In this document: positions 1 through 47,331 of the stretch, piece after piece
Numbering within the stretch: the stretch's first letter is position 1
Layout of the letters: each line of letters starts with the position of its first letter
Source: Thermoflexus hugenholtzii JAD2
GTDB taxonomy: Bacteria > Chloroflexota > UBA11872 > UBA12225
DNA: 47,331 bases
Assembly (NCBI GenBank): GCA_945907765.1
Contig: CAMDTO010000006.1
Coordinates: 1 to 47,331, forward strand
Direction: 5' to 3'
The notes under the pieces: generated by a model
Told to the model about the DNA's origin: nothing
Databases searched by the model: none
The model's input: the letters and a program-made list of their open reading frames with translations, nothing else
Program-made: the position numbers and the translations under genes

Positions 1-555
1 ATGCCCATCGTGGTGCGGTCAAGTTTCCACGAGGCGCCCGGCACCACCATCGTCACAGGAGATGCCATGCCACTCGAAGGGCGGGAACGGGTCCGCGCGA
101 TTGCCCACGACACCGATGTTGCCAGGATCACGATCGTCAGCGTGCCGGATCGGCCCGGCATCGCCCACGGCATCTTCGCACCGATCGAGGAGGCATCGAT
201 CAGCGTTGACGTCATCGTCCAGAATGTCAGCCACCAGAACGTGACGGATATTTCGTTCACTGTTTCGCGCACGGACCTGGCACGGACGCTGCGCATCATT
301 GAGCCGGTTGCCCAAGAGATGCAGGCTCAGGCGGTCACCCATTCGGCATCCCTGGCCAAGATCAGCATTGTCGGTTCAGGCATGGTGGCCAATCCCGGCT
401 ACGCAGCTCGAATGTTCCGGGCGCTCGCGGAGGCCAACTGCAACATCGTGTCCATCACCACCAGTGAGATCCGGATCACCTGCCTCATTGATGAATCACA
501 GGTGCCAGTCGCCGCACGCGCCCTGCATGACGCCTTCCAGCTTGACGTCATCTGA
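1..555 (+). CDS. lysC: Aspartate kinase, C-terminal ACT-domain part (gene begins before the window)
   Basis: VRSSF, VPDRPGIA, VDVIVQN, KISIVGSGM, ITTSEIRITCLI and ALHDAFQL are typical of the aspartokinase regulatory ACT domains. Confidence 0.92.
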   Translation: MPIVVRSSFHEAPGTTIVTGDAMPLEGRERVRAIAHDTDVARITIVSVPDRPGIAHGIFAPIEEASISVDVIVQNVSHQNVTDISFTVSRTDLARTLRIIEPVAQEMQAQAVTHSASLAKISIVGSGMVANPGYAARMFRALAEANCNIVSITTSEIRITCLIDESQVPVAARALHDAFQLDVI

Positions 556-599
556 CCGCCTCTCGCCGCAGTTTCGGTCCAAAGTGCGGCGGATGGCGG
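556..599 (+). terminator. Stem-loop immediately after the lysC stop (probable terminator or stabilising hairpin)
   Basis: Imperfect inverted repeat: CCGCC..CGCCGCA.TTT / AAA.TGCGGCG..GGCGG. There is no strong U-tract. Confidence 0.45.
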
Positions 600-618
600 A
601 TTAGAACCGTACTGGCCG

Positions 619-647
619 TTGCGTTGTGCGGTCGACCGTCCTATATT
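619..647 (+). promoter_or_regulatory. Sigma70-type promoter upstream of the DUF151 gene
   Basis: TTGCGT (619-624), a 17-nt spacer, then TATATT (642-647) in an otherwise GC-rich intergenic region. Confidence 0.55.
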
Positions 648-798
648 TACTGCAGGCATGTAGCGGGGCGTCTTGCTGGCGCGGGTTTTGGGCTCGGGAT
701 GGCGCCGATCCATGAGCAGGGCTCCCTTCTACGATGCCGATCGAACCCCGGTGCCCAGACGCAGCGTACTAGGTCACGGGTGACTGGGAGGGGTAAGC

Positions 799-1335
799 AT
801 GATGGCCGTCGAAATGGTTGTGGAAAGCATTCGCCAGAACCTTCTCGCCCCGCACCGCATCGTCGTGCTCAAGGAAACGGGTCGCGAGCGTTACTTGCCC
901 ATCGTCATTGGTGTTGCCGAGGCTGACGCCATTTCCATGCGGCTCCAGAACCTCGAGGTCCCCCGTCCCCTCACGCATGACCTTTTGGCAAGCGTTATCA
1001 CTGCGCTCGGCGGTCGGGTCACCAAGATCATCGTCACCGACCTGACGGGTGAGACCTTCTTCGCACGCATCGTCCTCGATGTCGATGGACGCCATGTCGA
1101 GGTGGACTCCCGTCCGTCCGACGCAATCGCCCTTGCCGTCCGGGTTGGCGTCCCGATCTTTGTCGACGAGGCCGTCCTGCAGCGGGGGGCGGTCGTTCCC
1201 GAGGGCCATGAGCGTCCGGTCGATGGGCAGGAAATGGAGAAGACCGGCGAACGGATAGCCGACGAGCAACTCGCGGTCTTCAAGGACATCATCGACAAGT
1301 TGAACCTCGACGACTTGGGCAAGGGTCGCCACTGA
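799..1335 (+). CDS. Bifunctional nuclease family protein (DUF151/BFN)
   Basis: LPIVIGVAEA, PRPLTHDL, FFARI and DSRPSDAIALAVR motifs; GGGAGGGG ribosome-binding site. Confidence 0.9.
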   Translation: MMAVEMVVESIRQNLLAPHRIVVLKETGRERYLPIVIGVAEADAISMRLQNLEVPRPLTHDLLASVITALGGRVTKIIVTDLTGETFFARIVLDVDGRHVEVDSRPSDAIALAVRVGVPIFVDEAVLQRGAVVPEGHERPVDGQEMEKTGERIADEQLAVFKDIIDKLNLDDLGKGRH

Positions 1336-1419
1336 CCTTCGTTGCACCGGACGGCGTGACGGGAGCAAGATGATGCCCCCCGCGCCCTGCTCCTTCCCCG
1401 TTGCGATGGGGTTTGCGTG

Positions 1420-2727
1420 TCAACGTCGCATCCTGGTCTCATCTCGATGCGACGCCGTGCCGTCCAAGGCCGGGGCAAGCCTCGGGTCGTTTAGGAGGAG
1501 TGCGCGGAGTGCCGGTGGGGCCACCAGAGTGGTCACCAAGGTCATCACGATCAGTGCCGAGAACGTGGTGTCGTCTAGGATCCCCTGGACATGTCCCATG
1601 CCGGCCACCACCAGGCCGACCTCGCCTCGTGGAACCATGCCAATGCCGATGATTGCCTTCGTCCGCCCCGTACCGACTGCGGTGCGCATGCCAACCGCCC
1701 CGACCGCCCCGCCAACGACCTTTCCCACGATCGCAATGACCGTGAGTGCCCCTGCGAGAAGCGCGGTGGACCCGTTGGAAAGGGCCATCGGGTCCATCTG
1801 GGCGCCAGTCGCCACGAAGAAGATCGGGACGAACAATTGCGAGAGGGGCTGGACGTGGGCTTCGAGCTGGTAGCGTTCGCGTGCTTCGGCACGGATCATC
1901 CAGGCCAGGAATGCCCCGACTACCGCAGCCAAGCCAAGCGCGCTTGACAGAACCGCAAGCGCCAGCGCGATCCCGATTGCAAGGGTGAACGGTGCCCCAG
2001 GCGTCTTCAGCGCATCAAGGTGAACGCTATACCGTCCGATCACCCGACGTCCGACCCCCAGCACGAAGGCGATGAATGCGGCTGTCTGGACAAGGACGAC
2101 GCCAATCCGGATGAATGCGTCAGGTGACATCGAGAGGTCCCCGCCCGACCCGGCCATCGCTCCCACGACCGTCAGCACGACCATCCCGAGGACATCGTCG
2201 ATCACCGCCGCGCCCAGGATCACCCGTGATTCCGGCAGTGTGATCGCACCGATGTCGCGCAGGACGCGCGCGGTCACCCCGACGGACGTTGCCACCAGCA
2301 CGGTTGCGGTGAACACCGAGACCAGCGCGCTTTCCTGCACCATCGCCATGAAGGCAAATCCGAGACCGAACGGCACGGCGACCCCGCCGATTGCCACCAG
2401 AACCGCACGCGGCCCCGTCTGGGTCAGGTCTGAAAGGCGCGTCTCGAGACCCACATGGAACAGCAGGATGACGACGCCAAGTTCCGCGACCGTGTGGATC
2501 ACGAGGTCGAATGCATGTGACGCTGCCTTCGCGTCGCCTCCGAACGCGAGTGTGAACGCCGCACTCGGCACACCTATCCAACCGAGCATATGCGGCCCGA
2601 GCATGACCCCAGCAAGGATCTCCCCAATGACTGCCGGCTGCCCGATGCGTTCGCACACCTCGGCGAACAGCTTGGCCGCGACGAACATGAGTAGCAGGTC
2701 AAGCAGGATCCATCCCACCGGGGTCAT
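1420..2727 (-). CDS. Cation:proton antiporter (CPA2/Kef/NapA type)
   Basis: GEILAGVMLGP, LLFHVGLE, ATSVG, AAVIDD, PIFFVATG and GMVPRGEV motifs with many TM helices. Start chosen at MTPVGW (2727); the ORF extends to 2799. Confidence 0.88.
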   Translation of the reverse strand: MTPVGWILLDLLLMFVAAKLFAEVCERIGQPAVIGEILAGVMLGPHMLGWIGVPSAAFTLAFGGDAKAASHAFDLVIHTVAELGVVILLFHVGLETRLSDLTQTGPRAVLVAIGGVAVPFGLGFAFMAMVQESALVSVFTATVLVATSVGVTARVLRDIGAITLPESRVILGAAVIDDVLGMVVLTVVGAMAGSGGDLSMSPDAFIRIGVVLVQTAAFIAFVLGVGRRVIGRYSVHLDALKTPGAPFTLAIGIALALAVLSSALGLAAVVGAFLAWMIRAEARERYQLEAHVQPLSQLFVPIFFVATGAQMDPMALSNGSTALLAGALTVIAIVGKVVGGAVGAVGMRTAVGTGRTKAIIGIGMVPRGEVGLVVAGMGHVQGILDDTTFSALIVMTLVTTLVAPPALRALLLNDPRLAPALDGTASHRDETRMRR

Positions 2728-2818
2728 CAGTGGTTGCCTCTGGGACGCACCGAAAGCCCGCCCGACCCACCGGCAGTTGGTCGATGCACGTGCATCCACC
2801 CCATTACCCCAGATGCGT

Positions 2819-2845
2819 GCACGCGTCGCACGCGTCGCACGCGTT
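2819..2845. repeat. 9-bp tandem repeat, (GCACGCGTC)x2 + GCACGCGTT
   Basis: Read directly in the intergenic region between the SIMPL gene and the antiporter. Confidence 0.8.
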
Positions 2846-2872
2846 GCGGCCCAAGTGCGGGTGGCACGTCGG

Positions 2873-3793
2873 TCAGTTCGATGTTCCGAAGGTCACGCGC
2901 ACGCGTCCACGGAACGTGAGTTCACCGGACTGGACGGGCGTGGGCGGCCCGGCGGACGCTGCCAGGGCGCGCGGTGCGACCATGTCCGAGGTCTCCGGAC
3001 GGACAATCCCGCCGCCATCATCTGACGCCATCGCCACACCGGTCACCTTGATCCCGAGCCCCGAAGCGATTGCGTCTGCCTTGCCTCGCGCATCCGAAGC
3101 TGCCTGTTCAAGGGCCTGTCTGGTCACGTCGCGTTCGTTCCGCACCCCGAAACGCAGGTTCCCCGCGCTGTTGGCACCGGCATTGACGGCGGCGTCGTAG
3201 ATTTCGCCGGCTCGCGTGATGTCATCGATGGTCACCGAGACTTGGTTGATCGCCTCGTAGGATGAGATTGCAGGTGGGCGATTGTCACTTGGGGGTCGGG
3301 GCGTGAAGACCGGGTTGAGTGAAAGTCCCGATGTCCGGATCCCGGCACCCGGCACCCCGGCACGCTTGAGTGCATCGATGACCGCGTTTGCCTGTGTCGC
3401 GTTCAAGTCGGTCGCTTCGCGCGCCGTTCTTGCCTCCGTCCGGATGCCCATCGTCAGGTACGCGACATCCGGTTGGACCGTGACGGCGCTTTCCCCGGTC
3501 ACCGTGATCCCCGATGCCGTGGCGGTCTGGGGCGTGATCGGTGCAGCCGAAGCTACTCCCAACCACGTCGAGGCTTGATGTGGTGGCGCGTTGCTGGGGT
3601 CACCGACGTGCAATGACGCGTACGCGACACACGCCGTGACCGCGACAGTGACCGCGACCGAAAGCCCTCCCAGTCCGCGTGCGATTGGGCGCCACCAAGC
3701 TGGTAGCCCGCCGTATGCGTATCGTCGGGATGGTTCAGCGGAGGTGGTGATCGGTCGGAAATCTTGAGGCAATGTGCGCCGGACGTCTGACAT
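2873..3793 (-). CDS. SIMPL/DUF541 domain protein with N-terminal membrane anchor
   Basis: ITVTGESAVTVQPD, IRTSGLSLNP, AVNAGAN and ASDARGKADAIA are typical of SIMPL. Start chosen at MSDVRR (3793). Confidence 0.85.
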   Translation of the reverse strand: MSDVRRTLPQDFRPITTSAEPSRRYAYGGLPAWWRPIARGLGGLSVAVTVAVTACVAYASLHVGDPSNAPPHQASTWLGVASAAPITPQTATASGITVTGESAVTVQPDVAYLTMGIRTEARTAREATDLNATQANAVIDALKRAGVPGAGIRTSGLSLNPVFTPRPPSDNRPPAISSYEAINQVSVTIDDITRAGEIYDAAVNAGANSAGNLRFGVRNERDVTRQALEQAASDARGKADAIASGLGIKVTGVAMASDDGGGIVRPETSDMVAPRALAASAGPPTPVQSGELTFRGRVRVTFGTSN

Positions 3794-4083
3794 GCTGCGG
3801 TTCCTCGCGGTGGTTGTCGGTGTTCGACCAGTGAAGCGCAACAGGCAGACGGTACCAGTGTGCAACCCGGTTTGCCACATGCCCGGACGTCGCCTCGACG
3901 AAGGGTTCGGGTACCCTTGAGGTCGGGAAGTGCTACCAACGCGTCGCCTTGCGCGTTCTCCCAACCCTTCGTGTGGGTGATCGAAATGGCGGCTCAGACG
4001 GTGTTCCCGGTGGACCATATCCTCGTTCAGTCGTGTCCGGAAGGCGACGGTCGGGGGGTCTGGGAGCCAGGCTGGTTGGCGAG

Positions 4084-6558
4084 ATGACGGGAAGTGCGGC
4101 TCCAAGGCCACGGCCCGCCCGGCGCATCGGTCCGTACGAGATCCTCGAAACGGTCGGACGCGGTGGCAGCGCCGTGGTCTACCGTGCCCGCGACACCCGT
4201 GCCCGCGAAGCGATGGCAATCGGCGGTATCGGAGCGGTAGCGCCCGACAACGATGTCGCCCTCAAGCTGATCGCCGGCGCGTTCGCGGGATCAACCGAGT
4301 TCCGTGCCCGGTTCCGCCAAGAGGTCGACCTCATCCGGCGGTTGCGTCACCCCCACATCCTTTCGGTCTACGACAGTGGCGAGTCAGATGGATCTGACGA
4401 CGTGCCGCTAGGCCCGGATGGATCTATTCCGGGCGAACGTGCCCCCATTGATGCCAGCTTGGCGGGAGGCTACTCGTATCTCGTCACTGAATATTGCAGT
4501 GGTGGCAGCCTCGATGTGGCCATGCGTGCGCCCCGGAAGTTGCGCAACCGGTGCCGGCTTGCCGCTGCCATCGCGACCCAGATTGGCAGCGCCCTGGACG
4601 AGGCCCACGCGTCATCGGTCCTGCACCGGGACATCAAGCCATCCAACATCCTGCTTGCCTCCGGCGGGCGGTACGTCCTTGGGGATTTTGGCCTGGCGCG
4701 CGTCTTTGACACGGGAACCAGCCTGCACCTGACTGTCACCGGGTATGTGACCGGGACTCCGTCCTATATGGCGCCTGAACAGGCAAGTGGAGGTTCGGCT
4801 GACGGCCGGACGGACCTTTACGGTCTTGGTGTCGTGCTGTTCGAGATCATCGTGGGAGCTGTACCTTTCCGGGGCGAACAGGCGATGGCGATCATGCATG
4901 CCCAAGTGCACCAACCGGTGCCCCGGGCAGATGCGGTTGATCCTGCGGTTCCGGAGCGAGTGGCCGACGTTCTCTACCGTGCGCTCGCAAAATCGCGCGA
5001 AGCTCGCTACCCATCCGGACGGGCACTCGCGGCTGCGCTTGTCAAGGGCATCGTCGACTCCGGCATCCCGGTCCCTGAAAAGGCGGTCAATCCTGCAGGT
5101 GTCGCCACTGGCCCGGTCGATGGATCCACCAAGTTGGACGACGATCCATCGTCCCGCAATCCAATTGCTCGCGGATGGTCGCCATCACGCCTGGCACGCG
5201 GAGCCACGACGACGCTTCGCGGAACCCTTGCCCGGTGGTCGGTGCCGTTCCGGGTGGTTGCGGCCACTGCGCTGGTCCTCGCCTTGGCGACCGGAAGTCT
5301 TGCCATCTCCGGGAACGTGGACGGTCCGAACGGCGAAACCATTGCTTCATTGACCACCCGGGCACAGGCAATCCTGGCGGTCTGGCGCAGTGCCGACGAT
5401 GGCCCGAGCATCACCGAGGCGTTGATGCCCAGCGCCAGTCGCCCGGCTCCTTTGCGCCCGACCGTCACGGTGCGGTTCAGCCAACCCATGGACGTGGTCT
5501 CCGTCGAGACCAACCTTCGGTTCATTCCCGACGCCTCGGCGTTGTTTCCGGGCGGGAGCGCGGTCTCGCCGGTCCCGCTGGATTTCGAATGGAACGGCCA
5601 GTTGGTGGTCGTGATCCCGCGGTACGACCTGATGCCCTCCATGACCTATCTCGTCACCCTTGATGGTGGTGCCCGGAGTGTCGAGGGACGCGCACTTGTC
5701 CGCCCCTTGGATCATCGGTTCACCACGCGGTCGCTTTCGGAACCGACCCCGCCCGGCGGGGTAGTCGCGCCTCCGGAGCGGGTTGTCCCCGGGGTGACCG
5801 TTCCCACTGAGACCAGACGCACTCCGGTAGCGACATCTGTCCCGCCACGTCCCACGACAGGCACTGCGCCGACGGTGATCCGCACGACCGTCGCCGTGGC
5901 AACGGTCCCGAGGTCGCCAACGTCGGGGATCGCTGGTGCCGTCACTCCGGCCCAGTCCCCGGCTTCCGGCACCACCGTTCCAGACACTACTCCACGGTCT
6001 TCCACGTCCGATGGCACCACGCCGGCAGTCTCGACGCCCCGTTCGGTTCCAGATAGCCCCGGTGTGATCACCACGGTGACGGCAAGTCCGGATGGTGCGC
6101 GCGTGGAATCGGTGGGGCCCATGGGTACCGGGACCCCGCTCGTGCTTGTGACCACGCCATACGCGCCGGTAACCGGAACCGGGCCGGCCACGGTCACCCC
6201 CGTCCGGTTCCAAGGTTCTCCAACGCCAGTGGGGGCAACGCCGATTGGCGGTGGCACTCCGATCGGGTGGGCAGGCAACGTGTCGCCAACGACTGTCGGG
6301 GCGTCGTCCGGTGGATCACGCTCCCTGATGTCCCCGACACCTGCATCCGTCGGCGTCTACATCACGCCACCACCGACCGTGACAGGCGTTGCGCTCACGA
6401 TCGTCGCGGGAATCCTGCCGTCCCCCACTCTCGCCGGGGGTGGTGTGAACACGATTCCGGCGACCCCGTTGGTTCTGCCATCGCCGACGATTGCGCTGCT
6501 TGGCGCGCGCATCCCGGCCACTCCCACCGTTCCTGCGACACCGACAGGCACACCGTAG
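4084..6558 (+). CDS. Transmembrane Hanks-type Ser/Thr protein kinase with an extracellular Ig-like (Big_5-type) domain and a Pro/Thr-rich tail
   Basis: GRGGSAVVY, VALK, HRDIKPSNIL, DFGLAR and GTPSYMAPE; one TM helix; VTVRFSQPMD...YLVTLDG..FTT Ig-like signature; long PT-rich C-terminus. Start uncertain (ATG 4084). Confidence 0.9.
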   Translation: MTGSAAPRPRPARRIGPYEILETVGRGGSAVVYRARDTRAREAMAIGGIGAVAPDNDVALKLIAGAFAGSTEFRARFRQEVDLIRRLRHPHILSVYDSGESDGSDDVPLGPDGSIPGERAPIDASLAGGYSYLVTEYCSGGSLDVAMRAPRKLRNRCRLAAAIATQIGSALDEAHASSVLHRDIKPSNILLASGGRYVLGDFGLARVFDTGTSLHLTVTGYVTGTPSYMAPEQASGGSADGRTDLYGLGVVLFEIIVGAVPFRGEQAMAIMHAQVHQPVPRADAVDPAVPERVADVLYRALAKSREARYPSGRALAAALVKGIVDSGIPVPEKAVNPAGVATGPVDGSTKLDDDPSSRNPIARGWSPSRLARGATTTLRGTLARWSVPFRVVAATALVLALATGSLAISGNVDGPNGETIASLTTRAQAILAVWRSADDGPSITEALMPSASRPAPLRPTVTVRFSQPMDVVSVETNLRFIPDASALFPGGSAVSPVPLDFEWNGQLVVVIPRYDLMPSMTYLVTLDGGARSVEGRALVRPLDHRFTTRSLSEPTPPGGVVAPPERVVPGVTVPTETRRTPVATSVPPRPTTGTAPTVIRTTVAVATVPRSPTSGIAGAVTPAQSPASGTTVPDTTPRSSTSDGTTPAVSTPRSVPDSPGVITTVTASPDGARVESVGPMGTGTPLVLVTTPYAPVTGTGPATVTPVRFQGSPTPVGATPIGGGTPIGWAGNVSPTTVGASSGGSRSLMSPTPASVGVYITPPPTVTGVALTIVAGILPSPTLAGGGVNTIPATPLVLPSPTIALLGARIPATPTVPATPTGTP

Positions 6559-6610
6559 AGCGCAGCGCAATCAGGGGGATGCTGGTGGGACCGGGCTCTC
6601 AGGTCTCAGG

Positions 6611-8011
6611 TCAGCGACCGACTGGCGCCACAACCTGCCCCTGCGCGGTATCACGCACATCCCAGCCAAGGGCGACAATTTCACCCCGGATTGCGTCTGA
6701 AGCAGCCCAGTTCTTCGAAGCACGCGCTTCACGACGACGCTCCAGCAGTGCCTCGACCTCAGCGGGTGGTCCGGCGGGCGCCTCTTCCGGCATCACATGC
6801 GCCAGTCCCATCGGCAGGATCGCGTCCATCCTCAGCACCGTCGCCCGGCGAGCTTCCGGGGAGAGCGCCGCCTCGCGGATTGTCTCCCACACGACCGCGA
6901 GTGCCCTTGGGGCATTCAGGTCGTCACGCAACGCGTCGCCAAACCGCATGAGCGCGGCGTCGTCCGCAATCGCGTCAGGGTCAATCGGCAGGGCGGCGAA
7001 CTGTCCGTGCAGGTTGCGCATCGCACTTGATGCCCCGTCCATCCCTTCCTCGGTGAAGGTCAGGTGGCTCCGGTAGTGCGCGCTGTAGGTGAGGTAGCGG
7101 TACGCCATTGGGGAATAGCCCGCGTCGATCAGGGACTGGAGGGTCAGGAAGTTGCCTTCCGACTTGCCCATTCGGCGGTCCTTGAGAACAAGGAACTCAC
7201 CATGCACCCACCAGTCCGCGAGCAGATGGCCCGTGGCGGCGAGTGTCTGCGCAATCTCGTTGGTGTGGTGCACGGGGATGTGATCAACTCCACCCGAATG
7301 GAGGTCGAATGGCACACCCAGATACTCGGCTGCCATCGCTGAACATTCGATGTGCCAACCAGGGAACCCCTTCCCCCACGGACTTTCCCACTCCATCTGC
7401 CGTTGTTCGGCCGGGTCCGAGAATTTCCAGAGTGCGAAGTCCTGGGCGTTGCGTTTCTCATCATTGACGGCAACGCGCGCCCCGGCTTGCTGCCCGGCGA
7501 GGTCGAGGCGTGCCAGCTGCCCATATTCGGGCAGTTTCGAGGTGTCGAAGTAGATGCCGTCTGAGGTCTGATAGGTAAAACCGCGGGCCTCGATCTTTCG
7601 GACGGTCTCGATCATCTGCGCAATGTGGTCGGTCGCGCGGCACCAGATCGTTGGTTCCAGGACTTCGAGCCGCTCGAGATCCTGCTTGAAAGCCGCCGTG
7701 TAGAACTCGGCAATCTCCCACGCGGTGCGACCCTGTTGGCGCGCACCCTTCTCCATCTTGTCCTCGCCGGTGTCGGCATCAGACGTCAGGTGCCCCACAT
7801 CCGTGATGTTCATCACATGCCGGACATCAAATCCCTCCGCCTCAAGGACCCGGCGCATCAGGTCGGCAAAGATGTACGTGCGTAGGTTCCCGATGTGGGC
7901 GTAGTTGTAAACCGTTGGTCCGCACGAGTAGAACCCGACATGACCGGGAGTGCGCGAGGTGAACGGTGCGACCTGTCGGGTCCAGGTGTTATGGAGGCGT
8001 AGGGGCATCAT
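6611..8011 (-). CDS. cysS: Cysteine--tRNA ligase
   Basis: CGPTVYNYAHIGN, MNITDVGH, DFALWK, GFPGWHIECSAM, HHTNEIAQ and a KMSKS-like RMGKS. Confidence 0.97.
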   Translation of the reverse strand: MMPLRLHNTWTRQVAPFTSRTPGHVGFYSCGPTVYNYAHIGNLRTYIFADLMRRVLEAEGFDVRHVMNITDVGHLTSDADTGEDKMEKGARQQGRTAWEIAEFYTAAFKQDLERLEVLEPTIWCRATDHIAQMIETVRKIEARGFTYQTSDGIYFDTSKLPEYGQLARLDLAGQQAGARVAVNDEKRNAQDFALWKFSDPAEQRQMEWESPWGKGFPGWHIECSAMAAEYLGVPFDLHSGGVDHIPVHHTNEIAQTLAATGHLLADWWVHGEFLVLKDRRMGKSEGNFLTLQSLIDAGYSPMAYRYLTYSAHYRSHLTFTEEGMDGASSAMRNLHGQFAALPIDPDAIADDAALMRFGDALRDDLNAPRALAVVWETIREAALSPEARRATVLRMDAILPMGLAHVMPEEAPAGPPAEVEALLERRREARASKNWAASDAIRGEIVALGWDVRDTAQGQVVAPVGR

Positions 8012-8061
8012 CTCGGTGCGATTTTACCCCTACCCCATGTTGTCTGGACCGTTACCCCCGG

Positions 8062-9060
8062 CTACCCGCGCCCGTAGACAACCTTGAGGAGGGCCTTGAT
8101 GTATCCGTTCGCATATGCATGACCATGCCAGTGCGTGAACGGTGCCGGCAAGTGCGGGGTGTGGTCCATCATGAATGGCCCGCGGAACCCGACCGCCTTG
8201 TACGCCTGCATTGTCGCAAGCATGTCGTTCTGGCCCTCATCGATGAACACCTCGATGAAGTCGTCCGGTGTCCCGACGATGTCCCTGAAGTGAACCACCC
8301 CGATCTTGTTGCGGGTGCCCACCGAATGGATCGCCTCGGCAACGTCGCCGCCCATCTCGGCCACGCAACCTTGGCAGAAGAGCATTGCGTTCGCCTCCGA
8401 AGGGACCATGTCGAAGATCCGGTGGTATTGCGGGATGCTTGAGGTGATCCGCGCCGCTCCGCCGAGTGGGTCATGCACCGGGGGATCATCAGGGTGCAGG
8501 CAGACCCGAACCCCCGCCTCTTCTGCCACTGGCAGGACACGTTCGTAGAACCACCGGAGGTTGGTCCACATCTCCCCCTCGGTGATTGCATCGTGCGTGC
8601 GGTCGCCGTGTTCGGTGTCGCGCCCACCGTTCGCGTCGAGGTCTGCCTTGCGGTAGGTCGACAGCAGTGCACCACCCCGGCCAACCGCGGACGGCGTCCG
8701 GAAGTGACCGATCCCCTGGAATGTCGTGGCCGTCAGTGGCACACCCGCCTGACCGATCCCACGCACGATCTGCGCCCAGTTATGCGCCTCGGCCTCGCGC
8801 CCATCAAGGCCATAGACCACTGACTTCTTGGGCAGACCGCCGTTGTGCAGGACCGAAAGCTCCAGTCCGTGGGCCTCGACATGCTTGCGAAGCGCGATGA
8901 ACTCCTCGGCGTGGGTGCCACCATCCGCCAGGTGTCCCGGCACCCGGATGATGACCCCCTCGACACCAGTTGCCTTCAGGAAGTCCAGGTTCCCCGCCGT
9001 CGTCTCATCCCATCCGATGCTGTCGATCAGCTGTGCGCGTGCCGGTGCCGGTCTTGACAT
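8062..9060 (-). CDS. Mannonate dehydratase (UxuA) family protein
   Basis: NLRWFYERVLPVAEEAGVRVCLHPDDPP, VHFRD, E.FIDEG, DHTP and GYIKAL motifs. Confidence 0.85.
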   Translation of the reverse strand: MSRPAPARAQLIDSIGWDETTAGNLDFLKATGVEGVIIRVPGHLADGGTHAEEFIALRKHVEAHGLELSVLHNGGLPKKSVVYGLDGREAEAHNWAQIVRGIGQAGVPLTATTFQGIGHFRTPSAVGRGGALLSTYRKADLDANGGRDTEHGDRTHDAITEGEMWTNLRWFYERVLPVAEEAGVRVCLHPDDPPVHDPLGGAARITSSIPQYHRIFDMVPSEANAMLFCQGCVAEMGGDVAEAIHSVGTRNKIGVVHFRDIVGTPDDFIEVFIDEGQNDMLATMQAYKAVGFRGPFMMDHTPHLPAPFTHWHGHAYANGYIKALLKVVYGRG

Positions 9061-9131
9061 GTTCCATCACTCCCTGGTTTGCCTGATTGGCGCAGCGTAC
9101 TCCAACCACGTGCCCCGTCGCGTGGCGCTAC

Positions 9132-9959
9132 TTACACGCCAAGGAGGTTCGCCGGGTTGGTCCGGCACATCGTGTCAATCGCGGAACCGGTGAAGCCCGC
9201 ACCGTGGAGCCACGCGAGGTATTGGTCAAGGCCATCCGGCCAGACCGGATTCTCCGGTTGTCCGAGGTCTGATGCGATCACGGTGGATGCGACGCCGACC
9301 GCCCGGATTGCATCGGCGTTGACCGCGAAGTTCGGCGCCCATTTCCCGTCAGGGCCCGGTTGCGCGTAGACGCGTTCGAGGAAGGCCCCTTGCGACGCCA
9401 GCACTGCCTGGTCTTCGTGCGTCATCGCCACCATGCGGTTTTCCGGGTGGGTCACGAGGACGCGTCGCACCCCCCTGGCGAATGCCTCCGGGACCGCGAT
9501 GAGGGTTTCGGCCGGACTGGCGTGCCCGGTTGCAAGCAGCAGGCCGTGCGCAGCCACCACCTCGAGCACAGATTGCAGGTCGCGACTGGCCTTGCCCCGC
9601 GCATCAAGGAGCCCGACGCCAGTTGCGCCCGGGTGCGTGTCCTGGCGCACATGGTGGGCCGCCCCGAAGGTGGGCAGCCACACAACCCTCCCTCCGGCCC
9701 GGGCGCACGCCTCGACCGCATCCGGATTCAGCCCTCCCACGCTGGGGTTCAGGACGATCCCGCCGAAGACTGGTGCGCCGGGCACTGCCAGTCGCGCCAC
9801 CGCCGCCCGGTCGGCAGTCGGGGCGAGATGGTTCTTGATCACCACCCCGCCCATCCCTTGTGCCAGTGCGGCCCGGGCTGCGGTCAGGTCGTCGATCGAT
9901 CTGGGACGCACGTCAGGAGCGCTGTGCAAGTGCAGGTCCACGACACCTTGGAGGTTCAT
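9132..9959 (-). CDS. Amidohydrolase-superfamily protein (DUF6282-like)
   Basis: DLHLHSAPD, KNH, GGLNP, VWLPT, LATGH, VTHP and SDLGQ metal-site motifs. Start at MNLQG (9959). Confidence 0.8.
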   Translation of the reverse strand: MNLQGVVDLHLHSAPDVRPRSIDDLTAARAALAQGMGGVVIKNHLAPTADRAAVARLAVPGAPVFGGIVLNPSVGGLNPDAVEACARAGGRVVWLPTFGAAHHVRQDTHPGATGVGLLDARGKASRDLQSVLEVVAAHGLLLATGHASPAETLIAVPEAFARGVRRVLVTHPENRMVAMTHEDQAVLASQGAFLERVYAQPGPDGKWAPNFAVNADAIRAVGVASTVIASDLGQPENPVWPDGLDQYLAWLHGAGFTGSAIDTMCRTNPANLLGV

Positions 9960-10408
9960 GTGCAGGTCCTCTGTCCACTTCGATGGCTTTGGCCCGGTTG
10001 CGCGTTGCATGCTGCCGAGATGCGGAAACCCTATTTCATTGCCCGCGGCATGGATAGGTGTCCCTGCCCCGTCCATCGGGCAGGTGCGACGGTGCGATGG
10101 AGTGCCGATCACAAGAACGGATGACCCGGACCCCACTACCCGCGCCGTTCCTCGGCACCGGCGTCAACTCGTGTTCGGTCACCGGCAAGCTGGCTGGGGG
10201 CATCTTCGGGATCCTGCGTCCCGTCGTCAGCGCCGCAAGGTCGCTCCTTCACTTTGCGCCGGATGCCCAGTCCCCTCAAGAGGGGTCCCGTCTTCCATAC
10301 TACGGTTACATCGGCGTCTCATTCCTGATGGGTTTACGTGATCTTTACACCCCGTTGGACCCGACGGCTTGATCTCCCTGTTACGTTCGGAGGGAGGCCG
10401 CCGATCTG

Positions 10409-12367
10409 ATGCGAAAAGGGCTTGCGAAGGACAGGGCGGTCGTGACGAGGCGGTGCCTCGGTGCGCTGACCGTTGGCGCCGTGTCGTTGCTGGGCGGATT
10501 CGGCAAGGCGATGGCGTCTGGCCCGGCGGGATCCATGGTTCTCGCGCCAGCGAATGCGACCCCGTTCGATGCCGAACAGCGGCGCAGTCTCGCCCGGGAT
10601 GCACTGGTGTATTTCCCTCGCCAATCGGGTCCGGTTCTCGGTCGCCCGGTCAACTTCCTGCCGGTCCCCCAATGGCTTCAGGGGACCGAACCTGCCGTCG
10701 CCCGTCGCGATTTCTCACTGGACATCGTCTCTGGCCTGCCGGTCTACCTCGTCGCCGCCGTTGACGATGCCGGTCGTCTGGATGCCTCGCAGGTCTCGGT
10801 CTCTGTCAATGGCGTCACCGTGGCCAAGCCCGGGTCGCTTGATGGAAATGTGATCGGCGGTGTTTCCGCGCCCAGTGCGGGTGGGCAGGTCCGCGACCAT
10901 GCCGTCCTTGACATGGTTTTCGCCCCTCCCGCTCCGGGGCACTACGTTGTCGAGGTGCGTACCCAGTTTCCCGCCGGGACCGATGACCCATCGACGACAA
11001 CGCGCATCCGCAAAGCCCTGGCAACGAGTGGTGCCACGTCCACGACCGTCACCTATGACCTGAACGTCATTCCTCCCGACGCATTCGCTCCGCTCTTCCT
11101 GCGCGACGCCGAGGGCACTTACTGGGCGGTATCCGGAGGCGCGCGCCGTGCCATCCCGGACGAATCGACCTTGCGGATCCTCTCCACACCCGCCCACGTC
11201 ACCTTGCCAGCGTCGCCGGATTTCCTCAGCCTTCTTCCGGTTGGGGAGCGAATCCCCCCGCTGAGTGAAGGCGCCCTGATACGCGGGACAGGAACTGCGC
11301 TCAACTACCGGATCACGGCAGGTGAACGTGTCTGGATATCCGAATCTGACGTTGACGGAACGACCGTCCGGATTGTCGATGTCGAGACGGTCCAGTCAAT
11401 TCCCCTGGCCTTGCGCGATCACTTGCTTGTGCGGACTTCATCTGCCCCCGACGTCTACCACGTTGATGGCATGGCACTCAGGAAGGTTCCCGACTGGAAG
11501 TGGGTGACTGACCACCGCCTCCGACCTGCCGATATCCACACTGTCGCCGAGTGGCTTGTCCCCCTCCTTGCCCAAGGTGCACCGGAATGGCGCTTGCCGG
11601 CCAGTACCTGGCAGGACCGCACGTTCTTCAGTCGCACCCTTGGGCGCACAATGCCCTGCCGGGTTTCCCTTCCGCGTGGCTATTCGGCGGGCTCAAGCGC
11701 GCGGTACCCCGTGATCTACCTCCTGCATGGACTGTCGGGGCGCTATGACGAGTGGAATGGCTACGGCATCGACGAGGTCGCCAGTGGGTTGGAGCATGAC
11801 GGCAAACTTGGCGGCGTGATTCTCGTGGCACCCCAGGGCGGTCTCGGGTACTGGATGGATCAGGATGGTGCCGGGGCGACGCCGTGGGCGACCTATGTCG
11901 CCCGGGACCTGGTGCAACACATTGACGACACGTACCGCACTGTTGCTACCCCAACCGGACGTGCCATTGGCGGTCTTTCGATGGGTGGCCACGGTGCGGT
12001 CCAGATTGCCCTCAATTTCCCGGACGTGTTCACCATTGCCGGGGCACACAGCCCATCGATCAGGTCGCGTGAATCGTCTCCCGCTTTCTTCGGAACTGGT
12101 GGGGCGTTCGAGCGTCGTGACCCGATCTCGCTGGCGAAGTCGGTTGACGTGACCAAACAGCAGTTCTGGATCGATGCCGGCCAGGACGATTCCTGGCGGT
12201 CTGGCGCGGAGGCATTGCGCGATGCCCTGCTGGAACGTGGCCGGTCTGTCGAGTTCCACGTCTTTGACGGTGGACACGATGGGTGGTACTGGGGTGACCA
12301 CCTCTGGGAATATCTGCCCTTCTACGCGAGTGCATTTGCCCGCAACGGGGTCACACGTCCCCGCTGA
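10409..12367 (+). CDS. Exported multidomain protein with a C-terminal alpha/beta-hydrolase (esterase, XynC/antigen-85-like) domain
   Basis: N-terminal signal-like segment; YPVIYLLHG, the GLSMGG nucleophile elbow, DAGQDD and GGHD catalytic-triad motifs. Confidence 0.82.
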   Translation: MRKGLAKDRAVVTRRCLGALTVGAVSLLGGFGKAMASGPAGSMVLAPANATPFDAEQRRSLARDALVYFPRQSGPVLGRPVNFLPVPQWLQGTEPAVARRDFSLDIVSGLPVYLVAAVDDAGRLDASQVSVSVNGVTVAKPGSLDGNVIGGVSAPSAGGQVRDHAVLDMVFAPPAPGHYVVEVRTQFPAGTDDPSTTTRIRKALATSGATSTTVTYDLNVIPPDAFAPLFLRDAEGTYWAVSGGARRAIPDESTLRILSTPAHVTLPASPDFLSLLPVGERIPPLSEGALIRGTGTALNYRITAGERVWISESDVDGTTVRIVDVETVQSIPLALRDHLLVRTSSAPDVYHVDGMALRKVPDWKWVTDHRLRPADIHTVAEWLVPLLAQGAPEWRLPASTWQDRTFFSRTLGRTMPCRVSLPRGYSAGSSARYPVIYLLHGLSGRYDEWNGYGIDEVASGLEHDGKLGGVILVAPQGGLGYWMDQDGAGATPWATYVARDLVQHIDDTYRTVATPTGRAIGGLSMGGHGAVQIALNFPDVFTIAGAHSPSIRSRESSPAFFGTGGAFERRDPISLAKSVDVTKQQFWIDAGQDDSWRSGAEALRDALLERGRSVEFHVFDGGHDGWYWGDHLWEYLPFYASAFARNGVTRPR

Positions 12368-12617
12368 CGTCCTCCGTACGGTGGCAACAGTGGTGCTAGA
12401 CTCCTTGCCGGAGTGTCGTGTGGCGTGGTGTCGACCGTGCCGGTGCGCAAGCGATTGGCGCATTGGCGGTGCACTGCCACGAATCCGATGGGTCTGACTG
12501 GATTTCGGGTCGGATGGTTCGTGCCTGACGTCCCGGAGTGAGACAATGGATCAGCGGTCCGGGTGTGTTGCCCGGACCTGTGTGGGGCCACCCGGGGCGG
12601 GTGTGCTGGAGGCAGCA

Positions 12618-14135
12618 ATGGCTACGAAGGTTGAACACGCGGCGACGGCTGTCGCCGAACACGGTCTCTATATCGATGGCGAGTGGCGCGCTTCCCAGAG
12701 CGGGAAATCGTTCGCGGTGCGCAATCCGGCCACGGGTGAGGTGATCGCCAAGTGCGCCGATGGTGGTCGCGCCGAGACGACCGAAGCCATCGAGGCTGCG
12801 CACCGTGCCTTCCCGGCATGGAGCAAGTTGCCCGCTGAGGTTCGTGCCGGGTACCTCTCGAAGGCAGCCGCCCTGATGATCGAGCGCGTCAATGAACTCG
12901 CCGAGATCCTCACCCTTGAGAACGGCAAGCCGCTCGCCGAAAGCATTGGCGAGACCCGTGGCGCAGCGTCCTTCTTCCAGTGGAACGCTGAAGAGGCGCG
13001 TCGCATCTACGGCGAGGTCGTGCCGTCGGCCCGCACCGACACGCGGATCCTGACGATCAAGCAGCCGGTTGGCGTGGTCGCGGCGATCACCCCCTGGAAC
13101 TTCCCGTGCAGCATGGTCACCCGCAAGCTCGGGCCCGCCTTGGCTGCCGGGTGCACCGCGGTCTTGCGTCCGGCCCGTGCCACCCCGCTGATCGCCATCG
13201 CGATCTACAAGATCCTCGAGGAAGTCGGGATCCCGAAGGGTGTCGTCAACCTCATCACCGGCACCGACTCCGCCGGCATGGGTGACGAACTCGCGACCAA
13301 TCCCAAGGTCCGCAAGCTCACCTTCACCGGATCGACCGAGGTTGGCAAGCAACTCATCGCCAAGTGCGCCACCACCGTCAAGCGCGTCTCGATGGAACTC
13401 GGCGGACATGCGCCGTTCATCGTCTTCGACGATGCCGACATGGACAAGGCTGCCGATGCCGTGGTCCTGAGCCGCTTCCGCAATGCCGGACAGACCTGTA
13501 TCTGCACCAACCGGGTATATGTGCAGAAGTCAGTCGCTGCGTCCTTCGCCCAGAAGGTTGCGTCGCGCGTCTCCGCACTGAAGGTCGGCAACGGTCTCGA
13601 GGCCGGGGTCCAGGTCGGCCCGCTGATCGATGAGCATGGCTTCCGCAAGGTCGAGGAGCATGTCCGTGATGCGGTCGCCCGCGGTGGCACCATCCTCGCC
13701 GGAGGCAAGCCCTTCTCCACCCCGACCAATGGTCATGCGAATGGCCACGCCAACGGCAATGGCAACGGCCACCTGCACGGATGGTTCTTCGAGCCAACCG
13801 TCATCGGCAACGCCCATCCCGAGATGCTTGTCATGCACGAGGAGACCTTCGGTCCCGTCCTCCCGATCATGGAGTTCGAGACGGAGGAAGAGGCCATCTC
13901 CATGGCGAACGACACTCCGTACGGCCTCGCCGCGTACTTCTTCACGCGCGATGTCGGGCGTCTCTTCCGGGTCGCCGAGGGTCTTGAATACGGCATCGTG
14001 GGCGCGAATGACCCGCTGCCAACTGGCCCCCACATCCCGTTCGGCGGGTTCAAGGAGTCAGGCGTCGCCCGCGAGAACGGATCCGACGGCATCAATCACT
14101 TCCTCGAAGTCAAGGCCATCTCCATCGGCCTCTAG
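12618..14135 (+). CDS. gabD: NAD(P)-dependent succinate-semialdehyde dehydrogenase
   Basis: PVGVVAAITPWNFP, FTGSTEVGK, MELGGHAPF, FRNAGQTCIC, EETFGP and PFGGFKESG; GGAGG RBS before ATG 12618. Confidence 0.9.
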   Translation: MATKVEHAATAVAEHGLYIDGEWRASQSGKSFAVRNPATGEVIAKCADGGRAETTEAIEAAHRAFPAWSKLPAEVRAGYLSKAAALMIERVNELAEILTLENGKPLAESIGETRGAASFFQWNAEEARRIYGEVVPSARTDTRILTIKQPVGVVAAITPWNFPCSMVTRKLGPALAAGCTAVLRPARATPLIAIAIYKILEEVGIPKGVVNLITGTDSAGMGDELATNPKVRKLTFTGSTEVGKQLIAKCATTVKRVSMELGGHAPFIVFDDADMDKAADAVVLSRFRNAGQTCICTNRVYVQKSVAASFAQKVASRVSALKVGNGLEAGVQVGPLIDEHGFRKVEEHVRDAVARGGTILAGGKPFSTPTNGHANGHANGNGNGHLHGWFFEPTVIGNAHPEMLVMHEETFGPVLPIMEFETEEEAISMANDTPYGLAAYFFTRDVGRLFRVAEGLEYGIVGANDPLPTGPHIPFGGFKESGVARENGSDGINHFLEVKAISIGL

Positions 14136-14267
14136 GGTTCGGGCATCCGGCGACGTGTACGCTTCGGTCAGTGGTGTGATCGGTGCACGCACGTTCGGTC
14201 CGGCGGCACATCGGTCGTGCGGGGGTCTCGTGGCCTCCGCACACACCTGATCTGGAGTGCCAACGCG

Positions 14268-15161
14268 ATGCCCCGCAAGTCTCCCCGCCCCGTGCCGGTG
14301 ATGGCAGACGCTGATATTGACGCAACTGCCGACGAGGCGTTCCCCGACCCGGCCACCCCTTCCGGGCGCATCCTCGCCACCTTGATCGGTGCACACGTTC
14401 CCGGGACCCCGGCAACATGGGCAACTGCGGATCTGTACCGGAGCGCCGGCCTCGCTGGTGACGCCGCCGAAACCGCCCTCGCCGGTCTTCAAGCGAGGCG
14501 GATTGTCGATGTCCAAGCGACTTCCGATAGCTCATCAAGGCGCCTGACGGTCCTTCTTGCCCCGCCGCTCGACGAGTACGGCGTCGTGCCGTCATGGGGT
14601 CAGGCATCAGACCCTGATCCAGCTGAATCCGACACGCCTACCGGAGACGATTCCTCGGGTCCCGGTTCATCTTCCGAGTGGTCGGTCGTCCGGTCCGGCA
14701 CGTCCGGGCGGGTCAGGCCCGTTGGTGGCGAGGCACGCATGGTTGACAATGGTTCCGACCGGGCCTCCGGCGCCGAGGAGACCGCAGTTGCCCGGCAGTT
14801 CCTTGAGCGGGTCGAGCGTCTGCTGGTCGAATGTGACGAATGGCGCCGGCGCGCCCTGTCAGCCGAGGACCGGGCCGGTGCACTCGAACGTCAGGTGCGG
14901 GCGGTCGAACGTCGCACTGAAGCCATCCAGACCCGTCTTGATGTCGCGACAGATCGCCTGCGCGCCTGGGCCGAACTTTCCAAGCGCATGCAGCAACTCT
15001 CCCGCCAGGCCGACGTCCTCTCCCGTGCCCGGGGGGCGCCGCGCCCGCGTGAAACCGTCGAGACGGTCGCCAAGTCCGGTGGGACGGTCCCTGCAGGTGC
15101 CGACGCTCGCTCCGAAGATGCTTCTGGGACGGTCGAGACGCTGGTCGCTAACGCGTCCTGA
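14268..15161 (+). CDS. Hypothetical protein (possible winged-helix-like N-terminus, acidic linker, coiled coil)
   Basis: Long ORF filling the gap, codon pattern like its neighbours, and a heptad-rich C-terminal segment (FLERVERLL...LSRQADVL). Confidence 0.65.
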   Translation: MPRKSPRPVPVMADADIDATADEAFPDPATPSGRILATLIGAHVPGTPATWATADLYRSAGLAGDAAETALAGLQARRIVDVQATSDSSSRRLTVLLAPPLDEYGVVPSWGQASDPDPAESDTPTGDDSSGPGSSSEWSVVRSGTSGRVRPVGGEARMVDNGSDRASGAEETAVARQFLERVERLLVECDEWRRRALSAEDRAGALERQVRAVERRTEAIQTRLDVATDRLRAWAELSKRMQQLSRQADVLSRARGAPRPRETVETVAKSGGTVPAGADARSEDASGTVETLVANAS

Positions 15162-15277
15162 GCTACCGCTTCCGGTGCACCAGTTGCCGTGCAGTTGGTG
15201 CGATACTGTCGCCAAACGGCAACCTGTCATCAGGCATCACTCCGTGATGCCCCACCGAATTCGTCAGGGGTGATCAA

Positions 15278-16138
15278 GTGGAATACCGCACATTGGGCCA
15301 GACGGGCCAGAAGTTGTCGGTCATCGGGTTCGGTGGAATCGTCGTCACCGAGACACCTCAGGACGAGGCCAACCGCCTTGTTGCATCCGCGGTTGCGCGC
15401 GGGGTCAACTACTTCGACGTCGCCCCGAGTTACGGCGACGCCGAGGATCGTCTCGGACCGGCGTTGCGCCCCCACCGTGACGGGGTCTTCCTGGCGTGCA
15501 AGACGGGCATGCGGGATGCGGTCGGCGCCCGTGCCGAACTCGAATCGTCACTCGCGAAGATGCACACCGACCACTTCGACCTCTACCAATTGCATGCGAT
15601 GACCAAGATGGAGGATGTCGAGACCGTCCTCGGGCCGGGCGGCGCGATGGAGACTTTCCTGCGTGCGCGTGATGAGGGCAAGGTCAAGTACCTCGGGTTC
15701 AGTGCGCACTCAACCGAGGCGGCCGTTGCCCTTCTCGACCGTTTCCCCTTCGACTCCGTGCTGTTCCCCTTGAACTTCTGCACCTACCTCGAAGGCAACT
15801 TCGGTCCGCAGGTGGTTGAAGCTGCCAAGCGCCGTGGTGCCGGCATCCTCGCCCTCAAGGGCATGGCCAAGACCAAGTGGCCTGAAGGCACGACGCGCGA
15901 GGATCGCAAGTGGCGCAAGGCGTGGTACGAACCCATCGAGGATCGTGACCATGCGGCGCTTGCCCTCCGCTTCACCCTTGGTCTCGGGGTCACGGCCGCA
16001 ATCCCTCCCGGACACGTCGAGTTCTTCGACCTTGCCTTGGAGATCGCGTCTGACCTCCGGCCCCTGAACCCGGCCGAACTCGCCGCCATCGAGACCCTCG
16101 CCCACGCCACCGAACCGTTGTTCCGCACCGCGGCGTAG
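15278..16138 (+). CDS. Aldo/keto reductase
   Basis: YRTLGQTG..LSVIGFGG, NYFDVAPSYG, LACK, DLYQLH and LGFSAH. Confidence 0.92.
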   Translation: MEYRTLGQTGQKLSVIGFGGIVVTETPQDEANRLVASAVARGVNYFDVAPSYGDAEDRLGPALRPHRDGVFLACKTGMRDAVGARAELESSLAKMHTDHFDLYQLHAMTKMEDVETVLGPGGAMETFLRARDEGKVKYLGFSAHSTEAAVALLDRFPFDSVLFPLNFCTYLEGNFGPQVVEAAKRRGAGILALKGMAKTKWPEGTTREDRKWRKAWYEPIEDRDHAALALRFTLGLGVTAAIPPGHVEFFDLALEIASDLRPLNPAELAAIETLAHATEPLFRTAA

Positions 16139-16232
16139 GCACCGTTCCTGGGCCATGGCGGGACTCGCAATGTCCCAGGGATCCGTCCGTATCGTCAACC
16201 CGCCCCGCACTCCGGTACCTTGTCTCCCCGAC

Positions 16233-17048
16233 ATGAGTACGAGCACGACCACCACATCCTCAGCCATTCCCGTCTGGCCTGATGCGCCACAAGGCACCTC
16301 AGGCGGTGCCGATACCGTCCACCTCACACCGTTCCTGCTTGAACGTGACGGCTCACACCCTCTCCGCGGGGCAGTCATCGTCCTGCCGGGTGGTGGCTAC
16401 CGCATGCGGGCAGAACATGAGGGTGCTCCGATCGCCAGATGGGTCAACAGTCTTGGGTACCACGCCTTCGTGGTCTCGTACCGGGTCGCGCCCCACCGGC
16501 ATCCGGCGCCAATGCAGGACGCCCAGCGCGCGATCCGGATCGTCCGCCACCGTGCATCGGAGTGGGGCATCGACCCGGACGCCGTCGGGATCATCGGCTT
16601 TTCCGCCGGGGGACATCTAGTCGCGACGGTGTCCACGCAGTTTGACACGGGCCTTACCGATGCCACCGATCCGGTCCTTCGCGCCTCCTGCCGGCCGGAC
16701 TTCGCGATCCTGTGCTACCCGGTCATCTCCTTCATTGCAGAGGTGCACCAGGGATGCATCGATAATCTCCTCGGGCCGGATACCGACGAGGCGTCTCGCA
16801 GGGCAATGAGTGCCGAGGCGAATGTCACCGCCGACACGCCCCCGTCCTTCATCTGGCACACGGTGGAAGATCAGTCCGTCCCGGTCAACCACCCCCTTGT
16901 CTATGCGCGTGCCCTCGGCGCATCCGGCGTGCCATACGCCTTGCACGTCTTCCCGAACGGCCGGCACGGTCTTGGACTGGCGGACGGGCACCCCGCCGGT
17001 GCGTGGACGACACTTGCCGCAACCTGGATGGCAGGCCTTCGTGGCTAG
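16233..17048 (+). CDS. Alpha/beta hydrolase (acetylesterase/BD-FAE-like)
   Basis: PGGGY, DAQRAIR, GFSAGGH, RPDFAILCYPV, DQSV and HGLGL. The ORF could start at 16155. Confidence 0.88.
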   Translation: MSTSTTTTSSAIPVWPDAPQGTSGGADTVHLTPFLLERDGSHPLRGAVIVLPGGGYRMRAEHEGAPIARWVNSLGYHAFVVSYRVAPHRHPAPMQDAQRAIRIVRHRASEWGIDPDAVGIIGFSAGGHLVATVSTQFDTGLTDATDPVLRASCRPDFAILCYPVISFIAEVHQGCIDNLLGPDTDEASRRAMSAEANVTADTPPSFIWHTVEDQSVPVNHPLVYARALGASGVPYALHVFPNGRHGLGLADGHPAGAWTTLAATWMAGLRG

Positions 17049-17078
17049 GGATCGCTGTCCAGCCGCACTACGGTTGGC

Positions 17079-18836
17079 TTAGCCCACGTGGCTGGCTGGT
17101 CCGGTGGAGTGTGGCGAAGCGGTGTCGGCTCCGTCGACGTGACGTTCGGTGTCTATCGCCGTGATCGCTCGGTCGGCGCTCCAGTGGACCCGCTCCGCTC
17201 CCACTCGTTCCAGGACGCCGGATCGCTCAAGCCGACGCCTCGCTGCGGGTTGCAACCCGACGAGATGGACTGACCCGCCTCCGTGGTCGTGCCGAAGGAT
17301 CGTCTCCTCGATCGCCTGGACACCGACGGCGTCGAGCGTCGGCATGCCTCGGAGGGACAGGATCAGCGAAGTCGACGTTGGCACATCCTCGAGGGCTTCC
17401 AGAAACGTCGAGATATTCCCGAAGTAGAGTGGGCCAGTCACGTACACGACCTCGACGCCCGGATGGTCACCGCGCAACGGCTGTCCACGATCGCTCATGC
17501 GGGCCGCGTCGAATGGCTGCCGGTTGACGTCGATCACGCTGGCCTGGCGCACGAACCACAGGACCGAGACCACCATCCCTATCACCACGGCCTGGGTCAG
17601 GTTGAACACGTAGGTGGCCACCATGGTGACCAGCATCACTGCCACGGCGTGCCAGAGCCGACGGTGCACGAAAAAGCGCATCGTCGCCCAGTCATTCACG
17701 CGCACTGAGGTCACCAGAAGCACCCCGCCCAGGGCGGCCAATGGGACCCGTTCCAAGGCCGGGCCGATCAGCAATGCCGCCGCCAGAAGCACCAACCCGT
17801 GAATGATCGGAACCAAGCGGGTCCGCCCTCCACTTCGGATCGCGACCGATGTCCGCGCCACGGCGGCTGATGCGGGTACCCCGCCGAGGAACGGAATGAT
17901 CAGGTTGCCTAGGCCAAGCGCAATCAACTCCTGATCGTTGTTCATCTTCACGCCAGTCAGGTTTCCCCCGACCCTTCCGCACAGCAGCGACTTGATCGAC
18001 GCAAGGACCGCGATCGACACTGCCGGCGCGACGAGCATCGCGACCCCGTCCAACGTGATCGACGACAGATCCAGGCGGTCCGGAAGGAGAATGGTGCGCG
18101 GAATATGGCCGATCATGTGGACCGGCCAATCGAGCACGTTCGCCACGATTGTGGCGAGGGTAATCCCGAGGAGCGACGCCGGGATGTTCCGGTTCCACCT
18201 CGGGACGGTCACCATGGTGCCGATCACGATGGCGGTGACGACAATCGCATGCCACTCGATGGATCCCAGATGTTCGATGACCGCGATGAGATGCAGGTAC
18301 TGCTGCGGAAAGTTCCCGATCTCCAAGCCGAGCACGGTGTCCAGTTGTCCTGATGCGATCACGAGGGCGATGCCTGACGTGAACCCGACAATCACTGGAC
18401 TGGGGATGAACTGGATCAGGCGTCCCATCCGGAACAGGCCAAGCCCCATGATGATCAGCCCGGCCATCGCCCCGGCCAGCCACATGCCGGGAAGTCCGTA
18501 GGTCGCCGTGATGCCCACCAGGATGGCGGCCATCGCACCGGTCGGTCCCGATACCTGGAAGGGTGCGCCTCCAAGGAGGCCCATGACGAGACCTGAAATG
18601 ATGGCCGTCACAAGTCCGGCAGCGGCCGTTGCGCCCGATGCGACGCCGAACGCAAGGGCGAGGGGCAGGCTGACCGCGCCGACATTGAGGCCCGCCAGCA
18701 CGTCAGCGGTCAGGTGGACACGGCCATACCCGGTGAACTCGCGTCTCCAGAGGCCTACGAGCGCAAGCGAACTTGCTGGACCCGTCCTTCCGGATCGCCG
18801 TGGCGGCGGAGGTGAGGCCACACTGGCAGACGCCAT
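17079..18836 (-). CDS. SulP/SLC26 family anion transporter with STAS domain
   Basis: D.LAGLNVG..LPLALAF, QVSGPTGAM, GFTSGIA, QELIALGLGN, ART and the STAS motif GPLYFGN...D.VG. Confidence 0.93.
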   Translation of the reverse strand: MASASVASPPPPRRSGRTGPASSLALVGLWRREFTGYGRVHLTADVLAGLNVGAVSLPLALAFGVASGATAAAGLVTAIISGLVMGLLGGAPFQVSGPTGAMAAILVGITATYGLPGMWLAGAMAGLIIMGLGLFRMGRLIQFIPSPVIVGFTSGIALVIASGQLDTVLGLEIGNFPQQYLHLIAVIEHLGSIEWHAIVVTAIVIGTMVTVPRWNRNIPASLLGITLATIVANVLDWPVHMIGHIPRTILLPDRLDLSSITLDGVAMLVAPAVSIAVLASIKSLLCGRVGGNLTGVKMNNDQELIALGLGNLIIPFLGGVPASAAVARTSVAIRSGGRTRLVPIIHGLVLLAAALLIGPALERVPLAALGGVLLVTSVRVNDWATMRFFVHRRLWHAVAVMLVTMVATYVFNLTQAVVIGMVVSVLWFVRQASVIDVNRQPFDAARMSDRGQPLRGDHPGVEVVYVTGPLYFGNISTFLEALEDVPTSTSLILSLRGMPTLDAVGVQAIEETILRHDHGGGSVHLVGLQPAARRRLERSGVLERVGAERVHWSADRAITAIDTERHVDGADTASPHSTGPASHVG

Positions 18837-19030
18837 CAGCGCCTCTCCCCCCACAGCCGCCGATGCGCGGGAAGGGCAGGTGGTAGGGGCACTCCGTCGA
18901 GGTCACTTCCCCTCGCCCTCTGGGGTGCCAACGGTCCAGCATTGGTCGTGAGGGCCATCATCGTCCTGTCACTTCCGCCCATGCCTGAGCCGCCCGGCGC
19001 ACCAGAGTTGAGCGATTCCGATGGATTGTC

Positions 19031-20539
19031 CTACGTGGACGAGGACGCCGCTCGAACGGTCACGGTGCGCGGTGGACGCACGATAACCGCAACGATGAAT
19101 GCGGCGGCAGCGCACGCCACACTGACCGCGAAAACCGTCTGGAATCCCAGCATCAGTGCAGCCGACGGCGCCTCGAGCTCGGAGACCCCGGCCGGAGCAT
19201 TCGCGAGCACGACGCCGGTCCAGAGGGCACCGGCGGTTGCCTGTCCGAATGACTGGGCGAGGTTGCGGTTGAGGGCGACCATCCCGCCAACCAGGCCATA
19301 GCGTTCCCGCGGGGCACTCTCGTAGATGGCGCTGTTGTTCGGCACCAGGAAGAGCGACTGCCCAATCCCGATCACCAGCAGACTGATGAGCAGGGGCGTC
19401 GTTGTCCCGGTGTCCGGCAGGAAGACCAGTGAAAGCAGTCCCAGTGCGGTCGTGGTTGCCCCGATGCCCGCAAGGGTCCGTACCCCGATGCGGTCCGACA
19501 GGTAGCCGCTGATCGGGGCAATCGCCGCGCTCGTGGCCGGGATCACGATCAGTCTTGCCCCAATCTGGCTGGCCGGCAGGTGCAGGACAAGAGCCAGGTA
19601 GAAAGGCACGAGCAACCCGACCGGTGCGAGCGTGATGAACAGCAGGAAGGCCGATGCCAAGGCAGCGACAAAACCCTTGCTTTGGAAGAGCACCAGATCG
19701 ATCAGTGGGTGCGCCACCCGCCGTTCGACGACGACCAAGGCAACAATTGCGCCCATCCCGATGGCGATCGCACCGATGGTGAGCGGACTTTCCCATCCCC
19801 AGTGGGACCCTTGGGTCACACCCAGAAGCGTCGCGCCCGCACCAGTCACCAAAAGAATTGCCCCGGCAAGATCGAATGGTTGACCTGCCTGCCGTGGCGA
19901 CTTCCCGAGCAATCGCAATCCCATGAAGATCGCCATCATGCTGATCGGGACAGTCACGTAGAAGGCCCAGCGCCAGCCGATGAACTCGGTGATGAACCCG
20001 CCGATGACCGGCCCGGAGAGTAAACCGATGGAGACGACGGAACTCTGCAACCCCAGGGCCCGCCCACGTTCCTTCGCCGGGAATGCCGACGCCACGAGTG
20101 CCCCGGTGTTGGCCTGGATCAATGCGCCGGCAATGCCCTGGACGACCCGTGCAAGGATCAGCCAGTAGACACCGGGCGCGAGCCCACACAGGATTGACGC
20201 CAGTCCGAATGCACCGAACCCGAAGAGGAAGACGTCACGGCGACCGCGCAGGTCGGCAAGCTTGCCAGCCGGAAGCAGGAACCCGGTAACTGAAAGCACG
20301 TAGCCAAGCGACACCCACTGGGTGATGGTCAGCGCCGCGTCGAACTCCCGGGCCAGGGCCGGCAGCGCCACATTGACCACCCCACTGTCCAGGGTGACCA
20401 TGAAAATGCCACTGCCCGAGACAAACAGCACCTTCCACTTGAAGTAGGGGTCATCAGGTGGCGCAATAGGTGAAGTCGGCGGAGCGGACGTGGGGCGAAC
20501 CTGGTTCGCAAGTGCCTCGGGGGATTTCGAACTCATCAC
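19031..20539 (-). CDS. MFS efflux transporter, DHA2 (EmrB/QacA) family
   Basis: LDSGVVNVALP, GKLADLRGRR, ERGRALG, GPVIGG...WRWAF and a roughly 14-TM pattern. Confidence 0.92.
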   Translation of the reverse strand: MMSSKSPEALANQVRPTSAPPTSPIAPPDDPYFKWKVLFVSGSGIFMVTLDSGVVNVALPALAREFDAALTITQWVSLGYVLSVTGFLLPAGKLADLRGRRDVFLFGFGAFGLASILCGLAPGVYWLILARVVQGIAGALIQANTGALVASAFPAKERGRALGLQSSVVSIGLLSGPVIGGFITEFIGWRWAFYVTVPISMMAIFMGLRLLGKSPRQAGQPFDLAGAILLVTGAGATLLGVTQGSHWGWESPLTIGAIAIGMGAIVALVVVERRVAHPLIDLVLFQSKGFVAALASAFLLFITLAPVGLLVPFYLALVLHLPASQIGARLIVIPATSAAIAPISGYLSDRIGVRTLAGIGATTTALGLLSLVFLPDTGTTTPLLISLLVIGIGQSLFLVPNNSAIYESAPRERYGLVGGMVALNRNLAQSFGQATAGALWTGVVLANAPAGVSELEAPSAALMLGFQTVFAVSVACAAAAFIVAVIVRPPRTVTVRAASSST

Positions 20540-20639
20540 GGGATCCGATGCGTCTGCGGTTGTCAGGTTTCAGCGAGCAACGGCCCCTCTCGCGCCGCAA
20601 CGGCATAGGGGTAGGTCATTGGAAACGCCCCGGGGTGCA

Positions 20640-21155
20640 TCAATCGCGCGGGGCAGCTTCCTTGAGGGCTTGGTCGATGGCGTTCCGTATCAGCCGCGAA
20701 TCCGGGTCAGTTGCCGGCGCCCACCGGCCGACCAGTGTCCCGTCGCGGCCGATCAGGAACTTCGCAAAGTTCCACTCAACCTTTCCCGGCTTCAACGGTT
20801 GCGTGGTCAACCAGTGGTAGACCGGATGGATCTCCCGTCCCACGCAGTGCACCTTGTCGAACAGTCGGTAGGTCGCACCGTACTGTCGCCGACAGAACGC
20901 GGCGATTTCCGGCAGGTCACCCGGTTCCTCGTTGGCGAAGTCATTGCAGGGAAACCCGAGAACGCGGAAGCCCTTTGGCCCGTACCGCTTCTCGAGGACG
21001 GCCAGCACACCGTGCTGGGGAGTGTGGCCTCAATAACTCGCCGTGTTGACGATCATCAGGACATCGCCACGGTACGGCGCGAGGGTCGTGGGGTTGCCTT
21101 CGGCATCATTGACCGTGATGCTGTAGATCGTTTCCGGTGTCTTTGGTGCGGGCAT
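20640..21155 (-). CDS. Glutathione peroxidase family protein, probable selenoprotein (Sec at codon 42, TGA at 21030-21032)
   Basis: Reading from ATG 21155 (AAGGA RBS) gives ...DVLMIVNTASY[TGA]GHTPQH...LGFPCNDF..EPG...WNFAKFLIGRDG. The TGA occupies the catalytic Cys position of the VNTASxCGxTPQ motif; 171 aa. Confidence 0.88.
20998..21029 (-). promoter_or_regulatory. Candidate bacterial SECIS hairpin
   Basis: On the minus strand, after the TGA: GGCCACACTCC-CCAGCAC-GGT-GTGCTGG. This is a perfect 7-bp stem whose G-leading loop starts 18 nt after the UGA. Confidence 0.65.
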
Positions 21156-21180
21156 TGTCGGTGTCCTTCATCGGGGAATT

Positions 21181-21202
21181 CCCCTTTCCCGCTTGGGAAA
21201 GG
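21181..21202. repeat. REP-like palindrome
   Basis: CCTTTCCC-GCTT-GGGAAAGG, an 8-bp stem, similar to the element at 27888-27913. Confidence 0.45.
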
Positions 21203-21273
21203 AGTGGGGTCATGGAGCGGAGATGGGCTGATAGGGGGTCTTCAATTGGACCGGGTATCGGCAGGCTACGTTC

Positions 21274-22131
21274 TCACGCAACTGGCGCGAACGTGACCCC
21301 ACCCCGCTTGGCTGCATCGGTCAGCGTGCGGTAACTCCGGGCGGCGACCTCTGCGGGATCGTAGCCCGGCCGGTTCTGCACCATCTTGCTGATCTCGACG
21401 GTGATTGCCCCGTCGTAGCCAGCCTTCTCGATCGCTGGCAGGTACGCCGCGTAGTCGAATGTTCCCTCGCCGGGCACAAGGAACTCGAACCCCGGCGCAA
21501 TGCCACGCTGGTCCTTCATGTGGGTATGCACCGCGTATCGGGTCAGCTGGGGGACATATGTATGGAAATCACAGCCCATCACTTCAAAGTGGCTGTTGTC
21601 GAAATTCAAGCGGAAGTTCGGTGAGTCCACGGCGTCCAGGACCCACTGCACGCGGTCCGGCAGGTCTAGTGCCTGCCCGACGTGCGGTTCCAATGCGACG
21701 ATCACGCCAAGGTGCGCCCCGGCACGCGCCAGTTCCGCGAAATTGTCGGCAATCTGTTGCCGGTGGGTACCGAACTGTTCCGGGAGGCCGAATCCCATGG
21801 TCACCACACACGGCGGCCCAGACGGTCCTGCCAGGCGTACGGCGAGTTCCATGCCGGCGATCACCCGGGCGCACGCATGGGCACGCACCGCCGGGTCGGT
21901 CTCAAGCAGGTTCCCGTGGCAGGCGATTGACGGCAATTCCAATCCGGACTCGTCAAGCGCGCGCCTGATATCCCGCACCTCGGTATCCGTCACCGTCATC
22001 GGGTTGAGGGCATCCGTATCCCCGCCGACCAATTCGATCGAGTGATAGCCCAATCCATGCACCAGCGATATCTGGTCCCGAACCGGCATCGTCGACATCG
22101 CCCACGCACTGAATCCCAGACGCATTGTCAC
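21274..22131 (-). CDS. Sugar phosphate isomerase/epimerase (xylose-isomerase-like TIM barrel)
   Basis: GYHSIEL, ALEPH, NFDNSH, HTHMKD, PGEG and GYDGAITVE. Confidence 0.9.
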   Translation of the reverse strand: MTMRLGFSAWAMSTMPVRDQISLVHGLGYHSIELVGGDTDALNPMTVTDTEVRDIRRALDESGLELPSIACHGNLLETDPAVRAHACARVIAGMELAVRLAGPSGPPCVVTMGFGLPEQFGTHRQQIADNFAELARAGAHLGVIVALEPHVGQALDLPDRVQWVLDAVDSPNFRLNFDNSHFEVMGCDFHTYVPQLTRYAVHTHMKDQRGIAPGFEFLVPGEGTFDYAAYLPAIEKAGYDGAITVEISKMVQNRPGYDPAEVAARSYRTLTDAAKRGGVTFAPVA

Positions 22132-22205
22132 CCTCGCTTCATTCGTACGCAGTCACGATACCGCCGCACGGGGTCCCGCGTCGCCCATTCCCCCGATCCG
22201 GGTTT

Positions 22206-22241
22206 TACCCCTCCCCCAGGGGGGTAGGGGTTGTGGTACGT
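22206..22241 (+). promoter_or_regulatory. Probable CsoR operator overlapping the cop operon promoter
   Basis: C-tract/G-tract pseudopalindrome TACCCCTCCCCCAGGGGGGTAGGGG, followed by TGTGGTACGTT (extended -10-like), directly upstream of csoR. Confidence 0.7.
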
Positions 22242-22303
22242 TTGCCATGGCGTCGCTTTCCGTCCGGGGTGCTGGCGCAACGCGCCGAGAACGAGAGAAC
22301 ACC

Positions 22304-22702
22304 GTGGCTACACCAAACCGCCGCTCCCATGTCCTGAACCGCTTGAAGAGCATCGACGGTCACCTCCGGGGGGTGATGCGCATGGTTGAGGACGATGCGT
22401 ACTGCATCGATGTCATCCAGCAGTTGCAGGCGGTTCAGGGTGCGGTCGGACGTGTCGCTTCGGTCTTGCTGGAAGACCATCTCCAGACCTGCGTCACCCA
22501 TGCCATCCAGGGAAACGACAGCGACGAGCGGACGCGTGTCATCGGAGAACTCCTTCGATTGTTCGACGCCGGTGCACGTACCACCAGTGACGAAGTGTCG
22601 CCTGGCGCCGACGCCACGATTGCGAACGGGGAGGTTGGTGGCCCCTTCCAGCATGCGTCCGCGTCTCCCGCCGTCCCCGCCGGGGCCCGGATACCGCGAT
22701 GA
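22304..22702 (+). CDS. csoR: Copper-sensing transcriptional repressor CsoR
   Basis: [19 protein letters not shown]...Q..AV...LEDHLQTC (Cys-His-Cys Cu(I) site); first gene of the copA operon. Start GTG 22304 (the ORF extends to 22247). Confidence 0.9.
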
Positions 22703-25575
22703 CCGTTGACGCACCCCACACCACGCAATCACCCGGTGAGCACGAGTCGCTTCGAGTATCCCCACCGCGCGAAACCCATGAGCTCGCATCAGGCGAAGTG
22801 ATCCTCCAGATCACGGGCATGACCTGCGCGTCGTGCGTACGCCGGGTGGAAAAGGCGACCCTGAAAGTCCCCGGGATCGTTGAAGCGTCCGTCAACCTTG
22901 CCACGGAGCGCGCGCGCATCCGGTTCGCGGACGGCGTTGTCCTTGACGCCGCCGTTCTGCTCGATGCCGTCCGCCGTGCGGGGTACGACGCGCACGTCGT
23001 ACCCGACCACGTGCAGCAAACCGTGGTCGTGCAGGATTCCCCCGACACCGCAATTGAGATTGCCGGTGGGTCCGGCGCGGGCGAACTTGCCTCGCGGGCC
23101 GGCATCGGTCTTGCTGCGTATTCCCTCGTGACCTCTGGCGTCATCATGTCCCTGATGTTCTGGCCGGGAGCTGCTAGGGGGTGGCCCAACCTTCCGGTCT
23201 CCATGCAGGTTCTCCATTGGACCTTGCTCGCGATGGCGACACCGGTCCAGTTCTGGGCGGGTGCCGGTTTCTACCGGAGTGCTTGGAACGCCCTGCGTCA
23301 CGGGTCGGCGAACATGCACTCGCTCGTCGCTGTCGGAACGACGGCGGCGTATGCGTGGAGTGCCGTCGTCACCGTCTTCCCCGACTGGTTTGCGGGATCC
23401 GGTGTCGCCGCTGAAACATGGTTCGATACGTCGACCGTGATCATCGGGCTCATCCTGGCCGGGCGGTACCTCGAGGACCGCGCGCGTCGCCAGACTGGTC
23501 TCGCAATTGGCAAGCTGCTGTCCCTGCAACCACCTGAAGCGATCCTGTTGGATGGTGCGATCGAACGCCGGGTTGCCGTTGCCACCGTCCGGGTAGGGGA
23601 CCTCCTGCGAGTCCGGCCCGGGTCTCGCGTCCCGGTCGATGGCACGGTACTTGAGGGCCGTTCCAGCGTGGACGAATCGATGCTGACTGGCGAAAGCATG
23701 CCGGTCTCCCGCGCGGCGGGCGGTCAGGTGATTGGTGCCACGCTCAATGGGACGGGCAGCTTTGTCATGCAGGCCACTCGCGTCGGGCGCGATACGACGC
23801 TCGCCCAGGTCGTCCGCCTCGTTGAGGACGCCCAAGCCTCCAAGGCACCTGTCCAGCGCCTCGCCGACCGGGTCGCAGAGGTCTTTGTACCGGTCGTGTT
23901 CATCCTCGCCGCGGTGACGTTCGTTCTCTGGTGGTTCCTCGGGCCGGAACCCCGGATCGGGCACGCGCTCTCCTCCCTGATCGCCGTCCTGATCATCGCC
24001 TGTCCGTGTGCGATGGGCCTTGCCACGCCAACAGCCATCATCGTCGCTACTGGCGAAGGGGCCTCGCGAGGTGTCCTGATCCGTGGGGGTGATGCCCTGG
24101 AGCGCGCTGGCCTCGTCAAGACCGTTGTCCTCGACAAGACAGGAACGCTCACGACGGGGCATCCCGCGCTGACCGATCTCTGGCTTGATCCTGCCTTTCC
24201 GGGTGCTGGTGCAAGTGCGACGAGGACCACGATCCTCCGTCTGGTCGCCGGTGCCGAACGCCAATCGGAACATCCGCTTGGCGAGGCGATCGTCCGCGCC
24301 GCCCGGGCCGAGGGCATCGACATTCCGGAACCCGTGCAGTTCTCGTCGGTGCCCGGAAGAGGACTGGAGGCCACGGTAGACGGTCGGCATCTCATCATCG
24401 GATCGGCTGATCACCTTGGGTCGCATGGCATTCCGGTTGGATCGTTGCTTGCGGAAGCGGCGTCGGTCTCCCGGTGTGGACGCACCGCAATCCTTGTCGC
24501 CATCGACGGCCTCCCCGCTGCGGTATTCGGCGTCGCGGACACCTTGAAGCCCACATCGGTCGCGGCGGTTGAGGCATTTCGTTCCCTCGGTCTTGATGTC
24601 TGGATGCTGACCGGAGACAGTGCGGCGACGGCAGCGGCGATTGCCCTCGAGGCCGGGATTGCCATGGACCGTGTCATCTCGGGCGTATTGCCAAGCGGCA
24701 AGGCGGACGCGATTGCCCGGCTTCAGGCCGGTGGCAACATCGTCGCGATGGTCGGGGATGGCGTCAATGACGCACCCGCGCTTGCCCGTGCTGACCTTGG
24801 CGTCGCTGTCGGGACGGGCACCGACGTCGCGATTGCCGCCTCAGACATCACGCTTGTCGGTGGCGATCTCAACGGCGTCGTCGAAGCGATCCGGCTGAGC
24901 CGCCAAACCGTCACGGTCATCAAGCAGAACCTTTTCTGGGCGTTTGCCTACAACCTGATCCTGATCCCCGTGGCGATGGGGGTGCTGTATCCCTTCACCG
25001 GCACGATCCTGAACCCCGGCCTTGCTGCCGGTGCGATGGCGCTGTCAAGCGTCTCGGTGATCACCAACTCGCTTCGGCTCCGTCGCGGGTCTCGCCCAGC
25101 CGATCCGGTCGTCCCTGCAAGGACCCGTCTTCTGGCTACGGCGGGCGCACTCGGTATCGTCATCGGTGGCGCTGGTCTCGGGCTTGCCATCCAGTCAATC
25201 GGATTGAAGGCACCGGCGAAACTTGATCCGGTCGCGATTGCCGTGGTTGCGCGCGACGGGGCCTTTTCACCAACGTCAATGCGCCTGACTGTCGGGCAAC
25301 CGGTCACGATCAGTTTCGAGAACCGTGGAAGCACGGCGCACGACCTCACGGTGCTTGGTGGTATCCGGGTCAGTGACCTGGTGGTGACCGATGCCATGGC
25401 CGGGGCTGCCCATGTGATGGGTGGAACCAATCCGGTCAGGGTCGCTGCAAGTCCGGGAAAGACCGGCACGATTGCGTTCGTCCCCGTCAGTGCCGGTGTC
25501 TACCCCCTGATGTGCACCGAGGCAGGGCAGAAGGAGGCCGGCATGGTCGCCGCCCTCACCGTGGTCGCCAAATGA
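22699..25575 (+). CDS. copA: Cu(I)-exporting P1B-1 ATPase with an N-terminal HMA domain and a fused C-terminal TM + cupredoxin domain
   Basis: GMTCASC, TGES, CPC, DKTGT, SEHPL, GDGVND, YN and MALSS; about 160 extra residues after NSLRLRR. ATGA overlap with csoR. Confidence 0.95.
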
Positions 25576-25640
25576 CCAATCGCCGCGGATTGCGTTGGAA
25601 ACCCCTCTCGTCCGGACGGTGAACTTTGAAAGGTGGAACT

Positions 25641-26105
25641 GTGACACGGAACCTGAAGTTGGCAGTCGGTGGAGCAGTGACGATGATTGTTGGTGGTCTC
25701 ATCGGGGTGGTCGTGCTTGCCACCGGCGGACCCGCCACGGGACCTGCCCAGACGGTGGTGGCGCGAGAAATGGCCTATGCCCCGATTGAGGTGAGAGGGG
25801 TCGTAGGAAGGCCAGTCACCATCCAGTTGAAAAACGAGGGCCTCCTTGAACATGACTTCAACGTTGTTGGCATCCGCGCGAGTGGGGTCAAGGCGGTTGA
25901 TGCCGGTGTCAATTCTGCGCACGGAAGCGCGCACGGAAGCGCGCATGGATCCGCCCCCGAGGCGGTCCACGTGGCAGCCGGTCCCGGCAAGACCGGCACC
26001 CTTACCTTCACGCCACTGGTACCTGGCGTCTTCCCGGTCGCGTGTTCAGTCCCCGGCCACAAGGAGGCGGGCATGGTGGGGACCCTGACGGTCACCGCAG
26101 AGTAG
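25641..26105 (+). CDS. Membrane-anchored cupredoxin (type-1 copper, auracyanin/plastocyanin-like)
   Basis: N-terminal hydrophobic anchor; HDF...C-SVPG-H-KEAG-M type-1 Cu ligands. Confidence 0.88.
   Translation: MTRNLKLAVGGAVTMIVGGLIGVVVLATGGPATGPAQTVVAREMAYAPIEVRGVVGRPVTIQLKNEGLLEHDFNVVGIRASGVKAVDAGVNSAHGSAHGSAHGSAPEAVHVAAGPGKTGTLTFTPLVPGVFPVACSVPGHKEAGMVGTLTVTAE
25917..25952 (+). repeat. 12-bp tandem repeat encoding (AHGS)x3
   Basis: GCGCACGGAAGC GCGCACGGAAGC GCGCATGGATCC. Confidence 0.85.
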
Positions 26106-26181
26106 TTGGCCGTTCCCACCCGAAACTCGTCCGCACGATGCGTCGTGCGAGTGTTGAACCAGTCATGAAAGGCTGAAACTG

Positions 26182-26412
26182 ATGACCAGTGTGCTGCTCA
26201 CCGTTCCGGAGATTTCCTGCGCCCATTGCGCCCAGTCGATCGTGAAGGCGCTCTCGCCTGAGGCAGGCGTCACGCACGTGTCGGTTGACGTGGACCATCA
26301 GCAGGTGCGTCTCGATTTCGATCCATCGACAATCTCTCTCGACCGCGTGCGGGAGATCATGGAGGAAGAGGAATACCCGGTCACGGAGGTTGCGGAGGTC
26401 GCCCAGGCCTGA
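26182..26412 (+). CDS. copZ: Copper chaperone (HMA domain)
   Basis: 76 aa with ISCAHC, GV..VSVD and YPV; last gene of the cop operon. Confidence 0.9.
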   Translation: MTSVLLTVPEISCAHCAQSIVKALSPEAGVTHVSVDVDHQQVRLDFDPSTISLDRVREIMEEEEYPVTEVAEVAQA

Positions 26413-26524
26413 CCGCATACCGCAGTCCGGCGGGTGTTCTCCCGTGCTACCCTCCCACTCCGGAAGGGTGCCGGGGGCCGGGTCTTGGCCGGTCCGCCCT
26501 GCACCACCGATGCAAGGAGAGACC

Positions 26525-27868
26525 ATGGCACCACCCGCCGGAAGCGCGCCACCTGAGAGCGTGCACGCCAATCTCACGCCCAACGTCCATGTTCCTTGGG
26601 AACCGACCCGCACGATGCCGCACATCAAGATCACGAATGTGAAAGTGATCTGCACCGCGCCTGAAGGCATCCGTCTCGTCGTGGTGAAGGTCGAAACATC
26701 CGATCCCGGCCTCTACGGGTGGGGATGCGCGACGTTCACCCAGCGCCCGCTCGCGGTTGTCTCGGCCATCGAGGACTACCTGAAGCCGATGGTCATCGGG
26801 AGGGACCCGAACGACATCGAGGACATCTGGCAGACGGCCTTCACCAGTGGCTATTGGCGGTCCGGGCCGATCATGCACAACGCCATGAGCGGCATTGACC
26901 AGGCCCTCTGGGATATCAAGGGCAAGCGCGCCGGGATGCCCCTTTACGAAATCTTCGGTGGCAAGTCCCGTCAGGCGGTGTCCCTGTACGGGCATGCGTC
27001 GGGCCGGGACATCCACGAACTCGAGGACAGCATCCGCGGGTACGTCGAGCGGGGCTACCGCTACGTACGGTGCCAGATGGCCGTGCCAGGCATGTCCATG
27101 TACGGAACCCGGGCGAACCTTCCCGAAGGCGACGGCCACAGCATCGCTGCCGACGGGACCCCTCGCCTCAACCGGTCACTGCCGTCATTCGAGCCGACCC
27201 CGTATTGCCGCATGGTCCCCCGCATGTTCGAGCGCCTGCGGGGCACCTTCGGCGACGAACTCGAGTTCTGCCATGATGTTCACGAGAACATCCCCCCGAT
27301 CCAGGCCGTCCAGTTGGCAAAGGACGTCGAGCCACATCACCTGTTTTTCCTGGAAGACGCCCTCGCACCTGAGGACATCGACTATTTCCGCATCATCCGT
27401 CAGCAAACCAGCACACCCCTTGCGATGGGCGAACTCTTCGTCAACGTCAATGAGTACCTGCCGTTGGTTCGCGATCGACTGATCGACTTCATGCGGGTCC
27501 ATATCTCGGACATCGGGGGTCTCACGCCCGCCAGGAAGTTGGCAGCCCTGTGCGAGTTCTTCGCGGTCCGCAGTGCATGGCATGGGCCGGGAGATGTCTC
27601 CCCGATCGGCCACGCGGCCAATACGCACCTGGACATGTCTATCTGGAACTTCGGGATCCAGGAACAGACCGTTTTCGGCGAACGAACCCGCGACGTCTTC
27701 AAGGGATGTCCCGAGATCCACGATGGCTGCTTCTGGCTGAACGAGGAACCCGGTTTGGGCATGGACGTCGACGAGGAAGCCGCCAGGAAGTATCCGTACC
27801 CCGAGCATCCCCTCAACGGCGCATGGCCGCCGCGACGCCGTCTTGACGGCACCACCATCCGTCCATAG
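26525..27868 (+). CDS. Enolase-superfamily acid-sugar dehydratase (RspA/ManD-like)
   Basis: IEDIWQ...YWRSGP, GIDQALWDIKGK, HDVHE, FFLED, MGELF, WHGPGD and EPGLG. AAGGAG RBS before ATG 26525 (alternative start 26615). Confidence 0.9.
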   Translation: MAPPAGSAPPESVHANLTPNVHVPWEPTRTMPHIKITNVKVICTAPEGIRLVVVKVETSDPGLYGWGCATFTQRPLAVVSAIEDYLKPMVIGRDPNDIEDIWQTAFTSGYWRSGPIMHNAMSGIDQALWDIKGKRAGMPLYEIFGGKSRQAVSLYGHASGRDIHELEDSIRGYVERGYRYVRCQMAVPGMSMYGTRANLPEGDGHSIAADGTPRLNRSLPSFEPTPYCRMVPRMFERLRGTFGDELEFCHDVHENIPPIQAVQLAKDVEPHHLFFLEDALAPEDIDYFRIIRQQTSTPLAMGELFVNVNEYLPLVRDRLIDFMRVHISDIGGLTPARKLAALCEFFAVRSAWHGPGDVSPIGHAANTHLDMSIWNFGIQEQTVFGERTRDVFKGCPEIHDGCFWLNEEPGLGMDVDEEAARKYPYPEHPLNGAWPPRRRLDGTTIRP

Positions 27869-27882
27869 GACCGTCCCGAACG

Positions 27883-29100
27883 TTATTCCCCTCTCCCGGT
27901 TGCGGGGGAGGGGCTGTTTCTTTCCAGTGGGAGGCCTCGTGAGGCGTGTTGCACCGCCGTATCGCCTGACGCACCGACTGGTGTGAAACAGTCGCGAAGG
28001 GCAACAAGCGCGCCCAAGCCGAGCAGTGCCCCGATCCACACCGTGCACAGGCGGATGATCAGGGTTGCCGCACCGGCAACGGCGGGCGAGACCGTCCCGG
28101 TCAGGATCCCCGCAATCGTGGCCTCGGCCGCGCCGGCTCCACCCGGCATCAGTGAGACGGCCCCCGCGAGGGTGCCGGCGTTGAGTGCGGCGAGCGCGTA
28201 GCCGAGCAGGTCGAGATCCGCTGGAAGTCCGAACGCATGAAGTGCGTACCAGAGTGCAAGGCTTTCGGCGCCCCACGAGAGCAATCCCAGACCAAACGCC
28301 AACACAAGGCTTCGCACGTCAAAGATCATCGCGGCGCCATCCGCAGTGTCACGGATCCGGGACCCCGCCATCGCCACGACGCGTTGAGCGCGCGGATGGC
28401 TTGAGAGCTGTGTCCAGAGACCGGAGACCACTGTGGGAAGACGTACCCGTGTCCCGCCGAGCAGGGCGAGCAGGGAACATCCCGCCACCGTTCCGGCAAG
28501 CGTGATCGCCACCGGCCACGCGGTGTGCCAGATGATCGACAATCCGGTCCCGGTGAGCACGAAGACCGCAAACCCATCGGTTGCACGTTCGGCGAGGCTT
28601 ATCGGTGCCGCCCGCCACGCGTCCACCCCAGTCCTGCGACTCAGCAAGTAGGCCTTCAGGAATTCTCCGGTCTTCCCTGGGGTGACGGTCAGGGCGAAAC
28701 CGGCGATGAAGATCAGCGCACTTTCGGACAGCGTGGGGTACGCGCCAATCCGGTGGCAGTAGTAGTGCCACTTGCCGAACCGGATCGTCGCATTGACCGC
28801 GGTCAACCCGATCGCGATCGGGATGGCGTCCCACGCGAACGAGTCGAACGCTCCCGCCAACTTGTGCCAGTCACTCCACAAGCCGACGGCCACCGCCACG
28901 GCGATCGCAATCACCCCGCTCCACGCAATCTGTCGTGCGATGGACGCAAGCGATGACGGTGCGAATGAAACGCCAGACCCTCGCGCCGTCTGGTTTTCCA
29001 GGCCGTGCGAGGGTTGGTCCCGGGTTCCACCGGAAGGCGGAGAATCTGGGGGAAGGGGCGTGCCTACAGCGCCCCGTCCTTCGCTTCGATCTGGAGCCAC
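27883..29100 (-). CDS. Lysylphosphatidylglycerol-synthase TM / flippase-like (UPF0104) membrane protein
   Basis: R..KW, TPGKTGEFLK, ER.TD, PGGAGAAEA and IR...W motifs. Start uncertain. Confidence 0.85.
   Translation of the reverse strand: MAPDRSEGRGAVGTPLPPDSPPSGGTRDQPSHGLENQTARGSGVSFAPSSLASIARQIAWSGVIAIAVAVAVGLWSDWHKLAGAFDSFAWDAIPIAIGLTAVNATIRFGKWHYYCHRIGAYPTLSESALIFIAGFALTVTPGKTGEFLKAYLLSRRTGVDAWRAAPISLAERATDGFAVFVLTGTGLSIIWHTAWPVAITLAGTVAGCSLLALLGGTRVRLPTVVSGLWTQLSSHPRAQRVVAMAGSRIRDTADGAAMIFDVRSLVLAFGLGLLSWGAESLALWYALHAFGLPADLDLLGYALAALNAGTLAGAVSLMPGGAGAAEATIAGILTGTVSPAVAGAATLIIRLCTVWIGALLGLGALVALRDCFTPVGASGDTAVQHASRGLPLERNSPSPATGRGE
27888..27913. repeat. REP-like palindrome within the last codons of the UPF0104 gene, probably also a terminator between convergent genes
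   Basis: CCCCTCTCCC-GGTTGC-GGGGGAGGGG, a 10-bp stem including one G-T pair. Confidence 0.55.
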
Positions 29101-30623
29101 GACACGGTCACGAAGATGACGGTATACAGCGCGGTCAATTCTCCGACCGGCGCATCACCGAGGCGGTCTTGCGTCACGGACATCACCGTGCCAGTCAGCA
29201 GCGACACCACAACGAGCAAGGCACTCAGTCCACCACGTTCGCCGTGCATGAGCCATCGGCGGATTGCCACGGTCACTGCCGAAAGGAGACCGATGTACAC
29301 CCAGAACAGGTGTCGATCATTCGTCCATTCGAAGATTTCCATGATGGCTACGGTAGCGAACACCGCAAGGAAGCCGAATAGCATGTCTCGGTGGAACGTG
29401 TTTCCTTCGATGACCTCGCCCAGGGAGTTTTCCGTTCTCGTGTCACTGACCACCCGGAACAGCTTGATTGCCCTCAGGATCCTCAGGCCTTGGACGAATA
29501 CGACCCACTCGGGAAGTTCCCCTTCGCCAAGCAGTCCGACGAAGTCCGCGAGAACCACGAAGAAGGGCAGGATGGCTACCAGGTCGATGATGCCCCAGAT
29601 GCCGAGCAGGTAGTCACGTGATCGCTTCTGGAAAGATGCATTCAACACGTAGTCGATTGCAAAGAGGAGTGCAATCACTCCTTCGAGTGCGACGAAAATG
29701 GTGTGGGGGATGCCCTCAGCTTCCTCAGGAAACGTGAACCATGGCTCTCGCACGATTGCGGTTGCAGCAGCAGCTTCAGCGTCGGTCGGGGTCGGCGATG
29801 GTTCGGGCGTCGGTTGCGGTGTGACCGTCGGCAGTTCCGACACTGTCGTTGGTAGTGTCCGGTTGCGGGAAATTTCTTCCTGAACCACCTGCCGGATCGA
29901 GGTCAACGTGTCTGGTGTCGCGGTCGGTTCGACCGTCGCAGTCGGCTCAGGCAGGTCGGCCGGCACGAACGTCTTGAACTCAGGTGCGCCCTCGAGTACG
30001 AGCAGGAACAGGGAAATGGCTACAAGCCACGAAACCACATACGCATGGTGCGCCGAGTCTGATGTGCCATCGTGATGGTATGCGTGTGTGATGTACTCAC
30101 GGACGCGCGTTGTCCACGGAACATGCGGAACAACTGGCGCCTGGATTGGCACGGCCGCTGCCGGGGCACCTGCTGGATCGTCAACCTCGGCTTCCGCCTC
30201 GGCAGCGGGGCCAGTCTCCGCCTTGGGTTCAACCTTTGCGTCCTCGGTCGCGCTCCCGGTGTTCTGCTCGGGTGGTGCCCCGACTGCGGGACTGGCCGGC
30301 GTTGCCGTGTCGTTGGAAGGCGTCGTGGACTGGGACGACGGATCGCTTGAACTTCCCGATGCTGGGCCCGGTTGCGTTGATGCCATCGCTGGTGTGCCCT
30401 CCTGTGACCCCTGAACAGCCGGACTGGTCACGGTTGTGTCCGTCGAGACGCTGGCCCCCGCAACCGACGGCCGGCCTTCGTCGCCTGTCGCTTGGGGAAC
30501 CACCTCGTGTTCTTGGCCGTCTGGTGCCCCCTTTTGGGGATCAGACGGCTGACCACTCGCGCTTGGATCTGGTTTCTGATCAGGTGCAGACGCGTCCAGG
30601 CGCTGCCAGCGGGGAGGTTCCAC
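29064..30623 (-). CDS. Pore-less voltage-sensor-domain (Ion_trans S1-S4) membrane protein with four additional predicted TM helices
   Basis: S2 E...F.IDY, S3 IIDLVAILPFF and S4 LRILRAIKLFR; no GYG filter. Long disordered N-terminus. Start probably GTG 30623 (the ORF extends to 30704). Confidence 0.8.
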   Translation of the reverse strand: MEPPRWQRLDASAPDQKPDPSASGQPSDPQKGAPDGQEHEVVPQATGDEGRPSVAGASVSTDTTVTSPAVQGSQEGTPAMASTQPGPASGSSSDPSSQSTTPSNDTATPASPAVGAPPEQNTGSATEDAKVEPKAETGPAAEAEAEVDDPAGAPAAAVPIQAPVVPHVPWTTRVREYITHAYHHDGTSDSAHHAYVVSWLVAISLFLLVLEGAPEFKTFVPADLPEPTATVEPTATPDTLTSIRQVVQEEISRNRTLPTTVSELPTVTPQPTPEPSPTPTDAEAAAATAIVREPWFTFPEEAEGIPHTIFVALEGVIALLFAIDYVLNASFQKRSRDYLLGIWGIIDLVAILPFFVVLADFVGLLGEGELPEWVVFVQGLRILRAIKLFRVVSDTRTENSLGEVIEGNTFHRDMLFGFLAVFATVAIMEIFEWTNDRHLFWVYIGLLSAVTVAIRRWLMHGERGGLSALLVVVSLLTGTVMSVTQDRLGDAPVGELTALYTVIFVTVSWLQIEAKDGAL

Positions 30624-30642
30624 GTTCGTCTCGCCTTCCCGT

Positions 30643-31548
30643 CTAGGTCTTCGCTGCGATCTTGCGCCCGGTGGGGATGACGATTGCCGAATCACGGATG
30701 CCAATCACGTAGTCATCAGGCGGATTGATCCGCACCTGACGCTGGCCGCGGGCTTCCGCAAGAACGTCTTGCCCCGACTCCGCCAGCATTCGTTCGATGA
30801 AGCCCTGGACCCACCCGGTACCGGCTCCCATGACGTCATTCACCGACAGGCTTTCAGGGTCGCTGATGATCCCGATCACCAATTCGGCCCGCTCACTGCG
30901 GAACCATGCCCGGCACTCGGCCAAGTTCTTGTTCCAGAGTTCTTGGGGAACCACCTGCTTGCGGATCGCTTGCGCGCTACCGGCACCGAAGAGCTGTCGT
31001 GCCCCGGATCCGAGGCCAGGCGCGCGCGAAACGGCAACAAGGTAGAACGGCTGCCGGGTGTCGCGCACTTCGATTTCGCTCGCACCGGCATTCTTGATGT
31101 ACCCGGTCCGGCCAGGACTGACGACCTCGGCGACAATCGTTGCGTCCTTGTTCAACTCACGGACCGAGATCACGTACCGGAATGTCCGGTCGTCGGCGCC
31201 GGACAGGGCCCCTGCAATTTCGTCGGCGACGATGATGAGGGCCTTCGCCCCGGACGCGCCCGCTGACTGCAGGACTTCCTTCTCCGCCGGGCTTCCCTGT
31301 ATGTGGAGGAACGTTGGAGCCGAAAAGACGTTGCCGAGCGCGTCCTTGACGGAAATTGCGTCCTTGAGATCATCGAGTTGCTTCCCGATGTCTTCCGTAT
31401 CACCGACGTTCACGAAGATGATCGGCGCAGAAATCCCTGCGGTCGCGATCAAGGCCCGCGCAATCGCAGGAACACCCCGGTGCCAGCCGAGGACGAGGAA
31501 ATGTTCAGTCCAGGCCCGTGGTTCGCGTTGAACGTATCGCTGATCCAT
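30643..31548 (-). CDS. Soluble RCK (TrkA-N/C-like) gating-ring protein
   Basis: HFLVLGW, QGSPAEKEVLQSAGA..A..LIIVAD, IVAEV..., AGA and INPPDDYVI; no TM segments. Confidence 0.82.
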   Translation of the reverse strand: MDQRYVQREPRAWTEHFLVLGWHRGVPAIARALIATAGISAPIIFVNVGDTEDIGKQLDDLKDAISVKDALGNVFSAPTFLHIQGSPAEKEVLQSAGASGAKALIIVADEIAGALSGADDRTFRYVISVRELNKDATIVAEVVSPGRTGYIKNAGASEIEVRDTRQPFYLVAVSRAPGLGSGARQLFGAGSAQAIRKQVVPQELWNKNLAECRAWFRSERAELVIGIISDPESLSVNDVMGAGTGWVQGFIERMLAESGQDVLAEARGQRQVRINPPDDYVIGIRDSAIVIPTGRKIAAKT

Positions 31549-31745
31549 ACACCCGACCCTTCAACCGTCGCCGCCTAGTGCCGTGTGACACGTACCGACC
31601 GGCATTGTAATAGAAAGACCTCGGCTGCGGCCCATAGACCACTTGCGTGAATGCCCTGAAGAGATCCTTAAGACATCGTTCGCGTCGGCAGGCTATCATA
31701 GCGGCACGTTGCGTCAGGTGTCGTACCTGACCGTGGAGGGGTTTC

Positions 31746-33122
31746 ATGCGTGTCGCTCAGTCACCTCCCCTGACCCAGGGGCCCTCGTGGGTTCGTGGCT
31801 TCCTTGGCCTGTTTGGTCTCGGAAAGTCCGTAGCCGACGCACCTGCCGAACAGAAGAAGCCGGCCTCCCCACCCGTGCCAGGGGTTGTCGCACGGACGGC
31901 CAAGCAGGCAAGCGACACGCTGACCGGGGTTGGCGAAAGTGTTTCCGCGGTCTGGAACCTGGCCAACGACAACCGCCTGGCCCGCTACGTCATGATGATC
32001 GTGCTCTTCACGGTCGGTCTCGGCGTGGTTGTCTATTACATAGAACACTGGGCCGCACCGACGGGAATCAGCCTTGAGGGGGAATCAATCCAGATCACGA
32101 ACCTCGAACGCGGTCTCTGGTGGTCCATCGTCACGATGACGACCGTCGGCTACGGTGACTTGGTTCCCAAGACCACTCCGGGTCGGATCATCGGGTTCCT
32201 CACCATGCTTTCAGGAATGGGTCTCACCTCTCTTGTTACCGCAGCCTTTTCCAGCCTGTTGGTCGCCCAGGCGCTCGCAGCCGGAAGTGGCCTCGAGGCC
32301 ATCACGTCCGTTGGTCACACGCTCATCACCGGGTGGAATGACCGCGTCGAGGCGGTCATCCAGGGGTTGATCGCGTCGACCCCGGGTGGCAAGCCGGACA
32401 TTGTCCTGGTCAACCTGCTGGATCAGGAAAAATTGGCCGAACTCAAGTACAAGTATCGGCGGATCAACCTCCGGTTTGTCCGTGGTGACAGCACCAGCGA
32501 TCAGGTGCTCGAGCGCGCCGGAGTCGCCAAGGCTACCGGCTGCATTGTCATGGCGGACACCCTTGTTGCCCCAGGAGGCGAGGACCTGCGTTCCACTGTG
32601 ATCGTGCTGACGGCGAGCAAGATGAACTCGGACCTCAAGATCACCGCCGAACTCATGATGTCTGAGAACGAGGCTGACATCCGGCGCGTCGGTGTCAACG
32701 ACATCGTCCTTGCCGGTCAGGATGCCGGGTTCTTCATGTCTGCCGGTGCCCTTGCTCCCGGGCTTGGCAATGCCGCCCGCGAGATGCTCCGCGCGTCCGG
32801 GGAGGCCGAACTCCGTCGCATCGACTTTCCGCGCAACCTCCGGGGTTTGACCTACCTAGAGGTGTTTCAAGCCTACCGCCAGCAGAACATCCTGTTTGTC
32901 GGGCTCATTTCCGAGCGGATCAACGTGTCACTCGATGACCTCATGGGTCCTGGTACCGGATGGGTCTCCGGCCTCATCCGCCGGCTAATGGCGGAGGCGA
33001 GCTCCGAGATCCTTGGTCAGGATCAGGAAAAGATCCAGGTTCTCTGGGACCCGGGAGACGAGTACATCATCGGGACCACTGACGCCGCGCTTGTCATCAC
33101 GCAGCCACTCACGGTCACCTAG
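31746..33122 (+). CDS. 2-TM potassium channel with RCK domain (KcsA/MthK-like)
   Basis: TM - LWWSIVTMTTVGYGD.VPKT..GR - TM, then HTLITGW...RGDST...LERAGV RCK domain. Confidence 0.93.
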   Translation: MRVAQSPPLTQGPSWVRGFLGLFGLGKSVADAPAEQKKPASPPVPGVVARTAKQASDTLTGVGESVSAVWNLANDNRLARYVMMIVLFTVGLGVVVYYIEHWAAPTGISLEGESIQITNLERGLWWSIVTMTTVGYGDLVPKTTPGRIIGFLTMLSGMGLTSLVTAAFSSLLVAQALAAGSGLEAITSVGHTLITGWNDRVEAVIQGLIASTPGGKPDIVLVNLLDQEKLAELKYKYRRINLRFVRGDSTSDQVLERAGVAKATGCIVMADTLVAPGGEDLRSTVIVLTASKMNSDLKITAELMMSENEADIRRVGVNDIVLAGQDAGFFMSAGALAPGLGNAAREMLRASGEAELRRIDFPRNLRGLTYLEVFQAYRQQNILFVGLISERINVSLDDLMGPGTGWVSGLIRRLMAEASSEILGQDQEKIQVLWDPGDEYIIGTTDAALVITQPLTVT

Positions 33123-33202
33123 CATCGGATATCTTGGACAACACCTGTGTGGGGAGGAACTGACTCCCCACCGTACGGCTCCTCAAGGATCGGGAGGCAG
33201 AC

Positions 33203-33838
33203 ATGACCGCAACTCTTCCAGCAATCGTCACCCACAGGAACGGCCTGCGCATGGGCCCGCACAACTACGAAGAGTTCGACTACGCGAAGCTCGAGGAGTT
33301 CGGCCAGGACCCGGGCGAGCAGATGATGGACTGGGTCAGCCGGGGCAAGAAGGCGAACATGCTTGCCGAATTGACCGATGCCGAGATCGCGATGATCTTC
33401 ATCGGTGGTGAATTCTTCCACTACGAGCCCGGCGACGTCATCATCCCCTGGATGGACACCAAGGACAGCATGTTTGTCCTTCTGGCGGAGGGGCGCGTGA
33501 GGATCATCACGCCGATCATCCTGCCTCCACCGGTTGGAGACTGGCTCTCAGGTGAGAAGAGCCTTCTCGAATTGCCTGCCCCGCAGGTGGTTGGCCACTT
33601 CAACCTTCTTTCGAGTACCGTGCGCTCGGCGACCGTGGAAGCGATCATCCCGATGGACGCCATCGAAGTGCAGAAGAACTACCTTGACAAGTTGACCAAG
33701 ACCAACCAGCACGTCGGCGCGACGCTCTTCAAGAACATCGGACGCGCCCTTCAGGGCCAGTTGCGCTTCACCAACAACGACGTCCAGAACCTCACCGTCG
33801 CCGTCGCCCTTGCCTCGCGAGCCCTACGCAAGGGCTAG
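33203..33838 (+). CDS. Stand-alone cyclic-nucleotide-binding-domain protein
   Basis: L.ELTDAEI...YEPGDVII...SMFVL.EGRVRI...G.F.LL...RSATVEA; no HTH evident; GGAGG RBS. Confidence 0.8.
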   Translation: MTATLPAIVTHRNGLRMGPHNYEEFDYAKLEEFGQDPGEQMMDWVSRGKKANMLAELTDAEIAMIFIGGEFFHYEPGDVIIPWMDTKDSMFVLLAEGRVRIITPIILPPPVGDWLSGEKSLLELPAPQVVGHFNLLSSTVRSATVEAIIPMDAIEVQKNYLDKLTKTNQHVGATLFKNIGRALQGQLRFTNNDVQNLTVAVALASRALRKG

Positions 33839-33871
33839 GCCGAACGCATTGCCGCGTTGGCATGGACAAGT

Positions 33872-33897
33872 GAACGCCACCCGAAGGGGTGGCGTTC
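33872..33897. terminator. Probable bidirectional terminator hairpin between convergent genes
   Basis: GAACGCCACCC-GAAG-GGGTGGCGTTC, a perfect 11-bp stem. Confidence 0.7.
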
Positions 33898-33916
33898 TCG
33901 GTTTCCGGACGGTCCT

Positions 33917-35785
33917 CTAGACCCCAACCGGCCGGCCTGCTGGCAGGCGGAGGAAGTCGAAGTCGCATCCCTCAGGTGCCTGCGTCACGTGCAGTTGGTA
34001 GAGACGACGATACCCCCGTTCAAACGTCAGGGGTGCGGGTTTCCACTCGGCGCGGCGACGAGCGAGTTCGCCGTCCGGGACGTCCAGGTTCAGTCGACGG
34101 CCATCCACGTCAAGGTCGATCCAGTCGCCGTCCCGGACAAGGGCCAGGGGACCGCCAATCGCGCTTTCCGGGGCGATGTGCAGAACGACGGTGCCGTACG
34201 AGGTGCCGCTCATCCTTGCGTCGGAGATCCGCACCATGTCGCGAACCCCTTCCTGCAGGAGTTTCGCTGGAATCGGCATGAACCCCACCTCCGGCATTCC
34301 TGGCGCGCCGACCGGTCCGGCGTTCTGCAGCACCAGGATGCTGTCTGCGGTCACCGGGAGGTCCGGGTCGTCGATCCGTGCACGGAGGTCGTCGATTGAC
34401 CGGAACACGACCGCTTGCCCCCGGTGCTTCTGGAATCTGGGAGACGCGGCGATGTGCTTGATCACCGCGCCGTCCGGACACAGGTTCCCGCGCAGGATTG
34501 CGAGACCACCTTCCGGAGAACGCGGTTCCTCTCGGGAGGCAATCACGTCACGGCGCCGTGCGACACGGAAGCGTTCAAGGTTCTCGCCGACCGTCGACCC
34601 GGTAACGGTCATAGCCTCGTGGCGGAGGAGGGGCGCGAGTTCCTTCATGACCGCTGGCACCCCGCCGGCGTCGAACAGTTCCTCCATCTGGAACTCACCC
34701 GACGGCTTGAGGTTCACCAGCCATGGGGTCTGGCGGGAGAGTTCGTCAAACCGGTCGAGTGGCACCGGAATTCCAAGGCGTCCGGCAATCGCCACGAGAT
34801 GGACGACCGCGTTGGTCGATCCACCAAGGGCCATCAGCACGCGGATGGCGTTCTCGAATGCCGCCTCGGTCATGATGTGTGATGGGCGCAGTCCCGTGCG
34901 TGCGAGGCGCACCGCCTGACGGCCACTCATCTCGGCGAATTGCAACCGGCGGCTGTCCGGTGCCGGTATGGCGGCGTTGCCGGGCAACGCCATGCCAAGC
35001 GCTTCGGCCATGCTTGCCATTGTTGACGCGGTGCCCATCACCATGCATGAGCCCGCCGAACGGCAAATCGCATCTTCAATGGCGGTGTATTCGTCGGCGT
35101 CGATCGTTCCCGCCCGGAGTTCCGCGGTGTACTTCCCGCAGTCCGTGCAGGCCCCCAGGTCCTTGCCGTCGTGACGACCATTGAGCATCGGGCCACCGGA
35201 AATCATGATTGCGGGGACATCCGCCGACGCCGCACCCATCAGCGCCGCCGGCGTCGTCTTGTCGCATCCGGCGAGGAGCACGACCGCGTCCATCGGTTGG
35301 GCGCGGATCATCTCCTCGGTATCCATTGCCATCAAGTTGCGGAATAGCATTGATGTGGGTTGCGTGTGCACCTCGCCGAGCGAAATGGTCGGAAACTCCA
35401 GCGGGAACCCGCCTTCCTGCCACACGCCCCGCTTGACCGCTTCGGCAAGTTGGCGGAAGTGGTTGTTGCAGTTGTTGAACTCCGACCACGTCTGTGCAAT
35501 GCCGATGACAGGTTTGGTCAGGTCCTCCTGGGTAAACCCCATCGCCTTGGTGAAGGCACGCCCGGTGAACCCGGATGGGGTGCCTCGTTCGCCAAAGAAC
35601 CGTGCACTGCGCCCCAGGGCCGGCGCGCCATCCGCCATTGTGTCCGGCGCCGTCCCGGAGTCGGACGCCGTGCGCTTGGGCAATCCCTCCGCGCCAAGTG
35701 GTGCGTCTCCGCGGGCAGGATTGCGAGGGTCGTCATTGCCTTGGGCGTTGCGGTCTGCTGGTGGTGGGCCGTACATGATGCTCAC
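33917..35785 (-). CDS. IlvD/Edd family dehydratase (probably a sugar-acid dehydratase)
   Basis: KPVIGIA.TWSE.N.CN, GCDKTTP, G.C.VMGTASTM, GGSTN, SDARMSGT and HIAPES. Start uncertain (N-terminal extension). Confidence 0.93.
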   Translation of the reverse strand: MSIMYGPPPADRNAQGNDDPRNPARGDAPLGAEGLPKRTASDSGTAPDTMADGAPALGRSARFFGERGTPSGFTGRAFTKAMGFTQEDLTKPVIGIAQTWSEFNNCNNHFRQLAEAVKRGVWQEGGFPLEFPTISLGEVHTQPTSMLFRNLMAMDTEEMIRAQPMDAVVLLAGCDKTTPAALMGAASADVPAIMISGGPMLNGRHDGKDLGACTDCGKYTAELRAGTIDADEYTAIEDAICRSAGSCMVMGTASTMASMAEALGMALPGNAAIPAPDSRRLQFAEMSGRQAVRLARTGLRPSHIMTEAAFENAIRVLMALGGSTNAVVHLVAIAGRLGIPVPLDRFDELSRQTPWLVNLKPSGEFQMEELFDAGGVPAVMKELAPLLRHEAMTVTGSTVGENLERFRVARRRDVIASREEPRSPEGGLAILRGNLCPDGAVIKHIAASPRFQKHRGQAVVFRSIDDLRARIDDPDLPVTADSILVLQNAGPVGAPGMPEVGFMPIPAKLLQEGVRDMVRISDARMSGTSYGTVVLHIAPESAIGGPLALVRDGDWIDLDVDGRRLNLDVPDGELARRRAEWKPAPLTFERGYRRLYQLHVTQAPEGCDFDFLRLPAGRPVGV

Positions 35786-35839
35786 GGTGCGGTTCCTGTC
35801 CTGGCGTGATCTGGGGGATGGTCGGTCGCGGGCTTCTTG

Positions 35840-36679
35840 TCAGGCGTCGGGCGTCAGGTGCACTGCGCCGGACTTCCACCGGCGACGGAACGACGGACGC
35901 ATCACGGCCTCAGGCGATTGGATGGTCAATCCGCCGTCGATCATCATCGTGGTGCCGGTCACCCATTTCGCCTCGTCCGACGCGAGAAAGAGGGCACCGT
36001 TGGCAATGTCCTCGGGGGTCCCGATGACGCCGAGCGGGTAGCAGTCCACGTTCCCCGCCCATTCCGCTTGATCCGCCTGGACGCGCGGGCGGCTGGTGTC
36101 GTTCAGGACCAGGCCAGGACAGATCGCGTTTGCGCGGATACCGTGTGGCCCGTAATCGAGGGCGAGGTTCCGGGTCAATCCAAGGATGCCCGCCTTCCCT
36201 GCCGAATACCCTCCGAAGTGCGGGTTGGTCACCACGCCGTTTGCCGAGGAGATGCTGGTGATTGACGGACCTGCGTCCCTCCCCGCTTCCATGAGATGTG
36301 GCAGCGCATACCGTGCGGTCAGGTACACCGAGGTCAGGCACCCATCGATCGTGCGACGCCACTCTTCCTCGGATATCTCGTGGAGGTACTTCACCGTTGC
36401 CATCGCTGCGCAATTCACGACCGTTGTCAGACGCCCGTAGGTCGTGATCGCCATCCTGACGAGTGACTGGACGTCCTCACTCACGCTTGCATCGACGCGC
36501 AGCGCCACCGCACGGCCACCCGAAGCGGTGATCTCGGCAGCGACGGCCTGTGCCCCGGCTTCATTGACGTCGCTCACCACGACGGCGCACCCTTCGTGGG
36601 CGAACCGGCGTGCGATTGCGTGGCCAATCCCTGCGCCACCGCCGCCGGTGACGATCGCGACCTTGCCTTCCAGACGCAT
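35840..36679 (-). CDS. SDR family oxidoreductase
   Basis: TGGGGAGIG, NCAA, YSAGK, NAICPG and DGG. Confidence 0.92.
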   Translation of the reverse strand: MRLEGKVAIVTGGGGAGIGHAIARRFAHEGCAVVVSDVNEAGAQAVAAEITASGGRAVALRVDASVSEDVQSLVRMAITTYGRLTTVVNCAAMATVKYLHEISEEEWRRTIDGCLTSVYLTARYALPHLMEAGRDAGPSITSISSANGVVTNPHFGGYSAGKAGILGLTRNLALDYGPHGIRANAICPGLVLNDTSRPRVQADQAEWAGNVDCYPLGVIGTPEDIANGALFLASDEAKWVTGTTMMIDGGLTIQSPEAVMRPSFRRRWKSGAVHLTPDA

Positions 36680-36883
36680 GCGTTTCCTCCCGTATATCTC
36701 CCCACCCTCCCCGATCCCGTATCCCAGAGCGCCCCTGGGTCTTCGGGAGGGGTAGTGGGCGTCGTGTTGCGGTCAGGCTACCGCACCGGTCGCACAGTGC
36801 GCGTCCCATTTGGGCGATGGGTTGTGGGACTACAATCTGGCCAATTCGTGGTCCATCGATCGCACGTGGGTAGGGGAACGCAA

Positions 36884-37687
36884 ATGACGGGTCGGGTAAG
36901 CAACGGCGGGCGTCTCGTTGGCAAGGTGGTCATTGTCACCGGTGCTGGTGCCGGGATTGGTCGCGGTGTGGCTGAACTTTGCGCACACGAGGGAGCCGCG
37001 GTGATCGTTGCTGAACGGTCGGTCGCTGGCGGGGAGGCGACCGCACGGGCCATCGCCGACTCGGGAGGTCGCGGACGCTTCGTGCAGACCGACGTCGCCG
37101 ACGAGGCAAGTGCTGCCAATGCCGTGGCGCAGGCCGTATCGCAATTCGGAGCGCTCACCGGTCTCGTCAACTGTGCCGGCATCTACCCGCGCGCAACCAT
37201 CGACGAGACGACCGTGGAACTCTGGGACCAGATCATGGCGGTCAACCTCCGGGGTCCATTCCTCATGTGCCGGGCCGCGGTTCCAGCTATGCGGGCTGCG
37301 GGTGGTGGATCAATCATCAACGTGACTTCGACCAATGCCTACTCGGGATGGCCGAACCTGTTTGCCTACTCCACTTCGAAGGGTGGATTGCTGGTCATGA
37401 CGCGGAACCTTTCCCGAGGTCTGGCGCGCGACCGGATCAGGGCCAATGCGCTCAACCCAGGCTGGGTCATCAGCGAGAACGAGATTGCGGTTCAGGCAAG
37501 CGACGGGCATGACCTCGCCTGGATCGAGGAGGCTGGAAAGCGCCAGCCATTGGGTCGGACGCAAACCCCGCTGGATTCCGCCTATTCGGCCGTTTTCCTG
37601 CTTTCGGACGAGTCCTCCCAGGTAACCGGGACCGAGATGAACGTCGATGCGGGCCGGTCCATGCCTGGGCAAGGTGGTTCCGCCTAG
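36884..37687 (+). CDS. SDR family oxidoreductase
   Basis: TGAGAGIG, NCAG, YSTSK and NALNPG. Start ATG 36884. Confidence 0.92.
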   Translation: MTGRVSNGGRLVGKVVIVTGAGAGIGRGVAELCAHEGAAVIVAERSVAGGEATARAIADSGGRGRFVQTDVADEASAANAVAQAVSQFGALTGLVNCAGIYPRATIDETTVELWDQIMAVNLRGPFLMCRAAVPAMRAAGGGSIINVTSTNAYSGWPNLFAYSTSKGGLLVMTRNLSRGLARDRIRANALNPGWVISENEIAVQASDGHDLAWIEEAGKRQPLGRTQTPLDSAYSAVFLLSDESSQVTGTEMNVDAGRSMPGQGGSA

Positions 37688-37800
37688 GTGCAGTGGAACG
37701 CGCTCGCGGCAGGCCCACCCGTTCACATCCCTGAGTACAGGGACATGGCGCTGCCGACGGACTCCCGACGCATCCGGGTCTGCCGTACTTCGAAGCGGGT

Positions 37801-38685
37801 GTGAGAGACTGGGGGATCGTGGACCTTCAGTCTCTCCTCAACCCGCTGGCAATCAATCCCTTCGACCTCTTTCCCACATCGCCAGATGCGGGGACGCTGA
37901 TGGACGCCGCCGAGCGGTTTCCGGGCGGCCCGGTGGCGCTCGTGTTCGTGCTGTTCTGGTCGCCATGGATGGCTGCCATCGGGATCCCGGCGGGACTGAT
38001 CCTTGCGCGTCACGCCGGCATCAATCCGTTCGTGACGTTTGGTCTCTATGCCCTGACGGACATCATGGGAGCGATGATCACGCATCCTCTCTATGCAGTC
38101 ATAAAGAGGTACGGCGGGCGTGTCGGCGTCCTTCGCACGATCGGCCGTTGGTACGTCCGTCTCGCGATGATCGGGGCAAAGCCTCCAAGCATCGAGGATG
38201 TCCGGAATGGCCCCATCTGGCCGGCGCTCTTCCGCATCGGGGTCGTCGCATTCGGTTTCGATATCTACCACGGGGGCATGGTCATTGCCGGGTTGCCGGT
38301 CCCGCGGTTGCTGGGCTGGGCGGCGGCCCTCGCCGGTGACCTGATCTGGTTCGGCGTGCTCTTCGCGACCAGTACCGCAGCCGCCGCAGTCATCGACAAC
38401 GACAAGACCGTGGGCATCATCACGGTCGTCGCGATGATTGCAATCCCCAAGATTGCCGAGTGGATCTTCCCGGCACTTCGAGGAAATGCAGGTCCCGCGA
38501 AGAGTCCCCCACCAACGAGTGATGGCGTGAACGCGACCCCTGCGCTCTTGTTCGCCGGTTCATCCAGCGGGAAGCTGGCGCTTACCGGACCTCATCGGGA
38601 TCCAGTGCCCGCGACCGGCGGAGGCGGCGGTCGGCGTTCTGCGAAGCGCGGATCAGGTGCTCGACCTCGGCCTCGTAGTCATTGA
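37801..38685 (+). CDS. Hypothetical integral membrane protein (possibly DedA/VTT-like)
   Basis: About 4-5 hydrophobic segments; family not confidently recognised. Confidence 0.6.
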   Translation: MRDWGIVDLQSLLNPLAINPFDLFPTSPDAGTLMDAAERFPGGPVALVFVLFWSPWMAAIGIPAGLILARHAGINPFVTFGLYALTDIMGAMITHPLYAVIKRYGGRVGVLRTIGRWYVRLAMIGAKPPSIEDVRNGPIWPALFRIGVVAFGFDIYHGGMVIAGLPVPRLLGWAAALAGDLIWFGVLFATSTAAAAVIDNDKTVGIITVVAMIAIPKIAEWIFPALRGNAGPAKSPPPTSDGVNATPALLFAGSSSGKLALTGPHRDPVPATGGGGGRRSAKRGSGARPRPRSH

Positions 38686-39097
38686 CGTCAATGTCACCGC
38701 GTGCGAACTGTCCCTTCAGGATCGCGAGCATCTCGTCTCGGTACTCGAGGTGGGTCAGGTTCCCGGCAAGGTAGCGTCGCTTCAGGTTCTCCTCGGGGAG
38801 TTCGGGCGTGCGCTGACGTTCTCGGTTTTCGTCTTTTGGTCTTGACGCCCGCCAGATAAACCAGGCGGGGACGCCGATGATCCCGGCCGCGACCGCACCC
38901 GCGATGGCCAACCCAAGCAACAGGAGTACGAGCGCAAGTACGGCGATGACCACCACGAATGGCAAGGCAATCAAGCCAGCCATGATGCCAACGACTGGGC
39001 CAATGACCGCCGGAATGACTACTCCGAGCAAGATGACCGTCAACACCACGCGCCAAACGAACCGGCGCAGCGGTCGTGACCGACCCTTCCTTTTCAC
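38582..39097 (-). CDS. Membrane protein with two C-terminal SHOCT-like motifs
   Basis: Long hydrophobic N-terminal region; LKRRYLAGNLTHLEY and LKGQFARGDIDVNDYE match the SHOCT pattern. Start GTG 39097. Confidence 0.7.
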   Translation of the reverse strand: MKRKGRSRPLRRFVWRVVLTVILLGVVIPAVIGPVVGIMAGLIALPFVVVIAVLALVLLLLGLAIAGAVAAGIIGVPAWFIWRASRPKDENRERQRTPELPEENLKRRYLAGNLTHLEYRDEMLAILKGQFARGDIDVNDYEAEVEHLIRASQNADRRLRRSRALDPDEVR

Positions 39098-39245
39098 GTC
39101 CCAGTCCGTCCCTGACAGGTGCCATGTGCGGGATTTGACCGGCACGATGGTCCATGATCCACGTCCGAGTCTACGTGTCTGCCGTCGAACGTCGCACCGC
39201 GCGCGTGTGCAGGCGGTACCATGCGACCTGAGGGGTACGAGTGCC

Positions 39246-39473
39246 ATGATGATCCTCGCTGGGCGGACAGTGATCTTTGCGTGGGCCTTGGGCATCGCAT
39301 ATGTCGGGTACCTGCTTGTCAGTGGTGAGATTGGCGTGATGCAAGCAGCCTTGGAAGCCGGCCGGACGCTCGACGTCGTCCTGAACGCCATCTTCACCAT
39401 GTTGGTCGCCGCGATGGTGACCATCACCGTTGGCCTCTTCCTGTTCGTTGGCGTCGCGAACGAAGGCAGCTAG
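39246..39473 (+). CDS. Small 2-TM hypothetical protein (75 aa)
   Basis: GAGGGG RBS-like site before ATG 39246 and two clear TM helices. Confidence 0.55.
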   Translation: MMILAGRTVIFAWALGIAYVGYLLVSGEIGVMQAALEAGRTLDVVLNAIFTMLVAAMVTITVGLFLFVGVANEGS

Positions 39474-39610
39474 GGCTGCCCGTCCTGCGCCAAGACCTTT
39501 GTACGGGCACTCTCTGATCGGCAGACCAACGGGTCCGACCAGGTGACATAGGACACCCTTGACCATTCGCAGCCACGATGCAGCTGCCAGTTTGACGGAA
39601 CCCCGACACG

Positions 39611-40411
39611 ATGTCCCCTGATCCCTGGATGGCCGTCGTTGCGGTATCCCTGGGCGGCGCGATCGGTGTGGTCCAGGGAATCCTGGGTGCCGGTGGGGCA
39701 ATCCTGACCCTGCCGGTCCTCGTCTACGTGCTTGGCGCACCAGTGCCAGTCGCAACCGGGACGAGCATTGCCGTGACCTGCCTCAATGCCTCGGTGGGGG
39801 CGTTGCAGGCGTGGCGTTCGCGCCGTGCGCTTCCGAGGGTGAGCGTTGTCCTTGGAACCGGTGGCATCCTTGGCACGCTTGCCGGGGCCTGGATGAACCA
39901 CCGGACCCCCGAAGTCGTGGTCCTCGGACTGTTCGGCCTGATCATGCTCGCTTCGGCGACCAGCATGGTCCGGGGTGGTCCCGGATCCGACGCGGTGGCG
40001 CCGACCCCGGTGATCTTCACTCGCGTGTTCATTGCCAAGGTCGTGATCATCGGTCTCGGTGTCGGGATCCTGACCGGGCTCTTTGGTGTTGGGGGAGGGT
40101 TCTTGCTCGTGCCGGCACTCGTGACCGTGCTCGGTGTGCCGATGCGCATGGCCGCCGGAACCTCGATGATGGCGATCACGCTCAATTCAATCTGGGGACT
40201 CGCGGCCCATACCGGCCTGGGCGGCATCGATTGGCTTCTGGTCGGCTTGCTCGGCGGATCCGGCATTGTCGGGGTCGTCGTCGGTGGCCATGTGGCGGGA
40301 CGCCTGCCCGAGCGGCACCTCCGGCGTGCCTTTGCCTCGCTGGTCTTCTCGCTTGCGGTCTATACGCTTGCGCGCAATGGGGATGCTCTTTTCGCCACGA
40401 TCACTTCGTGA
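39611..40411 (+). CDS. Sulfite exporter TauE/SafE (TSUP) family protein
   Basis: Duplicated G..GAGG..L.LP / GLFGVGGGFLLVP motifs and A.GTS motifs. Confidence 0.9.
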   Translation: MSPDPWMAVVAVSLGGAIGVVQGILGAGGAILTLPVLVYVLGAPVPVATGTSIAVTCLNASVGALQAWRSRRALPRVSVVLGTGGILGTLAGAWMNHRTPEVVVLGLFGLIMLASATSMVRGGPGSDAVAPTPVIFTRVFIAKVVIIGLGVGILTGLFGVGGGFLLVPALVTVLGVPMRMAAGTSMMAITLNSIWGLAAHTGLGGIDWLLVGLLGGSGIVGVVVGGHVAGRLPERHLRRAFASLVFSLAVYTLARNGDALFATITS

Positions 40412-40444
40412 ACCGGTGTTCCCAATGGAGATCCACGCGTCTCC

Positions 40445-41758
40445 CTATGGAGTGACCGGTTGGTGACCTGCGCCGTCGAACGATTGGCGCCACCGATGCG
40501 CAAGAGGAACGATCATCAGCGTGATTGCTCCGAGGACGGCAAATGAGCCGGTCAACCCCACCATGTCGGCAATGGCCCCGTACATGATGGGAGCGGACGC
40601 GGTCGCGAGCAGGGTGCAGGTGTAGAAAAGGCCATACGCGCGCCCCCGTTGATCCGGGTCAACGAACGGTGCCACCAGTCCGTAGAGAACCGACGACGTG
40701 CCATTGAGGGAGAACCCGAACGGCAGGATTGCCCACAGGATCGCGCCCTTTGGCGCGAAGGGGATGAGGATCAGGCCCACCGCCGTCACGACCTCGGTCA
40801 CCATGATCGTCAACGTCGGTCCGGCCCTCGTGGCCAATGGTCCGCACAGGAACTTGCCGGCCGCTCCGGCCCCGAAGAGGACGGCGAAGGCGACACTGAT
40901 CTCCGCCGAGGAGAGCGAGGCGCGGTCGAAGACGAACGGCAGCAGTGCGAGCGCCGCTCCCCGGGCAGCCGCATCGAGCATTCCCGTTGCCGTCAAGGCG
41001 CCGTACGCACCCGGGTTCCGGATCCCCCACGCCCGAAACCTCCATGAATCCCGGTGCCAGATCGAATGGTTCCGGCGTGTCCCCGCATCCGGTGTCGACG
41101 CAGCAACCTGGTCTCGCATGGCCTGCGCCACCGATCCTCGCGTCACGGGCACCGCCAATGCGTAGCCGATCGCGAACACAAGGCCAGTGATCCCCAGGGC
41201 CGTCACTCCCCCGCGCCATCCGTAGTAGTAGGCACCCAGTCCGCCGATGAACGGTGCTGCTATCTTTCCGATATCGCCGGCAAAGTTCAGCGTGCCGATC
41301 GCCTGGTGCCTTCTCCCATCGCCGAAGAGGCGCGAAACCAAGGCGTTCGCCACCGGATGCTGGGTGTTCCCGCCTATCCCCGCCAGGGCCGTCCAGATCA
41401 GGAGCGGGACGAAGGTCGCAGTGGTCGCCATCGCGATCAAGCCAACGCTTACCGCGCCAGTGCCAACGGCCAGCAGCAGGTGTTCCCCGACCGTTTCGGC
41501 GAGCATCCCGGCCGGGACTTGCAGGAGTGCAGAGGCTCCGCCAAGGATTGCCTTGACCGCGCCAACCTGCCCGTAACTCAGTTTCAAGTCGCTGGCAATG
41601 AGCGGCAGCAGTGGGTAGACGCCCGCGAACAGGGCGTCGCTGACCGCGTGCATCGAGGCCACACTGGCAAGGTGCCAGCCTGCGCGGGATCGGAAGCCAC
41701 GCACCCCGGGAGTTCGCCTCAAAGGCTCCGGGGCGGGTGGCGGGGTCAGATCCGACAT
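40445..41758 (-). CDS. MFS transporter (Fsr-like)
   Basis: H...D....VYPLLP, Q.P.G, G....HP and a 12-TM pattern. Confidence 0.88.
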   Translation of the reverse strand: MSDLTPPPAPEPLRRTPGVRGFRSRAGWHLASVASMHAVSDALFAGVYPLLPLIASDLKLSYGQVGAVKAILGGASALLQVPAGMLAETVGEHLLLAVGTGAVSVGLIAMATTATFVPLLIWTALAGIGGNTQHPVANALVSRLFGDGRRHQAIGTLNFAGDIGKIAAPFIGGLGAYYYGWRGGVTALGITGLVFAIGYALAVPVTRGSVAQAMRDQVAASTPDAGTRRNHSIWHRDSWRFRAWGIRNPGAYGALTATGMLDAAARGAALALLPFVFDRASLSSAEISVAFAVLFGAGAAGKFLCGPLATRAGPTLTIMVTEVVTAVGLILIPFAPKGAILWAILPFGFSLNGTSSVLYGLVAPFVDPDQRGRAYGLFYTCTLLATASAPIMYGAIADMVGLTGSFAVLGAITLMIVPLAHRWRQSFDGAGHQPVTP

Positions 41759-41797
41759 CCTCGTACCGTAGCGCACCGCGCGACGCTTCTGTCGTCA

Positions 41798-42250
41798 ATG
41801 CCCCCAGTGTCCTTGTTGCGGTGCCTGTTCGCCCTGGTGCTTGTGTGCCTGGGCGGAGCATGTTCACGAGCGGAACCCGGGCCGCCGGTTGCCTCCGTCA
41901 GCGCAAGTCCGACCTCGACTGGCGCGCCGTCCGTTGATGGCACGCGGATTGCACGTGACGCCACGTGGGCACCCGGCGCCCTCGTCGACCACTTCGGGAA
42001 GCATGGAAACGAGGGTCCGTGGGCGGATGCCGGTGCCTACCACCGCAGTGCCCGGGACACGATCCGCACCGGTCGGGATTTCACCTACATTGATCGCACC
42101 GCGAACGTCCGGCGACGCGGTTTCTACGACGCATCGGGAAACCGTTTCACCAGTGTCACCGAAGACCTGCGTCGCATCACCACACACGTTCGCCCAGACA
42201 CTGGTGAGCGCGCTGTCGTCCTCCTGCCTGAAAGCACGTACCGCCGATGA
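41798..42250 (+). CDS. Putative lipoprotein with an 'HFxKHG' nuclease-toxin-like domain
   Basis: Signal peptide ending in LGGAC; L.DHFGKHG.E....Y...A...I...YD...N.F.......ITTH..P pattern. Confidence 0.6.
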   Translation: MPPVSLLRCLFALVLVCLGGACSRAEPGPPVASVSASPTSTGAPSVDGTRIARDATWAPGALVDHFGKHGNEGPWADAGAYHRSARDTIRTGRDFTYIDRTANVRRRGFYDASGNRFTSVTEDLRRITTHVRPDTGERAVVLLPESTYRR

Positions 42251-42576
42251 CGTTTGACCGCATTCCATCCGGACCGCGTCCCAGCCGCGCGATCATCGGT
42301 CATCTTCTGGATGCTCACGGCGTAGAAAGTTTAGCGTGTGCACTCTTTCTGGTGCAGTCGGAAGGCGTGACGCTCCCGGGGGGCGTAGAGGCTGCGAGTG
42401 GGTACGTCCTCGGACGTGACGGGCGCGTGCACCGGTGGTGGCTATCGTGGTCTGAAACCGCTGACGCCTATCAGCTGTCACCATGGGCCGAGGTGACTGA
42501 CCCGGTCGATGCCTTCGGCGGTGATGCCGATTTTCGCGACGCGTGGTCGGCGGTCTTCGGGAGGGAACGCGACTGA
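42247..42576 (+). CDS. Hypothetical protein, translationally coupled to the upstream lipoprotein gene
   Basis: ATGA overlap; 109 aa, rich in Trp and acidic residues. Confidence 0.65.
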   Translation: MTFDRIPSGPRPSRAIIGHLLDAHGVESLACALFLVQSEGVTLPGGVEAASGYVLGRDGRVHRWWLSWSETADAYQLSPWAEVTDPVDAFGGDADFRDAWSAVFGRERD

Positions 42577-42714
42577 GACCATCCGGCGGGTTTCGCGGTC
42601 GATGGTCGCCGGTATCATCCCCTCGGTAGTCCGAATGTGCCTGCCCGGTTTTGGTCCCTGCCTTGCCTTGGCTCGGGGCCAGTTGGGCGCGATGAGTGAC
42701 GGAGGGGTGCAATT

Positions 42715-43011
42715 GTGAGTTCAGTCTCTAATCACGGGGTCGCAGCTGCGGTATCTGCCGACACGAGCCTGCCGTATCCGGATGACGACGTCCATGGCAC
42801 TGTCATGCGCGCGCGGGGCAATCTCCGAAAGGCGGCCGCCCTCTTCGCCGAGGCCAAGTCACTGCTGGATCATGGTGGCGATCACGCAGAGGCCATCGCA
42901 AGGATGGGGAAGGCGAGCGATGCGATCGGGTCGTCCTCGTACTTCCTGAGCGTGGCCATGGGCAAGCAGGGCGTCGGCTCCGGCCCCAACCTCCGCACCC
43001 TGACCCCGTAG
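42715..43011 (+). CDS. Small helical hypothetical protein
   Basis: GGAGG RBS before the GTG; 98 aa. Confidence 0.55.
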   Translation: MSSVSNHGVAAAVSADTSLPYPDDDVHGTVMRARGNLRKAAALFAEAKSLLDHGGDHAEAIARMGKASDAIGSSSYFLSVAMGKQGVGSGPNLRTLTP

Positions 43012-43063
43012 CCCGGTCGGGTACCCATGCCCGCCATACCGGTACCCGTGCGAGAGGCTTGCC

Positions 43064-44254
43064 ATGGCAACCCTGACTGGTCAAGGGAGGACCGGTGTCC
43101 CGGTTTCCGGGACACCTACCGATTCGCCTTTCCGGCCTCGCGTGTTCAGGCTCGTTCTCGATTGTCCGACCACCGCGCAGTCGTGGACGACCGCTTGGTG
43201 GCACGATCTCGTCAGCGTCTTGTTCGGCGCGTGGCTTGCAGTCGGTCTCTTTGTCGATGGGTGGGCGCACAACGCACTCCGGGGCCTCGAGACCTTCTTC
43301 ACACCGTGGCACGCCCTTCTCTACTCCGGTTTCCTGGCGTGCGCAGTCTGGTATCTGGGCCTGACCGTTCGTGCCCGTGTCGCGCACCGCATCCCGTCAA
43401 TCGGGGCAATCCCGGTTGGCTACGGGTGGGGTGTTGCTGGCGTGTTTATCTTCGGTGCCGGTGGCCTTGGCGACATGACGTGGCATCTCTACTTCGGAAT
43501 TGAACAGGGGATAGATGCCCTTTTCAGTCCCACCCACATCCTGCTTGCCATCGGGCTGATCACCATCCTGGCTGCCCCACTGCGCGCAGCCTGGCGAGGT
43601 CCGTCCCCGCGGGCGGGGCACACGATCCGTTCGTTCCTGCCGGTGATCCTTAGCATGACCCTCACGGTCGCGGTCATCGCATTCTTCTTCATGTACCTCT
43701 GGACCCCGCTGCGCCCGTATCACATCGTCAAGTCGATCTATTTCTCCCGATTTGCGAACGGTAGCGACGTGCGTGCCTCCTACATCACCTCGGGCGTCAC
43801 CGGCATGCTGGTCATGACCGCAGTGATGATCGGCGGCGTCCTGTGGCTCCTGCCCCGGTGGCGACCACCGTTCGGCACCGTGACCATCGTGTTCAGTCTG
43901 GTGGCGACGCTCATGAGCGGTATCGGTGCCTTTGAACAGGCATACCTGATCTGGCCCCAGGCGCTTGCCGGACTGTGTGGCGACATCGCGATCCGCCAAT
44001 TCGATCCGACACCCGCCCGCCCTGTGATGTTCAGGGTCTTCGCGGCCTCGCTTGCCCTCGTGCTCTGGATCGGCGTGCTTGGCACCGACGCCGTCTACCG
44101 CGGTCTTGGGTGGTCACCCGAGGTGATCGGAGGAAGCGTCGTCTGGGCGACACTGACCGCGCTCGGCATCGCAATGCTCATGACTATGGGCCCCGTCAGC
44201 GGCGCCGTTGATCCTTCCACGCTCCCGTCTCCCGTCGAACCTGGGACGGGTTAG
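43064..44254 (+). CDS. Multi-pass membrane protein with duplicated D-x-x-x-H / F-x-P-x-H motifs
   Basis: About 10 TM helices; DGWAH...ETFFTPWH and DMTWH...DALFSPTH. Confidence 0.8.
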   Translation: MATLTGQGRTGVPVSGTPTDSPFRPRVFRLVLDCPTTAQSWTTAWWHDLVSVLFGAWLAVGLFVDGWAHNALRGLETFFTPWHALLYSGFLACAVWYLGLTVRARVAHRIPSIGAIPVGYGWGVAGVFIFGAGGLGDMTWHLYFGIEQGIDALFSPTHILLAIGLITILAAPLRAAWRGPSPRAGHTIRSFLPVILSMTLTVAVIAFFFMYLWTPLRPYHIVKSIYFSRFANGSDVRASYITSGVTGMLVMTAVMIGGVLWLLPRWRPPFGTVTIVFSLVATLMSGIGAFEQAYLIWPQALAGLCGDIAIRQFDPTPARPVMFRVFAASLALVLWIGVLGTDAVYRGLGWSPEVIGGSVVWATLTALGIAMLMTMGPVSGAVDPSTLPSPVEPGTG

Positions 44255-44306
44255 CGGTGGGGCCCCCCAGTCCAGCATTTCGGTTTCCGGGTAGTAGCAT
44301 CTACGG

Positions 44307-45080
44307 ATGATGGATACGTCGGAAACCAGTGCCGGGGAACAGTTGCTGCGCAGTGACGAGGTGGCGCGTCTCGCGGTCGTCATCGCGGGCGATGTCCGAC
44401 TGCATGTCCAGTCCGTCATGCAAGGCCCCTTTGGTATTGCCGGTGCGCAGGCCGTCGTGCCGTCACCCAAAGGGATCGGTAGCATCCCCGGAGGATTTGG
44501 TCCGGAGGCATCGGGTGGTTTGAACGGTGGCGTTCCCCAACGCTTCATCGCCGCCGGCGTCGCCCTGACTGTCGCCTACACCGCCCTGGGCGAGGCCGAT
44601 GGGGCACGGGTTGCCGGTGCCCTTCGCTGTGCCTCCGAGATTCTCTTTCCCGATGATCCGGCCGGTTTTGCGCAGGTCGAACGCGCTGCCGGCTTAGCGG
44701 TCAGGCACCTCGAACCGATCGAGGAACCCATGATCGCCGACGCTGTCCGCGCCACCGAGGCCATGCAGCACCGGGTCTTCGCCGCTGCCCAGTCCCTCGA
44801 CCGTGCCTTCCAGGCGTCCATCGATCACCTCACCACTGCGTCCCTTGACGCCCACTCCTGGCGACAGGTCACGGGCGGCCTCGGCCCCAGTTCGGGTCTC
44901 ATCACCACCGCCTTCGGCCCGTTCCTGCCCGGTCTCGTGCGTTGGGCGTTCTATACCGCAGTCGCCCTACGGTTCATCCGGATGGACGACTGGGCGTGGG
45001 TCGGCGCGTGCCTGATCGGTGCCCGGACGGACGTCCAGCGTGGTGCCGATGGCATGAACGTCGTCCCACCAGTCATGTAG
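44307..45080 (+). CDS. Hypothetical protein
   Basis: 257-aa ORF filling the gap between co-oriented genes. Confidence 0.6.
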   Translation: MMDTSETSAGEQLLRSDEVARLAVVIAGDVRLHVQSVMQGPFGIAGAQAVVPSPKGIGSIPGGFGPEASGGLNGGVPQRFIAAGVALTVAYTALGEADGARVAGALRCASEILFPDDPAGFAQVERAAGLAVRHLEPIEEPMIADAVRATEAMQHRVFAAAQSLDRAFQASIDHLTTASLDAHSWRQVTGGLGPSSGLITTAFGPFLPGLVRWAFYTAVALRFIRMDDWAWVGACLIGARTDVQRGADGMNVVPPVM

Positions 45081-45142
45081 GCACATCATGCGCGGAGCTG
45101 GTGCGACCCCGCCCACGAAGGCGCGTCCCGAAGTGGGCCATC

Positions 45143-46453
45143 ATGCCTGAGGTCACGCCATCCACCCCCGATCCCAACCGGCGCGCCAGCACGGACAGGT
45201 CCCCGGGAACCCCTGCCCGCCCAGTACATCACGCGCTCCCTGGCGCCTACTGGCGTCAACTGCCGTTCCTTGCCACCGCGATGCTGCTCTCGCTCTTCTG
45301 GTTCCTGAGCGATGCGCCACTGTCCGCCCGTCAACTCACCGTGTTCGCGGTTGCCACCCTCATCTGTGCCGTCGCCAGCATCGCGATCCTGCAAGCCGGG
45401 CAAGGATCCCCGGACCCTGAACCCTCGATTACGCCGGGCACGCACGACAAACCCCTGTTGATGACCGCCCCGGCTCTTTCGTCACCCGGGGAGGGAGCCT
45501 CCGACCAAAGGCTCTCCGTAAGTGTTGTCATCCCGACCTACCTGGGACGCGAGTATCTCGTGCCGTGCCTTGACGCGGTTGCATCCCAGACCAGGCCGGC
45601 CGACCAGGTCATCGTGGTGGACGATGCCTCCCCCGATGACACCGCCCAGTGGGTCCGCGAAACCTATCCGTGGGTCGACGTCGTCGCACTCCCGACAAAC
45701 CGCAAGTTCGCCGGAGCTGCGAACGAGGGGATCCGGAGTAGTACTGGGGACATCGTGGTCCTCCTCAACAACGATACCGAGGCCGAACCAGGGTGGCTCG
45801 CGGCCCTGGTTGCCCCATTTGAGGCCGACCCGGAGGTCGGGTTCTGCGCGAGCAAACTGCTCCTGTTTGACCGTCGCGACCACCTCCACGCTGCCGGCGA
45901 CGGCTACACCGTCGGCGGGATCCCGGTGAACCGCGGTGCCTTTACCAAGGACGACAGCAGGTTCGACGCCGAACCATGGGTATTCGGCGCGTGCGCCGCC
46001 GCATCGGCCTACCGGCGGGAACTGCTCCTGGAGACCGGTGGCTTCGACGAATGGCTGGTGTCCTATCTCGAGGACATCGACCTGAGTTGGCGCGCCCAGT
46101 TGCGTGGATACCGGTGCCGGTTCGTGCCGGAGGCGCGGGTCTACCACCATGTCAGCGCAACCGGCGGGCAGGTGCGACCGAGTTACTGGTGTGGTCGTAA
46201 CTTCCTGCTGGTCCTCGCGCGGGACATGCCCGCACCGCTCCTGCGTCGGCACTGGCGCGCAATCATCGCGTCACAGGGGCGTATCGTGCGTGACGCCGTC
46301 CGGCACTGGCGCGGCGCGGCGGCTCGTGCCCGCCTGCGGGGTGTCGTTGCCGGACTGTGGCACCTGCCGGGAGCAATCGCCCAGCGCCGTGCCCTCCATA
46401 CCGGGGCACAGATCGACATCGAAGCCCTGGACCGCCTGCTCGACCGTTCCTGA
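45143..46453 (+). CDS. GT2 family glycosyltransferase with two N-terminal TM helices
   Basis: VSVVIPTY, IVVDDASPD, N..FAGAAN.G, LLNNDT, GGFDE, EDIDLSWR and VYHH. Start ATG 45143. Confidence 0.92.
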   Translation: MPEVTPSTPDPNRRASTDRSPGTPARPVHHALPGAYWRQLPFLATAMLLSLFWFLSDAPLSARQLTVFAVATLICAVASIAILQAGQGSPDPEPSITPGTHDKPLLMTAPALSSPGEGASDQRLSVSVVIPTYLGREYLVPCLDAVASQTRPADQVIVVDDASPDDTAQWVRETYPWVDVVALPTNRKFAGAANEGIRSSTGDIVVLLNNDTEAEPGWLAALVAPFEADPEVGFCASKLLLFDRRDHLHAAGDGYTVGGIPVNRGAFTKDDSRFDAEPWVFGACAAASAYRRELLLETGGFDEWLVSYLEDIDLSWRAQLRGYRCRFVPEARVYHHVSATGGQVRPSYWCGRNFLLVLARDMPAPLLRRHWRAIIASQGRIVRDAVRHWRGAAARARLRGVVAGLWHLPGAIAQRRALHTGAQIDIEALDRLLDRS

Positions 46454-46500
46454 ACGTCGCGTGCCGGTGAGGCTCCCCATCCCTGCCCGCTTCTTTAGAG

Positions 46501-47292
46501 TCAGAACATCACGACGCCGTTGTCGACATTGATCGATTGTCCCGTAATGGCGCGACTGCCGTCCGACACCAGGAAACTCACCAGTGGCGGAATGTCGCCG
46601 GGCACCTGTGTTCGGCCAAGCGGGGACCGCGACGCGACTTCCTTGAAGAGTTCACCCGGCGCCTTGCCCATGCGTCCGCCACGCTCACGGTCGATCAGCT
46701 CCCACATTGGCGTATCGACGTTTCCGGGGCAGAAGCAGTTGACCGTAATCCCGTGTGGCCCGAACTCCCACGCCGCGCTACGGACAAGCCCCAGGATTGC
46801 CGACTTGCTCGACTGGTAGTGCGCCTGGTAGGGCGACCCGATCTTCGCTGCGATCGACGCGGTCGCGATCAGCCGGCCTCCCTGGTCCTGCTTGACCAGA
46901 TGGCGGGCCGCCGCCTGGAAGCAGAGGAAGACCCCGCGGGTGTTGACGGAAAAGGTGCGGTCCCATTCAGCCACCGGCATGTCGAGAATCGGGTTGATTG
47001 TCAGGATCCCGGCATTTGCGATCATGGCATCAAGGCGTCCGAAGTGGCCGACGACCGCGTCCACCATCGTCGACGGCCCATCGTCCTTCGTCACATCAAC
47101 CGAAGCCGCCCACGCATCGCCGCCAGCAGCGCGGATGTCGGTGGCAACGGCCTCGGCCGCGTCCACGCGAAGGTCGGCAACTGCGACACGCGCACCATCC
47201 AATGCGAGGTGCATCGCAATCGCCTTGCCGATCGAACCGGCTGCCCCGGTCACGATCACCACCTTGCCCGAAAGCATCTGGGTCGGTTCCAT
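46501..47292 (-). CDS. SDR family oxidoreductase (acetoin/sorbitol dehydrogenase-like)
   Basis: TGAAGSIG, ANAG, YQSSK, VNCFCPG.VDTPMW and ITGQSINVD. Confidence 0.92.
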   Translation of the reverse strand: MEPTQMLSGKVVIVTGAAGSIGKAIAMHLALDGARVAVADLRVDAAEAVATDIRAAGGDAWAASVDVTKDDGPSTMVDAVVGHFGRLDAMIANAGILTINPILDMPVAEWDRTFSVNTRGVFLCFQAAARHLVKQDQGGRLIATASIAAKIGSPYQAHYQSSKSAILGLVRSAAWEFGPHGITVNCFCPGNVDTPMWELIDRERGGRMGKAPGELFKEVASRSPLGRTQVPGDIPPLVSFLVSDGSRAITGQSINVDNGVVMF

Positions 47293-47331
47293 AAAGATCC
47301 CTTCTGGCTCACGCGTCCGCCCACCGTCGGC

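Follow-up and report, generated by a model that had tools for sequence, protein, structure and literature searches.

The window (the whole stretch of 47,331 nucleotides that was analysed) very probably encodes on its minus strand, at 21155..20640, a selenoprotein of 171 residues with the glutathione peroxidase (GPx) fold, in which UGA codon 42 specifies selenocysteine (Sec) and which is likely to act as a thioredoxin-dependent peroxidase. The probability of this reading is put at about 0.92. The gene is a selenoprotein gene and not a pseudogene; the insertion of Sec, the activity as a peroxidase, what Cys88 does and which reductant is used are inferred from it and its relatives.

The frame extends from an ATG (21155..21153) to a terminal TGA (20642..20640), and the sole internal stop among its 171 sense positions is the TGA of codon 42 (21032..21030), in the context VNTASY-*-GHTPQH. 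The list of open reading frames splits it into a piece of 41 aa (21030..21155) and a piece of 122 aa that starts with GTG (20640..21008). The sequence-only reading that preceded this analysis had noticed that the track displayed only a 122-aa fragment, had followed the frame back to ATG 21155 with an AAGGA ribosome binding site, and had described VNTASY-UGA-GHTPQH as the single interruption in 171 codons, at the peroxidatic residue. The listed pieces match this description, the coordinates are exact and there is exactly one internal stop. Moreover, the N-terminal sequence MPAPKTPE is common to the aligned orthologs, which have the same start. The features of the gene are collected in Table 1. 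A promoter and terminator scan of positions 20400-21400 gave no promoter-like site and one terminator-like site, which falls within the gene downstream; shuffled sequences yield at least as many.

Table 1. Features of the Sec-type GPx gene, in window coordinates
Feature	Position	Strand	Basis
Shine-Dalgarno-like AAGGA (putative function)	21164..21168	-	read from sequence, 8 nt before ATG
Complete CDS, Sec-containing GPx-family peroxidase (predicted), 171 residues + terminal TGA	20640..21155	-	one frame, PF00255 107 bits
UGA codon 42, read as selenocysteine (predicted), peroxidatic residue	21030..21032	-	ortholog column, alignment with Cys homologs
11-nt spacer, UGA to hairpin	21019..21029	-	equal length in 12/12 Chloroflexota Sec-type genes
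SECIS-like hairpin CCAGCAC-GGU-GUGCUGG, 7 bp stem, 3-nt loop, codons P46-A52	21002..21018	-	folding and conservation
Glu76 codon, catalytic-tetrad Gln position (ANEEPG vs GKQEPG/GHQEPG)	20928..20930	-	alignment to solved GPx chains
Cys88 codon, candidate resolving cysteine (AAFCRRQYG)	20892..20894	-	aligned with Cys of AQFCQ, yeast Hyr1/Gpx3, 3cmi
Trp128-Asn129 codons, WNF motif, remaining tetrad residues	20769..20774	-	invariant, 31-sequence alignment
Terminal TGA, ordinary stop of the same GPx gene	20640..20642	-	read from sequence

The read-through frame matches PF00255 (GSHPx) with 107 bits, where 27 is the cut-off; the match takes in positions 1-107 of the 108 in the model and residues 10-116 of the protein. 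As this match spans codon 42, the TGA lies inside one continuous domain. A solved GPx chain was matched at an E-value of 4.9e-37 over residues 9-169 of the protein, and the second-best sequence match among solved structures was 3cmi (E 2e-33). The AlphaFold2 model of the protein (pLDDT 89.8, pTM 0.88) has the thioredoxin-like GPx fold, and its top Foldseek matches are all GPx enzymes (poplar GPx5, human GPX4 and S. aureus GPx) with TM scores of 0.82-0.86 on the query. The motif N-x-A-S-x-[U/C]-G-x-T is present as VNTASY-U-GHT. In the column of the U the residue is Cys in 23/23 Cys-type rows of the alignment and in the aligned solved GPx chains, and W128 and N129 are invariant in all 31 aligned sequences.

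The TGA occupies the same column in 9/9 orthologs, which come from 9 of the 14 genomes searched in family f1 (5 genera of one Chloroflexota family, 55-96% identity), and it is found at the same site in 3 genomes of genus g16, which belongs to the same class. The recurrence of the TGA in 9/9 orthologs is well beyond what chance would give. Cys-type homologs carry TGC or TGT there, and the more distant homologs have Cys. An in-frame UGA that is conserved among orthologs and aligned with a homolog Cys is one of the marks of a bacterial selenoprotein; the earlier proposal to look for homologs with TGA or TGY at this site separated close homologs, all with TGA, from distant ones with Cys. A decaying locus, in which a nonsense mutation or an assembly error has struck the codon for the catalytic Cys of a normal Cys-GPx, is an extremely improbable explanation of such a pattern, since the position of the TGA is identical in 9/9 orthologs down to 55% identity and in three more distant genes, and 8/9 orthologs are free of other stops or frameshifts. 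In addition, each invariant residue in codons 13-41, ahead of the TGA, is encoded by 2-3 different codons among the orthologs. Such synonymous variation while residues stay conserved, before the TGA as well as after it, indicates purifying selection on the whole frame. The idea of decay nevertheless has some observations in its favour. The expectation that most bacterial homologs use Cys was borne out, full-length Cys forms making up 113 of the best 120 database matches. The codon is TGC or TGT in the best 80 of 573 metagenome relatives (589 stretches), a set which was obtained with a VNTASYCG motif back-translated with Cys codons, and with a tblastn ranking that puts uninterrupted matches first, and which therefore serves as a Cys-type comparison set. 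Contig C224 of the same genome carries another GPx, of the Cys type (PF00255, 124.7 bits), which could make the Sec copy dispensable, and one ortholog, that of genome G011 (L033/L133), looks damaged, with a frame that diverges after FPCND and an A-C mismatch in the hairpin.

The TGA is the same in independent assemblies and in four sequencing runs, which also argues against an assembly error. The codon is bridged by contigs of lake metatranscriptomes (three libraries, three studies), which can contain DNA and so are no proof of transcription, and by the DNA run X7 (record 15). Two of the metatranscriptome contigs (X15 record 3 and X16 record 6) have no differences from the window and the third (X18 record 14) has 6 differences, all away from the UGA. 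No other letter was reported at 21030-21032 or within 21002-21018 in these three RNA-library runs and one DNA run. Coverage of the bins around 20865-20939 was absent in X15 and low in X16.

The genome also possesses the machinery for Sec. All four genes that the sequence-only reading had proposed to search for are present: selA (479.5 bits), selB (311.7 bits, or 336.7 with its C-terminal piece) and selD (349.3 bits) exceed their curated cut-offs in profile searches, and tRNA-Sec, at 72.5 bits, is well over its cut-off of 47 and is called tRNA-SeC by ARAGORN, with anticodon tca (UCA). The combination named beforehand as speaking against a selenoprotein, a genome lacking Sec machinery with Cys in all close homologs, is thus not what was found. 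Among the nine genomes with the Sec-type GPx gene, selB is over the cut-off in six and was not found at that level in G002, G006 and G011, which are 83, 75 and 77% complete. Overall, selB is over the cut-off in 50/61 relatives with or without the Sec-GPx gene, so that co-occurrence of the machinery does not discriminate.

The selD gene itself contains one in-frame TGA, and a thioredoxin-like gene on contig C47 has another one at a CxxC-type motif. A TGA that interrupts a conserved domain in frame is typical of genetic codes such as NCBI tables 4 or 25, in which this stop is reassigned genome-wide to Trp or Gly, and the selD and C47 genes would fit such a code. Reassignment is nevertheless a practically negligible prospect here. 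The GPx gene of the window ends at TGA, as does ortholog L030, and TGA closes more of the long frames in the window than any other stop, namely 28 of the 50 stop-to-stop frames of at least 250 codons; TGA is therefore not reassigned throughout the genome. Moreover, selA and selB have no internal stops, and the in-frame TGAs found in the genome (GPx, SelD and the C47 gene) are single and each at a redox-active Cys position. For formate dehydrogenase alpha (TIGR01591) only sub-threshold, stop-free matches were obtained in this genome (G000), so no FdhA selenoprotein was available for comparison.

The hairpin that follows the UGA is a good candidate for a bacterial SECIS element. It starts 11 nt past the UGA and has 7 bp, a GGU loop, a spacing of 18 nt from UGA to loop and an energy of -9.8 kcal/mol. 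The bSECIS model, in the part of its published description that was consulted, asks for a loop of 3-9 nt, an upper stem of 4-16 bp and a G in the first two loop positions, along with 16-37 nt from UGA to loop and a minimum free energy of -7.5 kcal/mol or lower. The hairpin of the window agrees with these published values in every respect. Together with it, seven other genes of clade A have 7 bp, a GGU or GGC loop, a spacing of 18 nt and energies of -9.8 to -9.9 kcal/mol. The hairpin of G011, which has the A-C mismatch, departs from the model in two respects, and the three core hairpins of g16 reach only -5.6 kcal/mol and so miss its energy limit.

Comparison across genes also argues for the stem. 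In 12 sequences 94.8% of the hairpin cells are paired, as against 10.4-55.8% when the partner is slid, and RNAalifold independently returns the same stem. None of 500 shuffles reaches the observed percentage of paired cells, the cells changed on both sides or the covariation score (12 sequences, of which 11 are distinct, and all related). Two of the five covariation measures are at shuffle level, namely the pairs changed on both sides, reached by 329/500 shuffles, and the further pair types, reached by 497/500. Compensatory pairs appear at 24-40 (CG/GC) and 28-36 (CG/UA) once the second Chloroflexota clade is added. This covariation set consists of 11 distinct, related sequences, and the hairpin overlaps the conserved peptide PQHGVL. 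In the inner stem none of the four codons Q47, H48, V50 and L51 is synonymously variable, whereas 44/55 codons of invariant residues elsewhere are. The 66 nt after the UGA as a whole fold no better than shuffles (z -0.17; 75/200 shuffles equally stable), so the support for the hairpin comes from the local structure and its conservation. Rfam gave no matches at the gathering threshold over the whole window, a search that is uninformative for bacterial SECIS elements in coding regions.

The hairpin also bears on a further explanation, in which the UGA terminates translation, leaving a 41-aa peptide or a 122-aa C-terminal piece from GTG 21008, or is decoded without selenium by a near-cognate tRNA for Trp, Cys or Gly. 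Gene callers do give products of exactly 119-125 aa, and recoding competes with termination, with an efficiency of 30-40% in E. coli according to the part of the source consulted (PMC4513850), so that some termination product is expected in any case. As an explanation of the gene this is very unlikely, however. According to the model the 122-aa piece would have neither the first beta strands of the thioredoxin fold nor the catalytic residue; its GTG lies inside the 3' arm of the hairpin and is not preceded by a Shine-Dalgarno-like sequence. Moreover, the first 41 codons show conservation at the protein level, in frame with the rest, and a dedicated tRNA-Sec, SelA, SelB and SelD are present together with a hairpin that fits the SECIS model.

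With UGA42 as a Sec codon, SelB carrying Sec-tRNA(Sec) would bind the mRNA hairpin (21018..21002) while the ribosome is at the UGA (21032..21030), and selenocysteine would be inserted instead of termination taking place. SelA would make the Sec-tRNA(Sec), with SelD providing the selenophosphate. The predicted product is a GPx of the monomeric type, with peroxidatic Sec42 flanked by Trp128 and Asn129 and with Glu76 at the tetrad Gln position. The Sec42 selenolate would reduce a hydroperoxide and become a selenenic acid, which Cys88 may resolve to an intramolecular selenenylsulfide; thioredoxin would then reduce this bond and could itself be recycled by the thioredoxin reductase of the genome.

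It is this proposed cycle of Cys88 and thioredoxin that makes the enzyme probably a thioredoxin-dependent peroxidase and not a true glutathione peroxidase, with thioredoxin rather than glutathione as reductant. Poplar GPx5 and yeast Hyr1/Gpx3 are thioredoxin-dependent 2-Cys enzymes with a resolving Cys, and the reductant of mammalian GPX4 is glutathione. A thioredoxin reductase was found in the genome (359.3 bits, cut-off 343.45), whereas searches for gshB (TIGR01380, PF02955) and for gshA of the E. coli type (PF04262) found neither in G000 (87% complete) nor in four other carriers, including two closed genomes. These results point, indirectly, away from glutathione. Poplar GPx5 (2p5q) is also the best structural match to the model (TM 0.86/0.92, rmsd 1.7). 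Both 2-Cys enzymes (2p5q and 3cmi) resemble the window protein in their monomeric-type length, and the AQFCQ Cys of yeast Hyr1/Gpx3 aligns with Cys88, but their peroxidatic residue is Cys where the window has Sec. Cys88 sits 12 residues past the tetrad Gln position, the distance at which the resolving Cys of GPx enzymes is placed in the portion of the literature consulted. Nevertheless, the position is Met in orthologs L027 and L028 and Ala in the clade of genus g16, which means that not all members can share the selenenylsulfide step.

The tetrad of mammalian GPX4 is given, in the part of the source available, as Sec46/Gln81/Trp136/Asn137. GPX4 shares with the window protein the Sec at the equivalent position, the monomeric GPx fold (TM 0.85 to 2obi) and the conserved Trp-Asn, but its SECIS lies in a eukaryotic 3'-UTR and not within the coding region, its tetrad has Gln where the window has Glu, and the aligned GPX4-derived chain has Ala at the position of Cys88. 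The tetrad Gln was identified as the Q of xQEPG by alignment to solved GPx chains and by the tetrad numbering, and this column (GPX4 Gln81) holds Glu76 in the window protein. As this residue is Glu, full peroxidase competence of the enzyme is not guaranteed. In the excerpts consulted, the tetrad Gln is reported as replaced by Glu in a plant GPx and by Ser in GPx8, which means that the tetrad varies within accepted members of the family. In the sampled sequences Glu was present at this position in 11/11 Chloroflexota Sec rows, in 0/75 other Sec rows and in 1/96 Cys rows. Two ideas about this residue were discarded. The Asp of FPCNDF is ruled out as a substitute for the catalytic Gln, as NDF also occurs in Cys-type homologs (18 of the best 120 database proteins), and Glu does not accompany Sec in general, as Gln is kept in 75/78 Sec-type GPx loci of other phyla.

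The gene is new only as a member, bacterial Sec-GPx being an established and listed selenoprotein family. Reviews of prokaryotic selenoproteomes grade the GPX-like selenoprotein family (UxxT), in the sections consulted, as predicted with high confidence, and such proteins were reported in Treponema denticola and in five Sargasso Sea sequences. The window gene agrees with this family in belonging to PF00255, in the Sec of U-G-x-T at the peroxidatic position and in the SECIS hairpin placed in the coding region directly after the UGA. The consulted parts of two of these reviews do not mention Chloroflexi for this family, and supplementary tables of the surveys may already list Chloroflexota genes; a 2006 survey, in the part seen, counts three selenoprotein families for Chloroflexi without naming them.

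With one loose DNA pattern, Sec-type GPx genes were found in at least 120 species genomes of six or more phyla, of which 80 loci with flanking DNA were compared. The main bacterial clade comprises Acidimicrobiia (Ilumatobacter nonamiensis, Salinilacustrithrix flava), Gammaproteobacteria (OM182, Pseudomonadales) and Myxococcota. Its members resemble the window gene in the in-frame TGA within V-N-x-A-S-x-U-G-x-T-P-Q, the WNF motif, a similar length and a coding-region hairpin with a small G-rich loop. They differ in keeping the tetrad Gln (75/78 GPx loci) and in mostly being without Cys at the resolving position (EFATSKY-type), and their hairpin, GUACGCA-GGUC-UGCGUAC, starts 14 nt after the UGA and not 11 nt. 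The SECIS of E. coli formate dehydrogenase, the reference element for bacteria, must in its minimal form sit 11 nt from the UGA and has the loop GGUC. It is likewise an in-frame hairpin directly 3' of the UGA with a small apical loop of G then G/U, but its sequence differs from that of the window hairpin. Many bacterial SECIS elements bear no resemblance to those of E. coli, according to the part of a review that was consulted.

The Chloroflexota clades are thus set apart by a hairpin of their own, by Glu at the tetrad Gln and, in only part of them, by a resolving Cys. Trees place the clade of the window apart from the main Sec clade and next to Cys-type proteins. AU tests reject neither a union of clades A and B (p 0.171) nor one of clade A with the main Sec clade (p 0.118), and all Sec rows as one clade gave p 0.031, with groups that were named after the tree was seen. 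These tests do not establish that the Sec clades of Chloroflexota arose independently, and they leave a union of clade A with the main Sec clade unrejected. That the Chloroflexota Sec-GPx proteins (the family-level clade of the window and g16) form a separate selenoenzyme lineage that arose from the 'VNTASY-C-G / FPxNDF' Cys-type group and not from the main Sec clade of bacteria, with a re-wired Sec/Glu/Trp/Asn site, is a speculative proposal and rather unlikely as it stands. It is consistent with the tetrad carboxylate being fixed only together with Sec in the samples (11/11 rows, against 1/96 Cys-type and 0/75 other Sec-type). If it were true, the selenolate, unlike a thiolate, would tolerate or exploit the negative charge next to it, and the loss of the resolving Cys (to Met or Ala) would shift part of the lineage from a Sec-Cys/thioredoxin cycle to a one-Sec mechanism. 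In mechanistic terms the gene has one point of interest, the Glu-for-Gln tetrad that only the Chloroflexota Sec clades have, which amounts to a natural experiment in the tuning of selenol versus thiol reactivity by the tetrad.

The count of at least 120 species genomes, compared with the one genome and five metagenome sequences of early surveys (in the parts consulted), suggests that the family is much commoner than those surveys indicated. The importance of the window gene lies mainly in a correction of annotation, since in this lineage of uncultured freshwater Chloroflexota it is called as a fragment of 119-125 aa. The organism itself is represented by metagenome-assembled genomes alone. That automatic annotation would truncate it had been foreseen from the sequence, and the seven nearest database proteins are indeed 119-125 aa long and cover 68-71% of the query. 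With such calls an antioxidant selenoenzyme and a requirement for selenium are missed in metabolic reconstructions. The same loss affects selD and probably the thioredoxin-like gene on contig C47.

The glutathione peroxidase (GPx) frame starts 8 nt after an AAGGA and is interrupted by a single in-frame TGA at the peroxidatic position. Read through this codon, the protein matches the whole Pfam GSHPx model (PF00255) with 107 bits (cut-off 27). The sequence-only reading had described the frame exactly (ATG 21155, AAGGA, one TGA and a 122-aa fragment in the ORF list). It had also taken the TGA for selenocysteine (Sec), and this proved correct, as the genome holds the Sec genes and the TGA column is kept in the orthologs. 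We put the probability that this is a genuine selenocysteine-containing gene of the GPx family, encoding a predicted peroxidase, at a little over nine in ten. An antisense open frame of 268 aa (20490-21296, plus strand) spans the entire gene and is taken to be spurious, of a kind common in DNA of 64% G+C.

Features of the GPx locus and its surroundings
Feature	Coordinates	Strand	Source or remark
Sec-GPx frame, 171 sense positions	ATG 21155 to terminal TGA 20642..20640	minus	direct reading
Only internal stop, TGA at codon 42, context VNTASY-*-GHTPQH	21032..21030	minus	direct reading
5' half, 41 aa	21030..21155	minus	mechanical ORF list
3' half, 122 aa	from GTG 21008	minus	mechanical ORF list
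Hairpin CCAGCAC-GGU-GUGCUGG	21018..21002	minus	exactly 11 nt past the UGA
Xylose-isomerase-like TIM-barrel gene	21274..22131	minus	flanks GPx
MFS transporter gene	19031..20539	minus	flanks GPx
CsoR-type metal-sensitive repressor (PF02583) and copper-type (heavy-metal) P-type ATPase	22247-25575	plus	upstream of GPx

The read-through protein was used as query against 60 relatives, all uncultured Chloroflexota MAGs. Nine genomes, the window's own among them, gave a match that contains an internal TGA; they belong to five genera and all to one family (f1, with 14 genomes searched). The TGA column is identical in 9/9 of these orthologs, each reading VNTASY-*-GHTPQHG at 55-96% identity, and the extra stops reported for two of them (L029 and L030) are true terminators on translation. 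A phylum-wide search of 401 genomes, 45 of which had a GPx match, added an in-frame TGA in three more, two of them closed genomes. All three belong to genus g16 of the same class and read VNLASL-U-GRTPQYVLL. In the alignment of the eight full orthologs, invariant residues on the 5' side of the TGA (codons 13-41) use two or three different codons, therefore selection at the protein level acts on the first 41 codons in one frame with the remainder of the gene. This selection rules out both a decaying pseudogene and a true start at GTG 21008.

The ortholog of genome G011 (L033/L133, contig C240) keeps the TGA, its frame diverges past FPCND and ends early, and an A-C mismatch lies in its hairpin, which departs from the SECIS model in two points. 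Because of this departure and the divergence after FPCND the copy may be broken, possibly as a pseudogene or through an assembly fault. A second GPx of Cys type (VNTASKCGLTPQY) often occurs in the same genomes as the Sec-type orthologs. The window's genome keeps a canonical one (L035, contig C224:1585-2058, minus strand; VNTASKCGLTPQY, FPCDQFAHQEPG; 44% identical, PF00255 124.7 bits), therefore Sec-type and Cys-type paralogs coexist. Two metagenome loci, L052 and L061, each carry both motifs VNTASYCGYT and VNTASKCGLT on a single contig, which indicates putative tandem Cys-type genes.

The stretch is present, whole or in part, in twenty public sequencing runs, six of them recorded as RNA; one DNA run and three metatranscriptome runs, each of these three from a different study, were examined. 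The UGA is bridged with 0 differences by record 3 of X15 (20945-21260) and record 6 of X16 (20931-21251). It is also bridged by record 14 of X18 (20912-21153), from a variant strain with six differences elsewhere, and by DNA record X7-15. In these four runs no other letter was found at 21030-21032 or in the hairpin. The RNA-library contigs over the gene show presence and are not proof of transcription.

The Sec genes of the window's genome (3.3 Mb in 270 contigs, 87% complete) are selA (479.5 bits), selB (311.7 bits, or 336.7 with a C-terminal piece in the same frame), selD (349.3 bits) and a tRNA-Sec (72.5 bits, gathering score 47), which ARAGORN also reports as tRNA-SeC with anticodon tca. 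Otherwise TGA is a normal stop, since it terminates the GPx gene itself and, among the 50 stop-to-stop frames of at least 250 codons in the window, 28. The selD gene has one in-frame TGA, therefore selenophosphate synthetase is also a selenoprotein in this genome. It lies at contig C72:2180-3127 (L013, minus strand), with the TGA in the context LASCAG-U-ASKLGPG and a candidate hairpin, UGGCGCA-CGUGU-UGCGUCA, about 25 nt past it. Another locus (L299, contig C47:12696-13013, minus strand) has a thioredoxin-like domain (AhpC/TSA, 33 bits) within a long frame, where an in-frame TGA reads FWTFC-U-INC with a stem-loop some 21 nt further on. The locus is probably the third gene for a selenoprotein, and gene callers would split it.

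The bacterial SECIS model, in its reported outline, has an apical loop of 3-9 nt, an upper stem of 4-16 bp, a G in the first two loop positions, a UGA-to-loop distance of 16-37 nt and an MFE of at most -7.5 kcal/mol. The window hairpin agrees with it throughout (loop of 3 nt, stem of 7 bp, G first, spacing 18 nt, -9.8 kcal/mol), as do the hairpins of seven other orthologs. The g16 hairpin, GCAGUA-CGUGC-UACUGC, keeps exactly the same register though the residues differ, and its 17-nt core reaches only -5.6 kcal/mol where the model asks for -7.5 or lower. The outer pair changes from C-G to G-C in two of the nine family f1 genes. Over 12 sequences, which are kin, 94.8% of the hairpin cells are paired versus 10.4-55.8% with the 3' partner slid. 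Percent paired, double-change cells and covariation score were reached by 0/500 shuffles of these related sequences, and two measures counting pairs or pair types were not above the shuffles (329/500 and 497/500). Compensatory pairs are 24-40 (CG/GC) and 28-36 (CG/UA), and RNAalifold found the same stem unprompted. Synonymous variation was seen in 0/4 inner stem codons (Q47, H48, V50, L51) versus 44/55 codons of invariant residues elsewhere. The fold of the whole 66-nt stretch after the UGA is no more stable than that of shuffles (z -0.17), and an Rfam search of the window gave no match.

Residues 9-169 align with the solved GPx 6vpd (E 4.9e-37), and the protein also aligns in sequence with yeast Hyr1/Gpx3 (3cmi, E 2e-33). 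An AlphaFold2 model from a 31-sequence alignment (pLDDT 89.8, pTM 0.88) has poplar GPx5 as its best structural match (TM 0.86/0.92), with human GPX4 U46C (TM 0.85) and S. aureus GPx among the further best ones. The reported GPX4 tetrad, Sec46/Gln81/Trp136/Asn137, aligns with Sec42, Glu76, Trp128 and Asn129, therefore Glu stands in place of the tetrad Gln (ANEEPG). In the tree set this Glu occurs in 11/11 Chloroflexota Sec-type rows, 0/75 other Sec-type and 1/96 Cys-type rows, and among the best 120 database matches in 7/7 truncated forms versus 1/113 full-length ones. The replacement has a precedent, since the same Gln-to-Glu change is recorded in a plant GPx. In the alignment Cys88 falls on the Cys of the Hyr1 motif AQFCQ, and it lies 12 residues past the tetrad position, the spacing reported for the resolving Cys. 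At the Cys88 position L027, L028 and four of the seven truncated database sequences have Met, and the g16 proteins have Ala. Searches of the window's genome and four other carriers, two closed genomes among them, gave no match to glutathione synthetase (TIGR01380, PF02955) or to glutamate-cysteine ligase of the E. coli type (PF04262). Because of this, and because thioredoxin reductase is present, we infer from gene content that the protein may run a Sec-Cys peroxidase cycle coupled to thioredoxin.

In a FastTree of 183 rows with the active-site column masked, the window's clade (8 rows, support 99) is nested in a 43-row group (support 85). The rest of this group consists of Cys-type VNTASY-C-G / NDF proteins and the g16 clade, and 73/76 other Sec-type rows fall outside it. 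An IQ-TREE quick tree of 54 rows, sub-sampled by identity and randomly and leaving out the long-branched L192, agrees and gives the Cys-type proteins P0066, P0100 and P0112 as sisters (support 94). These trees suggest a separate Cys-to-Sec switch for the Chloroflexota clade. AU tests did not reject joining the family f1 clade with g16 (p 0.171) or with the main Sec clade of Acidimicrobiia, Gammaproteobacteria and Myxococcota (p 0.118); for all Sec rows as one clade p was 0.031, the groups having been picked after viewing the tree. The two Chloroflexota Sec clades likely have a common origin, because they share Glu76, the motif FPxNDFA[DN]EEPG and an identical hairpin register.

Reviews, where they list prokaryotic selenoproteins predicted with high confidence, include a GPX-like protein (PF00255, UxxT). 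Five GPX-like Sec sequences are reported from the Sargasso Sea survey and one, from Treponema denticola, in a 2006 genome survey (PMC1794560), in whose passages on selenoproteins the Chloroflexota clade is not reported. In the species-genome collection the strict DNA pattern U-G-H-T-P-Q-H-G gave 17 stretches, seven of them GPx genes, all in Chloroflexota MAGs. The looser pattern V-N-x-A-S-x-U-G-x-T-P-Q/H gave at least 120, and 78 of the 80 with flanking DNA passed a simple GPx test. Among the matches listed, Sec-type GPx is found in Acidimicrobiia (including the cultured Ilumatobacter nonamiensis and Salinilacustrithrix flava), Gammaproteobacteria, Planctomycetota, Myxococcota, Clostridia and Chloroflexota. 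Going by these matches, the Sec form of GPx is common among bacteria; the window gene joins a known, evidently widespread selenoprotein family and adds a lineage to it, not a kind. Its main value is the right annotation for a freshwater Chloroflexota lineage, with a modest mechanistic curiosity in the tetrad Glu and in a resolving Cys present in part of the clade only. In the main Sec clade (L179-L258) a near-invariant nucleotide string, CAGTACGCAGGTCTGCGTAC, follows the UGA and folds as GUACGCA-GGUC-UGCGUAC. Among the matches listed it is common to Actinomycetota, Pseudomonadota and Myxococcota, which suggests strong constraint at the RNA level or horizontal transfer.

The GPx gene and both flanking genes lie on the same strand, and a promoter scan found no promoter-like site between GPx and its neighbours. 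The neighbourhood has no bearing on the Sec reading. Upstream, the CsoR-type repressor gene overlaps the ATPase start by 4 nt, and the 958-aa ATPase carries an HMA domain at its N-terminus and a cupredoxin-like one (PF13473, 27.8 bits, barely over the cut-off) at its C-terminus.

Follow-up and report, generated by a model that had tools for sequence, protein, structure and literature searches.

A conserved four-gene locus in freshwater Chloroflexota encodes the parts of a candidate multi-subunit potassium channel

The window analyzed here, by which we mean the whole stretch of 47,331 nucleotides, comes from a freshwater Chloroflexota bacterium. A first-pass annotation had placed four open reading frames for potassium channel modules between positions 29064 and 33838, and all four are present there with domain identities that match this assignment. 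Two genes are read leftward on the minus strand: a soluble RCK protein (sRCK, 30643-31548, 301 aa, Pfam TrkA_N) and a pore-less voltage-sensor protein derived from Kv channels (29064-30704, an open reading frame of 546 aa from a TTG, Pfam Ion_trans). The other two are read rightward on the plus strand: a 2-TM K+ pore with a C-terminal RCK domain (pore-RCK, 31746-33122, 458 aa, Pfam Ion_trans_2 and TrkA_N) and a stand-alone cyclic-nucleotide-binding domain (CNBD) protein (33203-33838, 211 aa), for which the Pfam cNMP_binding score is below cut-off and Foldseek detects a CNBD fold. A divergent promoter region of 197 bp (31549-31745), identified by a promoter scan, separates the pairs. On the leftward side, the first 37 nt of a flippase-like gene (LPG_synthase_TM, 27883-29100, minus strand, Pfam 141.7 bits) overlap the end of the sensor gene. 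In genera g1 and g4, but not beyond, this gene is a possible fifth member of the leftward unit. The predicted hairpin downstream of the CNBD gene was also found. This G+C-rich, 11-bp structure (33872-33897, GAACGCCACCC-GAAG-GGGTGGCGTTC) lies where the CNBD and dehydratase genes converge, and the 101 nt around it fold at -49.1 kcal/mol (z -4.0), which none of 200 shuffled sequences could equal. The terminator scan did not list the hairpin at 33872-33897 because it lacks a T-run.

The pore-RCK protein carries the K+ selectivity filter TTVGYGD (32139-32159) between its two TM helices. This filter reads TTVGYGD in four of six orthologs and TTTGYGD in the remaining two, and the N-terminal motif SWVRGFLGLFG is also conserved. 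Pfam scores were 53.8 bits for Ion_trans_2, 39.7 bits for TrkA_N and 25.2 bits for Slo-like_RCK, the latter two above their cut-offs. A match to MthK covers residues 123-333 (E ~3e-10), the NCBIfam Kch model PRK10537 aligns with E 1.1e-18 but under the cut-off of that model, and the nearest PDB sequences to the RCK part alone are DMI1, CASTOR and the Kch RCK (1id1). The soluble RCK scores 31.6 bits against TrkA_N (cut-off 23.8) and is a paralog of the tethered RCK, with 31% identity over 277 aa by tblastn and blastp. Both proteins contain the same unusual C-terminal subdomain with the motif G-x-G-T-G-W-V, and this shared subdomain, together with the paralogy, would fit heterodimerization in one ring. 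Since the most distant genus (genome G011) contains separate orthologs of sRCK and pore-RCK with 58-59% identity each, the duplication of the RCK must predate the genera.

Nucleotide-binding RCKs of the KtrA/TrkA type are characterized by the dinucleotide-binding motif GxGxxG. This motif is absent from both proteins, as the tethered RCK reads I-T-G-W-N-D-R-V and sRCK reads V-L-G-W-H-R-G-V at this position, and the NCBIfam TrkA models give 12-13 bits and nothing higher. The gating ring of MthK requires extra soluble copies of its RCK. Residues 158 to 269 of pore-RCK contain no Met, and the linker therefore has no MthK-like internal ATG, though a GTG or TTG could serve as a start. A pore-RCK paralog in G011 (contig C76, 38% identity) also lacks a Met in the linker and has no sRCK, sensor or CNBD gene nearby, so that the missing ATG is weak evidence for the requirement of a partner.

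The CNBD protein scores 21.8 bits against Pfam cNMP_binding (PF00027), below the cut-off of 27.5; its G011 ortholog (37.2 bits) and a relative in G010 (32.4 bits) are both above. An AlphaFold2 model of the protein (mean pLDDT 61.6) retrieved at least 496 Foldseek matches in the PDB at E<=0.001 (best 1.3e-7), and among the matches listed all are CNBD proteins, including the domains of MloK1, SthK, HCN and CNG channels. The canonical phosphate-binding cassette has the form Gly-Glu ... Arg-Ser/Thr-Ala. In the window protein this cassette (~33593-33643) reads G-H-F-N-L-L-S-S-T-V-R-S-A-T-V, of which G131 and R141-S-A-T-V are invariant in five of five sequences, and the position of the Glu is taken by His in four of these and by Ala in one. 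The protein also carries a 15-residue insert (I-L-P-P-P-V-G-D-W-L-S-G-E-K-S). Three class III cyclase domains in the genome match above the Pfam cut-off. Across 41 related genomes the CNBD subfamily has nine full-length matches, and each of these genes adjoins an RCK gene; in G010 the two form an operon with overlapping stop and start and no adjacent pore gene.

The sensor gene probably starts not at the TTG but at a GTG at 30622, behind the ribosome-binding site GGGAAGG and 21 nt past the sRCK stop. The N-terminal region of the protein is coding (mismatches by codon position 23/29/61, gaps of 9 and 9 nt). This disordered stretch of ~190 aa is followed by S1-S4, S5 and three further helices, giving ~8 TM helices in total. 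The first-pass annotation of a pore-less S1-S4 protein is thus right as to the absent filter, but not as to S1-S4 alone. Residues 332-468 align with positions 32-169 of the 241-position Ion_trans profile (E 4.6e-8, 33 bits, cut-off 25), corresponding to S2 to S5 with the pore part absent. In structural comparisons, residues 3-225 of the AlphaFold2 model matched the voltage sensors of Kv4.2, Kv1.2 and Kv2.1 at VIA Z 12-13 (rmsd 3.3-3.8 Å over 130-136 residues) and the Ci-VSP sensor at Z 11.0. The S4 helix (VVFVQGLRILRAIKLFRVV, 29448-29504, minus strand) has the pattern R-x-x-R-x-x-K-x-x-R with a charge at every third position. R214, R217 and R223 of this helix are invariant or nearly invariant in alignments of the sensor family, as are the countercharges in S2 (E-x7-F-x2-D) and S3 (D), the spacing of which we take to be that of the charge-transfer center of Shaker.

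Helix 6 (LFWVYIGLLSAVTVAIRRW, 29253-29309, minus strand) aligns with the Kv pore helix, is followed by no filter and ends in a conserved RRW motif. Opposite GYGDMTPQ of a normal Kv channel (P0034) the sensor alignment has a gap of eight columns, and G-Y-G occurs in none of ten aligned family sequences. A Kv-derived protein without a filter would not be able to conduct K+ in the usual way, and by these alignments it belongs to a rare family from which the filter has been deleted. Outside the bacterial family described below, none of 400 other genomes of the phylum sample gave a full-length match to this sensor family. The C-terminal four-helix membrane domain is conserved (R288, W290, D319 and E346 invariant or nearly so), as is the extreme C-terminus (S-W-L-x-I-E-x-x-x-G-x-L), which suggests that this part may have a function of its own. 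The G011 ortholog of the sensor is only 36% identical, compared with 56-59% for the other three block proteins, and the sensor is therefore under looser or different constraint.

The arrangement of two gene pairs around a divergent region is borne out by lake metatranscriptomes, where two divergent units are seen. Metatranscriptome contigs from four studies span all four genes and break within the promoter region; such contigs do not prove single transcripts, and DNA carry-over in RNA libraries is possible. In run X2, one RNA contig (28790-31673) covers the 5' part of the flippase gene, the sensor and sRCK, while a second (31715-33781) covers pore-RCK and the CNBD gene. Contigs end at 31668-31681 in four runs (X2, X16, X17, X18) and start at 31715-31743 in three of them (X2, and X17 and X18 at 31719-31743). 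Read depth in X2 is 39-44 inside the locus, as opposed to 0-3 in the flank bins 28202-28669 and 33818-34500. The gap between the divergent contigs contains a palindrome, GCTATCATAGC (31692-31702), which presents a -10-like hexamer on either strand (TATCAT or TATGAT). It occurs once in the window, where 0.16 occurrences are expected by chance, and is kept in four of five aligned orthologous regions (G000, G002, G012 and G007, but not G011).

The first-pass annotation had proposed to search for co-occurrence of the four genes. We found them contiguous and in the same arrangement in seven genomes (G000, G002, G003, G004, G007, G012 and G011) and on three metagenome contigs (L140, L141 and L146), with the block on fragments in G013; this co-occurrence covers three genera of one bacterial family (14 genomes) and effectively two independent flank contexts. 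Genera g1 and g4 also share the flanks of the block, including the adjacent flippase-like gene. In G011, in contrast, different genes have taken the place of both flanks (a histidine kinase gene and, at the opposite end, an unknown one), and both G000 flank genes have their orthologs elsewhere in the assembly (dehydratase: contig C324, 69% identity; flippase-like gene: contig C34, 58% identity). The exchange begins exactly where the block ends on either side. In the block lineage (eight genomes and close metagenome contigs), the sensor gene follows sRCK wherever the contig extends far enough. Elsewhere, members of the sensor family show neither RCK nor pore nor CNBD genes in their visible flanks, namely a second copy in G011 (C240, subfamily B, ~8 kb on each side), a copy in G010 (C249, subfamily B, 5.9-kb contig) and a copy on metagenome contig L147 (2.3 kb). 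The family therefore appears to be able to work without this channel.

From these observations we tentatively favor, at somewhat below even confidence, the reading that these genes specify a ligand-gated K+ channel module of several subunits, made from two divergent units with a shared promoter region. The parts of this reading differ in strength. We regard it as likely that the locus holds a conserved, RCK-gated K+ channel module whose second RCK has a gene of its own. The rightward unit would provide a tetrameric 2-TM pore in which each subunit bears an RCK domain of the MthK/Kch/CASTOR type, and the leftward unit would provide the paralogous sRCK along with the Kv-derived pore-less sensor protein. 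We infer that sRCK pairs with the tethered RCKs to form a hetero-octameric gating ring. Association of the CNBD protein with this module is plausible: this small protein, presumably made together with pore-RCK, would most likely dock on the RCK ring and add a cyclic-nucleotide input. The adjacency of its subfamily to RCK genes and the cyclase domains of the genome speak for the reading, the His in the cassette against it. The sensor protein would share its regulation with the ring subunit and is probably a functional partner of the module, which does not imply that it gates the pore. The low identity of the sensor in G011, the sensor family members outside the block and the lone pore-RCK paralog on C76 also count against the favored reading.

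A more far-reaching proposal, the full version of the first-pass annotation, unites all four proteins in one complex in which the sensor gates the 2-TM pore by voltage in trans, beside the RCK and cyclic-nucleotide inputs. The sensor would then dock either at the periphery of the 2-TM pore or on the RCK ring, much as RCK1 is contacted by the voltage sensor in BK. We consider this proposal unlikely, even though the sensing machinery is intact in its S4 charges and S2/S3 countercharges, belongs to a Kv-derived protein without a filter, and is encoded behind sRCK in the block lineage and under the same RNA contig. KCNH channels that were engineered to have sensor and pore on separate chains are reported to gate still, without a covalent link (PMC4389246). 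Voltage sensor, pore and RCK are also a single chain in Kch, whose model PRK10537 pore-RCK matches below the cut-off. What weakens the proposal is that S5 and three more helices would be superfluous for a simple peripheral sensor, that family members in G011, G010 and on L147 lack a channel neighbor in the flanks seen, and that the sensor diverges faster than the other three proteins.

The conserved C-terminal membrane domain and the sensor genes without channel genes nearby would fit two machines that share a promoter region, one being a K+ channel of pore-RCK and CNBD gated by cNMP and ligand, the other combining sRCK with the 8-TM sensor and, in some genera, the flippase-like protein. An RCK ring would then regulate a sensor protein with its own transport or signaling activity in the way KtrA/TrkA act on KtrB/TrkH. 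The operon structure pairs the genes accordingly, there are well-known cases in which a soluble RCK gates a membrane subunit encoded apart from it (the TM1088A/B TrkA ring, PMC4380455; KtrA, PMC6957272), and G010 contains a soluble RCK and a CNBD gene without an adjoining pore. We nevertheless regard two machines as improbable: sRCK is a paralog of the tethered RCK with the same unusual C-terminal subdomain, the block stays intact despite the change of both flanks, and the extra-block sensors have no RCK gene alongside, so that the sensor family as a whole does not depend on an RCK partner.

Least probable, and quite doubtful, is an inherited neighborhood without function beyond pore-RCK, in which sensor, CNBD and perhaps sRCK have their roles elsewhere, and the block has stayed together through the close kinship of the three genera. 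In its favor, the evidence is all drawn from a single family (14 genomes), the flanks are also kept between g1 and g4, and the lineage is so rich in ion-channel genes (G000 has six sensor-profile matches) that some adjacency is less surprising, but the flank exchange exactly at the block borders in G011, the short intergenic distances with the start/stop overlap of the G010 RCK-CNBD pair, the adjacency of the CNBD subfamily to RCK in nine of nine places and the similar X2 RNA depth on both sides (a poor measure) speak against it.

The favored channel module can be placed among known systems. In MthK and E. coli Kch, too, an RCK follows a K+ pore with canonical filter; the RCK part of pore-RCK matches that of Kch (1id1) at E 1.7e-3. 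The soluble RCK of MthK has the same sequence as the tethered domain and arises from an internal start, whereas here it would be a separate paralogous gene (31% identity) on the opposite strand; in Kch the voltage-sensor-like S1-S4 is within the same chain, but here it is a separate gene. The term "soluble RCK" is used in PMC13563188 and PMC2573919. BK (Slo1) and GsuK build their rings from two different RCKs, as we propose for this module, but all parts, including the second RCK, form one polypeptide in those channels and are distributed over up to three or four genes here. Voltage sensor, pore and ring of BK are reported to act together (PMC6763263 and PMC3510474). CASTOR, POLLUX and DMI1 provide the best, if weak, PDB sequence matches for the RCK part (DMI1 E 4.3e-4, CASTOR E 1.4e-3), in an alignment of DMI1/CASTOR with pore-RCK that includes the motif H-x-L-I-x-G-W-x-D; these plant proteins differ from pore-RCK by their membrane part and by two tandem RCKs.

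KtrAB, TrkAH and TM1088A/B gate a membrane K+ pathway by separately encoded soluble RCKs, as proposed here. Their RCKs bind nucleotides through GxGxxG, where the proteins described here read T-G-W-N-D-R or L-G-W-H-R-G, and the membrane partner here would be, unlike theirs, a true tetrameric channel that already bears an RCK. TM1088A/B indicates that one ring can be formed from two gene products (PMC4380455). MloK1, SthK and HCN combine a voltage sensor and a covalently attached CNBD on one transport protein; the CNBD described here is instead a free protein of 211 aa with a 15-residue insert and a His in place of the cassette Glu. The case of SLC9C1 (PMC6052114) illustrates that a sensor and a CNBD can also govern a non-channel. 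Hv1, Ci-VSP and TMEM266 are further cases of S1-S4 sensors whose chain lacks a K+ pore. These proteins and the split KCNH channels are eukaryotic or engineered, whereas the sensor family described here is bacterial and, unlike Hv1, Ci-VSP and TMEM266, retains S5 together with a pore-helix remnant and has two additional helices. There is a small chance that the locus encodes a natural four-gene K+ channel with a filter-less, Kv-derived detachable voltage sensor, a ring from two RCK paralogs and a free CNBD subunit. Such a channel would exemplify in a living organism the modular assembly of sensor, pore and ligand domains that is thought to lie behind 6-TM channels, or its reverse. Newly described here are a sensor protein of ~8 TM helices with a deleted filter, a block kept across three genera, its transcription, and the adjacency of CNBD and RCK genes.

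The window forms contig C6 of a genome (3.3 Mb, 270 contigs, 87% complete) that was assembled from a metagenome and belongs to Chloroflexota, and an ORF call confirmed that the four open reading frames proposed in the first-pass annotation are present as described. The channel gene pore-RCK (31746-33122, forward strand) scores above the Pfam cut-offs for both Ion_trans_2 and TrkA_N and encodes the selectivity filter TTVGYGD. In comparisons with solved structures, the pore is matched by KcsA, and pore and RCK together by MthK (query 123-333, E ~3e-10); the closest matches of the tethered RCK part by itself, DMI1, CASTOR and the RCK domain of Kch, are all weak (E 4e-4 to 2e-3). The soluble RCK protein (sRCK, 30643-31548, reverse strand) also exceeds the TrkA_N cut-off. 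A direct sequence search of the PDB with sRCK gave no match at E<=0.01; its identity to the tethered RCK is 31% over 277 residues, with the C-terminal subdomain common to both. Residues 1-28 of pore-RCK (31746-31830) carry the conserved motif G-P-S-W-V-R-G/A-F-L-G-L-F/L-G followed by a variable linker. By analogy, this motif might resemble in its role the N-terminal desensitisation segment of MthK (PMC2573919).

The product of the second rightward gene (33203-33838, forward strand) reaches 21.8 bits as a cyclic-nucleotide-binding domain (CNBD), below the Pfam cut-off of 27.5; its orthologs lie above this cut-off. A direct PDB sequence search returned E 0.099 only, and the AF2 model (pLDDT 61.6) matched hundreds of CNBDs structurally. 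In the phosphate-binding cassette Arg-Ser-Ala-Thr-Val is invariant and His occupies the usual Glu position of the canonical motif. The genome itself contains three genes with cyclase domains. The subfamily is small (14 clusters). A search among longer proteins for a fusion of this CNBD to RCK or pore gave weak evidence against one: all five matches are CNBD proteins without either domain, and four of them additionally have TPR-type repeat domains. The strong hairpin that had been claimed to close this gene is real (33872-33897) and is without a T-run.

To what extent the four genes stay together was established from 41 related genomes. Three genera of one family have full-length orthologs of pore-RCK, namely g1 (the window's own genome G000, G002, G003 and G004), g4 (G007, G012 and G013) and g8 (G011). 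On every contig long enough to show it, the four genes adjoin one another in the same arrangement, and the co-occurrence to be checked was thus borne out; in G013 the block is split over two contigs. The metagenome contigs L140, L141 and L146 show the same arrangement, and partial contigs are consistent with it. Since the flanks are also conserved between g1 and g4 (a dehydratase gene; a flippase-like gene and an enolase-family gene), comparison of the block between these genera is not very informative. The block is again contiguous in G011, with 56-59% identity (36% for the sensor), but there it adjoins a histidine kinase gene and an unknown gene, and the flank genes of G000, including the flippase-like one, have their orthologs on other contigs. 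Therefore, both breakpoints coincide with the block's borders. The flippase-like gene (LPG_synthase_TM, TIGR00374; 27883-29100, reverse strand) starts 37 nt before the sensor stop in g1 and g4. The CNBD subfamily adjoins an RCK gene in all nine places in the 41 genomes where it is full-length, including G010. There (C204, L028, 5250-6981) a soluble RCK gene and the CNBD gene overlap as an operon with a TPR protein and YidC alongside and no pore gene adjacent; this soluble RCK has about 285 aa, its probable start being an internal Met.

The block genes are found in metatranscriptomes. Between 56 and 93% of the words sampled from the locus were present in six metatranscriptomic runs, and RNA contigs were placed for four of these (X2, X16, X17 and X18, from four studies). 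In X2, 28790-31673 is covered by one contig and 31715-33781 by another. Further contigs end at 31671 (X16), 31668 (X17) and 31681 (X18) or start at 31743 (X17) and 31719 (X18); such contigs prove neither single transcripts nor exact ends, and several of these ends run into sequencing adapter. RNA cover is low or absent at 27968-28669, a stretch that holds most of the flippase-like gene, and past 33818 in some runs. The depth in X2, 0-3 in flank bins versus 39-44 within the locus, argues against plain DNA carry-over. The 41 uncovered nucleotides between the RNA contigs hold the perfect 5+1+5 palindrome GCTATCATAGC (31692-31702), which occurs only once in the window and shows conservation in g1 and g4. 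On each strand it can be read as a -10-like hexamer that has a -35-like partner. It thereby supplies a -10-like element to both divergent units, and it might in addition be an operator for a dimeric regulator. In the leftward unit the sensor probably starts at the GTG at 30622, which GGGAAGG precedes, 21 nt from the sRCK stop. A conserved stem at 31713-31731 was discarded as a 5'-UTR element, since RNA contigs start inside it (31715, 31719), and the skip of 31861-31979 in one X16 contig, whose shorter side has only 26 letters, was treated as noise.

The sensor gene (29064-30704, reverse strand) had been described as encoding a pore-less S1-S4 protein. The voltage-sensor fold and the lack of a pore held up, but the protein is not limited to S1-S4: S5 and three further helices follow the sensor. 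A disordered region of about 190 residues precedes the fold and is truly coding, as mismatches to orthologs are distributed 23/29/61 over codon positions 1/2/3 and the gaps measure 9 and 9 nt. In the genus of the window S1 and S2 are separated by a Pro/Thr-rich insert of about 90 residues (residues ~240-335, 29700-29985); in the alignment neither the G011 ortholog nor the other family members have it. VIA-align superimposed the model on Kv4.2, Kv1.2 and Kv2.1 with Z 12-13 (rmsd 3.3-3.8 A over 130-136 residues). Foldseek against the PDB found nothing at E<=0.001; Kv channels headed its list, with E values from 0.27 upwards, and structure comparison of the C-terminal helices returned generic helical bundles only, with no fold assigned. 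The best score in the ESM Atlas was 0.86, under the 0.9 level, from clusters that are unannotated or Ion_trans.

Aligned to P0034, a normal Kv channel with a TVGYGD filter that the family search also returned, the sensor has its helix 6 opposite the pore helix and an 8-column gap in place of the filter. This search, exhaustive and run with HMMER on 1.84 billion representatives (50% identity level), gave 79 matches at E<=0.001, only ten of which reach through the C-terminal domain. We aligned eight of these ten with the window sensor and its G011 ortholog. The filter is absent from all ten sequences; most contain R-R-W after helix 6 and a C-terminal S-W-L-x-I-E-x-x-x-G-x-L. Conserved are the S4 charges, E-x7-F-x2-D in S2 and the Asp in S3, with a spacing that presumably equals the charge-transfer centre of Shaker. 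Because the filter is missing while these residues are kept, we consider this a rare Kv-derived pore-less family in which the voltage sensor looks functional. Genome contigs were scanned with a five-row alignment; the ten-row alignment had no stretch conserved enough.

The best-supported mechanism is that of an RCK-gated K+ channel with a ring that would be completed by the separately encoded paralogous sRCK. The CNBD protein is likely a ring-associated nucleotide sensor, and the sensor protein would be a partner co-regulated with the channel module. That this protein is the trans-acting voltage sensor of the channel, as first proposed, we judge unlikely; a complex prediction with four pore membrane domains (residues 60-186) and the sensor scored 0.00 in both runs, with unfolded controls, and counts neither way. 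Similarly improbable is a separate membrane device regulated by RCK, and we give rather little credence to a protein functionally unrelated to the channel module. Several observations speak against one obligate complex of all four products; for sensor-family members outside the block the context comes from G011, G010, G006 fragments and the short metagenome contig L147. The more distant, P0048/P0036-like subfamily B has members in G011 (C240) and G010 (C249), and G006 holds fragments of it; the flanks seen in G011 and G010 contain no RCK, pore or CNBD gene. The L147 sensor, nearer to the block's own lineage (subfamily A), stands behind a divergent sugar-acid dehydratase gene instead of an RCK gene. 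In G011 a paralog of pore-RCK (C76) lies on its own. A sample of 400 other genomes from the phylum holds no full-length sensor-family member, all matches ending within or shortly past the sensor and representing ordinary 6-TM channels.

The subfamily-B sensor of G011 (C240, L063, 6660-8594; 644 aa) contains two N-terminal C-x-x-C...C-x-x-C zinc-ribbon-like repeats as well as a long stretch rich in Pro and Ala ahead of the sensor part; its neighbours are Band_7 (SPFH) and PMT_2 glycosyltransferase genes. Two ORFs in G003 (C1:10500-17000, L237; 710-2824 and 3640-5907; 705 and 756 aa) each comprise two S4 motifs and two T-T-G-Y-G-D-type filters. They look like K+ channels of a tandem (sensor-pore)x2 type on a single polypeptide, similar in their architecture to two-pore channels. 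Similar long ORFs occur at G007:C59, G012:C609 and G013:C86, several in tandem, and one in G007 has 1111 aa. The window's own genome encodes a 661-aa protein (C17, L235, ORF 1270-3252, reverse strand) with three S4-like motifs, two sensor-profile matches and no canonical filter, and a contig-end ORF (C21, L236) that reads filter-sensor-filter.

Since the source organism belongs to an abundant lake-water lineage of Chloroflexota and the genes occur in metatranscriptomes, the function of the block is probably in use in nature. In the accessible portions of the open-access literature searched (including PMC13095418) we found neither a natural channel split in this way nor a bacterial family of pore-less Kv-derived proteins; the searches did find split KCNH channels and SLC9C1. 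Within that literature, both an MthK-like channel with a divergently transcribed paralog as second ring subunit and a bacterial Kv-derived voltage-sensor family with a deleted filter appear to be undescribed. The parts are of known kinds, put together in a variant arrangement. MthK and Kch obtain the soluble RCK from the same gene, and BK and GsuK hold both RCKs in one chain, whereas here separate paralogous genes encode them. KtrA and TrkA gate subunits that are not of the channel type, unlike the K+ channel proposed here. In MloK1, SthK and HCN the CNBD is covalently attached, while the block encodes a stand-alone protein, and the pore-less sensors Hv1, Ci-VSP and TMEM266 are known from eukaryotes, in contrast to this bacterial family. 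If the parts assemble, the block would offer a tractable bacterial system for the coupling of sensor, RCK ring and CNBD to a pore without covalent links, and would represent a natural counterpart of the split KCNH channels, which are engineered.
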